A stretch of 63,651 nucleotides of DNA, filler included, from Lenisia limosa (Eukaryota; Protista; Breviatea): NCBI GenBank assembly GCA_001655205.1. It is 15 parts of 15 records of this genome, joined end to end, with 100 filler letters (N's around TTAATTAATTAA, not from the genome) between each part and the next. Parts side by side here need not be neighbours in the genome. Positions count along the whole stretch, not along the records: positions 9,756 to 20,971 come from LPNZ01001366.1; 14 more parts are not named here. One strand, 5' to 3'. Below the pieces are notes generated by a model. It saw only the letters and a program-made list of their open reading frames with translations. It ran no database searches and had not been told where the DNA came from. Of this stretch, positions 1-63,651 are shown one piece after another. The position numbers were made by a program, and so were the translations under genes. Each line of letters starts with the position of its first letter. The stretch's first letter is position 1.

Positions 1-63
1 AAAAAAAATGCCCCCCCCCCCACTCCCCCAAACAAAAGAATAATCGACCATCTCACCTCCCAG

Positions 64-3000
64 GTCTCCGAATCGGCTATGTCGATGATGTGGAACTTTG
101 ACCGCGTTTCCAATGAACAGGAAAAGCCTTTCGTTGCTGCCATGGTGCATAAGCAATTTGAGGGAATTGATGTGAGGGAAATGGTGTTTTTGCTTTCGAC
201 CCTCGTGTTTTCCTTAATTAAACTGACATAGTTGGATTATGAACCTTTTTTTTTGTTTCCAAATTGAGGGGGGTGCATGAAGATTAAGGTCTCTTCACAG
301 AAGACTCAACATTTCTTCATTTTATCCATCACAGAAGGGACAACATAAGCAAATGACATGCGCTATTACCCATTGCCAAGCCTTCTGTAGACAGGCCGAA
401 AAGAGCGAGGCGGCTGTCAGGTATGCCAGAACCTGTCGGTTTACAGAAATGTGATAGGCATTTGAGAGAATTGGAAGTTATCAGTAAAGTATGCGGGAAT
501 TTACCAGATGGTTGACAGAAATGTGTCATATAATGACTGCCATTGTCAGTTGTTAGTAAAGCCAATAATCACACACAATTTTTTTTTGCTCTCACCTCCA
601 CAGATATTTTCTCACATCCCCAGTCTTCGCGACCCGAAGAGATGCCTTGAAATCACGCAGTTCTACCTGGAACTTGTGGAGAGAGTCACTGGAGATCCCA
701 ATCAATATCAGCTTGCATTTGCTATGGCTCTATATCGTGAGGGGTGTTTGTGGTTTCACTTCGGTTCGTAAAAAAACCGGTAAAAAACACGATAGTTTTT
801 GAGGATTTATCGAGAAATTTTGGTGTTATGTATTGGGTTTCACTTCGGTTCGGAAAAGACTGAATTTATTGATAAATCGTTGAAAACTATTGAGCCTACA
901 CAGTGTTTGTTAAAATAATAATTGCACGGAGCTCTTTGTTAGGGCTCCGTGCAATTATTATTTATTAAAGTGTCTGAAATTGAGTTTACATTACAATATG
1001 TCGTACTTCAAATTTTGCCATTATTTTTTCAATTAATTGCACGGAGCACTACTGTTTGTACTGTCTTCATAAAACTTACTGTCTAGTTTGCTACTTTGTC
1101 CGGTTTAGTTCAATGTGCCGAAGACGACAGCTTAGCAAAGACCTTTACAGAGGTATAGCAGGGTGCTTTTCAGGACTTTATTGGGTGCTTTTCCATTGGT
1201 TTTGTAGACTGTTGAAGGTTGTTTACATTCACTCCTGTTGTTAAATCATCTCAACGCTCCTTGGATCAGCTCACAGGTTGCTATCTTCGCTGCCCTTGAA
1301 GATATGATGAATAAGGCTTCTCTACAGTTCGAAAAAGACGGAACTTCTTGATAAATCATCGAATATTTTACCGGTCTTTTTCCAACCGAAGTGAAGCCCT
1401 AATAATAAACGTTTGATAATAATCCCTTAATTCAAGAAAAACTTTCCCCTTTATACATGAACATTTAAAAATAATCCTTAAATTCATCAAGAACAACTTA
1501 TTAGATTCCAATTTTATACTTAACAAACAATTCCTTTAATCCATCATCATAGATTATAGTATGTGCCATGATGAAACACAATTAGGGCTTCACTTCGGTT
1601 CGAAAAAGACCTTTAACATATCGATAGTTTTAGAGCATTTATCGAGAAATTTATTCTTTTTTCGAACCGAAGTGAAACCTACTTTGTAACATATGATGAT
1701 GCGTATTATTCCACTTAATTAACCTTATCATAGACTATGATGTGTACCTCCAAAACGCCCTAGAGGAAATGATGACTATTGTTCGTCCGTACCTTGCAAT
1801 CAAAGTTGGGGGTAGGGGAAAAATTGGAAAATAACCCTGTTAGTTAACTCGAATTTTCTCAAAGACGTGAGGGAGAAGTGGAGAAAGGGGATGGAGTACG
1901 ATTGGAAAATTTATGAAACAAAACAATAAGAAACCCAAAATCAGTATATATTTTGGGTTCCTTTTTGTTTTGTTTCATAAATTTTCCAATCGTACTCCAT
2001 CCCCTTTCTCCACTTCTCCCTCACGTCTTTTAGAAAATTATATATTTGGATTACGTGGGAGCATGTGGGGTGATAGGGGAAAGGATGGGCGGATCTTCAC
2101 TTCGGTTCAAAAAAACCGGTTAATTATAGATAGTTTTTTTTTCAACCGAAGTGAAGCCCAAGCTATGGGAGTTTGTGTGTTGGTAATTATTAGTACTCCG
2201 TGCATTTGAAAAAGTGTCTGAAATTGAGTTCCCATAACAGTATGTCTCACTTCAAATTTTGCAGTTAATTTTACAAATAATTGCACGAAGCCATTAATTT
2301 TATGTTTTTTCAATTAATTGAATTAGGATGAAGTTGGATTGAATTTGGCTATTAAGGAGAACATCATCGGGGTCATTACAGCTACCTTTACCAACACCAG
2401 TAGGGGGGAGTGAAATTGTTAAGTGTGTAAAAACCTTTATTTACTCCAGGTTTTTAAAGCAATTAATTTCCTTAGGTTTAATGCTCATTGGGCCTCCCGG
2501 TACCTCCAAAACACTTGCAGTATGCTATATATATAAAATTTATCACCATAAAACGTTTCCCCTTGCAGTATGCTTCGGGCGGGGGCTATTTCGGTAACGT
2601 GAAAATTACAGGTAGTTTAAATTATGACAAGTGTGTTTTTTTGAACAATTTTTTGTATAGCACTTAGTTCATAACATGTATGTATGTTTGTAAGCCATAT
2701 AGTATATATAAAAAAAGATGTCCAGCAGAAAACAATTATGTATTTCGCATTTGGTCAATAAATGGCCTATTAGGGCAATAGTGCTTCTGCTGGTCTTATT
2801 GCATATCAGAGTCAGCATTTTGTTTAAAATTTGATTACTAGTGCATATACATTCCTCCTAAGTTATTTCTGTTTATGCCACCAACATTTCAGGTCAATAT
2901 AGTAATGGATAGCTTCCGCACACTGCACCCCCGTCTTCCTGTTGTTCTTGCGCGTTCGTATCAATGCCACCCTTTGACTGACAGCGGTGAGAGGCTATGC

Positions 3001-4726
3001 TATTTTCTTAGTTTTGTTTTCCTTGGGCCCCCCTTGTGCTCCGTGCAATTAATTTTTTTAAATCTGAAAAGTGGATCGCGTTGTACTGTGTCCCACTTCA
3101 AATTTTGCAATTGTTTTCTTCAATTTTGGATGAGCCCTAACCCCAATGATCCATCGATCCATCTATTCCAACCTCCAATTAACCCTCATGTGTCATAAGT
3201 TTTCCATTTTTACTCCTCTCATGTGTTGTTTGCCAGAGTTGATTTTGGGCTTTTTTTTTGTTTTATTAATTCCAATTATTCTCCGCTTATTTCGAGTAGC
3301 CGCGATTGTGGCAGTCCATGAAGACTCTCAAAGACAGCAATATGATGAGGTGGGGGTTGCAGGGCTTCACTTCGGTTCGAAAAAAATCAGTAAAATATCG
3401 ATATTTATTGAGGATTTATCGAGAAATTCGGTCTTTGTTGAACCAAAGTGAACCCCCAGTATTCAGGGTATATGGAGGGCCAAGGGGTTTACTTTGGTTC
3501 AAAAATAGACTGAAATTCTCGATACCAAAAATATCGATATTTGAAGGACAAATGATTGGGTGAATAAATATTATACTATTTCCAAAATATCTTATAAGCG
3601 TGATGATGTGGACGGCTTTGGCCAGATACAATGTTTTTTTTATTTATTGATATTACGAGGTGTAGTAATACTATTAAATGGTGAGAGGTGGGGGGTGGTG
3701 GCTCCTTACCCCCCACCTCCCTCCTTAGTTTTATTAATAATCCACACATACACATTCTCTCTTATCCCTCCTCCCCCTCAGCGTGTAAAGCTTATGGGCA
3801 ACGACTACGACCTAAATGCCAACATCGACGTTCTGACCTCTTCTTCTGCAAAATGGAGGGCTAATACCATTCTTTTTCTTGATGAGCTTGGTTTGGCCGC
3901 TCAAAACAACAAGAGAACTCTCAAGGTTTGTTGATACGATATACTACTACATAATATATGTATATAGTACATGTTTAGTATATTGAGGGTATAAATACTC
4001 TATGAGATATGATGAGCTTGGTTTGTTAGCACAAAAAACAAGATTAAACACAAGGTATGTAGACATGGTAACCAACTGTCATAAAAAGTCTGCATATCAT
4101 AATATACTACTATTACTTTTAAAACACATCTGAACTGTCATTTTCCACACAAACAAGTAAGTATATCATCACACCATCTAGGTATTGCACCGTATCTCAG
4201 AATCCGACCTGTCGTACATGGCTCATGTTAATCTTGAAAAACCGTTCTCTTCTGTATGCATGGTTGAAAAAAGAACATAAAGACTGAATTTCTTGTTACA
4301 CCGCAAATATCACCCCCCCCCCTAATAAAAAGCCCTTAGCGAAACGTCATGCCATAATCCCCCTTAAATAACGCCTGACAGCAACGTCTGGCCGTAATTG
4401 CGCCAAGTAACTTCGATGTTGACCGCTCAAAGAGGAACCGTGTTATTGCCATTTGCCGTCCTAATGACACCAAAAAGGTGGGGGCTTATGTATAGTTGAG
4501 ACATAGGTTATATTGTATAATATAGTACGTCGAAAAGTCCTTCGTTTACCCCCCCCCCCCTAGGATCTAGTTATCGCGGGNNNNNNNNNNNNNNNNNNNN
4601 NNNNNNNNNNNNNNNNNNNNNNNNNNNNNNNNNNNNNNNNNNNNNNNNNNNNNNNNNNNNNNAAAAACGAAGAATAATGGCAAGCTCAAGGCTCAAGTTC
4701 CCAATATTGTGAACTGCTATCTGCAG
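64..4726 (+). CDS. RNF213/mysterin-like AAA+ ATPase, partial, multi-exon (about 14 exons seen)
   Basis: Stitched GT-AG exons give SLRDPKRCLEITQFY, LNLAIKENIIGVITATFTNT, LMLIGPPGTSKTLA (Walker A), RSYQCHPLTDS, TILFLDELGLAAQNNKRTLK (Walker B) and VIAPSNFDVDRSKRNRVIAICRP. These are colinear with RNF213 motifs as I recall them (SLRDVERC, NLALKENVF, LVGKPGSSKSL, SFQCSPHST, VLDEVGLAE, ISNWALDPAKMNRG). Confidence 0.75.
944..1049. mobile_element. MITE family D copy (TIR gctccgtgcaat...attgcacggagc); other copies at 2191-2292 and 3036-3125
   Basis: 12-bp perfect terminal inverted repeat. Shared internal segments (aaagtgtctgaaattgagtt, cacttcaaattttgc) occur across the copies, all in introns of the RNF213-like gene. 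Confidence 0.7.
1583..1681. mobile_element. MITE family A, full-length copy (~95 bp, TA-flanked)
   Basis: The element reads ta-gggcttcacttcggttcgaaaaaga ... tcttttttcgaaccgaagtgaaacc-ta with an internal gatag...gagcatttatcgagaaatt core. Confidence 0.85.
1852..2039. repeat. Near-perfect ~188-bp intronic palindrome made of two head-to-head family B 3' halves
   Basis: Arm 1852-1941 is the reverse complement of 1950-2039 with about 3 mismatches; 8-nt loop cagtatat. Confidence 0.9.
3362..3456. mobile_element. MITE family A copy; other copies or fragments near 755-895, 1327-1400, 2095-2159, 3485-3545, 9049-9140, 10205-10248, 16855-16925, 18475-18550, 20590-20660, 29754-29830, 49464-49559, 50272-50367, 52746-52822, 53868-53963, 54612-54698, 55999-56067
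   Basis: TIR gggcttcacttcggttcgaaaaa (variant gggcttcctacggtcc) and the core gaggatttatcgagaaattc recur about 20 times. Confidence 0.85.
3550..3645 (+). repeat. Dispersed intronic repeat family C (~100 bp); other copies at about 7251-7359(-), 11843-11895(+), 16262-16320(+), 19238-19330(+), 19822-19890(-), 29515-29552(-), 34188-34240(-), 39070-39110(+), 48622-48670(+), 51360-51480(-, two), 52443-52502(-), 53128-53190(-), 55690-55775(+), 57862-57930(-), 61803-61858(+)
   Basis: Consensus aaatgattgggtgaa...aatatcttataagcgtgatg(a/g)tgtggacggcttcggccagatacaa-T-rich tail, read by eye in about 16 places. No TIR seen. Confidence 0.85.
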
Positions 4727-5033
4727 GTTAGGGATTTATTCGAGCATTGTTTCGATGTGACGCTACTCAAATGTTTGACTTTCCTTGTCCACTCCCCTTT
4801 ACCCATATGCATGCGCGGTGAGAAATGGGGACCCCGAAAATAATATATATCTCAATAAGATATATCATATCACCCTGATTTAAGCCACGGGAGATACAAT
4901 AATGCTTCCTTCCCTATGGCCCAAAAAAGACGAAATTTTTTGATAAATCATTTGTTAGGGAGTGGTGGTGACTTATCGGGCTTCTTTTTATTTTACAGGG
5001 AATATTTTCTGTATTATTAGTTCCGGACACCCC

Positions 5034-5094
5034 CTAACAATGTCTGTAGATCTGTAACAATGTCTGTAGATCTGTAACAATGTCTGTAGATCTG
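5034..5094. repeat. 20-bp minisatellite (taacaatgtctgtagatctg)x3 at scaffold end
   Basis: Three exact tandem units running into the linker. Confidence 0.9.
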
Positions 5095-5194
5095 NNNNNN
5101 NNNNNNNNNNNNNNNNNNNNNNNNNNNNNNNNNNNNNNTTAATTAATTAANNNNNNNNNNNNNNNNNNNNNNNNNNNNNNNNNNNNNNNNNNNN
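5095..5194. other. Artificial scaffold-joining linker N44-TTAATTAATTAA-N44; also at 9656, 20972, 23328, 24920, 27698, 29553, 31012, 33289, 41210, 47585, 53703, 54947, 61086 (each 100 nt)
   Basis: Identical 100-nt construct 14 times; the 12-mer places stop codons in all six frames. Confidence 0.97.
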
Positions 5195-5259
5195 AAGTCT
5201 TGACCTATTTTCCTTGGGAAATCACATAGCAAATCGGTCAAGACTTATCTTGGTCACTG
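5195..5259. mobile_element. MITE family E (CAGTG...CACTG-TA ends); copies at about 18546-18685, 20778-20829, 29332-29490, 49085-49194
   Basis: Shared gaccgatttgctatgt..ttccaaggaaaata and aatcgtatcaggacttatc..gg(c/t)cactg|ta segments. CAGTG/CACTG termini with TA flanks are typical of Tc1/mariner-superfamily elements. Confidence 0.6.
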
Positions 5260-5360
5260 TATATGATATGTATGTCGGGAACGTGGGGTATTGAGGATTA
5301 ATAAAGGATTTATCGAGGTTTTAAATCAATAATCTTGGACTCTTCAAGTTTCCTTCATAC

Positions 5361-8300
5361 CTGAGGGGATTGAGGCAAATGCGTCCACCTTCGCACCAGA
5401 CTTCACCGCTTTTAGGAACCTTTTGGATGAGAAAAGAGGGGGGATTCAGGCAAAAATGACAAAAATGCTCTATTTCCGAAAATATACCATGTTTATCACT
5501 TTTTATTTTCAACAACAGACGCTGTCTCCCCCCCCCCACTGCGGCAATTGCCCGACTAAAAGCATCCCATTGGCAGCACGCCGCTCTGTGCGCCTCTTCA
5601 AGGTCTTCGGCGCTGTGTTGCGGGCTCTCCTGAAAGAAAGTTAATGAGAAAAAAAAGGCAAAAAAAAAAACAACAACACCAACAATAAAACAAACTCAGT
5701 TTTATCAAAAAATAGTATTTTACTCCCCCTCTCTCTCTTTGCCATGAGTATATACTACAAATAAAACGTATTGTATATCATGTCCATGCCTATTGCCCAC
5801 CAAAGGATTAGGCAGAGCTTTGAGCGGTGTTACAGGGGCCTCCTCCACGACCTCGACCTTAGACGTTCTCTTGCTTCTCCGCTTCTCCTTCGGGGCTTTT
5901 GTCTTTGTCTTCGTTTTCTTCGGCTCTTCCACTGTCTACACGGATCAACATTCCAAGGTGAAATATATATGATACACTTTTTTTAAAACATTCTGGGGGT
6001 GGGTGGTGGCATCTATCAACATACATAATTACCCCCCCCCCCCGAGGGATCTCTATGATCCTAGTTTCAATATAGCCTTTACTGCAAGAGAGCCCACCTC
6101 CAGCGGCAGTGCCGGAGGCGGCACGGGGTGATCGGTCACTTTCGAGTGCAGTGCCAGGGAAATGAAGGCCGACCAAAGACGGCCCGTGCCGCGATGATCC
6201 TGGGGGGAGGGGGGGTTATGTGGGTGAGGTAACACGAAGGAAAGAATATTAGCGTCAAGGTACTAGTCAAGGTACTAATCCCATTATGTGAGGGTTATAT
6301 GGGCGGCTACTTTCAAAACTCTTGAAAACCACAAGGCCCGCATTGAAGAGACAGGGGATTATCAAAAACATAGCTCATAAGTCAAGAACAAAGATACCTT
6401 TTTCTCCCCCCCCCCCTCACCTTCAAACTCTTCAACACCACAACAAGGCCTTGTTTAGCGGACCCGGCTCTGACCTCAAGCANNNNNNNNNNNNNNNNNN
6501 NNNNNNNNNNNNNNNNNNNNNNNNNNNNNNNNNNNNNNNNNNNNNNNNNNNNNNNNNNNNNNNNNNNNNNNNNNNNNNNNNNNNNNNNNNNNNNNNNNNN
6601 NNNNNNNNNNNNNNNNNNNNNNNNNNNNNNNNNNNNNNNNNNNNNNNNNNNNNNNNNNNNNNNNNNNNNNNNNNNNNNNNNNNNNNNNNNNNNNNNNNNN
6701 NNNNNNNNNNNNNNNNNNNNNNNNNNNNNNNNNNNNNNNNNNNNNNNNNNNNNNNNNNNNNNNNTGGAGGAGCCGTCGTGACTGCAGTGTAAGCATCATT
6801 CAAATTCCGAGGTAATGGAATAGAGAAATATCCATGCCGCGTAAATAGAGGCTGAAATCCGTATTTGAAACCGCAGTAACGCCATTTTGTTACCCCAATA
6901 TTCTCTTGTATACCCCCCCCCCCCNNNNNNNNNNNNNNNNNNNNNNNNNNNNNNNNNNNNNNNNNNNNNNNNNNNNNNNNNNNNNNNNNNNNNNNNNNNN
7001 NNNNNNNNNNNNNNNNNNNNNNNNNNNNNNNNNNNNNNNNNNNNNNNNNNNNNNNNNNNNNNNNNNNNNNNNNNNNNNNNNNNNNNNNNNNNNNNNNNNN
7101 NNNNNNNNNNNNNNNNNNNNNNNNNNNNNNNNNNNNNNNNNNNNNNNNNNNNNNNNNNNNNNNNNNNNNNNNNNNNNNNNNNNNNNNNNNNNNNNNNNNN
7201 NNNNNNNNNNNNNNNNNNNNNNNNNNNNNNNNNNNNNNTATGCTTGTTGTTGCAATGTGACATAATAAACAAGGTTGTATCTGGCCGAAGCCTTCCACAC
7301 CATCACGTTGATAAGTGATATGGAAACAATACTGATAATAATTCACCCAATCATTTGCCTTACAACTCTATGCACACAGCATACGTTGTTAGAGAAATGT
7401 TTTATTTCTACATCTTTCCTTGTTCCTCTTTATCTAAACATCTCACCTACCAGAGCCATCCATTCTACCCCCACCTACCAGAAGGACCCGGGTGATCAGT
7501 TTTCTTGCGATGTCGTAGTTGCCTCTGACAGACTCCAATCGCGCTCCTAAATCGTAATTCATCCAGTAAAGCAAAATACAGCCGAGCCAAATAGAGCAGA
7601 AATAATACGGAAATAATTGGCCACTGGAAAGGAAGTAATTGGACAAACAGAACGGAAATAATTGAATAGAACGGAAGTAATTGGACAAACCGAGTGGGAA
7701 TGGTAGGTACTTGTGTGATTTGTTTATTGTTAATGGCATCTCTATGTGCCTTTCCTTGCATCCCAACATTTTATTGATTAAAAATGCTATATACTGATCC
7801 CCTCCCCACCTCCAAGCCATATTTTCCACCTTATGCTATCCGGCGCCGTTCTAGCTGCTTGTGAGAGGGCCGCACGGTACCTGGGGGGGGGGGGGNNNNN
7901 NNNNNNNNNNNNNNNNNNNNNNNNNNNNNNNNNNNNNNNNNNNNNNNNNNNNNTAATAGCACAAACCGCTACGATGAAAGGGAAGGGGTGTATAATAATG
8001 ATGGGGGGATTATATCATGCTAGGGAATGTAACTCTGTTGGCTGACAACACACGAGGGTTGAGAACAACAACAAACAAAGAGGTAAGTCGCTCCTGCAGC
8101 ACCGCATCCCAACACCCAATGGGGGTGTGGGGGGATTTAAATTTCAAGGGCCCTAATAAACAACTCTTTTGAACTGATAATCATATTAGTCAGATAAAAA
8201 CCAAATGCATGGTCCTGCGCATTTCCCCCCTAACAGCTTGGCGCTTTCAGGACCCGAGCCATTTCGCTCCTCTGCCACTGCAAGATCATACCACACGCGC

Positions 8301-9313
8301 CACACCAATTCCTGGGGTGAGGGGAGTAAAATGAAGGAAATTCGATGAAGAATACTGGCGTAAAGGGGTAATCACGAACCGAATAATCTGAGAGTAGAAC
8401 AAAAAAAAAACCCCAGAATCAACCTGTTAGTTAGACACACAAGGGCTAAAAACAACAAAACAAACAAGCCCAGACCAGTCGATTCTGCAGGGTGAAAATG
8501 GAAAATTAATGAAATAACAATAACCCAAGAGCAATACACTACCACCCGGAAGAAGAGAAAATTCGAGAAATACAATGCCAAAATCAACTTTCTTCAAGAT
8601 CCCCCCCCCCCCCCNNNNNNNNNNNNNNNNNNNNNNNNNNNNNNNNNNNNNNNNNNNNNNNNNNNNNNNNNNNNNNNNNNNNNNNNNNNNNNNNNNNTTC
8701 CCTCGAATTTCCCATTGCCGTAAGGAGGCAAACCAGAGTGGACCGTAGCGGCTTTGGGCTGACAGGCCCTGAGGGCGGTGAAATTGAAACGTTTATGAAA
8801 CAAGAAAGCAAACCCCAGAAACAACTGTGCAAACAATATTTGAAAAACACACAGGAGTTGAAACAAAGCAAAACACACCACCCGGGCCAGAAGATTCTGT
8901 AATCCTTAGGAGGTAAAGAGGGACCTTCAAATATAAAAGAAACCCTTCTCCCAGTACGCCCTAACCACCACAACAATATCATAAACTGTCAATGATTATC
9001 AAAATCTATCGAGAAATATCAGATACTCATGAAAATTAAACCTCATGATTCACTTTGGTCTGAAAAAGAACGTAGAATATCGATAGTTTTAGAGGATTTA
9101 TCGAGAAATTCAGACATTTTTTCGAACCGAAGTGAACCTAATAAAGCAAGTCAAGCATCTTGTCTATCCATAGCCATAGCATACTATGATATTGTCCCCC
9201 CCCCCCACCTTTTCAATCACGGCCAGAGCGCGGGTGGAGTCACCCAGTCGTTCGTACAGCTTGCATATGTCGGAATACATCGGACCGTGGAACCGTGTTT
9301 CTTGCAGGAGAAA
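5361..9313 (-). CDS. HAT (half-a-TPR) repeat protein, partial, multi-exon
   Basis: Exons read GPMYSDICKLYERLGDSTRALAVIEK|GLSAQSRYGPLWFASLRQWE, ELVWRVWYDLAVAEERNG, APDSIRWKIWLG|GARLESVRGNYDIARKLITRVLL, GTGRLWSAFISL and VPKSGEVWCEGGRICLNPL. These show W-x(6)-E helical HAT-like repeats. Confidence 0.7.
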
Positions 9314-10055
9314 CTACAGGGAAAGTCAAGGACGTTTCTTTGGGACATAATAGGATTAGGGCTGAGGGCAATAATTTTTTTTGAGATAATCAAGCCAATT
9401 TGAAATTAGGTGAACATTTGTCTCAATTACCGTCCCAGGATAATATTCAAGCATTTTATCACTTTTGGGTCATTTTCAGACATGTGTGAACAATCACTGT
9501 CCACGACGTGGCGTGTGACCGACAAGTCTCAAACATGTTCACCATTTCGACTCGGAAGTCGGCCATATGATCATATCACATGGCTATGGTTTAGTAGATA
9601 CCCTCCCTCCCACATCAAGTATCATGCGGGTTAAGATACCCTCCCTCCCACATCANNNNNNNNNNNNNNNNNNNNNNNNNNNNNNNNNNNNNNNNNNNNT
9701 TAATTAATTAANNNNNNNNNNNNNNNNNNNNNNNNNNNNNNNNNNNNNNNNNNNNGGGTGTTTCTAAAAAGCGTTCGCGTTCATGGGAGTGTTCGCGTTC
9801 ATGTATAGTCACCTAAATGTAGAAATCCATTAAGTCTTAGAAATCCGAAGATACTTATTGGAATCCCAAGTCAGCCGTAGTATTTCACTATTTAGGTTGA
9901 CGTTGTGAGGTGTCTCTTCTCTGAGTTCATAGACAAGGCTAAAGTGGTGGGTAATGAGGGTTGCGTGCTATTAATTGGAAAGATGTAAAGTGGAACATAT
10001 CGCTGCTTCAATTACCTTATTAGGCAACTGATTCATTCCTAACTTACCTTTTTAG

Positions 10056-11621
10056 GCAACCGAGTTTTCAGAACTCGTAGAAGCCCAAAAAGAGATGCTC
10101 AACCAGTTAGCCCTTCAGTGCCTTCTCACCTCCCCTCAAAGTTCGTTTTGGATGAATTGTCATACTCCACTCTCCCAGGGGCTTCCCTTGGTAAATCCTC
10201 GAAAGCTGATATTTACTTGTCTTTTACAAGCCGAAGTGAAACCCAAAGGAATAGTAATATATACATGTACATATATACGTACACTGACCCCGAGACGGGG
10301 AATCGACTTGGGGTTCTCGTGCCCCCCTCCACGTAATTTTTATTTTATTTTGACTACTTTTTGATTTCCTCATGCAATTATTCTTCTATTCATCGAAATA
10401 CACCCTCCCCCCTGATGGGATGCGGTGCTGCAGAAGCGACTGGCTTGGGATTTGTTTGTTTTATTGTTACCAATCCTTTTGTGTTGTCAGCCAACAGAGT
10501 TGATTAAGGTTTATTTTTCATAAATCTTCCAATTTTACTTCCCCCCCAGTCAACGCGCTTCTCCTTTCCTTCTGTCACCATTCCCACCATTTCTATGAGT
10601 CTCTTCGCGCATTTGCGAAGCACCCCAACCACTTCAACCAAACAACTGCAAAGGTATGTTCACCCCCGCGTTTTCAAATTTCATAGTGTATCATCTCAAA
10701 AATATGCTATATCGATATGTACATTGTACATATGTTCAATTTCCTTCTTTTTTACGTATGCTCGGGCCAGCTATTAGTATTATGATGGGTTATGACCGTT
10801 AATAAGTTGGATTGTTTTTAACATTTCCCTTACTTTTACCCCCCCCCCCCCATTTNNNNNNNNNNGACAAGAGTTAACCGACGGTTCTTTTGAAATCTTG
10901 GGAGATCGGATGGGCTCTTTTTGTTTCATAAATTGTCCCATTTTGATTTTGGGCTTTTTTTGTTTGTTTGTTTCATAAATTTTGCAATCAAAGGCTGGCT
11001 TGGGCTTGTTTTTGTTTTTGTGTTTTTGTCATCTGGCTTTTGTCTAGTTTTAGCGTTGGTTGCTTGTGTTTGTTATTGCTGGTTTTTAGATTACATATTT
11101 GGCATTATCAAAGCTCCAAATCAAATTAAGTATACCTAATTTAACCATTTAGGTTTGTCCGGAGGCCGAGGCGATCTTCAATGAAAAGTTTAACCCCCTC
11201 GAATCCGTATGCAGGGCTTTGGTTCTTCGTTTTATATCAATTTATTTGTTTCAACTATTTATCATTTTATTTTCCGCTCAGCTTTGGGAGGAGGGGGGTA
11301 AGGCGAAGGGGTTTTGTCTTGGCTTCAGCCCTTGTGGTATTCTGCCAACAGAGTTAATTATGGGGCTCTTAATGTGGGTCGTCCCGTCTGTAATGATAAG
11401 TTTATCCCAAGAATCTGAATTGGAGGATATTGCAGGGGGCAAGGAGATGAGAGAGGGAGATCCCTCCATTTTCCTAAGTGACTTCTTAGGAAATTGATAA
11501 GACAACCCGATTGCTTCAGGCCTACCTCAAGCGACCTAGTGTTCTTGCAACCGCTCCCAAGATTGTCTCCGCGATATCTTTGATCTCGTTTAACGATCAT
11601 ATCCAATTGCGGGGGCTGTAG
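10056..11621 (+). CDS. Hypothetical protein, 3' part, multi-exon
   Basis: AG/GT-bounded open exons (ATEFSELVEAQKEMLNQ; VNALLLSFCHHSHHFYESLRAFAKHPNHFNQTTAK; VCPEAEAIFNEKFNPLES) and a terminal exon AYLKRPSVLATAPKIVSAISLISFNDHIQLRGL*. No family recognised. Confidence 0.45.
10417..10549 (+). mobile_element. Family B acceptor-carrying intronic repeat, full copy; others at about 3222-3298(+), 8031-8118(-), 8400-8490(-), 8784-8900(-), 23315-23327(+), 25984-26029(+), 27940-28036(-), 30038-30165(+), 33029-33105(+), 44567-44621(+), 48880-48950(+), 52088-52135(-), 54828-54946(-), 57456-57528(-), 63110-63226(+)
   Basis: Consensus gggatgcggtgc(t)gcagaagcgactggcctgggctttgtttgttttgttgttatcaaccctcgtgtgttgtcagccaacagagttgattttgggctttttttgtttcataaattttccaattttactcccccccAG. 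In several copies the terminal AG directly precedes an open exon. Confidence 0.85.
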
Positions 11622-12328
11622 AAGGGCGATGTGTTTGATTGTTTGTTTTTCAAAGTGGATGTGTATTAGTTGTTTTCAATGTGTCTTAATATTGTAACTT
11701 ATCGCATTTTCGAGGCGAATTTATTTCTTTTTTGTCTTTCCTTGTACGTACAATGATGTATAATAAGTTCGCACTACTGTGTACAACGAAAGATACGTTG
11801 GAGCCACGCAGGAATTTGTGTCAGAGATGTGACAGATGTTTGCTCTGATAAGAGTGATGGGACGGCTTTGGCTATATTACATTGTTTTATCTCTCATATC
11901 TTCTACTCACTACAAAATGTCGACACAAATTTGGGTGTCTAAAAAAGAGTTTTTGAAAAACGTCAAAATACCCTAAATTTCAATATCAAACTTCTATTTT
12001 TGATTTGTTTTAATCCAGTGTTACATTCACAAATTCATGTAAAAGGAAGGGCGGAGGGAGTGCTTTAGACACAATATCGCCTCCATTTGATACAATATCA
12101 TATGATGATAAGATATAGTATGTGTATATGATGTATTATTGTCTAAAAGGCAATAAATTGACGGATGAGAAGTATCAAAGAGTAGGAAGAAGATGTGTTC
12201 ATTAATACCCATATAATTTCAAAACGTGTGAATTTCATAAATATTCAAGAATTGGCAGTCTTTTAGAATTCTAAATGAGTAAGGCCCAAATTTCTAATCA
12301 TAGTAGAAATCTCTCTCATCAATCCTAC

Positions 12329-12372
12329 CAGCTCGGGGTCCTGATCCTTGGCCTTCCATGTCCAGTGTTGTC
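12329..12372 (-). other. 44-nt exon-like unit, inverted twin of 12972-13015
   Basis: 35/44 nt identical by manual alignment to the + strand unit; same ttgaatcctca upstream context and gtagga donor. Encodes (TTLD)MEGQGSGPRA. Confidence 0.7.
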
Positions 12373-12971
12373 CTAGTGAGGATTCAAAGTAGAGATTGGT
12401 TTACAGGGCTACAAATGTGAATTTCACCTTAGCGTAATTGCCCCTGAATTCACACCACCCCAGTTTTAGATTAGACGGAAGTTACGAAATTAAAACCCCA
12501 AAGGTTCTGAGGAGATGAATTGTTTACAACATACCATATTTGGAAGAACTCTTCCGTTTGTTCCGTTTCAAAATTACATGACTTATAATATTTCGTCAAT
12601 TCGGGAGTATAAACCCGTGTGATATTATTAGTTGTACTTTCAACCGAATAGTAGTTGCAGAAGTCACACAAATCAAACAGCAATCAATCAAGCACTTGTC
12701 CTGGCTCAGTCATTCATTGAAGGTATAATATACATAATCTCTGTTCTTTTGGATCTTTCCCCACTTTTCCAACGCCTTCCATTTAAATTATTATTTGACA
12801 GTTGTTTCCTTTTGCCTGTTTTTATTATTCATGACTTCATTTTATTCATCTCTTGAACCTTTGGGTTTATAATTTTAGGACCTACTAGAGCTTCACTAAC
12901 AAGAATTCAGGAATGGAAAGTGAAGCTCTACAATTTATTTATATCGCCCAATCTTTTCTTTGAATCCTCAG

Positions 12972-15900
12972 GAAAACAACTGAAATGGGAGGCCCAGGAT
13001 CAGGACGTCGAGCTGGTAGGATCAATGGCAAAATACCCCCGTCCAACCTGAAATGAAGGGTGTAGTTTCTACCTTCGGACTGGCCGCGGTCGAGCCGAGG
13101 TTGAGGACCCTGGATCGGGAAAGTAGTTATCATATATACAGAGCTTCATTCGGTCTGTCTAAACCTGGCAATTTTCTTAGATTTACGAGAATCTGTCTTT
13201 TTTTAATGGGAATAAAGCCCTAAAATACATCTCTATACAAAAGAATACAAATCTATCAAAAATATCGCATAGTAGAACGGCTTGACCACGTTGTATTTCT
13301 CATCTCTATTCAAACTATTTACATTTCAGAAAGAAATGTAAAAGATACACATATTATATCATATATGTTTGTATTATGTACATACAACATAAACTGTATA
13401 TATATTACCCATGCTTCTTTAACGCTATCACATGCTATTCACGGTTCAGGTGGTGGTGGAGGAGGCGGAAAGTCATCAAGTGGTATGCAGATGTTTTTGC
13501 TTCAGTCTATTTATTATTTTGGATTCTGTTACGTTTCCTCTGTATTGTCTTTATGTATTACCGCTAAATCATACGATAGTCTTTTTGAGAGAGGATTGAT
13601 TAATAAATAAATCTGTTTTGGAAACAAAAAGAGAAGCTTTAATTACTATTGATCTTTAATTAGTTTTTAAGAGATCAAATTAGTTTTACAAAAACAGATA
13701 ACATTCCATTACACAGTTCAGGGGGTGGTGCTGGAGGAGGAAAATCATCAACTGTATCAAGCGGTATGATGGTGTTTCTGTTTCATTCTATTTTGTTGAG
13801 ATATCGATATTTACTTCTTGTCCTTAAAGTGTGCAACTAATCTGGAGTAATGTTCAGTTACATGAGTTTGCTTCCTGTTCACTATAATTTATGAGAGAAG
13901 TGTGACATTTCGATATTTTTACAGATATAGAGAAATTGGGTCTTTTTTTGTGACCGTAGGAAGCCTTGAACACTATTCATACTTCAATTCAGAGTGCTAT
14001 TTATAGATCACATTCAAATTAGTTAACGTTCTGAAAAAGGTGTAATGTACAATTTGTAACATATTATATTTTATATGTCACGTGATGGTGGTGGAGGCGG
14101 AAAGTCATCAAGTGGTATACAGGTGTTTCTGTTTTATTTACATCATGATATGAATGTGAAAAATTGGTATTTACTCAAAAAATCTGAGAAATAACGTCTT
14201 TTTTGGGACTGCATGGAAGCTGTTCATACAATTCATTCTTCAATTAAGAGAGTTTTTTAGAGATCACCTTCAAGTTAGTTTTGCTAAATAGACAACATGC
14301 TAAAAAATGTGTCATGTGTACAATTTGTCACCTATCTTCTATTCACAGTTCAGGTCGAGGCGGAAAGTCATCAAGTGGTATGCAGGTGTTTCTAGTTTAG
14401 TCTATTTATTATTTTGGATTTTTTTACATTTTCATACAATAGTTTTTATCTATCTAGGTGTGAAATATTGATTAATAGAGGATTAAGATTGCGTTAGGGC
14501 GGAAAGGAAATGTTACATACTATTCATCCTTTAATGCAGAGTGATTTCGAGATCAAATTAGAATTTTTGTGCAATATGTTGACAAAATTGTATTGTGTAA
14601 AATATGTTACCTAATTCTATTACACAGTTGGTGGAGGCGGAAAGTCATCAAGCGGTAGGCATGTTTTGTTTCATTCTATACGATATATTATTTTTTATTT
14701 GTACATTATAAAGTAACGGTCCTCGACTGTTTTGACCTGGTTTTAGGGGGGTGTAATTTTAGGTGTACAATCGTTACCCTATATTATTATTTAATTCTTT
14801 TCTTTGAAGTGTGATATACATCGAGAGTAATGATCAATTACAGCATTATTACTTTGGTCTTCACTTTCATTTATGATAGAAGTGTGAAGTTTCGATATTT
14901 ATTGATTTTTTTCGAGAAATTAAATCTTTATTGTGACCGCAATCCTTCAATTCAGAGTGTTTGAGACATTCAAGTTAGTTTTGCAAAAATAGACAACATG
15001 CTGCTATATCCAAAATGTATAATTTGTTACCCACCACATTCTATTCCACAGTTCAGGTGGTGGTGGTGGAGGCGAAAAGTCATCAAGAGGTATGCAGATG
15101 TTTCAGTCTACTTATTCTTGAATTTAAAGTATACAGTACTGCTAAATCATACTATTAACAACGATTTTCTTGTATTGCATGCAATAATTATTTAAGTTTG
15201 TTTATGTTTTTTATATATTGAATCAAGGAAAAGGGGGAAATACACATGAGGTTGATATCCATAAGGAAGCATCTTGAACAAAGTACAACCACAGACTGAT
15301 GAAAATGGATATTTATGTGTTAAAAAATAAACACAAAAATATATACCCTTTATTTTATAAATGGTGGTTCAATTTCATCATCAAACCAAAGTGGTATTAA
15401 TCTGTTTTCGTGTCTCTTTTAGTCCATTCGTATTGTATTTGATGAAAAGAAAACATTTCAGACAACTGGCGCCCCACACAACATGAAGGACTGACAAAGG
15501 CTGGTGTTTCTGATAGTTGGCTATAATAAATAAGATTATGTGTTAAGCTAGCGATACAGTCAATAATACGTCCTTTTTAATTACACAGGACGTTGCGGAC
15601 CTAAAACTCAATCTTCTCAACAAGGTCAGCCCCGCCTGAATCCTCAGTATTATTATTTTTTTATGGTTCAAATAGATATCTAATATTGTGAATTATCCAA
15701 AGAAACCCTGACAAGGACAACTTTGATCAAGTTTAAGTCAATTGAAATGTGTTTTTAGATGATAAATATCCATAAGGATCACATATGACACCAGAAATTC
15801 AAAAAGTTGGAAAAATTACCTGTGTTAAATTTTTTTGAGTAAAATTTATCCTGCCTTAAATCGTTCTTGTCAAAGACATACATCATATCTTAATGAATTC

Positions 15901-17720
15901 CTATTATTCCGTTTTATAGTTCAGGAGGAGGTTCAGTCAACGATACGAAACCAAAACGTAAGCGTCAGTACCAGTGTCTATTGCAGTCCATTCCTCTATT
16001 TTTGATGAAAAGTAACATTTTTATTAGATAACTACCGGCCTACCGAACATGAAGGACTTACAAAACATCAAACCATTGATAGTAGGCGAAAATACAACGT
16101 TAATATTAATTTTGTACAACAAAAATGCTTCACGAAACCTCAAGCAATAACCCTGTTTTGACAAGATCACGTGGTGACACTAATACTGAATTGTATGCAG
16201 GCGCAGAAAGCTGTGTGCAAAGGGTTGTAAGGCAGTGAATTTTACTATACTATAATGCAATATCTCTGATAAGCGTGATGGTGTGGACGGCATCGGCCAG
16301 ATACAACTATTTTTTTATTTCTCATCTCTAGGACAGGACTAAAAGGATTTTGGACCAGAGCCGAATCCTAAGTCAGATTATTTTAAGCTATAAATCCGAG
16401 TTTCTGCCAAAAATCCAACTAGGATGATTTTCTATATTGAGTTTCGTTCATGTAATAACTTTGTATTAGAAAGGACGAAGGAGTATAAGCTTAGTTTGAA
16501 GCCTGACAGCAGTGATAATAAAGTAACTGGGTAGAATGTTTATCACATTGGTTCACACGTCGAACAATCATTTTCCGTAGTCATACATATGGTAGCTCAT
16601 AACTACTCGTATGATAATTGACCGACAACAAGTCTCAATGATACTCTAACACACTCAATATGAGCCCTCATCTTATCTTTGTTCATCAATTCGACTCGAA
16701 AGTCGGTCATATTCATTTTTTTATCATTTTCAAACACCTGAACAATCATTTACCACAGTATTATGATACCTTATAAGTCTCAATAATACTCTGACACACT
16801 CTGAATGAACCCTCTTCTTATCTTCGTTCTAGTGCTTCTGTATTCTCTCAAAAGAGTCATTTTTCGGTGAATATTCGAAAATTATCGATACTTTTACTGT
16901 CTTTTTCCGACCTTAGAGAAGCTCTAGTTGGTATTCAGTACGTTAAATGTTCAGTGGACTGAATAGTGACTTTGTTCCAATTATAACGAATCAATATCTT
17001 CACTTTGTGTTTTATTTATTTAATTTGTTTAGGACTCTCAGCTTTGGGATTTATTTCACGGTAGATGGGTCTCGGGAAAATTAACACTCTAAACTGATGT
17101 TGTTTTTATTGTTACCCACTCGCATACTCCAAAAACCATCATAGAGGGCCCCGTACGATCTAAAGAAGACCGATAAAAGAGTGATTTTTTCAAGGATTTA
17201 ATAAAGGATTCAGTCTTGTGTGGGGACCTTAGGGAACTCATACATATTATTATCACCATATTGCTATAGTATTCATATGATATGATATACAATCCCAAAA
17301 TGTACATTACAATACACAAAAACTATACATTACATATTCTACGCCTTTGGCTTCCCTACCGTCCTTGAAAAACAGGAAAATGGAGATATTTATCTAGGAT
17401 GCAAAATTTGAAGTGTGGATACAAAATCAATTTCTGATAATTTCAAATTTTGTCAATTAATTTCTTCAAAATATAAGAAAAAAGGAGTCCTAAGAAATAA
17501 ATTAAAACCGACATCATATTATTTCTGATTTCTCAGATGGATATATTGAACCAGTTTCGTCGCCATCACCAATTCCTCAAAGAGAGACACCAAAAAAGCT
17601 TCCGTCGCCATCACCAATAGCTCAAAGAGAGACATCAAAAGAGCTTCTGCCATATTTGCCTTTGTCAAATAATGGAAATTGCAGTATTACTCTAGATCTC
17701 TTTGACTCTGAGAGCAAGGT
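12972..17720 (+). CDS. Micro-exon gene encoding a Gly/Ser-rich (GGGGKSSS-repeat) then Ser/Pro-rich region; probably continues to about 20200
   Basis: Exons are 12972(ATG 12985)-13015, 13450-13482 (33 nt), 13722-13763 (42), 14354-14377 (24), 14628-14654 (27), 15057-15089 (33), 15589-15624 (36), 15925-15957 (33), and a longer exon from about 17537 (GYIEPVSSPSPIPQRETPKKLPSPSPIAQRETSKELLP). All micro-exons are AG/GT bounded, phase 1-1 and multiples of 3. Confidence 0.6.
13380..15130 (+). repeat. Tandem exon+intron duplication, about 6 units of 260-430 bp
   Basis: Repeated cacagttcag...ggcggaaagtcatcaag(t/c)g|gtatgc plus shared intron blocks (gagatcac..tcaa.ttagtt, cttcaattcagagtg, aatttgttacc). 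A second-level duplication pairs 15400-15530 with 15965-16070. Confidence 0.85.
17567..17650 (+). repeat. 45-bp coding tandem repeat x2 (SPSPIPQRETPKKLP / SPSPIAQRETSKELL)
   Basis: cgtcgccatcaccaat..ctcaaagagagaca.caaaa.agcttc occurs twice. Confidence 0.8.
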
Positions 17721-20700
17721 TTGCTAGGGGGTGAACTTGTATAGTGGTTTACTATATCGTATATAATAGTATGCAGTAGATACTGTAATATTTGATGAAT
17801 TTCATTTAGTGGGAATGTTTGAAAGTGACTTTGATATGGAAGGGTTAGCGTTAGGGAAGCCCCAAATATATTTATATATATCATATATATTTTTATGATG
17901 CTATATATAATAGTAATACTAATCACCCATATCCAAGTAATATTATAATATGACCGACTTTTGAGCAGTTTACAGATGAAGGTAACAGATAGTTAGCTCA
18001 TCTTGAGTGTATCACAGTATCATTGATATATCAGATAATTATCATAGGGCTGGATATGAGGTATCATATCGCAGCGTGGAAAGTGATCCAAAAATTGGTA
18101 GTATTTGAATCTTCCAGCAATTGACAACTACGAGTCCAGACGTATCAATCGTGTTTCTAAAAAATGTGAGTGAAAGAAGTCTCTACACGTATCTACATGA
18201 TTTTTTTTTATTTTACTAAGAGTGAAGGATCGCTATGGATCCCACTAATCTTTCGCTTTAATAATTGTCAAATGTTTATTATTTATCACCCCCAGTCATC
18301 TATACTACCCCTATCATCTTTACTCCATCACTCAAATACACCTCTATCAACTTGATGTATGCCTCTCACATATTCAGGGTCAAAAAAATTACTATTCGAT
18401 GCGTTTCCGAGGTCATAACTTCTATTCAATTGATTTTGATCTTGATGTTTGTTGTCTGGGATCTAAGGCTTTACTTTGATTCGAAAGAGGCTGAATTTAT
18501 CAATAAATCCTAAACTATCAATATTTTACCAAACTTTTTCGAACCGAAGACCAAGTCCTGACTGATATTGAGTTTTAACTTTGTAAATCGTATCAGGACT
18601 TACACAGTGACCGTGAAAACTCCTGACACGGATATTGATTTAGCTTTATAATTGCTAATCTAAAGGTGTCAGGATTTATCATGGTAAGGTTATGATAGAA
18701 AGAAATATTCAAAAGGATCAAATCGCAGGGAATTGTTGCAATTAATTTGTTCCAGAAATATATCGTGAAAATTTGAAATTCTGTAGCATGTATATATGTA
18801 ACCTTTCAATTCACAATTGATTTCTCTATTAATAACACGGTCTTACATCTATTTACAAAGAGCATCAGGGTACAATATGCACTATGCGCTTGGAGCATTG
18901 ACTTGGTTTTCATAGTAAAAAGTTATTGTTCCATTTATTTACATGAAAATCCCATGCTATAGGAAGCTGAAGAATTTATGAGATTACAAAATACTACATG
19001 GAAATTACAAGTCAATGCGCAATTTTGAATATTCTTATGACAATTTTCCAAAATATATTTGTTTTCTAAATTCAATAAAAGTTCAATTACGTATATTCAA
19101 AACATTTTCAATAATATTGAAGGACGCCTCAGTGAATGAGACCATGTTGTTTTATCTGATTGTGACTGGCGAAAACAACAAAATCTCGCAAACTTTGGAA
19201 GTGACAATGTGAGTACGTTGGATCAATATTTGTAAGGCAAATGATTGGGTGAAGTATTTTGATACAAAATCCAATATCTCTTAAATCGTGATGATTTGGA
19301 AGGCTTTGTCCAGATACAACCTTTGTTTCTCATCTCTATAATGATGTATTCTAACTTCCCACGAACAGTGTTTTTTTATACTCTAGTTTCTCAATTAATT
19401 GTTGCAGCGACTCACTTCCTTTCCACTACAGTGTTCCCGTGAGCGCCTTCTCTCCAAGAAGAAATGCACTTCAAAAGAGGTGAGTAATAATTTTTTCACA
19501 TTTTTTAAGTCGAATTTTTGGCCCAATATACGGTTAAGACCCGAAAATCTGATAATTCGAGTTAGGATTATATTGCATACCACAATTGTGTTGGCTTATT
19601 TATAACACTGGAATAGATATTTGATTTGAAATTATTTTCATTTAACTCCTATCACAGTAAACCAATTCATCAGCATGTTGAAGAGTTGTCAAAATTTCTG
19701 AATGTCAAACGGCAAAAAGATCTCTACACTTGACTCAAAAGCTACTCTGCTGTAATATGTATATTCTTGACTTGACCGGACAATACTAATTTTACTTTCA
19801 CCGCACAATCCAGTTGTTTGAATGAATAAGAAAATGGGTAGAATCTGGCTGAAGCCGTCCAAACCATCATGCTCTTCAGAGATATTGGATTGTAGTGAAG
19901 TACTACTCCTCTTTCACAGTACCTTTTAAAAAGATTGATTCCGTTTGGTGGATATTGTCTGTATTTTGATTGTGTGGGGGGAAATAAATTGTTGGAAAAC
20001 CCGGCCTTGGGAAACCCTAGAGATAAAATTCGAGGGAGTATCATTAATTTTTATGGTTTCAATATTTTTTACTTCCCATGTAGCAATATGTATTCTTATT
20101 TCTTATTCAAAAAATTATTCTACGTCAATTTGAGTAATGAGCATCTCAGGAAGTCTATTTATTGTAATGATGCGGGTGGGCCCCACTTTCAGTACGAGCG
20201 AGCTAGGTCTCAGAAGCAACTTATATTGCGAATTGAGGTTAAAATAAAGACAGAATTTCTTGTATTTTACCAATATTGTCCGGACCGAAATGACACCGAG
20301 AAATTAATGTAAATTTTGGTTGGGTAATGAGAACATTTTTTTTAAAACATGTCAATTGATTTAAGTTTCTCAGATACCTAGTTGCAAAGTTGCAGGGTTA
20401 GGGGTATCGCTAACCCATCTCCTGAAATGATAGGAATCCCTTCCCGAGCCCCAGGTCACATAAAGTGGCAAAAAGTGAAAACCGGGGCAGACCCAGCACG
20501 AAGCAAAACAAGAAACAACAACAAAAAAAGCTTAAACATTTAAATAATAACATTTGAATAATAACATATGTCGCGTTCAGGTTGTAAAATATCCATATTT
20601 TTACTGGTACTGAGGATTTATCTAAAAATGTCTTTTTTGGAACCGAAAGTGAAGCCCTAATAAATACATTAAACAACGCAAGGACTAGACGAGGACGTGG

Positions 20701-22689
20701 TGCGTCATAGTGATCAAATCAGTGGCAAATTCCTCCAAGATCTAACAGGTCATTTTGGGGTTTGAGCAAGAAATCAGATATTGAGCTTTAATTTTTAGTT
20801 AATCGTATCAGGACTTATCGCGGTAACTGTATATACATTAAGAGCCTTAGAAAACAATAAATACATACACAGTCTGCGACAAGACTCCCCATAAGCTCAC
20901 CTTTTCAATGCCACCCCCCTCCCCAGGCCATCCCTTCCATTGTTGGTTCGTGTAGTCAATATTCTTCATCGNNNNNNNNNNNNNNNNNNNNNNNNNNNNN
21001 NNNNNNNNNNNNNNNTTAATTAATTAANNNNNNNNNNNNNNNNNNNNNNNNNNNNNNNNNNNNNNNNNNNNGAGAGGGGATTTGTCCTTCATTTTGATTG
21101 AAATCACTAAACTGGGGGCACAGTTTCTGGATGTGTTTGGGGGTATCTGAAATGATGATAAGAACAGCTGTTAACAATGATGACTTTGAATTTGAAAGAA
21201 AGCAAATAAAGGCAAAAGAAGAGCAATACTCCCCTCAGTACATTGGATGCTGGAACTGTAGAAGCAGCGGAATACAGGGAAGTTTTCCTCATTAAAAGCC
21301 TTCACGAGGGACCAGGAGCTTAACACGTTGCCAGCATAAGTGATGACCTAAACTGTAAAGAAGAAGAGGAAGGTAAGAGTTCACCAGCACCCCTACCAAA
21401 TTATCAAGTTCGATTCCGGAAATTTCCTTCATTTGATTGACGAAATGCTGAAACTCGGGAAATGCGGCTGGCTCTGGAAACGGAATTAGCGGATTGTCTT
21501 GCTGAATAGATCATTTTTTTTGATTTATTTACAATTTTATTTTACTCATTTAAGCTGACGTAAATGGGGCAAAAATAGCAAACAAACACAAAACTTATTT
21601 TTTCTGCCAAGTAATATACTAATCTTCACAAATTTCTTTGATGCAAGATCAATTGTTCAATTCGAGCTGAGGGCAAAGATGCCTCCAGCTCAGACCTTTA
21701 CGTTTATGTTAAGAGGTTATGATGATATCTTATTCACCCACTGCAGTGATATGCATTACAACTTCTATACGATTATACTGTAAGTGTATTAGTATTATAT
21801 CTTTTACCCATGATTAAACGGTCAACTGGGTTACAAATTGCAATGACGATTGGTGCTAGGGATATTGTACCTTGCTCCCCTCTACTTCCCCCATACTGCT
21901 CTGTTGGTTTAAAGCCTGGGTTTGGCATTGAACTTCACTATAGACAGGCTGAGGAGTGTTGGGGATGTCCAGAATGAATGGGAACGAAGACAGCATGTTT
22001 GAAGGGCTATTAGTAATACTACCACCTCACTACTACTGTATTCTTCTTCTGTGGTGTGACTCTGTGTGACTGAGACACTGTAAGCTAGGAGGTGTACAGA
22101 TATTATCTGTAAGAAAGAGAGCTAAATGTTACATATTTTTTACATTTATTGCATTTTATCACATCCACCTTTAAATCCTCCCATCACACCACTCCACCTC
22201 ACCTCCTCCTCCATTCCTCCTCTGCACTCCACAACCACAACTCTACCACAACAATTAGAATAGAAGGAAGAAGTGAAAAAGAAGATGAAAGAAGAGTAAA
22301 AAGTAATCACGTAATAACTACAAGCTGCAACAAAAGAAGAGGTGGCAAAATGGTGGACACGGGAGCACTTCCTCACCCATGGTCGATTTACTTTGACGAA
22401 CCGACTGTCAGCGGGATGAAGGGATTTGAGGGGCTTTTGATGTGATACTGCCTATGTTGGAGATTGGAATTATGCGCAAGGTTCTCGAACTATTGGTGTG
22501 CGTAAATGGGGGAGTTTTGATGCTATCATGATCCGTTATAAATATAATGAATGACCCATGTCCATTATTGAATCAATTATATGACCAACTTTCTAAACGA
22601 AATGAGGAACTAATATAACACTATCCCAAGTGTTTCAGAGTTTCATTGAGACTTTCTCGATGATATCGCTGCGTGGAAAGGATAGTTCA

Positions 22690-22790
22690 CACTCATCACC
22701 ATCACCATCAGCATCATCATAGACATCATCACCATCAACATTATCATCACCACCAAGCATTATCACCATCCCTATCATCATCGAGCATAA
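22690..22790. repeat. Imperfect (CAT/CAC)n low-complexity tract
   Basis: Trinucleotide-rich run that generates the spurious poly-His ORF. Confidence 0.7.
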
Positions 22791-23427
22791 TTAAGGCGGC
22801 TCTAACACTCAAGGGGACTGGTATGTCGAAAGCGTCTTTTGAGAGCCGCTGTGTTCCCATGGGCTCGCACCAAACAATTGAGGTAAACATTTTTGTCAAA
22901 CAATTGAGAGACATTCGTATACTTTGGCTGATTTTGTTCAAATCTGTATCCCAAATCCGTAGGAATATTCTTACACTCCGAGGTTTCATTCTGGTTTAGC
23001 GGCCAGCTTTTAAAATTTATAAGATTCATAGGCTTTTGAAATGGGTGTTCATACACAATTATGTTTGATTATCGTTGTACTTTGTTCATTTCAGATAAGT
23101 ACATACTATGGCTTTTAAAATTTGATTTTAAAGAGGGTTTCAAATCGATATTCAGATTTATAGGATTTTGACGAGGGTTTCAAATCGGTCTGCGAGCCGT
23201 CCAAACTCCCGACCGAATGCAGTGTCCGAATATTCAGGTGTGCGGGGCGGGGGTCAGGATGGGTTTATCGAGGGGTTTTAACCCCAAAACACAACAGTTT
23301 TTACCCCAGTAATGGGATGCGGTGCTGNNNNNNNNNNNNNNNNNNNNNNNNNNNNNNNNNNNNNNNNNNNNTTAATTAATTAANNNNNNNNNNNNNNNNN
23401 NNNNNNNNNNNNNNNNNNNNNNNNNNN

Positions 23428-24816
23428 TCTGGAGTCCAAGCATTGCCGCTACGCGTACCCCGCCATGACCAAGACCCTCAAGGTATGTGTTTCTTCCTTT
23501 TCTTTCTTCTTTCTTTTTAGTTTATATTTCAACCTTCAATTTACTAAGTTCACTCTTTACCTTGGCAGGGCTTCAAGCTGACCATCCAAAGAGGAACCTT
23601 CACTGACTCTGAGGTACGAGGCTATGGCTATGGATTAGTATTGGTCAATGACCACAGAGTAATATACATTAATGCGTTAAGGTGATCACAAATGCTTGGC
23701 AGGATTGCATAGTGTCTCCCTTTCACCCCTCCTCCAGATTGTTGTCCTTCTTGGAGAAAACGGAACCGGAAAGACTACCTTCATCAGAATGCTTGCCGGA
23801 ATCATGGAGCCCGATGCCGGACAGGTCTTGGGGGGGGGGGGGTCTGAGGNNNNNNNNNNNNNNNNNNNNNNNNNNNNNNNNNNNNNNNNNNNNNNNNNNN
23901 NNNNNNNNNNNNNNNNNNNNNNNNNNNNNNNNNNNNNNNNNNNNNNNNNNNNNNNNNNNNNNGAAAGAATGCTACTTTCCCAAATATTCGTATCTTGTTG
24001 CTCTCGCTTTCTTTCCCTTTCTCAAATGCTCTAAGCTTAGACATGACCCTCCAGTCCGTGCCCGAGCTTAACGTCTCATACAAGCCCCAGAAGATCTCCC
24101 CCAAGTTCGGCGTAGGTTACTGGTCCTGAAAAGCCTTCTGTAAAACTTCCAACAGTTTCTTTGTTGACTTCCTACCCCCCCACTTGACAAAATTGCCTTT
24201 AGGGTACCGTCCGTATGCTCCTCCACAAGAAGATCCGCGACATGTACGTCCACCCTCAGGTATAAGGGTCTGTCTACTTGAACATAATAGACCGAAGCAA
24301 CATCGATATCTCAAGAAATCTATTGTTTTATTGTTCTAGGGTACCTTTATGCCTTTTTTTTTTTTATTCTTAACCCCCTTCTCCCAGTTTGTTACCGATG
24401 TCATGAAGCCTCTCCAAATGGAAGGTATTATCGACCAAGAAGTCCAGTACCTTTCCGGTGGTATGCTGGGGAGAGTGGGAAAATTTTGTCATCAGAAATT
24501 CAATATGATAATGGTCTTTCTATGAAACCTGAAACATGCCCCTTTGTACTTTTTTTGAACTGTGAAGGTGAACTCCAGCGTACCGCCATCACCCTGGCTC
24601 TTGGACAGGTTTGTGGCTACTCCTATCTCGTTGTACTCCAATGTTTCTGCCTGGCTGTTGTTTCGGAAATCTTATTATACATGATTTCCTATCGTTATTA
24701 GTTAAAAGCCCTCTTGTTTCTGACCCCCCCAAGGTTGCCGACATTTACCTTATTGATGAACCTTCTGCTTACCTCGATTCCGAACAACGTATCCACTGCT
24801 CAAAGGTTATCAAGAG
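23428..24816 (+). CDS. ABCE1: ABCE1 / RLI1 ribosome-recycling ATPase, second NBD, partial, 8 exons
   Basis: YPAMTKTLK|[15 protein letters not shown]|[36 protein letters not shown]|[19 protein letters not shown]|[17 protein letters not shown]|[14 protein letters not shown]|[19 protein letters not shown] are diagnostic ABCE1 motifs. Confidence 0.97.
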
Positions 24817-25243
24817 GTGGGGTGGGGCATGACCTCTCTGTCTCTCTCTCTCTTTCCCTCCCTTGTCCTATTTCTTTTTTGTAAGGTCTGATGACCATCA
24901 TCTCCTTTCTTCAACCTAANNNNNNNNNNNNNNNNNNNNNNNNNNNNNNNNNNNNNNNNNNNNTTAATTAATTAANNNNNNNNNNNNNNNNNNNNNNNNN
25001 NNNNNNNNNNNNNNNNNNNTGGGGGGGGGGGTGATTTAACAGACCTGAATTGGGAAGGTAAACCCTTATACGGAAGGGGAGAAGAAGGAGAGCAAGAAAG
25101 GCGAATATAGAAAGATGAGACAAGTCGAGGGGGATTAAACGCAACCTTTGCCACATTCTACAAAATCTCTTGTTTTGGACCATATTCCTGTGTTTTTATT
25201 CATACTTTTGGAAACCGCAGCGGTGTCTGGGGGTATTATGCAG

Positions 25244-26109
25244 GAAGGAGTTTTTAAAACTACTCAAGACTGTGATATTGTAAGAAACTCTGTTTCCCCT
25301 GTTGAATTGCCAAGCCATTTACCTCTTCAGTGCAATTGTGATGCTGGATGGAACGGTGACGACTGTGAATGTGACTCCACCAAGGTGGGGATTAAGAGCT
25401 TATTTCAATCCAAAAAGATGGAGGAAATGTAGTCGAAATTTCATTGGGATATCACCTTCATTAATATTCCCAAAATTGAAATCTCAAATCAGAAAGCGTC
25501 AATAGAAATACAAGTGTATTTACATAGGGATATCACCAGCAAAACACCAACAAACTTCAACTCACCCTTAAAGGTTTGTTCTGAATTTGACAACTGCAAT
25601 GGGGCTGAGCACGGTACTTGCGACTGTGGAGGTGCGGGGGGATATATAGTATCCGGTGGTGGTGTATTTCCCCCTTCCCTCAACCTATCTTAACATCTAC
25701 ATCATCATTATGATCATCACCATCATCATCATCATCACCGCCCCTCACTGTAATAGTCTGTGCCTGTGAGCCAGGATGGGGAGGAGACTTCTGCAACTGC
25801 ACAACTGCCCCATGCCCAGCAGGGTGCGTTCATGGCGACTGCATTTGTGGAGAAGTAAGGGGGAGTAGGCGAGATTCTCTCTTTAGTGGGAGGGGAGGGG
25901 GGTACTGTCTGGTATTCTATGTAATCAGGGTTTTGCCTCACCTGTTTCTCATATTTATAGTACCCCCTACTCCCTCCATCCATGGGCTTTTTTTTTGTTT
26001 CATAAATTTTCCAATTTGACTCCCCCCAGTGCATCTGTGAAGAAGGCTTCAGCGGCCTTGACTGCGATTGTCTGGAGGGTGCTGAGTGCCCCCCTGGCTG
26101 CACCACCTG
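25244..26109 (+). CDS. Cys-rich EGF-like repeat protein (integrin-beta I-EGF / tenascin type), partial
   Basis: Exons CNCDAGWNGDDCECDSTK|VCSEFDNCNGAEHGTCDCG|VCACEPGWGGDFCNCTTAPCPAGCVHGDCICGE|CICEEGFSGLDCDC give repeated CxCxxGWxGxxCxC motifs. Confidence 0.8.
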
Positions 26110-26559
26110 NNNNNNNNNNNNNNNNNNNNNNNNNNNNNNNNNNNNNNNNNNNNNNNNNNNNNNNNNNNNNNNNNNNNNNNNNNNNNNNNNNNNNNNNNNN
26201 NNNNNNNNNNNNNNNNNNNNNNNNNNNNNNNNNNNNNNNNNNNNNNNNNNNNNNNNNNNNNNNNNNNTATACTTGATATAATACAGTATAAATATAGACA
26301 AAATATGAATCAAGCGACAAAACTGTGAATCAATGACAAAACTGGGAATCACTTGTTTTTGAAAATACTATTGCTTGTTCTTGTTCTATTTCTGTTTTTA
26401 ACATTCTTTTTTTTTTTTGGAAAGCGTTCATTTATACCTATTTTCAATTCAAAATAAGTTCTCTCCCAGTCAGCACTTATTTTTTGTGTATTTGAAAATG
26501 AATTGAATCCTAATTCGAAGATACATGAGAAGACAAAGAGCATCACATAGAACAAAACG

Positions 26560-27652
26560 CATCACTTCCTCAGCGAGAGTACGAACTGGGGTCTTGCGCT
26601 TGGCTGGGGGACGTTCCCGGTAAAACAGAGCCATACTTGTCACTTAAATAAACCAACCTTGGGTTTGTTCGTTGCGGCCTTTTTGGCTTCTGAACACACT
26701 TAGAGATTCAACACAAAGTTTTTAAAATCCAATAGTTCTCCCCATACTCACGTTGGCTTCGTCCGTGGCGGGAACTGGGTTTCGAACTTGACGACCCAAG
26801 TAGCATGAGAACATATGATGTTGACCAATTTAGTAAACAGGAAGAAAAATCTAGATAACAACGAAATGTCACCATACCAATTCGGCAGGAGCGGCATTCT
26901 TTTTGGCTCGTTCGGCCTTGCGAAGAGACTAGAATATGAGAAAAATATCCCACAGGATTAAAAAACAGCTCCCACCCAAATCCAACTCACTCGAGGGTAC
27001 GCACTTTCACGTCAGCCATGAGGTTCTTGATCGAGTTAGCCTCGATGTTGGCAGCCTGGATACGCTCATGGATGACTGGGATAAGGGAAATGGGGGACAT
27101 AGTATCAGGACGAGACTGAATAATTGCACGGTCAGACCAGGGAAGGGTCTTATTCTCGTTTGACGAGGAAGGCGGCCTGCTCGTTCTGGTCAAACTTCTT
27201 GATGTAGGCAGTGATGAGGGGACCAGTCACCGTCGGAGTCGTCGCTGGGCTTGGCAGCCTAGCCTCATAGCCAGCAATGTCTGAAAATTTGCAAAAATCA
27301 AAAAATTAAAACACCATCCTAATATATTTTGTTCCAGAATTCTATAATTGAGATACTCAAAAAAAAAAAAGGATAACCCCCCTTCCTTCCCACTCATACC
27401 CGATAGTCCCAACAAGAGTCATGTGGGCAACCTTAGGGTCCACCTTGGTGTAGACCATTCGCCTCTGGCGGAGCGAGAACCTTAGCCTTCTTGCCAGAAC
27501 CGGAAACTTTAACCATAGCTTCGTCCATGTTGTAGACGAGGTTAGAGTCAAACTCATGCTCTTCGAAGATAGCAGAAAAGTTGTCGAAGTGCTGCATGAG
27601 CTTCTCCTCGGATGTGGCATCGAAGCGACCGGAGTCGACAGAGTTGGGGGTC
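26560..27652 (-). pseudogene. pogo/Fot1/Tigger-like (DDE_1) transposase-derived, intron-containing, frameshifted
   Basis: About 27408-27650 reads TPNSVDSGRFDATSEEKLMQHFDNFSAIFEEHEFDSNLVYNMDEAMVKVSGSGKKAKVLAPPEA, then after a 1-nt shift RMVYTKVDPKVAHMTLVGTIG. This matches the YNxDE...KVLA...T-hydrophobic pattern of the DDE_1 first catalytic Asp. Downstream AG/GT-bounded segments are coding-like, but the second and third Asp motifs were not seen. Confidence 0.6.
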
Positions 27653-27816
27653 TCAAAGGTGGGTGAAAATTAATGAGGGAGGGGGGTAAGTTTCGATNNN
27701 NNNNNNNNNNNNNNNNNNNNNNNNNNNNNNNNNNNNNNNNNTTAATTAATTAANNNNNNNNNNNNNNNNNNNNNNNNNNNNNNNNNNNNNNNNNNNNTCA
27801 ACCCCCCCCCCCCAAC

Positions 27817-28032
27817 TTCATGACTGTCCAGGGTCTTGAGAATGGTGGTGAATGTCGTCCGAACAACATCTGTATCGGTCATGTTACATACACGGTTGGA
27901 AGTATTCATATGATCGCACATGATTATATTTATAAAAATGTGGCTGAAAACACACAAGAGTTGATAACAACAAAACAAATAAAGCCCAGGCCAGTCGCTT
28001 CTTCAGCACCGCATGTTAGTAAAGCTAGAAAA

Positions 28033-28087
<55 letters not shown>

Positions 28088-28494
28088 NNNNNNNNNNNNN
28101 NNNNNNNNNNNNNNNNNNNNNNNNNNNNNNNNNNNNNNNNNNNNNNNNNNNNNNNNNNNNNNNNNNNNNNNNNNNNNNNNNNNNNNNNNNNNNNNNNNNN
28201 NNNNNNNNNNNNNNNNNNNNNNNNNNNNNNNNNNNNNNNNNNNNNNNNNNNNNNNNNNNNNNNNNNNNNNNNNNNNNNNNNNNNNNNNNNNNNNNATGTT
28301 GCACCAGTCATTCTGCCCAAGAACAATGTCGGAATTAGACCCGTGCGCAAACTCAATTGTTGACATGGGCATTGTGAGGGCAGGATCAAAGTCTGCCGTC
28401 TCCGTCGAGACGCGTATGGAGGCCTCTGGCCGAAACTTCAGCGCTGACTTCGATAAGACGGGTTGTTGCGTTGTTGCTATCGACCTCGAGAGGT
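27817..28494 (-). CDS. Hypothetical protein exons, partial
   Basis: C-rich acceptor before 28494 and G-run donor after 27817 fix the strand. Open exons SIATTQQPVLSKSALKFRPEASIRVSTETADFDPALTMPMSTIEFAHGSNSDIVLGQNDWCN and DVVRTTFTTILKTLDSHE. Confidence 0.4.
28037..28087. repeat. (GA)n microsatellite running into a gap
   Basis: About 25 GA units. Confidence 0.95.
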
Positions 28495-29674
28495 GCGACG
28501 GTGTGGTGGGAGGGGGAATCTGGAAGAGTGTCATAGTGAACTTATAGTTTTCTAGTCCGCGGGTCGCATTGCTCTCTGTTGTGTTAACAGTGATGTTGCA
28601 GTGATGTGTAGTGGTATGCAGGTCAGGTTTGTTGTTTTCTGAAATTTCGCGCCTAAAAGTCTTGTACTAGTTTTTATACTCTTCAAAAGGCGCCAAAAAC
28701 TGAAAAATTGAACCCTTTCAATGGATTGTGATCTATAGACACGTATTCCTACATTATCAACGAAAGAAGAAGACAGATCAGGAAGCACTCTGAGATTTAG
28801 GTCCTTTACGGGCCTGTTACACATATTTATGCCTCTCCCCTACGCTCCTGAGCCGCTCTTTGGCATTCAGCAGTTCTTCTCATCGTTCTTTTCACTGTGT
28901 TCCCTCATTCTTCACATGTAAGCGTTTGCAACTCCCAAGTATTACTGCACTTTTGCCCTCTTCAGTCTACTATGATCACGTTTTTTTGTAGCACCTGTTT
29001 GTTGCTGAGATAAGGGATATAAACAGTAGCAGTGTCGGGCAATTGATCTAATATCACCGCTTGGAAACGAAGATTGGGATGAGGAATATGCCGACACATC
29101 GCGTTGGTCATCCTTTGTGTTGTGGCATTTCTTTACTGATGTTGGAGAGTGAAAGAGATAAGCTTGGCTATTTTGACGAAATTTATCCTATATTTCAGAA
29201 TTTTAAGAGTAATGGGATAGAATACTGAAGGATAGAAAGGCGTGTTTGTCAGTTTTTTTTTTGACACAATTAAAAGAGCCAAGGATTATAATTTCAAATT
29301 CAACATTGCCTCTTTTATATGCATGCATACACAGTGCCGGGATTTGTCTTGACCGATTTGCTATGTAGTTTCTCCAAGGAAAATATTCTTATCCTGGTCA
29401 CGATACATTTTTAATACTGGCCGCGCTATAAGTCCGAATTAGTATATTGAGCCTTATTAATAATCGCGTCAGGTCTTATCGTGGCCACTGTTTATGATAT
29501 ACTATATAGCAATGAGAAATGAAAAATAAGGATGTATCCGGCCGAAGCCGTCNNNNNNNNNNNNNNNNNNNNNNNNNNNNNNNNNNNNNNNNNNNNTTAA
29601 TTAATTAANNNNNNNNNNNNNNNNNNNNNNNNNNNNNNNNNNNNNNNNNNNNCTTGAGGGTTGGATGCACCCCT

Positions 29675-30746
29675 GTAGACCCCGCAGGACACCATAGTGG
29701 GGGGGGGGGAGTAAAATACTGTTTGTAATAATAGATAAAGAGAAGGATGAAGTAGGGCTTTCCTACGCTCCAAAAAAGGCCGTATTTATCGAGGATTCAT
29801 CGAGAAATTCAGTCTTCTTTGGGGACCCTAGTTATCAGAAACACCATAGTGAGGGTATTATTTATGTTATTATGGGGATTAAGGGGAGGGAATTTGTGGT
29901 ATGGTTTACAATATTCACTTTTTTGCCAATATCCTTCATTGAAATTTCATTCAGAAGCGACTGAGCCTTTTTTGTTTTCTTTGGTGATTTTTTTTCTCTT
30001 TCTTAAATTTTCCAATTTTACGTAGGCTGGAGTGATTGGATGCGGTGCTGCAAAAGCGATTGGCCTGGGCTTTGTTTGTTTTGTTGTTTATCAACCCTCG
30101 TGTGTTGTCAGCAGAGTTGATTTGGGCTTTTGTTTCATAAATTTCCAATTTTACCCCGCACCCAGGTGCGGAAGTAGTAGTATACACTGACGACGTTCTC
30201 CCTGCTCCGCCCACTGCCGAGGCTATTTCCGTGAGGCGGTGGATGGAGTCGATAGCAAGGAGCAAAGGAGGGGCAGGGCGATGGCGGACAAATTTGTTTC
30301 TGACATACTCTGCGTATTCAATGAGTATTACATTCTCTGTTTATGGGATGATTTTTCCTGAAGTGTTTCTCTTATCTTCTCTACTCGCCCCCCTCCCCCT
30401 AGCTTTTCTTTTGGCCATTTATCAAACTTGTTTTGATTTTATTTTGAGTTTTTTTCTTTTTAGTTTATATTATAGACAGATAATTCTCTAAGAAAGCTGT
30501 GTACACAGAGTTGTTTCAAGGAAAATTTTTGCATTTTGAATATCCCCATCGTATGTGTTTTTGTTGTTGTCTGTCTTGCCTTATCCCCATCGTATATGCT
30601 TTTGTTGTTGTCTGTCTTGCCTTATCCCCATCATATGGTTGTTTTTGTTGTTGTCTGTCTTCCTTACCTCTCAGCTTATTGGAAACCCGGTTGAAGGCTC
30701 GATTCTGACAAGTGAAATCGCCTATGCTGGTTGGAGGGAATTCTAG
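29675..30746 (+). CDS. Hypothetical protein exons, 3' part
   Basis: Small exon before the G-run donor at about 29697; exon from 30166 (AEVVVYTDDVLPAPPTAEAISV) behind a family B acceptor; probable terminal exon LIGNPVEGSILTSEIAYAGWREF*. Confidence 0.35.
30543..30664. repeat. ~41-bp tandem repeat x3 (atccccatc.tat....ttttgttgttgtctgtcttgcctt)
   Basis: Three near-identical units. Confidence 0.85.
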
Positions 30747-32629
30747 AGAACCATGACAGAAAACACCCCTTAAGAAGAATATCATTTTGAGGACCCATTA
30801 AAACAAGCCAATATTCGAACCACCTTATTGTTTATGGTTTTTTTTTTTGGTTTGGAGCTATTTCTATCCTACATTTACATGTTGCTCTCAAAATATGCCA
30901 TTACTGAGCGCTGGCGCCATCTTCTATCACCATATAATATTCTAACCCGGCAGGAGGCGAGCCCGGCGATCACGTGATCAATTGGGTCAGAGTGGGACCA
31001 GTGGAGGGCCANNNNNNNNNNNNNNNNNNNNNNNNNNNNNNNNNNNNNNNNNNNNTTAATTAATTAANNNNNNNNNNNNNNNNNNNNNNNNNNNNNNNNN
31101 NNNNNNNNNNNTGTAATTGCTTCAAAACAGTTAGTATACTTTAATGAGAAAGACAAAAAAAAAGGAAGACAATACATTATTTACATGAATATTCATCAGA
31201 CACACCACACCCTAATTGCTGTAGTACCCGGAGGTTGTTGCCTCTTCAGCATGGCAGTCGTTTAATGGAAGGTGGGAATTTGTTAATTTCCTTTAATGGA
31301 GGGAAGGTTTTTATTTATTTCCTTCAATGGAAGGAAGGTTTTGGTTTTATTTACATTTATGGAAGGTTGTTGTATGCGCTGATTTATTTTGGTTTATACT
31401 TTTGTTTCTAGATTTTTCGTTTTTACGATNNNNNNNNNNNNNNNNNNNNNNNNNNNNNNNNNNNNNNNNNNNNNNNNNNNNNNNNNNNNNNNNNNNNNNN
31501 NNNNNNNNNNNNNNNNNNNNNNNNNNNNNNNNNNNNNNNNNNNNNNNNNCAGCAACTCAGGCTGTTGCTGAGCTCTAATCATGTATATCTATCTACAAGT
31601 CAATGTAATTCTAATTATTTTGAAGGAACGAGGGGTGTTATTTCTGCGCTTAAATAAATAACTACTTACCAATTCCATGTATTAAGGAATCCCATAAATG
31701 TCTTCAATAGGATTGTCCGTTTTGACTCCCTCAATTCGCCGTACGTAAAGGTAGTGGATCATTACTTGCTAAGAAAGTTAAAATTTAAAACCGTCACGTA
31801 TTTTGAGACCTTAGAAAGGTACCCACAGTGGCAATGATTCAATTGTAACTGATGTATGTGACCGTAACTTGGATATCTTGAACTTCTTGTCAATCGTTTC
31901 ATGACATCGTTATCAAATTTCATACCGTCAAAGTGCGAAAAGTTATTTCAGATTCAAATTGATTGTCTTTTTGGATATATATATATGTATAGAGATATTC
32001 TTTTTTGAAGAAAATATAATTAATTAACAGAGAATACTGGAATTGTGGAATTGAGCTCAATAGGTCATGGTCAAATTCATGGCACTCCGAGCCTATCCGA
32101 GAGAATTTCCAATATTCTTAAATATTTAGTTTGAGGAGTATTAGGTTGTTAGCGTTCATTCAGCTCTGGAGCTGGATAAAGAAGGGCTAAGGCAGAAGAG
32201 AGAAGCGCTAGCAGCAGGACCTTTTCCTCGGAATGGGAGGGTTGTTCCTTTTTGGACAGACTTCTAAGAAAGGCAAAGAGGGAATCAGCCCCTTAGTGAA
32301 CAAGTTAAGTTGCATAAGTGACGTTTTTCGCCCTTCGCTTTCAGCAGCTTCACAAAAGGATAGATGGGACCAGCAGCAGGAAAACAAAGCCTGGGAGCGC
32401 TTGAATATCATCAGAACCTTCAGGTTTGGAGCATTCCTTAGATTGGTCATTACTTTTCCCCGTGATCCTGAACCTTAACACCATCGACATCTTGTTTTTT
32501 TTTGATTATGTAGTTTCTTAGTGGAATTCGTTGTGGTTCTGCTTTTTGTGGAATTCGGGGAACACTGGCATCCTCACGAGTAAGCGACGGGCCTCCTTCG
32601 TCTTTACCACGCAATATTGTGCAATATCA

Positions 32630-33288
32630 AGCTGAAAAAAGTCCTTCTGGCAGTCCTGTTATTCTACCCGAGGTTTCCCCTCTCTGACCCTTTTTAGATC
32701 TGTTTTCGGCTACCTCTTAGGCCCCGGCCAAACTGACAGCCCGTGGAGTGAAACGTTCACAGCGTCCACAAGTCTTGGCACGTCTGTTTTTATTACCGTT
32801 ACGCTTTTGCTGATAACATGGGCGCTCATCAACAAAAAGGTTAGTTAAGGGTGCTTTTGCGTCAATTTATTGATGCTAATGCCAAAAAAAAAAAAAAAAA
32901 CATTAATTCATGAATTTAGGTGGTCTATTTTAGAGTTATATAATTAATCCATTAATAAGTTGTATATTTTCCCCTTTCATTCATTCTTTGGCTGGGTAAG
33001 TGTTTAACAACCATGAGGTAGTTGTGTCAACCCTTTGTGTTGCTCTCCAATAGAGTTGACTGATCTGGGCATCTGTTTCAAAATTTTTCAATTTTACCCC
33101 CCTCCCCCACTGTCTGATACTTTTTGTTATCTCAGGGTATTGTTTCTCTCTTTTATCTATTGATTCAAAAACAGTGTTTTACTCCCATCCCCCAGAACTA
33201 CCGCGAAAACCCCCATGCCTTCCGCCTAGCCGCCGGAACAATGTTTTACTCCATGACCACGTTTGCTATCGCCCCGGCCTGTCTCAGT
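32630..33288 (+). CDS. Probable membrane protein exons, partial
   Basis: AG/GT-bounded exon GPGQTDSPWSETFTASTSLGTSVFITVTLLLITWALINKK (hydrophobic helix) and NYRENPHAFRLAAGTMFYSMTTFAIAPACLS. Confidence 0.4.
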
Positions 33289-33388
33289 NNNNNNNNNNNN
33301 NNNNNNNNNNNNNNNNNNNNNNNNNNNNNNNNTTAATTAATTAANNNNNNNNNNNNNNNNNNNNNNNNNNNNNNNNNNNNNNNNNNNN

Positions 33389-36277
33389 CCATCCTGAAGG
33401 AACGAAGATGGCCTCCCCAGGCTTTTGGACCACAATGTGCATTTTTGCCTCTTTAATGTGGGGGTACTCTTCTCCAAGCGCTGTGTTGACAGCCTGATGG
33501 GGGTAATGATGGGAAATTATCGGGTGGGTGGGATTACAACAGAAGCTTCTATGTTCAAAGCAACTGTTCAAAGTGACGTCAGGTAGTCACTTAATAGTAT
33601 AGTGCCAGCAACATCTCAAAAAACTTATTATAGTGCTATCATCAACATCTCAAAACACATATGGATGGCTTTGCCCAGATATTCCCAATACTAATTCTCA
33701 TTTCTACCCCCCAGACTCACCACGTTCACTTTGGCAGCTGCTGTTCCATACTTCTTGGCTTCTTCAATGCAGGCATTCTAGAGAATCATTTATGGACATA
33801 TCAAATACAAATTGCATTCAAGAAACCACTTTGAAAGCAAGATCTAAGATCTAACCCTTACTACCTTGAACTCAGAGCGAAGCAGTCGGATGTCTACAGC
33901 TGCCTCACCCGATGATGAATACAGCTTGTGGGTCTTTGTGTGTTATTGAAGCCGAACCAATCCAATGAGAAGAACCCAGCATTATTGCTACTATCTACTA
34001 GGGTTGGGCTAACAAACAGGCTACAGTCCATTATTCCATCCAGAGTGTCCCACCTGGTCCGGGCTGAATATGGCCCATACTTTGACCCCTGCGACATTGG
34101 CGCTCCAGGAGTGCGATTTTAGAACGTCGGCATGGAGGGGGGTCCATGTTCCAGCAGGGCCCTGGTTCGTTACCGCAAATATGTGCAATAGAAAATAAAG
34201 GGGTATCTGTCCAAGGCCGTCCACATTATCACGTGCTTGAAACACATGACAAAACTGTAAATTATTTTATAGCTAATCATAGCTATGATCATGATCTCCA
34301 GAAGGTAGGCATATGATACGCATTTTTAGTTTCAGAAACCCCCATTATTTCTTCCAACCATGTAGGCGAAGCGGTAGTCCGCACAGCGTCCTGTTGCTTC
34401 CAGCCATCTAAGATGTTAAAACTGCCTTCACTTCAAAGCAAAAAAAGGAAACAATAGCCCCTGGAAGTACAAGTACATTTCTTCAAGATTTTTTAATCGT
34501 GTCCATATCCCCCTCACCCATTCAGCCAGTCATCTCTGAAGTGCTCAGGCCATTTGTACACATTCGGCGACTTTGATGAGTCCAAGATCCCTCCAAAGCA
34601 AAAATGGAAATCCTACATAGTTAATATTTGTCAACTAGATGCGTTCATCATCACGTGTATATCACGTTTGTTTTCTGTAGTCAAGAGAAAAATACTGTAA
34701 TCATTTTGATCGGGTATCTGTGGAATATCATACTTTGAGGTAGGGCTTTTGCGCTTTGCTGAGCCATTTATCGTGAACTTGGCTTTTTGAGTGGCCGGCT
34801 GGGAGGGGGGGGGGGTAANNNNNNNNNNNNNNNNNNNNNNNNNNNNNNNNNNNNNNNNNNNNNNNNNNNNNNNNNNNNNNNNNNNNNNNNNNNNNNNNNN
34901 NNNNNNNNNNNCGGGAAGGTAAATCAATTAACTTATTGTTTTATTTGTTGCTATTCAGCCCTTTATTGTATTGTAACTCTCTTACACCCAAAAACTTTCC
35001 CAAACATACCTGAAAGCTGCTCCGCGCGGGCAAAAAACTCAGCAAGCGGGAGAAAGTGCCTCACCTGCAATGTGAAAACTGCCATCTCACATTCACATCT
35101 ATACATTCTAAACAAACTGTTTTAATCCAATTGTTTTTGATGTGTCTGCGATTGGCCCCAGTACCTGATCTCCCTCACCCATTTCATCGCAATCTGCCAC
35201 TGCGGCCAACCCTGCATGGAGGTTAATACTGTAGCTAACTCATATAGTATAGCCAATAGCACACTTAGAACTTTCCTCAGGGTAACAAAAACTGAATTTC
35301 ACGAACAATCGTCTTAGATATTGATGTTTTATTAGCATATTTGAACCCCTCATCCTTACAACCCCACCATTTGGACAGTCGCACGCGCTTCCAGTGGTGC
35401 CCTGAGCCGCCGTTCCAAATTCGTTCCTGCAGATATGAGGAAGGTGATTGATGGTAACAGGATGAAAAAGAAAAAACAATTTGAATAGATAAAATTAACT
35501 GATAAAAATAGTCCAGAAACATTTGTTGGAACCATGGTGGCCAAAAATGTTTGTTGGAACTGTAGTGGCCAGAAACAACCTCATTGAGATATAGTAGATA
35601 TATTATTTATATCATAAGTATATAATGGCCTTACCCCCCACGAAGATTCCACTGGAAGGCCATTCCAGCTCTCAAGATCGGAGGCCACTGCTTGCCAATT
35701 GGGAAGACGGACTTGGCCTGGGTTATTAATGGGGCTTCAAAAATGGCCGAGTTTATCGAGAAATTTTCGAAAACTATCGAATTTCCTCCGGTGTCGCTAT
35801 GATTATTATGCTATATGCCGTGGGAAAGATGTGAAGAAATGGGATGTGAGATCAAAGCAGTCCACAACATCAAGTTGATTAGAAAAAGAAACAAAATATT
35901 AATTTAGCTAATTCTAGAAAATTAATAATTAAGAGCCCAACCAACCCTCTTTTTGCTTCACCCATCTGCTTGTCACAGGCCACTCATCTGTCACTCCGTT
36001 GATGACCACCGCTCTATTCCTATGGGTGTNNNNNNNNNNNNNNNNNNNNNNNNNNNNNNNNNNNNNNNNNNNNNNNNNNNNNNNNNNNNNNNNNNNNNNN
36101 NNNTGACCAAAATGAAACATCAACCTGAAGCCGTTCACACCACAATACCCCCCTCCCTACTTGAGAAGATGGTCCCTGTAGAACAGCGCCGGCTCAAGAT
36201 CTTTGTGATCCACCCTATCTACGTCATCGTAGGCCTCTAAGTGCGGCGCTACATCGCCGAAGGGTGGTCTGAGGGGG
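33389..36277 (-). CDS. JMJD4: JmjC-domain 2OG/Fe(II) oxygenase JMJD4, partial, multi-exon
   Basis: AVVINGVTDEWPVTSRWV, DFHFCFGG..YKWPEHFRDDWLN, GPAGTWTPLHADVLKSHSWSANVAGVK and VVQKPGEAIFVPSGW parallel JMJD4 motifs (DWHL..FSSDWLNE, GSWSPFHADIFRSFSWSVNVCGRK, QEAGEMVFVPSGW). Confidence 0.85.
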
Positions 36278-37037
36278 CTAGGGGGAGTAAAATGGAGAAT
36301 TTGTGCAATATATACAATATTCACTAATTCTGCAATTTTAATAATTCAAATATTTGAGCATCGAAAATAACAATACGTTTGTTGTAAAACACAAAATATG
36401 TAGATATAAGAATTAAACCCCAAGGGGGAGTAAAATGGGAAAATTTATTAAACAAAAAAAAGGAATTTTTCCAACTCTTCATTAAAAATAAAGTTGAACA
36501 AGGGACACATATATTCTGGACACAATAGATACAACAGTGCCCTTTATGAATTTCAACAGGGCCACGGACCTTCCTCTAAAAACCATTGTAAAACAGAACT
36601 AAAAAGGGAACATTAAGTTCTGAATCTGATTTATATGAATAAAATCCAACTCTGATGAAGAGAGACAATGTCGTGCGCAATTTTATTTTAGAATAAGATA
36701 ACATTTCTTGTATGTTCCTAATAATGTAATGGCATACTCTAACTGCTTGGCGGTGACATGCTCCGGTGGAACCGCTGTACCATTGCTTAGAACATCAAAA
36801 GAAGAGGGGGAGGGGAGGGAGGCGTCCAACGGGAAGCCAGGAGGCTCAAAAACGTGCGAGGCGACCATCTAGATTTTTTTCTGGTCTGGACTGCTTATTC
36901 TACTTCTCAATTAACTTGTTACTTAATTTTATTGTCCTTTTCCCTCATTTTTGAACTTTTTTTCAGCTTAAAAGGTCCGGCCGCGGAGAGCATGGTACAT
37001 TTTTTTGGCGATGTTGTCGACCTTTTTACCTATCAAT

Positions 37038-39240
37038 ATGAAGAGACCACGTTCATCTGAAGCACCTATTGAGCCTCGTCCGGCAAAGACGCAGAAAGAG
37101 CAGATCGAGGACAACAGGGTGATTGTAGTCCTTACTGGCTGCCATCTTGAGTCAGTTAAAGTTGGACAGAAGCATGAGCTTCTCAATTGCGACGACCACC
37201 AGTCATTCCTCCGCCGTATGGGCCGCGACACCTCTGAAGCTCGTCCCGACATCACTCATCAGGTTGGGAAATCAGGTGATGTTTCGCTCTTATTCTATTG
37301 TTGTTGAGTGTTAGCATGACAATGCCCTTAATACCCCCTTTTTTTTTCTTGTTACAAAAGAATCACTTCATCGTGTTTGACAAAGAATCACTTCATCTTG
37401 TTTGACAATTTACACTTGTAATATTGAATTAATTTGACCGTTCTCTGCCTTGCTGCTGTGTTTGATGTGTCTAGACCAGTAGATATATTCATAATGGGGA
37501 TACAGGGTAAAGAAATTGGTCATATTGCTGTACAGAGCATTTTGGTATCTTTCCATTCAGGTCGTGGTTTTAATTCTTTTGTTCTAATGAATATAAATTT
37601 GGCTTTATGTCTTCAATATATACCAATATGTTTAATTTTGTGTTAATATGGTTATTTATACATGCATATAATTTTCATATATTTGTAATACTAACAACAG
37701 GCAACTGAGGTGCTATCCTCTTCTTGATAATGAAATACCTCATATGCTTTTTAGTTCTCAATAAATGAGTACTGTACAATGAAAGTAATCCTGTAGTGTC
37801 TAATGACTCTCATGGACAGTCCTCTCAACAAGGAAGGCAAACTCCAGGTGGGGAGGTGTTCCTTGTGTTTAATAAGCTGGCCGTAGGAAAAAATATCTTT
37901 TGGGTTGTCTCTCCCTACATGTATCCCCGTCTCTCCCTCTCTCCTCTCTATTTTTCGTACTTATGTGTGCATGGGCAAGAAAAGCTGGTTTGATATATGT
38001 TTGACCGATTTGCCCTAATGCTGCAGGTGTACATTCAAACCGCAAAAGGCGTCCTCATCGAAGTCAGCCCCCAAACAAGAATCCCGAGAACGTTCAAACG
38101 CTTCGCCGGCCTCATGGGTGGGCGGAGGGTATTGTTATATTTGTATGGTGGTGTAGACCACTTCGGCAAAGGTGCACCCTAGTTTTATAACGTATTTCTC
38201 AATATGATAGTGTATGCTAGTAGATAGCTTCTACATTGTATATTATGAGATGAATAAGCAAATCGTTTCCTCGCACATCTCACCCAAAAGTCCAACTTCT
38301 GCACAAACTCTCCATCCGGGCACAAGACGGCCCCTCAAAACTGTTCAAGGTGAGGTGGCCTGAGGTTTTGATAAACAGTGGCACAGGCTCACTTACATCA
38401 TGTGACATGTGTTGATTTCAGTTAAATATTACGGGGTAACCAGTGGTATAAGAGCGAACTCTCTATATTTGAGACATCGACGGGTCTCTTAAGTACTAAC
38501 TCTGCAGGTGATCAAGAACGATATCGAGAGTCATCTTCCCGTTGGATGCCCCAGATTCTGTGGGTTATAAAATAGGCTTGGAGAATGTCGTTATTTAGAG
38601 TGTTATGGCGCCGTAGTTTTTTTTTTGTTACAAATTTCAGTTAATAAGAGATCATCTAAATTTACATCTTGATTTTTTCCTCATCAATTTTCCAATTTAT
38701 CATATCTTACGGCAATATTCTTCATCGAAATTTCCTTCNNNNNNNNNNNNNNNNNNNNNNNNNNNNNNNNNNNNNNNNNNNNNNNNNNNNNNNNNNNNNN
38801 NNNNNNNNNNNNNNNNNNNNNAAGGTGATTAACGTCTTTGATTTCGCCAAAGACGTACCTGACGGCCCTGTTGTGTAGGCGGAGGGTTTTTTTTAACACA
38901 GTCAGTGCTTTTTCAATTTGTACAATACACATACATATAAAACGGTTTTTCCCAAATAGCATGATACAGGTATGTTGATACTGACGTGCTATAGGTTTGC
39001 TATTGGCGGTATTGCTAAGGGCGCCATTGACCCCGACTACACCGAGGAGACTCTTTGCATCAGGTTGGTGATATACTATGGAGTGGACGGTTTCGGCCAG
39101 CTACTAGTTTTATATCTAATTTCTACCTTGTGGATATTTTTTGTTTTGTCCATTTACCTCTCAGCAACTACCCACTCAGTGGTTCTGTCTGCTGCGGCCG
39201 CGTGTGCACAGCCTTCGAGATGAAGTGGGGCATTAACTGA
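37038..39240 (+). CDS. EMG1: EMG1/NEP1 18S rRNA pseudouridine N1-methyltransferase, apparently complete, at least 8 exons
   Basis: [16 protein letters not shown]|[17 protein letters not shown]|[30 protein letters not shown]|[11 protein letters not shown]..|[11 protein letters not shown]..|[24 protein letters not shown]. Confidence 0.96.
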
Positions 39241-39830
39241 GCCCAGTGTAATATGGTTTGTTTTCTTTAGATTCTGTTTCTCATGGTTTTTCTGTCTAGC
39301 TTTGATTTGCAATGGAGTTTTATCAATGCTTCCTCCCGTGGAGACACATGGCCTAACTGGGAGTCATATTCTGGATGAAGCTTTGTGTTTTAGATTTCAA
39401 CCGAGCCAATTTAGTTTTGGCGAAGGCAGTTTGCATGGAGTTAAATGTGAGTATGCTCAATAAAACAATCATGGTTGGATATTCCTTTATCCTGTTTCTC
39501 CAGTTATTCATAAAACTGAACACATAGATAGCACAAAATCCATTGAACCTGACCACCATAACCTATACCTAACTATAGAAGTCGTCATCGTCAAACTGCA
39601 GGGTCAGAGAGAGGGAAGGTTGTTCGAGAACAATAGTATTATGAGATGTATAATCCATGCAATCAGACAGCTGGTTTGGAGGTCAATTATATAAAAACAG
39701 AAGGAAAAAAACTGCTCCACTTTGCTATCAAAAAAAAAAAAAAAAAGAAAGCAATAATACTNNNNNNNNNNNNNNNNNNNNNNNNNNNNNNNNNNNNNNN
39801 NNNNNNNNNNNNNNNNNNNNNNNNNNNNNN

Positions 39831-41209
39831 GAGCGGGACTCTCTCCTCGACTTCTTCTCTCGTGTCTTTTCCTCTCTTGGCCTGAAGGAATGAGAAACGT
39901 ATGTTATTTAATAAAGAACCTCGACATTCAGTGGGGCTTACACTTATAGTTAAATATTTCAAAGAGCGACAAAAAAAAAGGGGGGGCTTAAGACGCTGCA
40001 AAAGAAGAAANNNNNNNNNNCTTTGTGGGTTTCTTGCACCGGCACTCATCCTTAGAAAACCCAGCTTAAAATAAGAACATCCCTCTCTTAACTGCATGGC
40101 AGCACCGAAGCACCCCTCCCCTGTATACCTATGCCTTTTCTTCGGTGGCGGTGACATTGACGGGTCCCTCCTCCGAGATTTCTTTTTCGGTGACTGCGGC
40201 GGCGGTGAATAAGACTCGGCTTCCCTTCTTCTTGACGCCCAGCGCGGGGACTCCTCCACGTCGTCTTCCTGGTACCTTCTGGGGGGGGGGGGTAATTATC
40301 ATTTTTTTGTNNNNNNNNNNNNNNNNNNNNNNNNNNNNNNNNNNNNNNNNNNNNNNNNNNNNNNNNNNNNNNNNNNNNNNNNNNNNNNNNNNNNNNNNNN
40401 NNNNNNNNNNNNNNNNNNNNNNNNNNNNNNNNNNNNNNNNNNNNNNNNNNNNNNNNNNNNNNNNNNNNNNNNNNNNNNNNNNNNNNNNNNNNNNNNNNNN
40501 NNNNNNNNNNNNNNNNNNNNNNNNNNNNNNNNNNNNNNNNNNNNNNNNNNNNNNNNNNNNTCCTCCTCCTCCTGGAGCGCCACCAGTGTTTTGATTGAGG
40601 GTCTTGGGAGAACCGCATCTTCAAAGTCCAACGCTCCGGTCTGGAGAGGTCAAACAAGGGCGGTTGTGAAAGTTGGGTTTGAAGGGAGGGGAGTAAAAAT
40701 AGATCTGAAAGCCCACCTTGAGCAGCTGGTCCTGCAAGTACCAGGCGAAATGCTGGTCCGACCCGGCCGCCGCCTTCATTTCCTTCATTGCACCAGCCTC
40801 GTTCAAGGCCTCTGTCAGGGACTGGGGGGGGGGGGNNNNNNNNNNNNNNNNNNNNNNNNNNNNNNNNNNNNNNNNNNNNNNNNNNNNNNNNNNNNNNNNN
40901 NNNNNNNNNNNNNNNNNNNNNNNNNNNNNNNNNNNNNNNNNNNNNNNNNNNNNNNNNNNNNNNNNNNNNNNNNNNNNNNNNNNNNNNNNNNNNNNNNNNN
41001 NNNNNNNNNNNNNNNNNNNNNNNNNNNNNNNNNNNNNNNNNNNNNNNNNNNNNNNNNNNNNNNNNNNNNCTGTCCGCCTGTTCATTCAACCCACCTTCAG
41101 TGTGGACGAGCTTGTGGCCACAATATGGCACGACTTGAAGACGGCTCTCATGGCCTTGCGCGACCGGGCATAGTCGGCCTCTAGTGTGTCCAATAGGTCG
41201 TCGTACAGG
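39831..41209 (-). CDS. FF-domain / PRP40-like splicing factor C-terminal region (tentative)
   Basis: LYDDLLDTLEADYARSRKAMRAVFKSCHIVATSSSTLK resembles a late FF repeat, followed by a K/R/S/P-rich tail (SPPPQSPKKKSRRRDPSMSPPPKKRHRY). Heavily gapped. Confidence 0.4.
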
Positions 41210-41609
41210 NNNNNNNNNNNNNNNNNNNNNNNNNNNNNNNNNNNNNNNNNNNNTTAATTAATTAANNNNNNNNNNNNNNNNNNNNNNNNNNNNNNNNNNN
41301 NNNNNNNNNTCTTTTTCATGTTTTTAAAAATATATCTCGTAAAAAGGATATATGGAAAATACAAGCATAAAGTTTTTAAAGAATGCCCAAGCGTGGTGCT
41401 CAAAAATTACAAATTTCCAATCTTGCCAAAAAAATGTAAATATTTGAAAATGTTTTGTTTTCTTTGTTTCAATACATGTAGTATCTCAAATCTAATACTG
41501 TTTTGAAGGGCAAGAGATGATTTGGCGTCCTTAATTAACAACATAATTTTAAATTTAAATGTAATTGTCTTGCTCTCTTTCAAAATATAGTGAAAACTCC
41601 AAAAGCCAC

Positions 41610-44600
41610 AAACTGTGGTGCAAGGAGAAGTTTGGTAGCGGTCAGTGCCACAACTCCGGCATTCTGTAAATAATCAACTCATAGGGATGCCAATTACTGT
41701 ATAAAGGATGCACTGACTGTGATGAAGAACGCAATTTCCTGAAGAGAAAGCAAATAATATTGGTATAATATAGATTTACAAAAATAATTTCCATGTCATG
41801 TGTACTATATTATGTATATAAGTTGGATTAAGATCAGTAGGAAGGAAGTTGCAGACGAGTGCAAGCTGAAGTTCCCGCAACGTTGCCGTAGAGGTGGTTG
41901 TAGAATCCAGAGCGACAGTGCCCGCATTTTGTGGAGACACTTCCCTCTCGATAAAGTGCAGAACATAACCCACATTCCTGGGAGGTCATGGGTGAAATGA
42001 TTGAAGATTACATAAGATGGTGAATGATGGGGGTTGACTACTTAAGAATGATGTGGTCAAAACCATTTCCGTAGGTAAACAGTGTATCATATCATATGTA
42101 CTTGATCCAAAGCCAAGGGCAAATGCTAGTCAATATTATCAATGTAGCTCCATGACTTCCACACACTGAAAATAGAATCTAACTGCATATTATATGAAAC
42201 AATCAAGTACGTTTCTTGACAACCCCATAATCCAGCTTACTGCGTTCTTTGTTTCAGTACAAGCGTTGATGAGGAACTCATCCTCATTTGAGCACAATGA
42301 ACACTCTAATAAGTTAGGTTATTACTCCCAAAGCGGGGCTTAACCCGTTAAGAAGTATTCATAGTATACACGTACATATATAAACCGTGAGGAAGCCCTT
42401 AACAATATCATTTTAGTACATATGACACGGTAGATTTAAGCGCAAGTAGAATCTGCCCATTAACCCACGTGAACATGTCGTATCTTTGTTGACCTGATTG
42501 TCCGTTGCGAACGCCGTGGCTAAGGGGTGATGATGGAATGGGGGAATAGAAAACCTGGTTTGGGCTTGAAAGATGAAAGCCGGTGGAAGAATGGATACAG
42601 AAGAGCGGGGTACTGAATGTATTCCACATCGCAACCACATAACGAGTAACTTTTAAAGGACTTGTTTTGATGTTTGTTTACGATAAAAAAAGTATAATAT
42701 GTCATATCACATGCTTTTTTTTTCTTTTTTCTTTTTGATATGTATTAGTAGGACTTGACAATTTCTATTACCATTTCTCAATTAAAAGCGAAAAGAGTCA
42801 AATATTAAATCTGATATGAAACGGGATACAAACCATCCCTCCTCTTCAACTCTCCTCCTTAAATTACCCAGCATACATAGGCATTTGCCGCATTTGGTTC
42901 CTGGGTAGCCGTCGCGATAGAGAGTGGAACATAATTTGCAGACAGTGTTCGTGGTTAAGGTGCACGACGAGTATTTGTACACTAAGTTCTCCGTACATGT
43001 TGCACATACTGGGGAGAGAGAAGGGGTAAGTGAGTGGTGGGATGTGGATGTAATGTTATGGTTAAAGGGGTTTGTGGGGGGGGGGGGGGNNNNNNNNNNN
43101 NNNNNNNNNNNNNNNNNNNNNNNNNNNNNNNNNNNNNNNNNNNNNNNNNNNNNNNNNNNNNNNNNNNNNNNNNNNNNNNNNNNNNTAGTTTTTCTGGCAA
43201 ATTATTACCATCGGAATTAGGGTTTTTGAAACATTGTTCTGCTTTTGGCCTGAAGGTAATACATTATTGTAAACATGAAACAAAACATAGGAAATAAAAG
43301 GGAAAGATTGGGAGAGAAACAACAACTATTGCAGCTGTGGATATGCCATTCGAGAATTGATTGGATACAGCAATCAATTCTCAATTTGTGGGGGTGAATT
43401 TGACCAATACGAAAATTTATATTATCCCAGATATAATCCCTTCAGCCCCCCTCACCAGAACAATCCGTGGTAAAGCCTGCCATGTATTGCGCTGCCCAGT
43501 GTCCGGTCAAACATGCACCACAGCTGACTCCGTCTTAATAGTTAAAGAAGTATGCAGCAAATAAAGCGTTGACATTGTAATATTCTGTGGAAACAATCAT
43601 TTTGGCAGTAAAACAGAGCCTTTCAATAGTTTAGAATCATCTTTCCAAGATAGTGTAATTTTGATGACACTACAAGGAAGATACAGATATTTTCTGATTC
43701 ATTTCTCACCCCACGAGACCTCACACACCTTGAGGTTGCCTCAGAATGGATGAGCACGTGCGACAGACATCTGATTCTGACACGGTACATGGGGTATCAA
43801 GGAAGTCATCCGGAGCGTTACACTTGTTACAGTCTGGGGGAGGGGGTTATGGTCATGTATTGAGATGAAGGAGGGGAAAGATGCTCTTCTTTGGCTTCCA
43901 CATGGTCCCAAAAGATAGCTTTTTGAGTATCAATTGAGCCTAAACGTCCCACCTGGTTTACATTCAATTGTTCCATTCCATAAGCCGCCCGAATGGCACG
44001 TCATGTTTTGCGATGTAAAAGGAAGATCCATTGGCGAACAGTCCCCCTAAATTTGTGAACCGCACATTGGGGGGTTTAACTCAAAGCCAACTGTCTCAAA
44101 GGTACCAAAATTATCGTGAATTACTCCGCCGTTAGCTCATAAGGCAAATCTACCAGTAACAGTCGCCTGTATCCCATACCATCAGATTGACAGTGCTGTA
44201 GACTGTGGAATTCACCTCATATCGGTCTTGCAGTGCAACAATTATCCTTGGGGGTTGAGTAATATATTGCCTTGGAAATCCAGAATAAACCATGTTTATG
44301 GTACACTACAATAATATTCTATTTCTCTAAAATTATTGAAAAAATCAAACACTATAGTTACTTTTCTGCCTACCTGTTATCAAGAACGATTGGCCCAGAC
44401 ACATCGCAACTGTAGGACTGTTGCGTGTTGTTCATAAACACCTGCAAGCGAGTTACAGGAGATACGTAACAAGATTCAAATGACAAAGATTAGCTTATGG
44501 CAAGACAATCTGTAAACCATACATTTTTATGAACTCCAACAGTCATATTCTTGAAGCTTAACCCCATTTGGGCTTTTTTTTTTTTTTTTTTCATAAATTT

Positions 44601-47564
44601 TCCAATTTTACTCCCCCCCCCNNNNNNNNNNNNNNNNNNNNNNNNNNNNNNNNNNNNNNNNNNNNNNNNNNNNNNNNNNNNNNNNNNNNNNNNNNNNNNN
44701 NNNNNNNNGCCTGGAGATCCATGACACCAACACTGCCTTCAACAAGGCCAAATCTAGCTGACGTCCCGAATGGCAGCCTGTTTTGGGTGAGGTGGGCAAG
44801 AAAAACTCATCAAAAGATAATAAAACATAACCAAAAGACCAAATATGATTAATAGACCAGAATATTTTATCGTTTCCAAACATGTAGCATATATATGGCT
44901 GAAGATCTATACCATAGATATTGATCAATATAACAATCCATCAATAATTCATCTTCGGTGTACAATAGAAAATTCCGTAACAAACCTCAAACAAGACGCA
45001 ACAGTGATCAAAAGTCCCAACAACTAAAACATAATGCAATTGATCAAACATTCGGGTGATTATCTTACATTACAAAAATAGTATCTTAAAAACTGCATTT
45101 ATACAAAACAATAACATTCAGTCATATATAGTACCTAGGTTTGGCCGAATCTATCCGAAGTAAGAAGGAAATATAATGCAAAGGTAAGGGAGTAGGTTTG
45201 AGGAAACTTATTTTCTGTTAAATTGTATCAAGATATAGAGAAATGTCGATATAAAAAGCAACGGATATAGTCCTCCAACCTGCCAGTAGAAATACATCGT
45301 CTAAACATTGCTCGGGAGAAACCAGATTGTGCTGATAGTTTAAGCACTAATAATCGCTATATGGAGCGTTTGAAGGTGTCAGCAGCAACTCTAACGCTCT
45401 ACACCACTTCAATTCTACCTATACATGTACATACTAACCAAATACTCACATACTATTACAACATTACAACTCCCAGCTGCCCCTTGCTCGCCTGGTGCGG
45501 GAACTCCGATTGGACCCGGCGGCGGATCGGGAACCAGAATAAAAAAAAAACATGGGGATGGCATGGGGTGGTGGAGGAACACCTTTGTGTGTGTGTGCGT
45601 GTGTTTGGCAAGTTTGATGGTTTGATGGTTCTGTTATAGTTCTGTGATATAGTGGATGGAATTGTGGGATTATAGAATGTGGGAACAGTCGAACTAATTA
45701 TAATGCATAATTACCAGGAAATCAGAGTTGCATTTCACATTAAAAGCCCCATAGAAGGTCGGCAAGTGTCACGCTGATCGTCTTGGCGAAGGACACCACC
45801 CACAACTCATTCCTCCAGATCTTATCAGGGTAGGACAAGGGCCTGGTTTGGCTACTCCCGTTATCCGGGGTGACAGACAGAGTGACATTGGATTGTGTCC
45901 TGGTCTGTGAGGTGCGATTTCGAAAATACAACACCCCTCCCCCCCATCTCCCAAAATTCTACAAATACTCCGAGAAAAAATACCCGCTGCCACTGCCGCG
46001 CCATCCCAATNNNNNNNNNNNNNNNNNNNNNNNNNNNNNNNNNNNNNNNNNNNNNNNNNNNNNNNNNNNNNNNNNNNNNNNNNNNNNNNNNNNNNNNNNN
46101 NNNNNNNNNNNNNNNNNNNNNNNNNNNNNNNNNNNNNNNNNNNNNNNNNNNNNNCGCACCGCTTCCCTTAACACAAAATAATGTATTACTTCCAAAAAAA
46201 AGGGGCTGAAATAACCCTTGAAAAATATTGACATTTACCACGCATTGTGGAAAACTATATCAACACCCACCCACTTCTACTTCAGTGAGAATATCGGTAC
46301 CACCAGGTCTTAAACCGAAAATATTGGTCTTGCCAAAGGCCAAAAGATGTCGTGAGGAGTCTTTTGCGACATTTGCGGATACAATTGTTCTGAGAGTTAT
46401 CTATCATATACTGTAACATAAAGAGGTAATATAACCGCTTTTGACACTGTTTGTTAGAAATAATGCGATAGCTGATAGTATTAAAATCCAAACAGTCGTT
46501 TTTGGTTTAGAACATATACTGCTATTCAACCAAAACATGGATAGTTGGTTGAAAGAGAAAGACTTGCACGAGACTACCAACTTTTTGGTTGCACTCAGCG
46601 ACGATATTGCGCCCTCAGGGTTCACTGAGTGAGTCTCCAGTGAAGCGTATTGCACCGGCATGGACAACGCCCATAGGTTTACCTGTTCGTAGCAAGATGC
46701 ACCATTACTAAACTCATAAGGGAGGGTGCTTATCGTTGGGATGCATCAGAAGATTGTAACCTGATTATTCTGAAACGGGGTGAATCTTTCAATATACTCC
46801 CACCCACCCAGCACCAATCTTAGCGGAAAGTGTGGTAGATGTCTCAATTGTCTGAACAGCAGCCAGGGCCATGAGACGTGTTTTGGGGTTGAGGTGATAG
46901 AGATGCCCGCCCGTGAAGGCGCTATTGGAACCTGGGGTGTCAATAAGGTGACTAAGCCTAGACTCTTGTGTAGGTCATGCTAATGTTGTCCACATTTCGC
47001 CCATTGGAACAATGTCTTGGACTCGACTTCAACACATTGCAAAAGCAACTGTAAATATGAAAATAATTGCCAATTCGTCCTCTGTTTCTTTAACCAACCA
47101 AAGTGAGTTATTGAGCCTCATCATCATGTTAAGACGAGTTATTGTTAACAGCTTTCTGTGACAGAGCCACCCCCCCTCCCGCCAACCCAAAGAGAGCCCG
47201 ACATCACGATATGTGCTGGTTCCCGTTGATCTGATCCTGGCTGGGGACTGTGAGCGGAGAATGCAAAACAATCATCAAAATCAACTCTCTTGGTAAAGGG
47301 ATTGAGAACCCGAGTTTGGCAAAAGAGACTGACTGGCCTCACTTCCAAAGTAAGTAAACTACAACTTATCATATATTATGTATATCAGGGATATGATAGC
47401 GTGTCAGACGCTATCCACACCATCACATTTTGTAGGATGCTGATTAGTATCATCTTTCAAGAGCCGCATACTGACAGCACCCGCAAGCAGCACGGACGGG
47501 GTGTTTACGTTAATGTCCAAAGATGCAGCAACTGTTGGACATGCGGTGGAGGCAGTGTTCGTCA
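41610..47564 (-). CDS. Large secreted or surface protein with TNFR-like Cys-rich repeats, partial, many exons
   Basis: Repeats DCNKCNAPDDFLDTPCTVSESDVCRTC, CATCTENLVYKYSSCTLTTNTVCKLCSTLYRDGYPGTKCGKC, CGLCSALYREGSVSTKCGHCRSGFYN and ECRSCGTDRYQTSPCTTV. N-terminal exons are Ser/Thr/beta-strand rich. Confidence 0.6.
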
Positions 47565-47904
47565 CTACACGGGGGGGGGGGGGGNNNNNNNNNNNNNNNN
47601 NNNNNNNNNNNNNNNNNNNNNNNNNNNNTTAATTAATTAANNNNNNNNNNNNNNNNNNNNNNNNNNNNNNNNNNNNNNNNNNNNAGTAAGGGGGGGGGGG
47701 CTGTGGATGGTTGAAAACAATAAACATATCGAAAGATCACTCCTAGAAACAATCTTCGGTCAATATAATATGCGTGAACAATCTGAATTAACATTACAAC
47801 CCCCTCCCCTTCTCCATCTCATATGTGGAATTGACAACATAAGTTGAATTGAATGATTAGTTTAGAAAAGTAAGATGCATATCGAAACAACTTCATTTTA
47901 CCAG

Positions 47905-50479
47905 CATAATTGTCCAGAGCCTGACCGTGTTGTCAGAGACCGGTTTTTGACGCTCATCGACACGCGAATGGCGCGCTCACGCCAAGACGCTGAGTCGCCA
48001 CAGCGCCTACAGCTGATCTTAGATCGTCTTTATGAGCTCCAGGAGGCCCATGGAGACCAGGTCCGCGTGAGGTGGCTGAAGAACAAGCGCGGCGGCGGGA
48101 GGACTCTTTTGGACCTTCAGGCGTCTTCGTAGGGTGGCGCTTATTCATTCCACATGCGTTTATTTATTCAATGTATTTATTAATTCCTTGGGTTTCTTCA
48201 TTCCTTGTGTTTCTTCATTCCTGTGTTTTTAATCATGCGTTTATTCGCTTTCATGCGCTTATTCATTCCATGCGTTTCTTCAGAAGAATCTAAAGTATTG
48301 CAGACCGTCAGCTCAGATAGTTTTGGGCATTGGACTCTGTTGATTTGGGATTTACCATACCTTTTCTCAGAAGACTGGAGTCAATTCATTACACAGAGAA
48401 ATAATTTGCTACATTTTTCGAACCAAATTGAGTTTCCCTCCCTATGTATTTGTCTTATTTCCCATATTACTGACTTACAATATTTTCTTGTTTGCCAGAT
48501 TTACTTGACTTTATTACACAATGTCCTTGCTCTTTATCATATTACTGGTTTTATTTCTTTAGGGCAAAGAAGGATTCGTATGATAGCTACGACTGTTTGC
48601 TGGGTGTTTTGTCATACATAATCTAATATCTCTCATAAGCGTGATGATTTGAACGGCTTCGGTCCATTTTATTTGACCTGTGCATATTGATACTGGCATA
48701 AAGGGATATGGAATGAGGGAGTCATTTTCGTTTATCAGGGATAACGATTATTATATATCATATATCGATATATAGTATACGGTAGAAAGAAGGTATGTTA
48801 TTTTAGTATCTGGCAGACTCCATACATGATCGATCACTTGATATCTGGTCCATTTTTACCCTCTTTGTGCTTCTCAAATTGAGCCAATAGAGTTGATTCT
48901 GGGATTTTTTTTTTTTTTTTTCCCCATAAATTTTCCCTCTCATCCTTCAGACCCCATGGCAGCCNNNNNNNNNNNNNNNNNNNNNNNNNNNNNNNNNNNN
49001 NNNNNNNNNNNNNNNNNNNNNNNNNNNNNNNNNNNNNNNNNNNNNNNNNNNNNNNNNNNNNNNNNNNNNNNNNNNNNNNNNACGCGTGAACAGTTTCTTA
49101 TTAATACAGTAAAAAAGCACACAAATCGCGATAAATTGATCGATTTGCTGTGTGATTTCCCAAGGAAAATGGGTCAGACTTCTCCCGGTCACTGTATATG
49201 ATATCGATATGATACAAATTTAATTTTGCCATTGTTTCCTATTACCATTTAACCTTCGAAGCACCCTCCCCGTCCCCCCTCCCCTCCCTCCCCGATATGC
49301 ACTCTTCTGCCGCTTCCCCAGAGCCAGATTACACCCACAATATGAGGTATGTTTAGGGCTTTCATGTGGTCGATGGTTGTCGAAGCTTTCTTCTTCTTTT
49401 GTCCTTTTTGTAGCTGAGTAAAGCGCTGAGTAAAGCAATGATACTCTGGTAGGATTTCACAAAGGGCTTCCTTTTGGTCCGAAACTCACCGGTTACAATC
49501 GATATTTATCAAGATTTTTCGAGAAATTCAGTCTTTTTTGGGACCGTATGGAAGCCCTACTTACAGCAGTATGAGGCGTGTTGAGGAACTAAACTTAGCA
49601 AAATATTTCCTGAACCGCCCTTATTTATGATATAATACGCGGTNNNNNNNNNNNNNNNNNNNNNNNNNNNNNNNNNNNNNNNNNNNNNNNNNNNNNNNNN
49701 NNNNNNNNNNNNNNNNNNNNNNNNNNNNNNNNNNNNNNNNNNNNNNNNNNNNNNNNNNNNNNNNNNNNNNNNNNNNNNNNNNNNNNNNNNNNNNNNNNNN
49801 NNNNNNNNNNNNNNNNNNNNNTTCCAATCCTCCCCCCTCCCTCCAACTTCTGTTTTGGATCCTTCGGCTGTCCAACCGCCCGCACCCGTGGGTTTTAAGG
49901 GGGGGAAATGTGCAAATATTATAGTATTATTTCGGGCTTTCCTCTGGTCCAAAAAAGATCGGTAAAATATCGAAATTTGCGAGACATTTTTGGCCTGTAG
50001 AGAAGCCCTTTACCCAATACATCAATTCTAGAGAAGGCCAGATTGACATTCCTTTTCCCACATAACCCACTTTTAGCCCTTTTCCGAGTTAGACGCAACG
50101 GATGAGCGAGATCTCCATGTAGAAGACTGGGTAAAAACGGTGACGCTGCACTGCAGAAAGTATTTGCCTTTTGACGGGGCTCTGATATGCCAAGAATGTA
50201 CCCCCAAGGTTGGATAACAGTCTCCCTAATCCTTAGAATTTCTAAATTAATTAAACACGGAGTCATACAAATAGGTCTTCACTTCGGTTCGAAAAAGACC
50301 ATTAAAATATCGACAGTTTTCGAGGATTTATCGAGAAATTCGGTGTTTTTATCGAACCGAATTGAAGTTATTTTAACTCACGCTTTCAGGTCACAGCGGC
50401 GCCCACACTCAAACGCCCGCTTGCGGACGTGCTGCGAGATTACTTCCCCCTCATTTCCAAGCTTCTTCCCGACGTTTGA
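47905..50479 (+). CDS. Hypothetical protein, multi-exon, 3' part
   Basis: AG/GT-bounded exons (PDRVVRDRFLTLIDTRMARSRQDAESPQRLQLILDRLYELQEAHGDQ; EPDYTHNMR; LDATDERDLHVEDWVKTVTLHCRK) and terminal exon VTAAPTLKRPLADVLRDYFPLISKLLPDV*. Confidence 0.4.
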
Positions 50480-51105
50480 GTCTTTTCTTAGTTAATGTTA
50501 ATAGGTTTATGTGTTTTTTATAATTGCGCTTCATGAGTTGATGAATATACTGCACCAAAACTGTCAGGGGTTTCACATGGTTGATTATTTAAACTCAAAG
50601 GTTTCATGTTGTTAATGTTGTGAGATGTTTAGAGTCACCTCCGAGCAGAAAGCCCTTCGATTTGCTTCAGCTCCGTACTTAAAAAAAAAAATGAAATGAA
50701 AGTGTGAAGTTTCATCAAATTTTTCAAAGCACAACCTATTCAACTGTTTATTCTAATTGAGGAGATGGCTTGATTCAACCGGCGCTTCTTATTTGAGAAC
50801 TTTCTTTACGGTACAGGTTAAGGGAGGGGAAGGGAAGAAAGCAAAATCTCTTGAAATGGATCATAAATATTCGGCGGTTAACTACACAGAGTTCACATTT
50901 TCCATTGCTACATATGATATAAAACATTTTGTTGTAACACNNNNNNNNNNNNNNNNNNNNNNNNNNNNNNNNNNNNNNNNNNNNNNNNNNNNNNNNNNNN
51001 NNNNNNNNNNNNNNNNNNNNNNNNNNNNNNNNNNNNNNNNNNNNNNNNNNNNNNNNNNNNNNNNNNNNNNNNNNNNNNNNNNNNNNNNCTTGAAGCAGTG
51101 TCCTC

Positions 51106-53512
51106 TTAGATTGTAACGGTTCCCTCTTCCATGGCAATCCAACTGTAGCCTTCCGTGTTTGTCTGAGAGTGTCATTCATTAATAATACAGACAAAATGAA
51201 TTGAAAAAGAAAACATAATTCCAGTTTCATATATTGTATAATATACCGTATGTCCCCTCACCCCACTTACACCAACAACCTTCCATCTGCACTTGAAAGT
51301 GAAGCCCGTGGTACTGATCGTGTTCACAGCTAAATCTTCAACAGTATATGACAGCAATGAGAAATTAAACAAGGTTGTATCTGTCCCAAGTCCTTCTACA
51401 TCATATCATATACAATGAGAAATAAAAACAATATTGTATTTGGCCGAAGCCGTCCACACCATCATGCTTAAAAAGATATTGGGGGGAGGGGTATGGGGAG
51501 TTAGTTGCATATATTTAATATACCCAATCATTATAAATATAATAAGTATAGAGGTGAAAGGACAAAAATGAATTTATGTAAAGAAACACTGGGTCTACTT
51601 TGAACGTAACTCCCAGATTTTAATATCAACAAGAAAACATCCCCGCCACCCCCTACCGCAAACAGACAAGCCGCTTGCGTTTGCATCCTCAATCGTCACC
51701 TAGTATTATGTCAATGGATATTTTTTAACCAAGAAAAAAAAAAACCCCCATCAACCCAGTCTTGTCAGTGACATGGGGTTTCCTTTGAATTTATTAGGCA
51801 AGGTTATATTTAAAGCAAGTCTCCAAAACAAATTCATAGGTAATATTAGTAGACCCCCCCCCCCCATATTCATAAATTTTGGTTAAAAGTGGCTAAACCT
51901 GGCCATATCCATGGAATAATCCTTACACTCCGAGGTTTCATTCTGGATGAGCTGCCTGCTTTAATATGATGCACAACATTATATAATAGTTTGTCTTCCT
52001 CCCCCTCCAGTACTCCTAATTCAATCCCACCCCCCACCACCTTGACAACAGGAATTGAGGAAAAGGGCGTGTCAAAGGTTACTGAGGTCTACGGGGGAGT
52101 AAAATTGGAAAATTTATGAAACAAAAAAAAAACCCNNNNNNNNNNNNNNNNNNNNNNNNNNNNNNNNNNNNNNNNNNNNNNNNNNNNNNNNNNNNNNNNN
52201 NNNNNNNNNNNNNNNNNNNNNNNNNNNNNNNNNNAAGGGAAAAAAAAATCTCACAAAAGAAAAAAGACAATCAAAAGAATGTTCGGGTGGGGTAAAGCTG
52301 AGCAAAAAGAAAAACAAATGTGGCAAAAGAAGGTAAAGAAAAAATAAACATGTAGGAATGAGAAATAAGCACTGTAAAACCATATTTGTCTACTTTCAAA
52401 ATACAACGCATAATAAACATCAGATTTGATAATATCATATAGAGACATGAAATAAAACAAGGTTGAATCCAGCCGAAGCCGTCCACGCCATCAGAGATTT
52501 GGAGTTTAGTATAATAGTAATTAACCCAATCATTTCTCTTATTATAACTATTATTATAGTTCTCCCACAGTTGCAGAGACGCCATATTGAACAGAGGGAC
52601 CGAAGATTGACGGAAGAGTAAAAGCTGCTAGGCTGTATTGCGGACCAGACCTGAAATGGTTAAAGCATATGAAATATTTTTTTACTCTCCTCATATTTTC
52701 AACAAAATCTTTCGTTTTTTTTCTACAATTGATATGATTTCCAGCTTAGGTTCAAAAAAAGACTGAATTTCTCGATAAATCCTCGATAAATATAGAAATT
52801 TTCTCGGACTTTTTCGAACCGTAGTAAATTGCAAGTTAAAGTGGCTTCGGATATACGAAATACGCCTTTCATATTTGCACGTCATAGTAAACATCAAATT
52901 GAAATTTCTGAATCTTACAAATCCAAGCTTGAACAGGCATATCCGGAATTCTTATTCTCTACACGATTTCTATTGATGCAATTGCGGTAAATTTCAACAC
53001 AATAAACCGCTCTCACGTTTGGCTTGACTTGCCTTCTTCATTGTAGCATCGAACAGTAGTGCCCGAAACAGTAGGTACGAAGTCATTACGACACTGTTTC
53101 GTCAGTTATACAGAAAATATAGCGATGATAAAAAATAAAGTAATATCTGGCCGAAACCATCCACACCATCGTGTTATAAGAGATATTGGATTATAATATT
53201 ATTGTAGAGATGATATCAATATATCCTGTCATGGACTTTTTTGTGATAACTCACATCAATATATCCTGTCATGGACTTTGTTTGCTGAAAACCGCTGACG
53301 AACACAACGGGAACACTTTCGAGGGTGTGACTGTAGGATGCAGAGGAGGCAACCAACTACGTTCAAATCAGAAATATGTAATATGTAAGCATAGAGAATC
53401 TACTCTTTATGATCTTAATCACCAATCCACCTCCCACGTCGTATTTGTTTTGGTACGAAGCGCCTTGCTCAATTGTAACAACAAAAACCTCGTCAGCTGG
53501 CGTCGGGTTGGC
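51106..53512 (-). CDS. Protein with probable H-type lectin (discoidin-C-like) repeats, 3' part
   Basis: SYSHTLESVPVVFVS, TSVTFDTPFSSIPVVK, DLAVNTISTTGFTFKCRW and EGYSWIAME* match the F..PF...P.V / ITTTGF / SWIA pattern of H-type lectin domains. Confidence 0.45.
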
Positions 53513-54267
53513 CTAGAGGGGGGGTTATGTTATACGTAGGCTGCACTTCGGTTCAAAAAAAGTACTCCGTCCCCAACTTCTGAACAACTTGGCATAATCT
53601 CCACCCCCTCACATTTCCCTTCCCCAATCCTAATAATCGCATTCAAATCCCCCCAAATATCCCCCAATTCTCCAGATATCCCCCAATTCTCCATATATCC
53701 TCNNNNNNNNNNNNNNNNNNNNNNNNNNNNNNNNNNNNNNNNNNNNTTAATTAATTAANNNNNNNNNNNNNNNNNNNNNNNNNNNNNNNNNNNNNNNNNN
53801 NNACCCGTCCCGGGACGCAGTCGGTAGTTGGAACAAGGCCTTGCCCTTCTAATGTGGTTATAATTACGACTTCACTTCGGTTCCAAAATTGGCTGAATTT
53901 TTTGATAAATCCTCGAAAACTATCAATATTTTACCGGTCGTTTTCGAGCCAAAGTGAAATCTAGTAATATGTATTATTTCGTTATGATTATCGATTTATA
54001 TGACTTAATACATACAATATAGTATGCATATGCGTCATTTTATTAATTATGAAATACATTAATATGTTTAATATCAATTAATATAATATGATATGCTTTG
54101 ACCGATCATGATTTTTCAAGAAAAAGGGACCTAAACATATCACTGTATCTAACAACAAAGTTAGTTTAGCATATTAATATTTATGGTATCCCGATGTCTT
54201 CTTTTGTGATTATGTTAACAAAAATTGTTTGAAAAAAGTAGGTGAAACACATCTGCCTACTTCTGTG

Positions 54268-54827
54268 CAGTAGCGGGCCGTTCGCTGACCGGAATGTCAT
54301 CACTTTCACGGCTGTTCACAATTGTAATCCAAAGTAACCTATGGATTCCTGTAGGATGAATAATTATAATAAGGGAGGATTGGGGAGGTAGGATGAATTA
54401 TCTTGAGGGGTATCCTAACCTTTAGCGTCAATAAACTCCCATCATTAGCAGCAACAATATCCCATCATTAGCGTCAATACCGCCCGTATTCACAAACCAC
54501 CACTAGCAACACTCTTAACCATAAAAAATGTCCTAAATATAATTTAATTATCAATAAACTCCCATCATTATCAATAAAATCCCAAATCAGATATGCATAC
54601 AGCTATAATTAGAGGGTTTCACGTCGGTTCGAAAAAGTCTGGTGAAATATGGAGAGTTTTTGAGGATTTATCGAAAAATTCAGTCTTTTTGAACCGAATC
54701 ATCAATAATCACCAACCATTAGCGTCAATGAAATCGCCAGCAAAGGCCGAGTGTTTGAGAAGAAGTCGGAGTGTTGACAGAGCTGAGGTGACAACAGAGA
54801 ACATAGAGCGCTGATAGTCGAAGTCCA
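54268..54827 (-). CDS. Hypothetical protein exons
   Basis: Exon 54717-54827 (VDFDYQRSMFSVVTSALSTLRLLLKHSAFAGDFIDAN) follows a family B acceptor; a second exon lies near 54270-54320. Confidence 0.4.
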
Positions 54828-55046
54828 CTGCGGGAGAGTAAAATTGGAAAATTTATGAATCCAAAAAGCCCAAAATCAACTCTGTGGGCTGACAACACAC
54901 ACAACAAAACAAACAGAGCCCAGACCAGTCGCTTGCACCGCATCCCNNNNNNNNNNNNNNNNNNNNNNNNNNNNNNNNNNNNNNNNNNNNTTAATTAATT
55001 AANNNNNNNNNNNNNNNNNNNNNNNNNNNNNNNNNNNNNNNNNNNN

Positions 55047-58000
55047 CTCAAATAGGGCTGTAGGTAGGCGGCACTGAACGGGACTGTGAATATCCTCTGA
55101 CTGCATTTGTCAGTTGGACATTGGGAGGTTGTAGGGTTGAATAAATTTGCAATGTACTCAGCAGGAAGTGAGCTTAAGTATCTCTTCGTGAAAGCTTAAA
55201 TCATAACAATATTATCCTCATCTTAAGCAATAGAAAAAAGACAAACAGTCCAAAACGGCCATTCTCTAAAGCTCACATGAGAGTCTCTTGGGAAGTGTCA
55301 CCGGCAGCGTTGTAGCTAATTCCGTTGATTGAATTCCTAAAGTGTCAACTTTGGAAGAAGTTTGGTTCTTTTAGATGANNNNNNNNNNNNNNNNNNNNNN
55401 NNNNNNNNNNNNNNNNNNNNNNNNNNNNNNNNNNNNNNNNNNNNNNNNNNNNNNNNNNNNNNNNNNNNNNNNNNNNNNNNNNNNNNNNNNNNNNNNNNNN
55501 NNNNNNNNNNNNNNNNNNNNNNNNNNNNNNNNNNNNNNNNNNNNNNNNNNNNNNACATATACATATATAAAATGATATATATAAATATACTATATGACAT
55601 GATATTATAGAATATATCATATTATAGTATAACATATACATATGATTTACTATATCGGCACGCCGAAAGCTGTGTGGGAGTGTTAAGGTAAATGATTGGA
55701 TGAATTACTATTTTACTGTCATCCAGCGTGATGGTGTGTGGGACGGCTTTGGCCAGATACATCCTTGTTTTATTATTTCTATATCACCCCCCACCCCCAC
55801 CATTTCNNNNNNNNNNNNNNNNNNNNNNNNNNNNNNNNNNNNNNNNNNNNNNNNNNNNNNNNNNNNNNNNNNNNNNNNNNNNNNNNNNNNNNNNNNNNNN
55901 NNNNNNNNNNNNNNNNNNNNNNNNGTGATAATTTCCTCGGGAATGTCCTTCACAAACGTCACACATGCGTCAAGAAGGGCCTGGTGATGAGATATTGGTA
56001 GGGCTTCCTACGGTCCGAGAAAGACCAGTATAGTAGCGATAAATATCGAGGATTTATCGAGAGATTCGTAAGTAGGGAACAAGAACACCCCATCATATCA
56101 AAGCACTCTCGGCACCCACAATGTCCTTGTTGTCAAAGGCGTAAGTGATAAGCTTGGGGCACATGGTGTACGAAACGCATTCGGAGGCCAGGATTCCGTC
56201 TATTGCGTTAGCAAACGGGAGGAAGATGAATGTGTCGTGGTAGAGTAATAAATAATGCTTCAGAAGATGATACAGTCAACGAGCTCCTGATTATTTGACT
56301 TTATTTGCTAATAAACACATGTAGAAATGGGAAGGCCACCTTTATCAAGGATTATGATTCCGCACACATTGTAGTTCACCAATAATCTACACCAATCTTC
56401 ATTCATTATTTTAGTCCCCCCCCCCCCTGCNNNNNNNNNNNNNNNNNNNNNNNNNNNNNNNNNNNNNNNNNNNNNNNNNNNNNNNNNNNNNNNNNNNNNN
56501 NNTCGCCTGTGGCAAGGCAGCCTTCAATCATCTTGGTCAACGCCACGGCAGTGAACTCCCTCACCTGCTGCATTACAAAGAGTGAAAGGTGATGATAATG
56601 GTGATGGAGATCAGCGTGCTGAGCTCTACTATTGCAGTCGTTTTCGAATTAAAGAAGCATACCGGGCTATCAACAACATCTATGTCAGAATCTTCTTTCT
56701 TTTTACCGCCAATGTGTTCCTAAAATATGAGGGGACTGTTGAGTGTCACCTTTGAAAAAAATAGAAACATAAGAAAAAGACAACGGGGAAATGTGAAATG
56801 GGAATCCCATTAACCTCATTTAACCAAGAAGAAGAGCCCAACCCACAGCGAGGTCCAAAGTGGAATCGGAAGGATGGGGAAGAAGATACGATACGTCAGC
56901 TGAGGCCACCAGGGCAGACTAGATCGTGAGATCGGAAGTATAATAAACGTGAATTATATTCCCATTTGTTTATAGAGAAAGTGTCTAATCTTGTTACAAT
57001 AATAACAAGTATCAGAAGGCTCAGAGCCACACAAACCATGTGTTTTGAAGCAGAAATGAGCATCGCAAGGGAAGGAGTAGGAATGTCCAACGCGGCATTG
57101 GAGAGATGCGGTCCGGTTGACACGTAGAGCTGGCCCTCTTGGTGGTCCATAAAGTCAATGTCTCCTTTTTCTGAGCCGTTAATTTCGGGTGATATGACGC
57201 CAATTGGGTCATACAAGGCAAATTGTAAGACTCCTCTCTCTCAATGAACAACCCCCCCACTTGAAGAGCTTGGAAGCTTGACTGAGTTGGTTGAGACAAT
57301 AAGGCCCTTTCTGGGGTCCACAACAACCAGTNNNNNNNNNNNNNNNNNNNNNNNNNNNNNNNNNNNNNNNNNNNNNNNNNNNNNNNNNNNNNNNNNNNNN
57401 NNNNNNNNNNNNNNNNNNNNNNNNNNNNNNNNNNNNNNNNNNNNNNNNNNNNNNGTTGGCTGACAACACACGAAGGTTGATAACAACAAAGCAAACAAAG
57501 CCAGGCCAGTCGCTTCTGCACCGCATCGGGGGTAAATGAGACGATTATATCATGAAGAATGAAATAATCGAGGCAAAATATCAGTTGGAAAGCAATGAGA
57601 ATATACCATATAATATCATCTAAAAAAAGTTTATCAAATTGGCAGCATCATAAAGAACCCACACACTTTCCAATTTCCTTTTCGGGTTTGAAAGTGATGG
57701 AGAAGAGGCACTTGGAGAGAGTCGTGCTAACTTCGAAGGTGGACAGGCGGCGGGAGGAGGAATCTAATGTGATAAATGGACGTGAATCATAAGTGAGGTT
57801 TACGATTGGCACATTATTGTTGAAAACTAGCACACGAAGATTGTAGAAATGATAAAAAAGAACAATAAACAATCGGGTATTTCCTACCGAAGCCGTCCAC
57901 ACTCTCATACTGAGATGAGATTTGGATTATAATATAATATTAATTCCCTGGTTTTTGATCCCGAGTCGGCCCACCGAAAGCGGCAATGTAGTTGGAGGCG

Positions 58001-59925
58001 GGTAAATGGACCATTTCAGAGGTTTCAACCTGAATGGATTATCATGTATTCAAACATCAGATCACATTGCCATATCCTTTAGCCTTGACTATGGATAAAG
58101 CCCACGGCCAAAGTTCTATTTCCTTACGAAGCTGCTTAATTTACCGTAGGTGGACAAATTAACACATATAAGAACTGAAAAAAGCAATCGACTGCCACAC
58201 CTTAAAAGGCAAGTCCAGAGTTTTAGAGGTGAAGTAAGCAGCCGCATTGGCGCTCTTGATTTTGTAGTAGTCGACTGAGAGGGTCTTGGCCTTCGCTGAC
58301 ACCGTTACGGCATATGATCCGGTGGTCCATGAAGTCAACACGGAGCCTCGTCTAAACCGTAAATATTTTGGAGAAGTGTTTCAGGCCACAGTATCATGTT
58401 TTAAAACCTAAAGCTACAGAGAAATAAGGTTGGGTATGTGGATCAGTCCGTCAAAATACTAGCGATTCTCTTTATACCCTCGTATTCAGAAAAAAGGATG
58501 GAAACTTTTTGAGATGTACCGAAATAAGAAAACCTACTTTGAGGGAGGGAGGACAACTTCCATAGGTGTCAAAGTTGGCTGTTCCGGTTCCCAGGTCGCC
58601 TTCACCACCTGAAATGATGATAATGAGATCGAAATGAGCATTTCATCACCCACTATCTGAAAGGCCGGTAAAATATTGATATTTATGGAGAATCTAGCGA
58701 TAAATGCAACCAATATTTCGGAAAAAATTGAAGCACTCGCTTCAGAGTTCTGTGTTGAAATGCGAATGAAAATGAGAACAAAAAGTGTATATACTTCATC
58801 CAGTAATACGCAATTAGATTCTTGGGTGGTACTTCTAGAAACGCAATCGTATAACATCAAAATATCCAAATACATCTGCCCACTTGTATGCCTCCGTTCT
58901 TCAAGACACATAAAACACCGAAGAAGTCTTTGAGAGGAATGATCTTGATGATCTGGTGCTCCAACTAACAAGTTAGCTTTCATGGAAGAGCTCCGAAAAA
59001 AAAAATCTTTCTTGCATTGATACAAATGGAACGTTTTTTATTTTTGTTTACCTTATTATTATACTACTAACATTAACAGGATTGATCTTCAAGTCAATAA
59101 TCTTCAAAATTCCAACATTATTCAATCCTGTCTTTGATTTATGTGCTATATTGATAGACAAGATTTTATGATATCTTCTCTTCAATAATGCCCCTCCCCC
59201 CTACAGCCACAGTCACAGCACTCCAGTCACTTTCCGACTTTTCCCACACCGAGACTTTCGTCCCCTCCGTGACACAGAAAATGGCGTCACGGCCAGCGGA
59301 GGTAGTTGCTACAGCAGGGCACGTGGCGGGGCTTCTGTTGAGCGTCCATGAGCTGAGGATGGCCTTTTCTTGCGGCTGCCAAGATGAATGCTGATACAAT
59401 TTTTATGAACGGGAAGAAGTTCCATCAATTGTTTCACGATCAATCAAAATACATATCCTGCTGGAGGAATGGAAGAGATGCAAAAAAAAGGGGAGTGGTT
59501 CTAAGAAGTGGTTTGAAGTAAAGTTGAACAAAATTAAAAATTTCACCAACATATCAAATAAACAATGTTCTAAAAACCACTGATGCAGAAAGAGAAAAGT
59601 TGAATGGTTAATGAACTCGAAAGGGAAAGATCAAGTCCTTGTTTTGAGGAAGTGAAAGAAGGCAAGCTGGAAGGGAAATTACAAAATTCCACATACTGCC
59701 ATCTGATAAAATCATAAAACAAGGATACCATGATATAATAATCCAGGAAGACAACGTGGGAAAGGGAATCCAAAACTCAAAAGGAACAAACACATTATCC
59801 ATGTGACAAACCGAGTAGGTCAAAAGACCAGCATTTGACATCGTAATCAGGAGACTTTCATTATTAATGTGATGTAAGCCGGATATCTGGCCAGGGAGGA
59901 GGCAAAGCTCGCTGAGATTCACCAT
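55047..59925 (-). CDS. NOL11: Nucleolar protein 11 (NOL11, t-UTP component), 3'-truncated, multi-exon
   Basis: ATG at 59925. EKAILSSWTLNRSPATCPAVATT..VTEGTKVSVWEK resembles NOL11 [49 protein letters not shown] resembles LLDVCLQHFPDIPES, and IFTVPFSAAYLQPYLR resembles ILHSAYSETFLLPHLK. Confidence 0.7.
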
Positions 59926-60671
59926 TGCTGGAGGATTGGTTGACTCAAATTGCGTTTAATGCTCTGAATTCCCTTTATCTATTTAATATAATAAAGATCC
60001 TTGCGTTTATTGTCATTAAAGGAGAAGTAAAAACAATAAAAATTGCTTTTAAAGTGCGCCGCCAGGTTTTTAATTTTGTTCCAGGTGTTTTGTCAAACCT
60101 ATTCTACAATTCCCTCATAGTCTCATCATAATCTCATAATTTACATATTTTCAGCCACATAAAACCATCACATTACCACACACATTCCACCCATTTGCCA
60201 AAATTTGAAACCTTAAATAGGTAGGTATTCCCTTGCGAAGATTGTACATTCCAAAAAAACAAGATAGAAACATGGAAACTAGCACTGTTTGACCAAGGCG
60301 TCATTACAAGTGCAGGGGGCGGGCGAAATACAGCAACAGGGGCTTACTGGTCGGTCGATTTGCCTTTTCAGGGACTTCTGATAGTGTGAGAAGAAAAAAT
60401 CTATCAAGCAAGATCTGATAAAAACAAGGCTTACAAGATTGAAAGATGAAAATGAGACGGCGAGATCAGTGATAGGACAGGACGAGTTTTGCGAAACGAA
60501 ATTCTCGAGCTCTACATAAAGTAAAAAAAAGACATCAAAATATAGACCACAAAGGGGCAGGAGTTGGACTTGCTGCACTCAAAATGAGGTTGATTCCGGT
60601 AAAACAACTGCAAATTTCCCTCTCTACCCCTCCCCTAGCTTCCGATTTTTGTCCCTCAAAGCACAACTTAC

Positions 60672-61085
60672 CGAGGGCCTCGGGAGTGAATCCGACATAT
60701 GCCACAGAGAACTGCGCTGGCTTAAACGCTGCGAGGGTGAGAAAAGAAAAGAAAAATCCGAAAACACACGTTTATATCTAGTCAATTGAATATTAATTGA
60801 TTCAACGAGAGAGAGAGAGAGAGGAAGGGAGGGGGGGAGAAGTCAAAAAGGAAAAGGTGTAAGTTTACAGGAATGGGGGGCCTCATTCAAGCCACCCACC
60901 ATCAATAACATCTTTGACAAAATTGAGATTCTCATGAGAGTACTCGAAGGAGACAAAGGAAAACTCAGGTTCGGGGGTGATATGGGCGGTACAATACGAC
61001 CGGCCTGTCTTGGCAATGCCGTTTAGAGAGTAACCGCAAGGGTCAAACTCCTTGGTGTCAAGGGTCAGGCCAAGCGAGATGGAAT
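60672..61085 (-). CDS. AMD1: S-adenosylmethionine decarboxylase, C-terminal part
   Basis: [37 protein letters not shown]|AFKPAQFSV contains the PCGYSxNG and HITPE..FSxVSFE active-site motifs. Confidence 0.9.
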
Positions 61086-61185
61086 NNNNNNNNNNNNNNN
61101 NNNNNNNNNNNNNNNNNNNNNNNNNNNNNTTAATTAATTAANNNNNNNNNNNNNNNNNNNNNNNNNNNNNNNNNNNNNNNNNNNN

Positions 61186-62011
61186 CTCCTTTGAGGTGCC
61201 TCAAATTGTGGGAGCCGAGGCTGCAACGGTTCTTGAAAAGACCAAGACTTTCAGCCCGGAACAGGTGGGACCGTGCGTTCATGGACCTTAGCTACCTTGG
61301 TGTTATGGGGACAATTGGGGTCATTTGAATTGTTTTGTTTTTTCGTGACAAAGAGCTTACATAATAAGAGGACTCTAATTACAAGGCCTCGATGGAATTA
61401 ATTTTTGCAATTCAAATTGTATTCCGATTGATTTTAAAAACAATAATTGTAATTAATTACAGAAATTAATTAATTGCAATTAATTGTTATTTTTTTTTTC
61501 AATTTTAAAAATATGTCCAATCAAACAATTATTTCGTCAAAAAAATTCCAGAACATTACAATTGTCCCATTTTTTACTGGACTTTTTTTTTTTTACATGA
61601 CGTATTGACTATATTAGTCCCTCCATGCTGGAGAGGTTGTCTGTGCCCCCATGAGCGTCAAGAGACTCATTATGGTTGCGGAACTCTCAAACCAGGTTCG
61701 TGGTGAAGTGTTGTTCAAATCCATGGGCTTTATTGAAGAAAATAAAATGATTGATATCAACCCCGTGAATGGACTCACACTTTCACTAAATATCAATTAT
61801 ATCGCCAAATGATTAAGTGAATGTTTCTACCAAATTATCCAATATCTCTTAAAAGCGATTAATCCACAGAATTAAAAATATTAGTTGTTGTATTTTTACC
61901 TGTCTTCTCTCATGTAGCGTTTGATTTGCCTTGTAATTTGAAGTGGTTTACTGTGTATAGGTTGATGAGTCGGAGAGAATGACCACCTTCGCTCACCACA
62001 TGACCTTCTAA
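61186..62011 (+). CDS. NSF: NSF/Sec18-like AAA+ ATPase, C-terminal end of D2
   Basis: EVPQIVGAEAATVLEKTKTFSPEQ|SLHAGEVVCAPMSVKRLIMVAELSNQ|VDESERMTTFAHHMTF* parallels the NSF C-terminus (HVPNI..[32 protein letters not shown]). Confidence 0.6.
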
Positions 62012-62029
62012 ATACTTTAAGTTATTATG

Positions 62030-62170
62030 TTTCAATATATTACTACTTTCTTGTCCTCTTCTTGTTTCAATATATTACTACTTTCTTGTTTCATTATATT
62101 ACTACTTTCTTGTTTTCCTCTTCTTGTTTTAAATATTCTTACATCTTGTATTTCAATATTCTTACATCAA
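62030..62170. repeat. AT-rich minisatellite (tttcaatatattactactttcttg)
   Basis: 3-4 imperfect units downstream of the NSF-like stop. Confidence 0.75.
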
Positions 62171-62430
62171 TAGTTCTTCCTTCGGTACCACTGGGTCAAA
62201 TGTTTATTACGCTAGGGATTCGCTGCTGATAGGCAGACGAGAGGCAACAGAAGCTCAAGAAACCTGAAAGAAATCAGAACTCTAAAAAAAATTAAAATAC
62301 GTCTGTGATAGATTTTGATCATCGATCCTTGTTAATAATAAAAACCAAGATTTTTTTTTTTTTTTTGATTTAGCTGTTTTTAATAGGAGGTTATAGTTTA
62401 TAATTACATATCAAACAAATCCAACACACG

Positions 62431-63497
62431 ATGAGCAGCTGTGGTAATTGTGGACGGACGTTCGTTGCGCCAGATCGTTTAGCGGTATGCTTTCCAGCCC
62501 CTCCTTCGGCCCTAGACCTTCCAATGCAGTCTTTATCCATAAATAGGGGTCATATTGCGATTTCCCTTTTTGACACTTCAGATCCACCAACGGAGCTGCA
62601 CAGCAAAGAAACCAGCAAAGCGAGTTGGCGCTGCAGCAAGGTAAGCCAGTGAACAACCAAAACTGACATCACAATAAGCAAAACACCACAAGAAGCAACG
62701 TAATGATTGCGTCTTACCATACAGCCCTCGCACCAGCACCAGCACCAGCACCAGCACCACAAGACCAGTGCCAGGCGCTCGAGTAGCCCGGCCAGCCTCC
62801 TCGGGCTATGGCAGACAACCGAGTCAACCAAGCCAGCCCAGCTATGCATCTTATGACGACGATGATGATGACGGCAACTACAGTCGCACGCAGGAGGTCA
62901 GCAGCTACAGCCGCACCAGTAATAGAAATGTGAGGGCGCTGTCTTGTACCTAGCCGAGGGAGAGGTGCAGTTCTTTGTATAAGTTAGTAGAAATGGGAAG
63001 TGTAGTGTTTAATTGGAGGGGGGGCTCTTCAGATTATTCGGTTCGTGATTTGTATCTTACGCCAATATCCTTCATCACAATTTCGTTTCACCATAAATTG
63101 TCCAATTTTAGGTGCTGCAGAAGCGACGGGCCTGGGCTTTGTCTGTTTTGTTGTTATAAACCCTTGTGTGTTGGCAGCCAAAAGAGTTGATTTTGGGATT
63201 TTTTTGTTTTATGAATTTTCCAATTTTACTCCCATATTCATCGAGATTTCCTTCGTTTTACTCCAGAGTTGTTTTTGGATATTATTTAAAATATTTCCAA
63301 TTTATCCCCCCCCCNNNNNNNNNNNNNNNNNNNNNNNNNNNNNNNNNNNNNNNNNNNNNNNNNNNNNNNNNNNNNNNNNNNNNNNNNNNNNNNNNNNNNN
63401 NNNNNNNNNNNNNNNCACCACGCGGGGTGGCTACAGCGCACAGCCCTCGGGATATGGCGATGTAGACTCCATGATGGACAACTATCAGCCGTACAGC
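62431..63497 (+). CDS. C2HC zinc-finger (zf-C2HC_2 type) protein with low-complexity Ser/Thr/Tyr/Gly region, 5' part
   Basis: MSSCGNCGRTFVAPDRLA|IHQRSCTAKKPAKR gives C-x2-C-G-R-x-F-x3-DRL-x2-H-x3-C; the following exons are open and low complexity. Confidence 0.75.
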
Positions 63498-63651
63498 GTA
63501 TGTTTTTCTCATTATTACTAAGTTTTATTTCTTATCTCTCCATATTATGGGTGATATCAGCAGTATAGCGTGTTTTCTTGTTATTATGTGTTTTTTATTT
63601 GTTATTTTGGAGTTTTTTTTTTTTTTTTTCGAGGGAAGGCTCAGTCCTGCT

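Follow-up and report, generated by a model that had tools for sequence, protein, structure and literature searches.

The window analyzed here is a stretch of 63,651 nucleotides, filler included, from Lenisia limosa (assembly GCA_001655205.1). On its piece from LPNZ01001366.1 (positions 9,756 to 20,971), seven AG/GT-bounded micro-exons of 33, 42, 24, 27, 33, 36 and 33 nt lie between a candidate first exon and a set of further predicted exons. Their boundaries, lengths and phases were recomputed and agree with those of the first-pass annotation, as do the translations of the individual exons: each of the micro-exons 2-8 is entered and left in phase 1, and all their lengths are multiples of three. 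The annotation had taken these seven for the whole array. They stand as its intact exons, and two copies devoid of an acceptor (14082-14114 and 15363-15395) had been overlooked, the array being composed of nine units. AG/GT boundaries flank each of the 13 modelled exons, and no stop interrupts their frame. The features of the locus are, in positions of the window:

12317..12399, minus strand: inverted copy of exon 1 with acceptor and donor flanks, MEGQGSGPRA then gtagga
12608..12613, plus strand: possible core promoter element TATAAA, about 370 bp 5' of the ATG (tentative role)
12972..13015, plus strand: exon 1, AG acceptor at 12970-12971, MGGPGSGRRA plus one base, donor G/gtagga
13450..13482, plus strand: micro-exon 2 (U1), 33 nt, phase 1-1, (G)GGGGGGKSSS
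13722..13763, plus strand: micro-exon 3 (U2), 42 nt, phase 1-1, (G)GGAGGGKSSTVSS, with an in-frame 9-nt insertion
14082..14114, plus strand: relic unit U3, GT donor intact, no usable acceptor
14354..14377, plus strand: micro-exon 4 (U4), 24 nt, phase 1-1, (G)RGGKSSS
14628..14654, plus strand: micro-exon 5 (U5), 27 nt, phase 1-1, (V)GGGGKSSS
15057..15089, plus strand: micro-exon 6 (U6), 33 nt, phase 1-1, (G)GGGGGEKSSR
15363..15395, plus strand: relic unit homologous to exon 8, 33 nt, GT donor, Gly/Ser frame open
15589..15624, plus strand: micro-exon 7, 36 nt, phase 1-1, (G)RCGPKTQSSQQ, a diverged unit
15925..15957, plus strand: micro-exon 8, 33 nt, phase 1-1, (G)GGSVNDTKPK
17537..17718, plus strand: exon 9, 182 nt, Pro/Ser-rich
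18118..18165, plus strand: exon 10, tentative, 48 nt, QLTTTSPDVSIVFLKN, model only
19123..19208, plus strand: exon 11, tentative, 86 nt, model only
19408..19479, plus strand: exon 12, tentative, 72 nt, model only
20193..20237, plus strand: exon 13, tentative, 45 nt, model only; beyond it the predicted gene leaves the piece

What the DNA shows directly is how the repeats are built, which dinucleotides stand at the splice sites, the exon phases and an island of conservation round each exon. Units align with one another at 66-72% identity over 190-540 bp (BLAST; alignments A1 and A2), neighboring exons being paralogous together with their introns, and exon-centered islands within the units reach 81-88%. 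A 17-nt motif occurs six times, versus 0.05 occurrences expected from shuffles. Among the GGKSSS units, pairwise identity is 93% in the 22-nt exon core and 85% over the first 8 intron bases; it is 62% at bases +9 to +20 and about 40% (ungapped) past base +20. The acceptor region is also conserved in the alignment of the five intact GGKSSS units, and the island consists of acceptor tract, exon and donor. At the homologous splice positions, AG is present in seven of the nine units and GT in all nine. The exons have a GC content of 0.35-0.65, versus 0.325 for the introns. An origin of the array by tandem duplication of exon plus intron, as the first-pass annotation had proposed, is well supported by this whole-unit homology. 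The conserved donor-proximal element reads GTATGCAGGTGTTTC, and the acceptor is doubled as cacAGttcAG. The array of ~270-bp units is absent from the Tandem Repeats Finder output because similarity between units falls below 70%; the existence of more hidden units elsewhere was rejected after a search of the piece.

The exons differ in length by distinct indels (+9; -9; and a loss of 2 nt whose acceptor shift brings the net change to +3), all of which keep the frame, and the diverged 36- and 33-nt exons are likewise frame-preserving. Alignment A1 displays the event that the first-pass annotation had described for the copy at 14628 (U5): a 2-nt deletion removes the ttcag acceptor, and with the upstream cacAG in its place the exon passes from 24 to 27 nt. 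In the relic at 14082 (U3) the acceptor "cacagttcag" has become "tatatgtcac"; both AGs are mutated, and the unit is therefore without a usable acceptor. Its core is identical to the consensus at 22 of 22 positions. The relic at 15363 reads "tataa" versus "tatagttcag" (alignment A2; repeats D5, D10 and D11).

Translation in exon 1 would start from an ATG at 12985 in good context (A at -3, G at +4), with a genomic TGA in frame 24 nt upstream (12961), and the coding part of the exon (12985-13015, 31 nt) exits in phase 1. From this exit the frame passes through the array into exon 9, which is open solely on phase 1 entry and contains an in-frame 45-bp tandem duplication (17558-17647). The GGKSSS micro-exons have no stop in any of the three frames and so cannot define the frame, which is fixed by exons 1 and 9; micro-exon 7 has a stop in phase 2. 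Use of the first AG of "cacAGttcAG" in every unit would, by calculation, lead to a closed frame at exon 9. Three observations thus underlie the Gly/Ser frame: the good-context ATG, the phase-1-only openness of exon 9 and the acceptor shift by which the copy at 14628 stays in frame. Symmetry of the 1-1 type is limited to exons 2-8, the later exons having phases 0 and 2, and tentative exon 12 has two open frames, between which exon 11 dictates the choice. Base composition of exons 9-13 was counted on their joined whole codons. Coding on the minus strand was rejected, as the exon boundaries would read AC...CT there and could not be spliced.

The TATAAA at 12608 is the only one within 12500-12990 and may act as a core promoter element. 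About 600 bp upstream of exon 1 we also found its inverted copy, which was not part of the first-pass annotation (repeats I2 and I4 at 81-82%; BLAST 82% over 78 nt). A complete head-to-head paralogue was rejected, copies of the other exons being absent upstream of 12317.

The exons were searched singly. Pfam gave no match for exons 9, 11 and 12 with E up to 10, and a PDB sequence search with the same three exons gave none either. With exon 9 as query, a word-index protein search had no match, and exhaustive HMMER against 1.84 billion representatives returned only two unrelated hits, each of Pro/Ser low complexity; back-translated against metagenomes, this exon had 600 pattern matches, none of which was confirmed. 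An exact 29-mer spanning core and donor is absent from the metagenome, prokaryote-genome and viral collections, and Rfam had no match. A 100-aa ORF that lies over an interspersed repeat likewise had no match in the word-index protein search.

We propose that the locus is the 5' part of a plus strand eukaryotic protein-coding gene with a tandem-duplicated Gly/Ser micro-exon array, a reading to which we assign a probability of roughly 0.6. The ancestral unit of ~270 bp would have paired a single Gly-rich micro-exon with its intron, and tandem duplication, partly in multi-unit blocks of ~980 bp, would have given rise to the nine copies. Seven of them would have retained a polypyrimidine/AG acceptor and a G/GTA donor around an exon of 24-42 nt that starts and ends after the first codon base. 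Spliced after exon 1 and translated, the micro-exons would yield G(n)-K-S-S-S modules, decaying 3'-wards to G/S/Q/N/K-rich variants. Together, these modules would make up an N-terminal segment of ~76 residues, low in complexity and probably disordered, that is rich in glycine, serine and lysine, precedes the Pro/Ser-rich exon and further ordinary exons and may serve as a flexible linker. Because every unit is symmetric, the gain, loss or skipping of a unit would make this segment longer or shorter but leave the frame of the downstream exons untouched in every case, and the micro-exons might thus be variably included. The loss of the acceptor in two units would represent exon death in progress.

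The coding status of the array is plausible, and the evidence for it has to be weighed against that for a non-coding tandem repeat of ~270-bp units (intronic, intergenic or within a UTR), in which AG/GT and open frames would be incidental and the GC-rich core homogenised by gene conversion or kept by a DNA- or RNA-level function. The cores open in all three frames would fit such a repeat, as would the blank homologue and family searches and the pair formed by exon 8 and the 15363 relic, in which the exon is ~52% identical (count on A2) and the following intron, with 75% over 93 nt, is more conserved. The perfect core of the acceptor-less 14082 unit points the same way, since it implies that core conservation could also reflect short-tract gene conversion or non-coding constraint; length changes in the GGN run can stem from trinucleotide slippage, with no need for selection. 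Nor do substitutions decide the matter: the differences between copies, said to be largely synonymous in the first-pass annotation, were overstated, as the 21-nt core shows 4 synonymous versus 3 non-synonymous changes in the Gly/Ser frame, too few for a test, and the argument built on them is weak. We nevertheless regard a non-coding repeat as unlikely, given that AG (7/9) and GT (9/9) are kept at homologous positions, that the island of conservation maps onto acceptor tract, exon and donor, that the intact units are all multiples of three, one of them with a compensated acceptor shift, and that a single frame connects the good-context ATG with the sole open frame of exon 9.

Micro-exons that are spliced might also encode something other than Gly/Ser, being either non-coding (5'-UTR) or read in phase 0, from an upstream start, as modules of the VEAESHQ type. 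Phase 0 is indeed open across exons 2-8 and the AG acceptor at 12971 leaves room for an upstream exon, yet this phase stops 27 codons into exon 9, the region 12600-12985 has no ATG in a suitable exon, and the substitutions counted as silent in the Gly frame alter the amino acid in phase 0, all of which makes this option improbable. As to the comparison with schistosome MEGs drawn in the first-pass annotation, it holds for exon symmetry and fails for coding share and signal peptide. MEGs have ~80% of their CDS in short symmetric exons (6-36 bp), which permit variation by skipping, and almost always encode a signal peptide (PMC5825161). The micro-exons studied here are symmetric too (24-42 nt), but they account for 228 of at least 692 modelled coding nt (at most 33%), and the exon 1 peptide MGGPGSGRRA has no hydrophobic stretch that could form a signal sequence, although an exon farther upstream might still supply one. 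For these two reasons, a secreted hypervariable protein of the schistosome type, made of nearly nothing but symmetric micro-exons, appears highly improbable.

The fit of MGGPGS to an N-myristoylation pattern was borne out, a regular expression for G-{EDRKHPFYW}-x(2)-[STAGCN]-{P}, which is a weak and common pattern of low specificity, matching the exon 1 peptide; Gly2 may be myristoylated. One could go further and imagine an N-myristoylated protein of the cytoplasm whose lipid anchor and folded part are joined by a tether, tuned through the combinatorial inclusion of up to seven symmetric Gly/Ser micro-exons, a scenario that we consider quite unlikely. MARCKS and BASP1 are N-myristoylated disordered proteins that resemble the predicted product in their N-terminal Met-Gly, small residue 3, Ser at position 6 and subsequent low-complexity basic/polar region, but no homology was found, and the shared pattern is weak and common. 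If true, such a tunable tether would extend the MEG/PEVK principle to an intracellular membrane-tethered protein, outside schistosomes.

In their organization, tropoelastin and the PEVK region of titin are the closest analogues of the array. All splice junctions of tropoelastin (ELN) are in phase 1:1, and its exons can be removed as cassettes with the frame unchanged (PMC12554196). As in the array described here, they are short, Gly-rich, Lys-containing and multiples of three; there is, however, no sequence relationship, the 1:1 phase extends throughout tropoelastin and only over exons 2-8 here, and tropoelastin is secreted whereas exon 1 shows no signal peptide. The PEVK region of titin is an array of short exons subject to tandem exon duplication and loss, the length of which is tunable via differential inclusion (PMC6469411). 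There too, each short exon is one module of a disordered segment, but the composition is Pro/Glu/Val/Lys instead of Gly/Ser/Lys, the exons number more than 100 versus 7-9, the protein context is another one, and splicing variation, documented for titin, is hypothetical for our locus. With a single phase class throughout, the array would belong to the same tropoelastin/PEVK type, in which every subset of exons keeps the frame. Since tropoelastin, titin PEVK and the MEGs have already demonstrated the principle, no new kind of mechanism is involved. If expressed, the locus would rather be a compact example of a disordered segment that grows and shrinks through exon plus intron duplication, in which intact units, one unit rescued by an acceptor shift and two units past acceptor loss coexist, and it would offer a small natural system for studying the recognition of 24-42-nt exons.

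Downstream of the ATG exon (exon 1, MGGPGSGRRA), the piece at 9756-20971 carries paralogous units, each an exon plus its intron, arrayed in tandem; their splice signals are conserved and their phase is uniformly 1-1. The first-pass annotation had described seven AG/GT-bounded phase 1-1 micro-exons, and recomputing each proposed exon boundary by script gave the same lengths and boundaries: an AG lies directly 5' and a GT directly 3' in 7/7, and phase is 1 in and out in 7/7. Exon-by-exon translation returned the same Gly/Ser string. The seven stand as the intact exons, but the array itself comprises nine units, two of which lack an AG acceptor and had been overlooked.

Exons, relic units and modelled downstream exons
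12985 (ATG) to 13015, +, exon 1, coding part, 31 nt, leaves in phase 1
13450-13482, +, micro-exon 2, 33 nt, phase 1-1, GGGGGGKSSS after a split Gly codon
13722-13763, +, micro-exon 3, 42 nt, phase 1-1, GGAGGGKSSTVSS after a split Gly codon
14082-14114, +, relic, sixth unit of the GGKSSS type, 22-nt core equal to consensus, GT donor intact
14354-14377, +, micro-exon 4, 24 nt, phase 1-1, RGGKSSS after a split Gly codon
14628-14654, +, micro-exon 5, 27 nt, phase 1-1, GGGGKSSS after a split Val codon
15057-15089, +, micro-exon 6, 33 nt, phase 1-1, GGGGGEKSSR after a split Gly codon
15363-15395, +, relic, ninth unit, clear paralogue of the exon-8 unit (alignment A2; repeats D5, D10, D11)
15589-15624, +, micro-exon 7, 36 nt, phase 1-1, RCGPKTQSSQQ after a split Gly codon
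15925-15957, +, micro-exon 8, 33 nt, phase 1-1, GGSVNDTKPK after a split Gly codon
17558-17647, +, in-frame 45-bp tandem duplication in exon 9, 2.0 copies, 91% matches
18118-18165, +, exon 10 (model), good splice sites, frame kept
19123-19208, +, exon 11 (model), good splice sites, frame kept
19408-19479, +, exon 12 (model), good splice sites, frame kept, two frames open
20193-20237, +, exon 13 (model), good splice sites, frame kept, at least two frames open

The micro-exon motif array is real and far beyond chance, with six + strand occurrences of GGCGGAAAGTCATCAAG (up to 3 mismatches) versus 0.05 expected from shuffles; GC is 0.35-0.65 in the exons versus 0.325 in the introns. Conservation along the units peaks sharply at the exons: pairwise identity is 93% in the 22-nt exon core, 85% over intron bases +1 to +8, 62% over +9 to +20 and about 40% (ungapped) deeper in the intron, while exon-centred segments of 51-102 bp reach 81-88% by BLAST. 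Since ∼18 nt 5' of the acceptor are also conserved among intact units (internal alignment A1), the conserved island consists of acceptor tract, exon, donor and ∼15 nt of GU-rich intron. This resembles the footprint expected of a functional small exon, and the GTATGCAGGTGTTTC element conserved 3' of every donor may act as a splicing enhancer.

Unit-versus-unit BLAST (66-72% identity over 190-540 bp) upholds the proposed origin by exon and intron duplication, and longer matches at an offset of ∼980 bp (13808-14132 versus 14788-15107, direct repeat D8) point to growth of part of the array through duplication of multi-unit blocks. In the relic at 14082-14114 the 'cacagttcag' acceptor now reads 'tatatgtcac', both AGs being mutated. 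The acceptor of the 15363-15395 unit reads 'tataa', and its match to the exon-8 unit spans the exon and ∼190 nt of the following intron. Sequence inspection found no in-frame upstream AG able to rescue either unit, and by canonical rules both are predicted to be dead exons.

All intact GGKSSS units except the one at 14628 have two AGs 5 nt apart (cacAGttcAG); doubled AGs, as cacAG ttcAG or tatAG ttcAG, lie at 13445-13449, 13717-13721, 14349-14353, 15052-15056 and 15920-15924. Only the second AG keeps the frame, the first shifting it. With first AGs used throughout, the calculated exon lengths would be 38, 47, 29, 27, 38, 36 and 38 nt and exon 9 would be reached in a frame that is closed, so that the choice between the two AGs could work as an on/off switch or lead to nonsense-mediated decay. 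The acceptor shift reported for the 14628 unit holds in alignment A1: a 2-nt deletion destroyed ttcAG, and the upstream cacAG gives a net +3 nt.

None of the three frames is interrupted in the GGKSSS exons, which therefore cannot fix their own frame, and we count six independent points in favour of the Gly/Ser frame. The ATG at 12985 carries A at position -3 and G at position +4, with an in-frame genomic TGA 24 nt upstream (12961), and exon 1 leaves in phase 1; exon 9 (17537-17718, 182 nt) is open only if entered in phase 1; phase 2 is interrupted in exon 7; use of the first AGs would close the frame at exon 9; the frame survives each of several separate length changes, most clearly in the 14628 unit; and the variable base of the Gly runs (T, A, C or G) falls at the wobble position of the Gly/Ser frame. 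The claim that differences between copies are largely synonymous proved thin, the core having four synonymous (GGC>GGA, AAG>AAA, AGT>AGC twice) versus three non-synonymous differences (G>R, G>E, S>R).

Other observations would suit a non-coding repeat. Trinucleotide slippage alone can give length changes within GGN runs. The 14082 unit combines a decayed acceptor region with a perfect core, which fits short-tract gene conversion or non-translational constraint at least as well as very recent exon death. Between exon 8 and the 15363 unit, the exon is about 52% identical (counted on A2) and the following intron 75% over 93 nt, and the differences within the 45-bp duplication of exon 9 are, on inspection, mostly non-synonymous. 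These points are consistent with a disordered segment that evolves fast under selection on composition and frame rather than on exact sequence, and they leave equal room for a non-coding repeat; a coding array specifying a linker appears the best available reading.

Under the coding reading, to which we give a probability of roughly 0.6, the seven intact units would be spliced after exon 1 to encode a Gly/Ser/Lys-rich, probably disordered N-terminal segment of ∼76 residues, followed by the Pro/Ser-rich exon 9 and a folded part. Unequal crossing-over, exon death or exon skipping would alter the length of this segment only, because the units are symmetric in phase. The array introns measure 239-590 nt, a size that favours intron definition and would thereby help recognition of such small exons. 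MGGPGSG fits an N-myristoylation pattern, albeit a weak one.

The two copies of the 45-bp duplication in exon 9 encode SPSPIPQRETPKKLP and SPSPIAQRETSKELL, and the gene runs off the end of the piece. The HMM search suggested for an attached domain gave no Pfam family for exons 9, 11 and 12. A word-index protein search and PDB sequence searches gave no match, an exhaustive search of 1.84 billion representatives returned only two, both unrelated Pro/Ser low-complexity proteins, and no related locus was found in metagenome, prokaryotic or viral collections. Exons were searched singly, exon 9, the sole one long enough, is low-complexity, and the collections are poor in animal genomes, so these blanks say little either way.

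The analysis was confined to this piece, which is AT-rich (GC 31-43% in 500-bp windows), has no ORF longer than 125 codons and gave no Rfam match. Its character resembles that of intron-rich, invertebrate-type eukaryotic DNA, with no sign of a human source. A poly-C run leads into a 10-N assembly gap at 10857-10866 (run and gap together 10836-10866), whose flanks may not be truly adjacent. Several short interspersed repeats are present, one of which, containing …GATAAGNGTGATGG…CCAGATACAAC…TTTCTCATCTCTA…, is probably a small mobile element within introns and upstream DNA.

Repeats outside the array units
11843-11901, 16243-16330, 19268-19338 and 19825-19902, both orientations, four copies of a 60-80-bp interspersed repeat, 76-81% identity
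16587-16713 / 17947-18069, inverted, short repeat pair in large introns, 70%
18564-18602 / 20777-20817, direct, short repeat pair in large introns, 88%
12317-12399, -, inverted copy of exon 1 plus flanks of 24 nt (5') and 12 nt (3'), 81-82% identity to 12948-13027 (+)

The inverted exon-1 copy, ∼600 bp upstream and previously overlooked, reads MEGQGSGPRA then gtagga, and its Glu at position 2 removes the myristoylation motif. No copies of the gene's other exons were found on the upstream side; as exon 1 is the only exon copied there, we rejected a second gene in favour of a small inverted duplication. Together with a second inverted patch (12487-12520 / 12844-12875) it makes up an imperfect palindrome that surrounds the putative promoter and has its centre near 12675. 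Only 13 nt before the start codon lies an AG (12970-12984), a possible acceptor for an upstream 5'-UTR exon or, in organisms that have it, for spliced-leader trans-splicing.

The comparison with schistosome-type micro-exon genes (MEGs) made in the first-pass annotation holds for exon symmetry and fails on coding share and signal peptide. MEGs carry ∼80% of their CDS in symmetric exons of 6-36 bp, and a signal peptide is nearly always present (PMC5825161). At this locus no more than 33% of the modelled CDS lies in micro-exons and the first exon lacks a hydrophobic leader, and we reject a MEG on these two grounds. By organisation, the nearest parallel is tropoelastin, in which all junctions are phase 1:1 and cassette-like splicing is thereby possible (PMC12554196), followed by the titin PEVK region, where short, differentially included exons encode a disordered spring and expand or contract via exon duplication (PMC6469411). 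The locus is probably a further case of an already known exon-array organisation.
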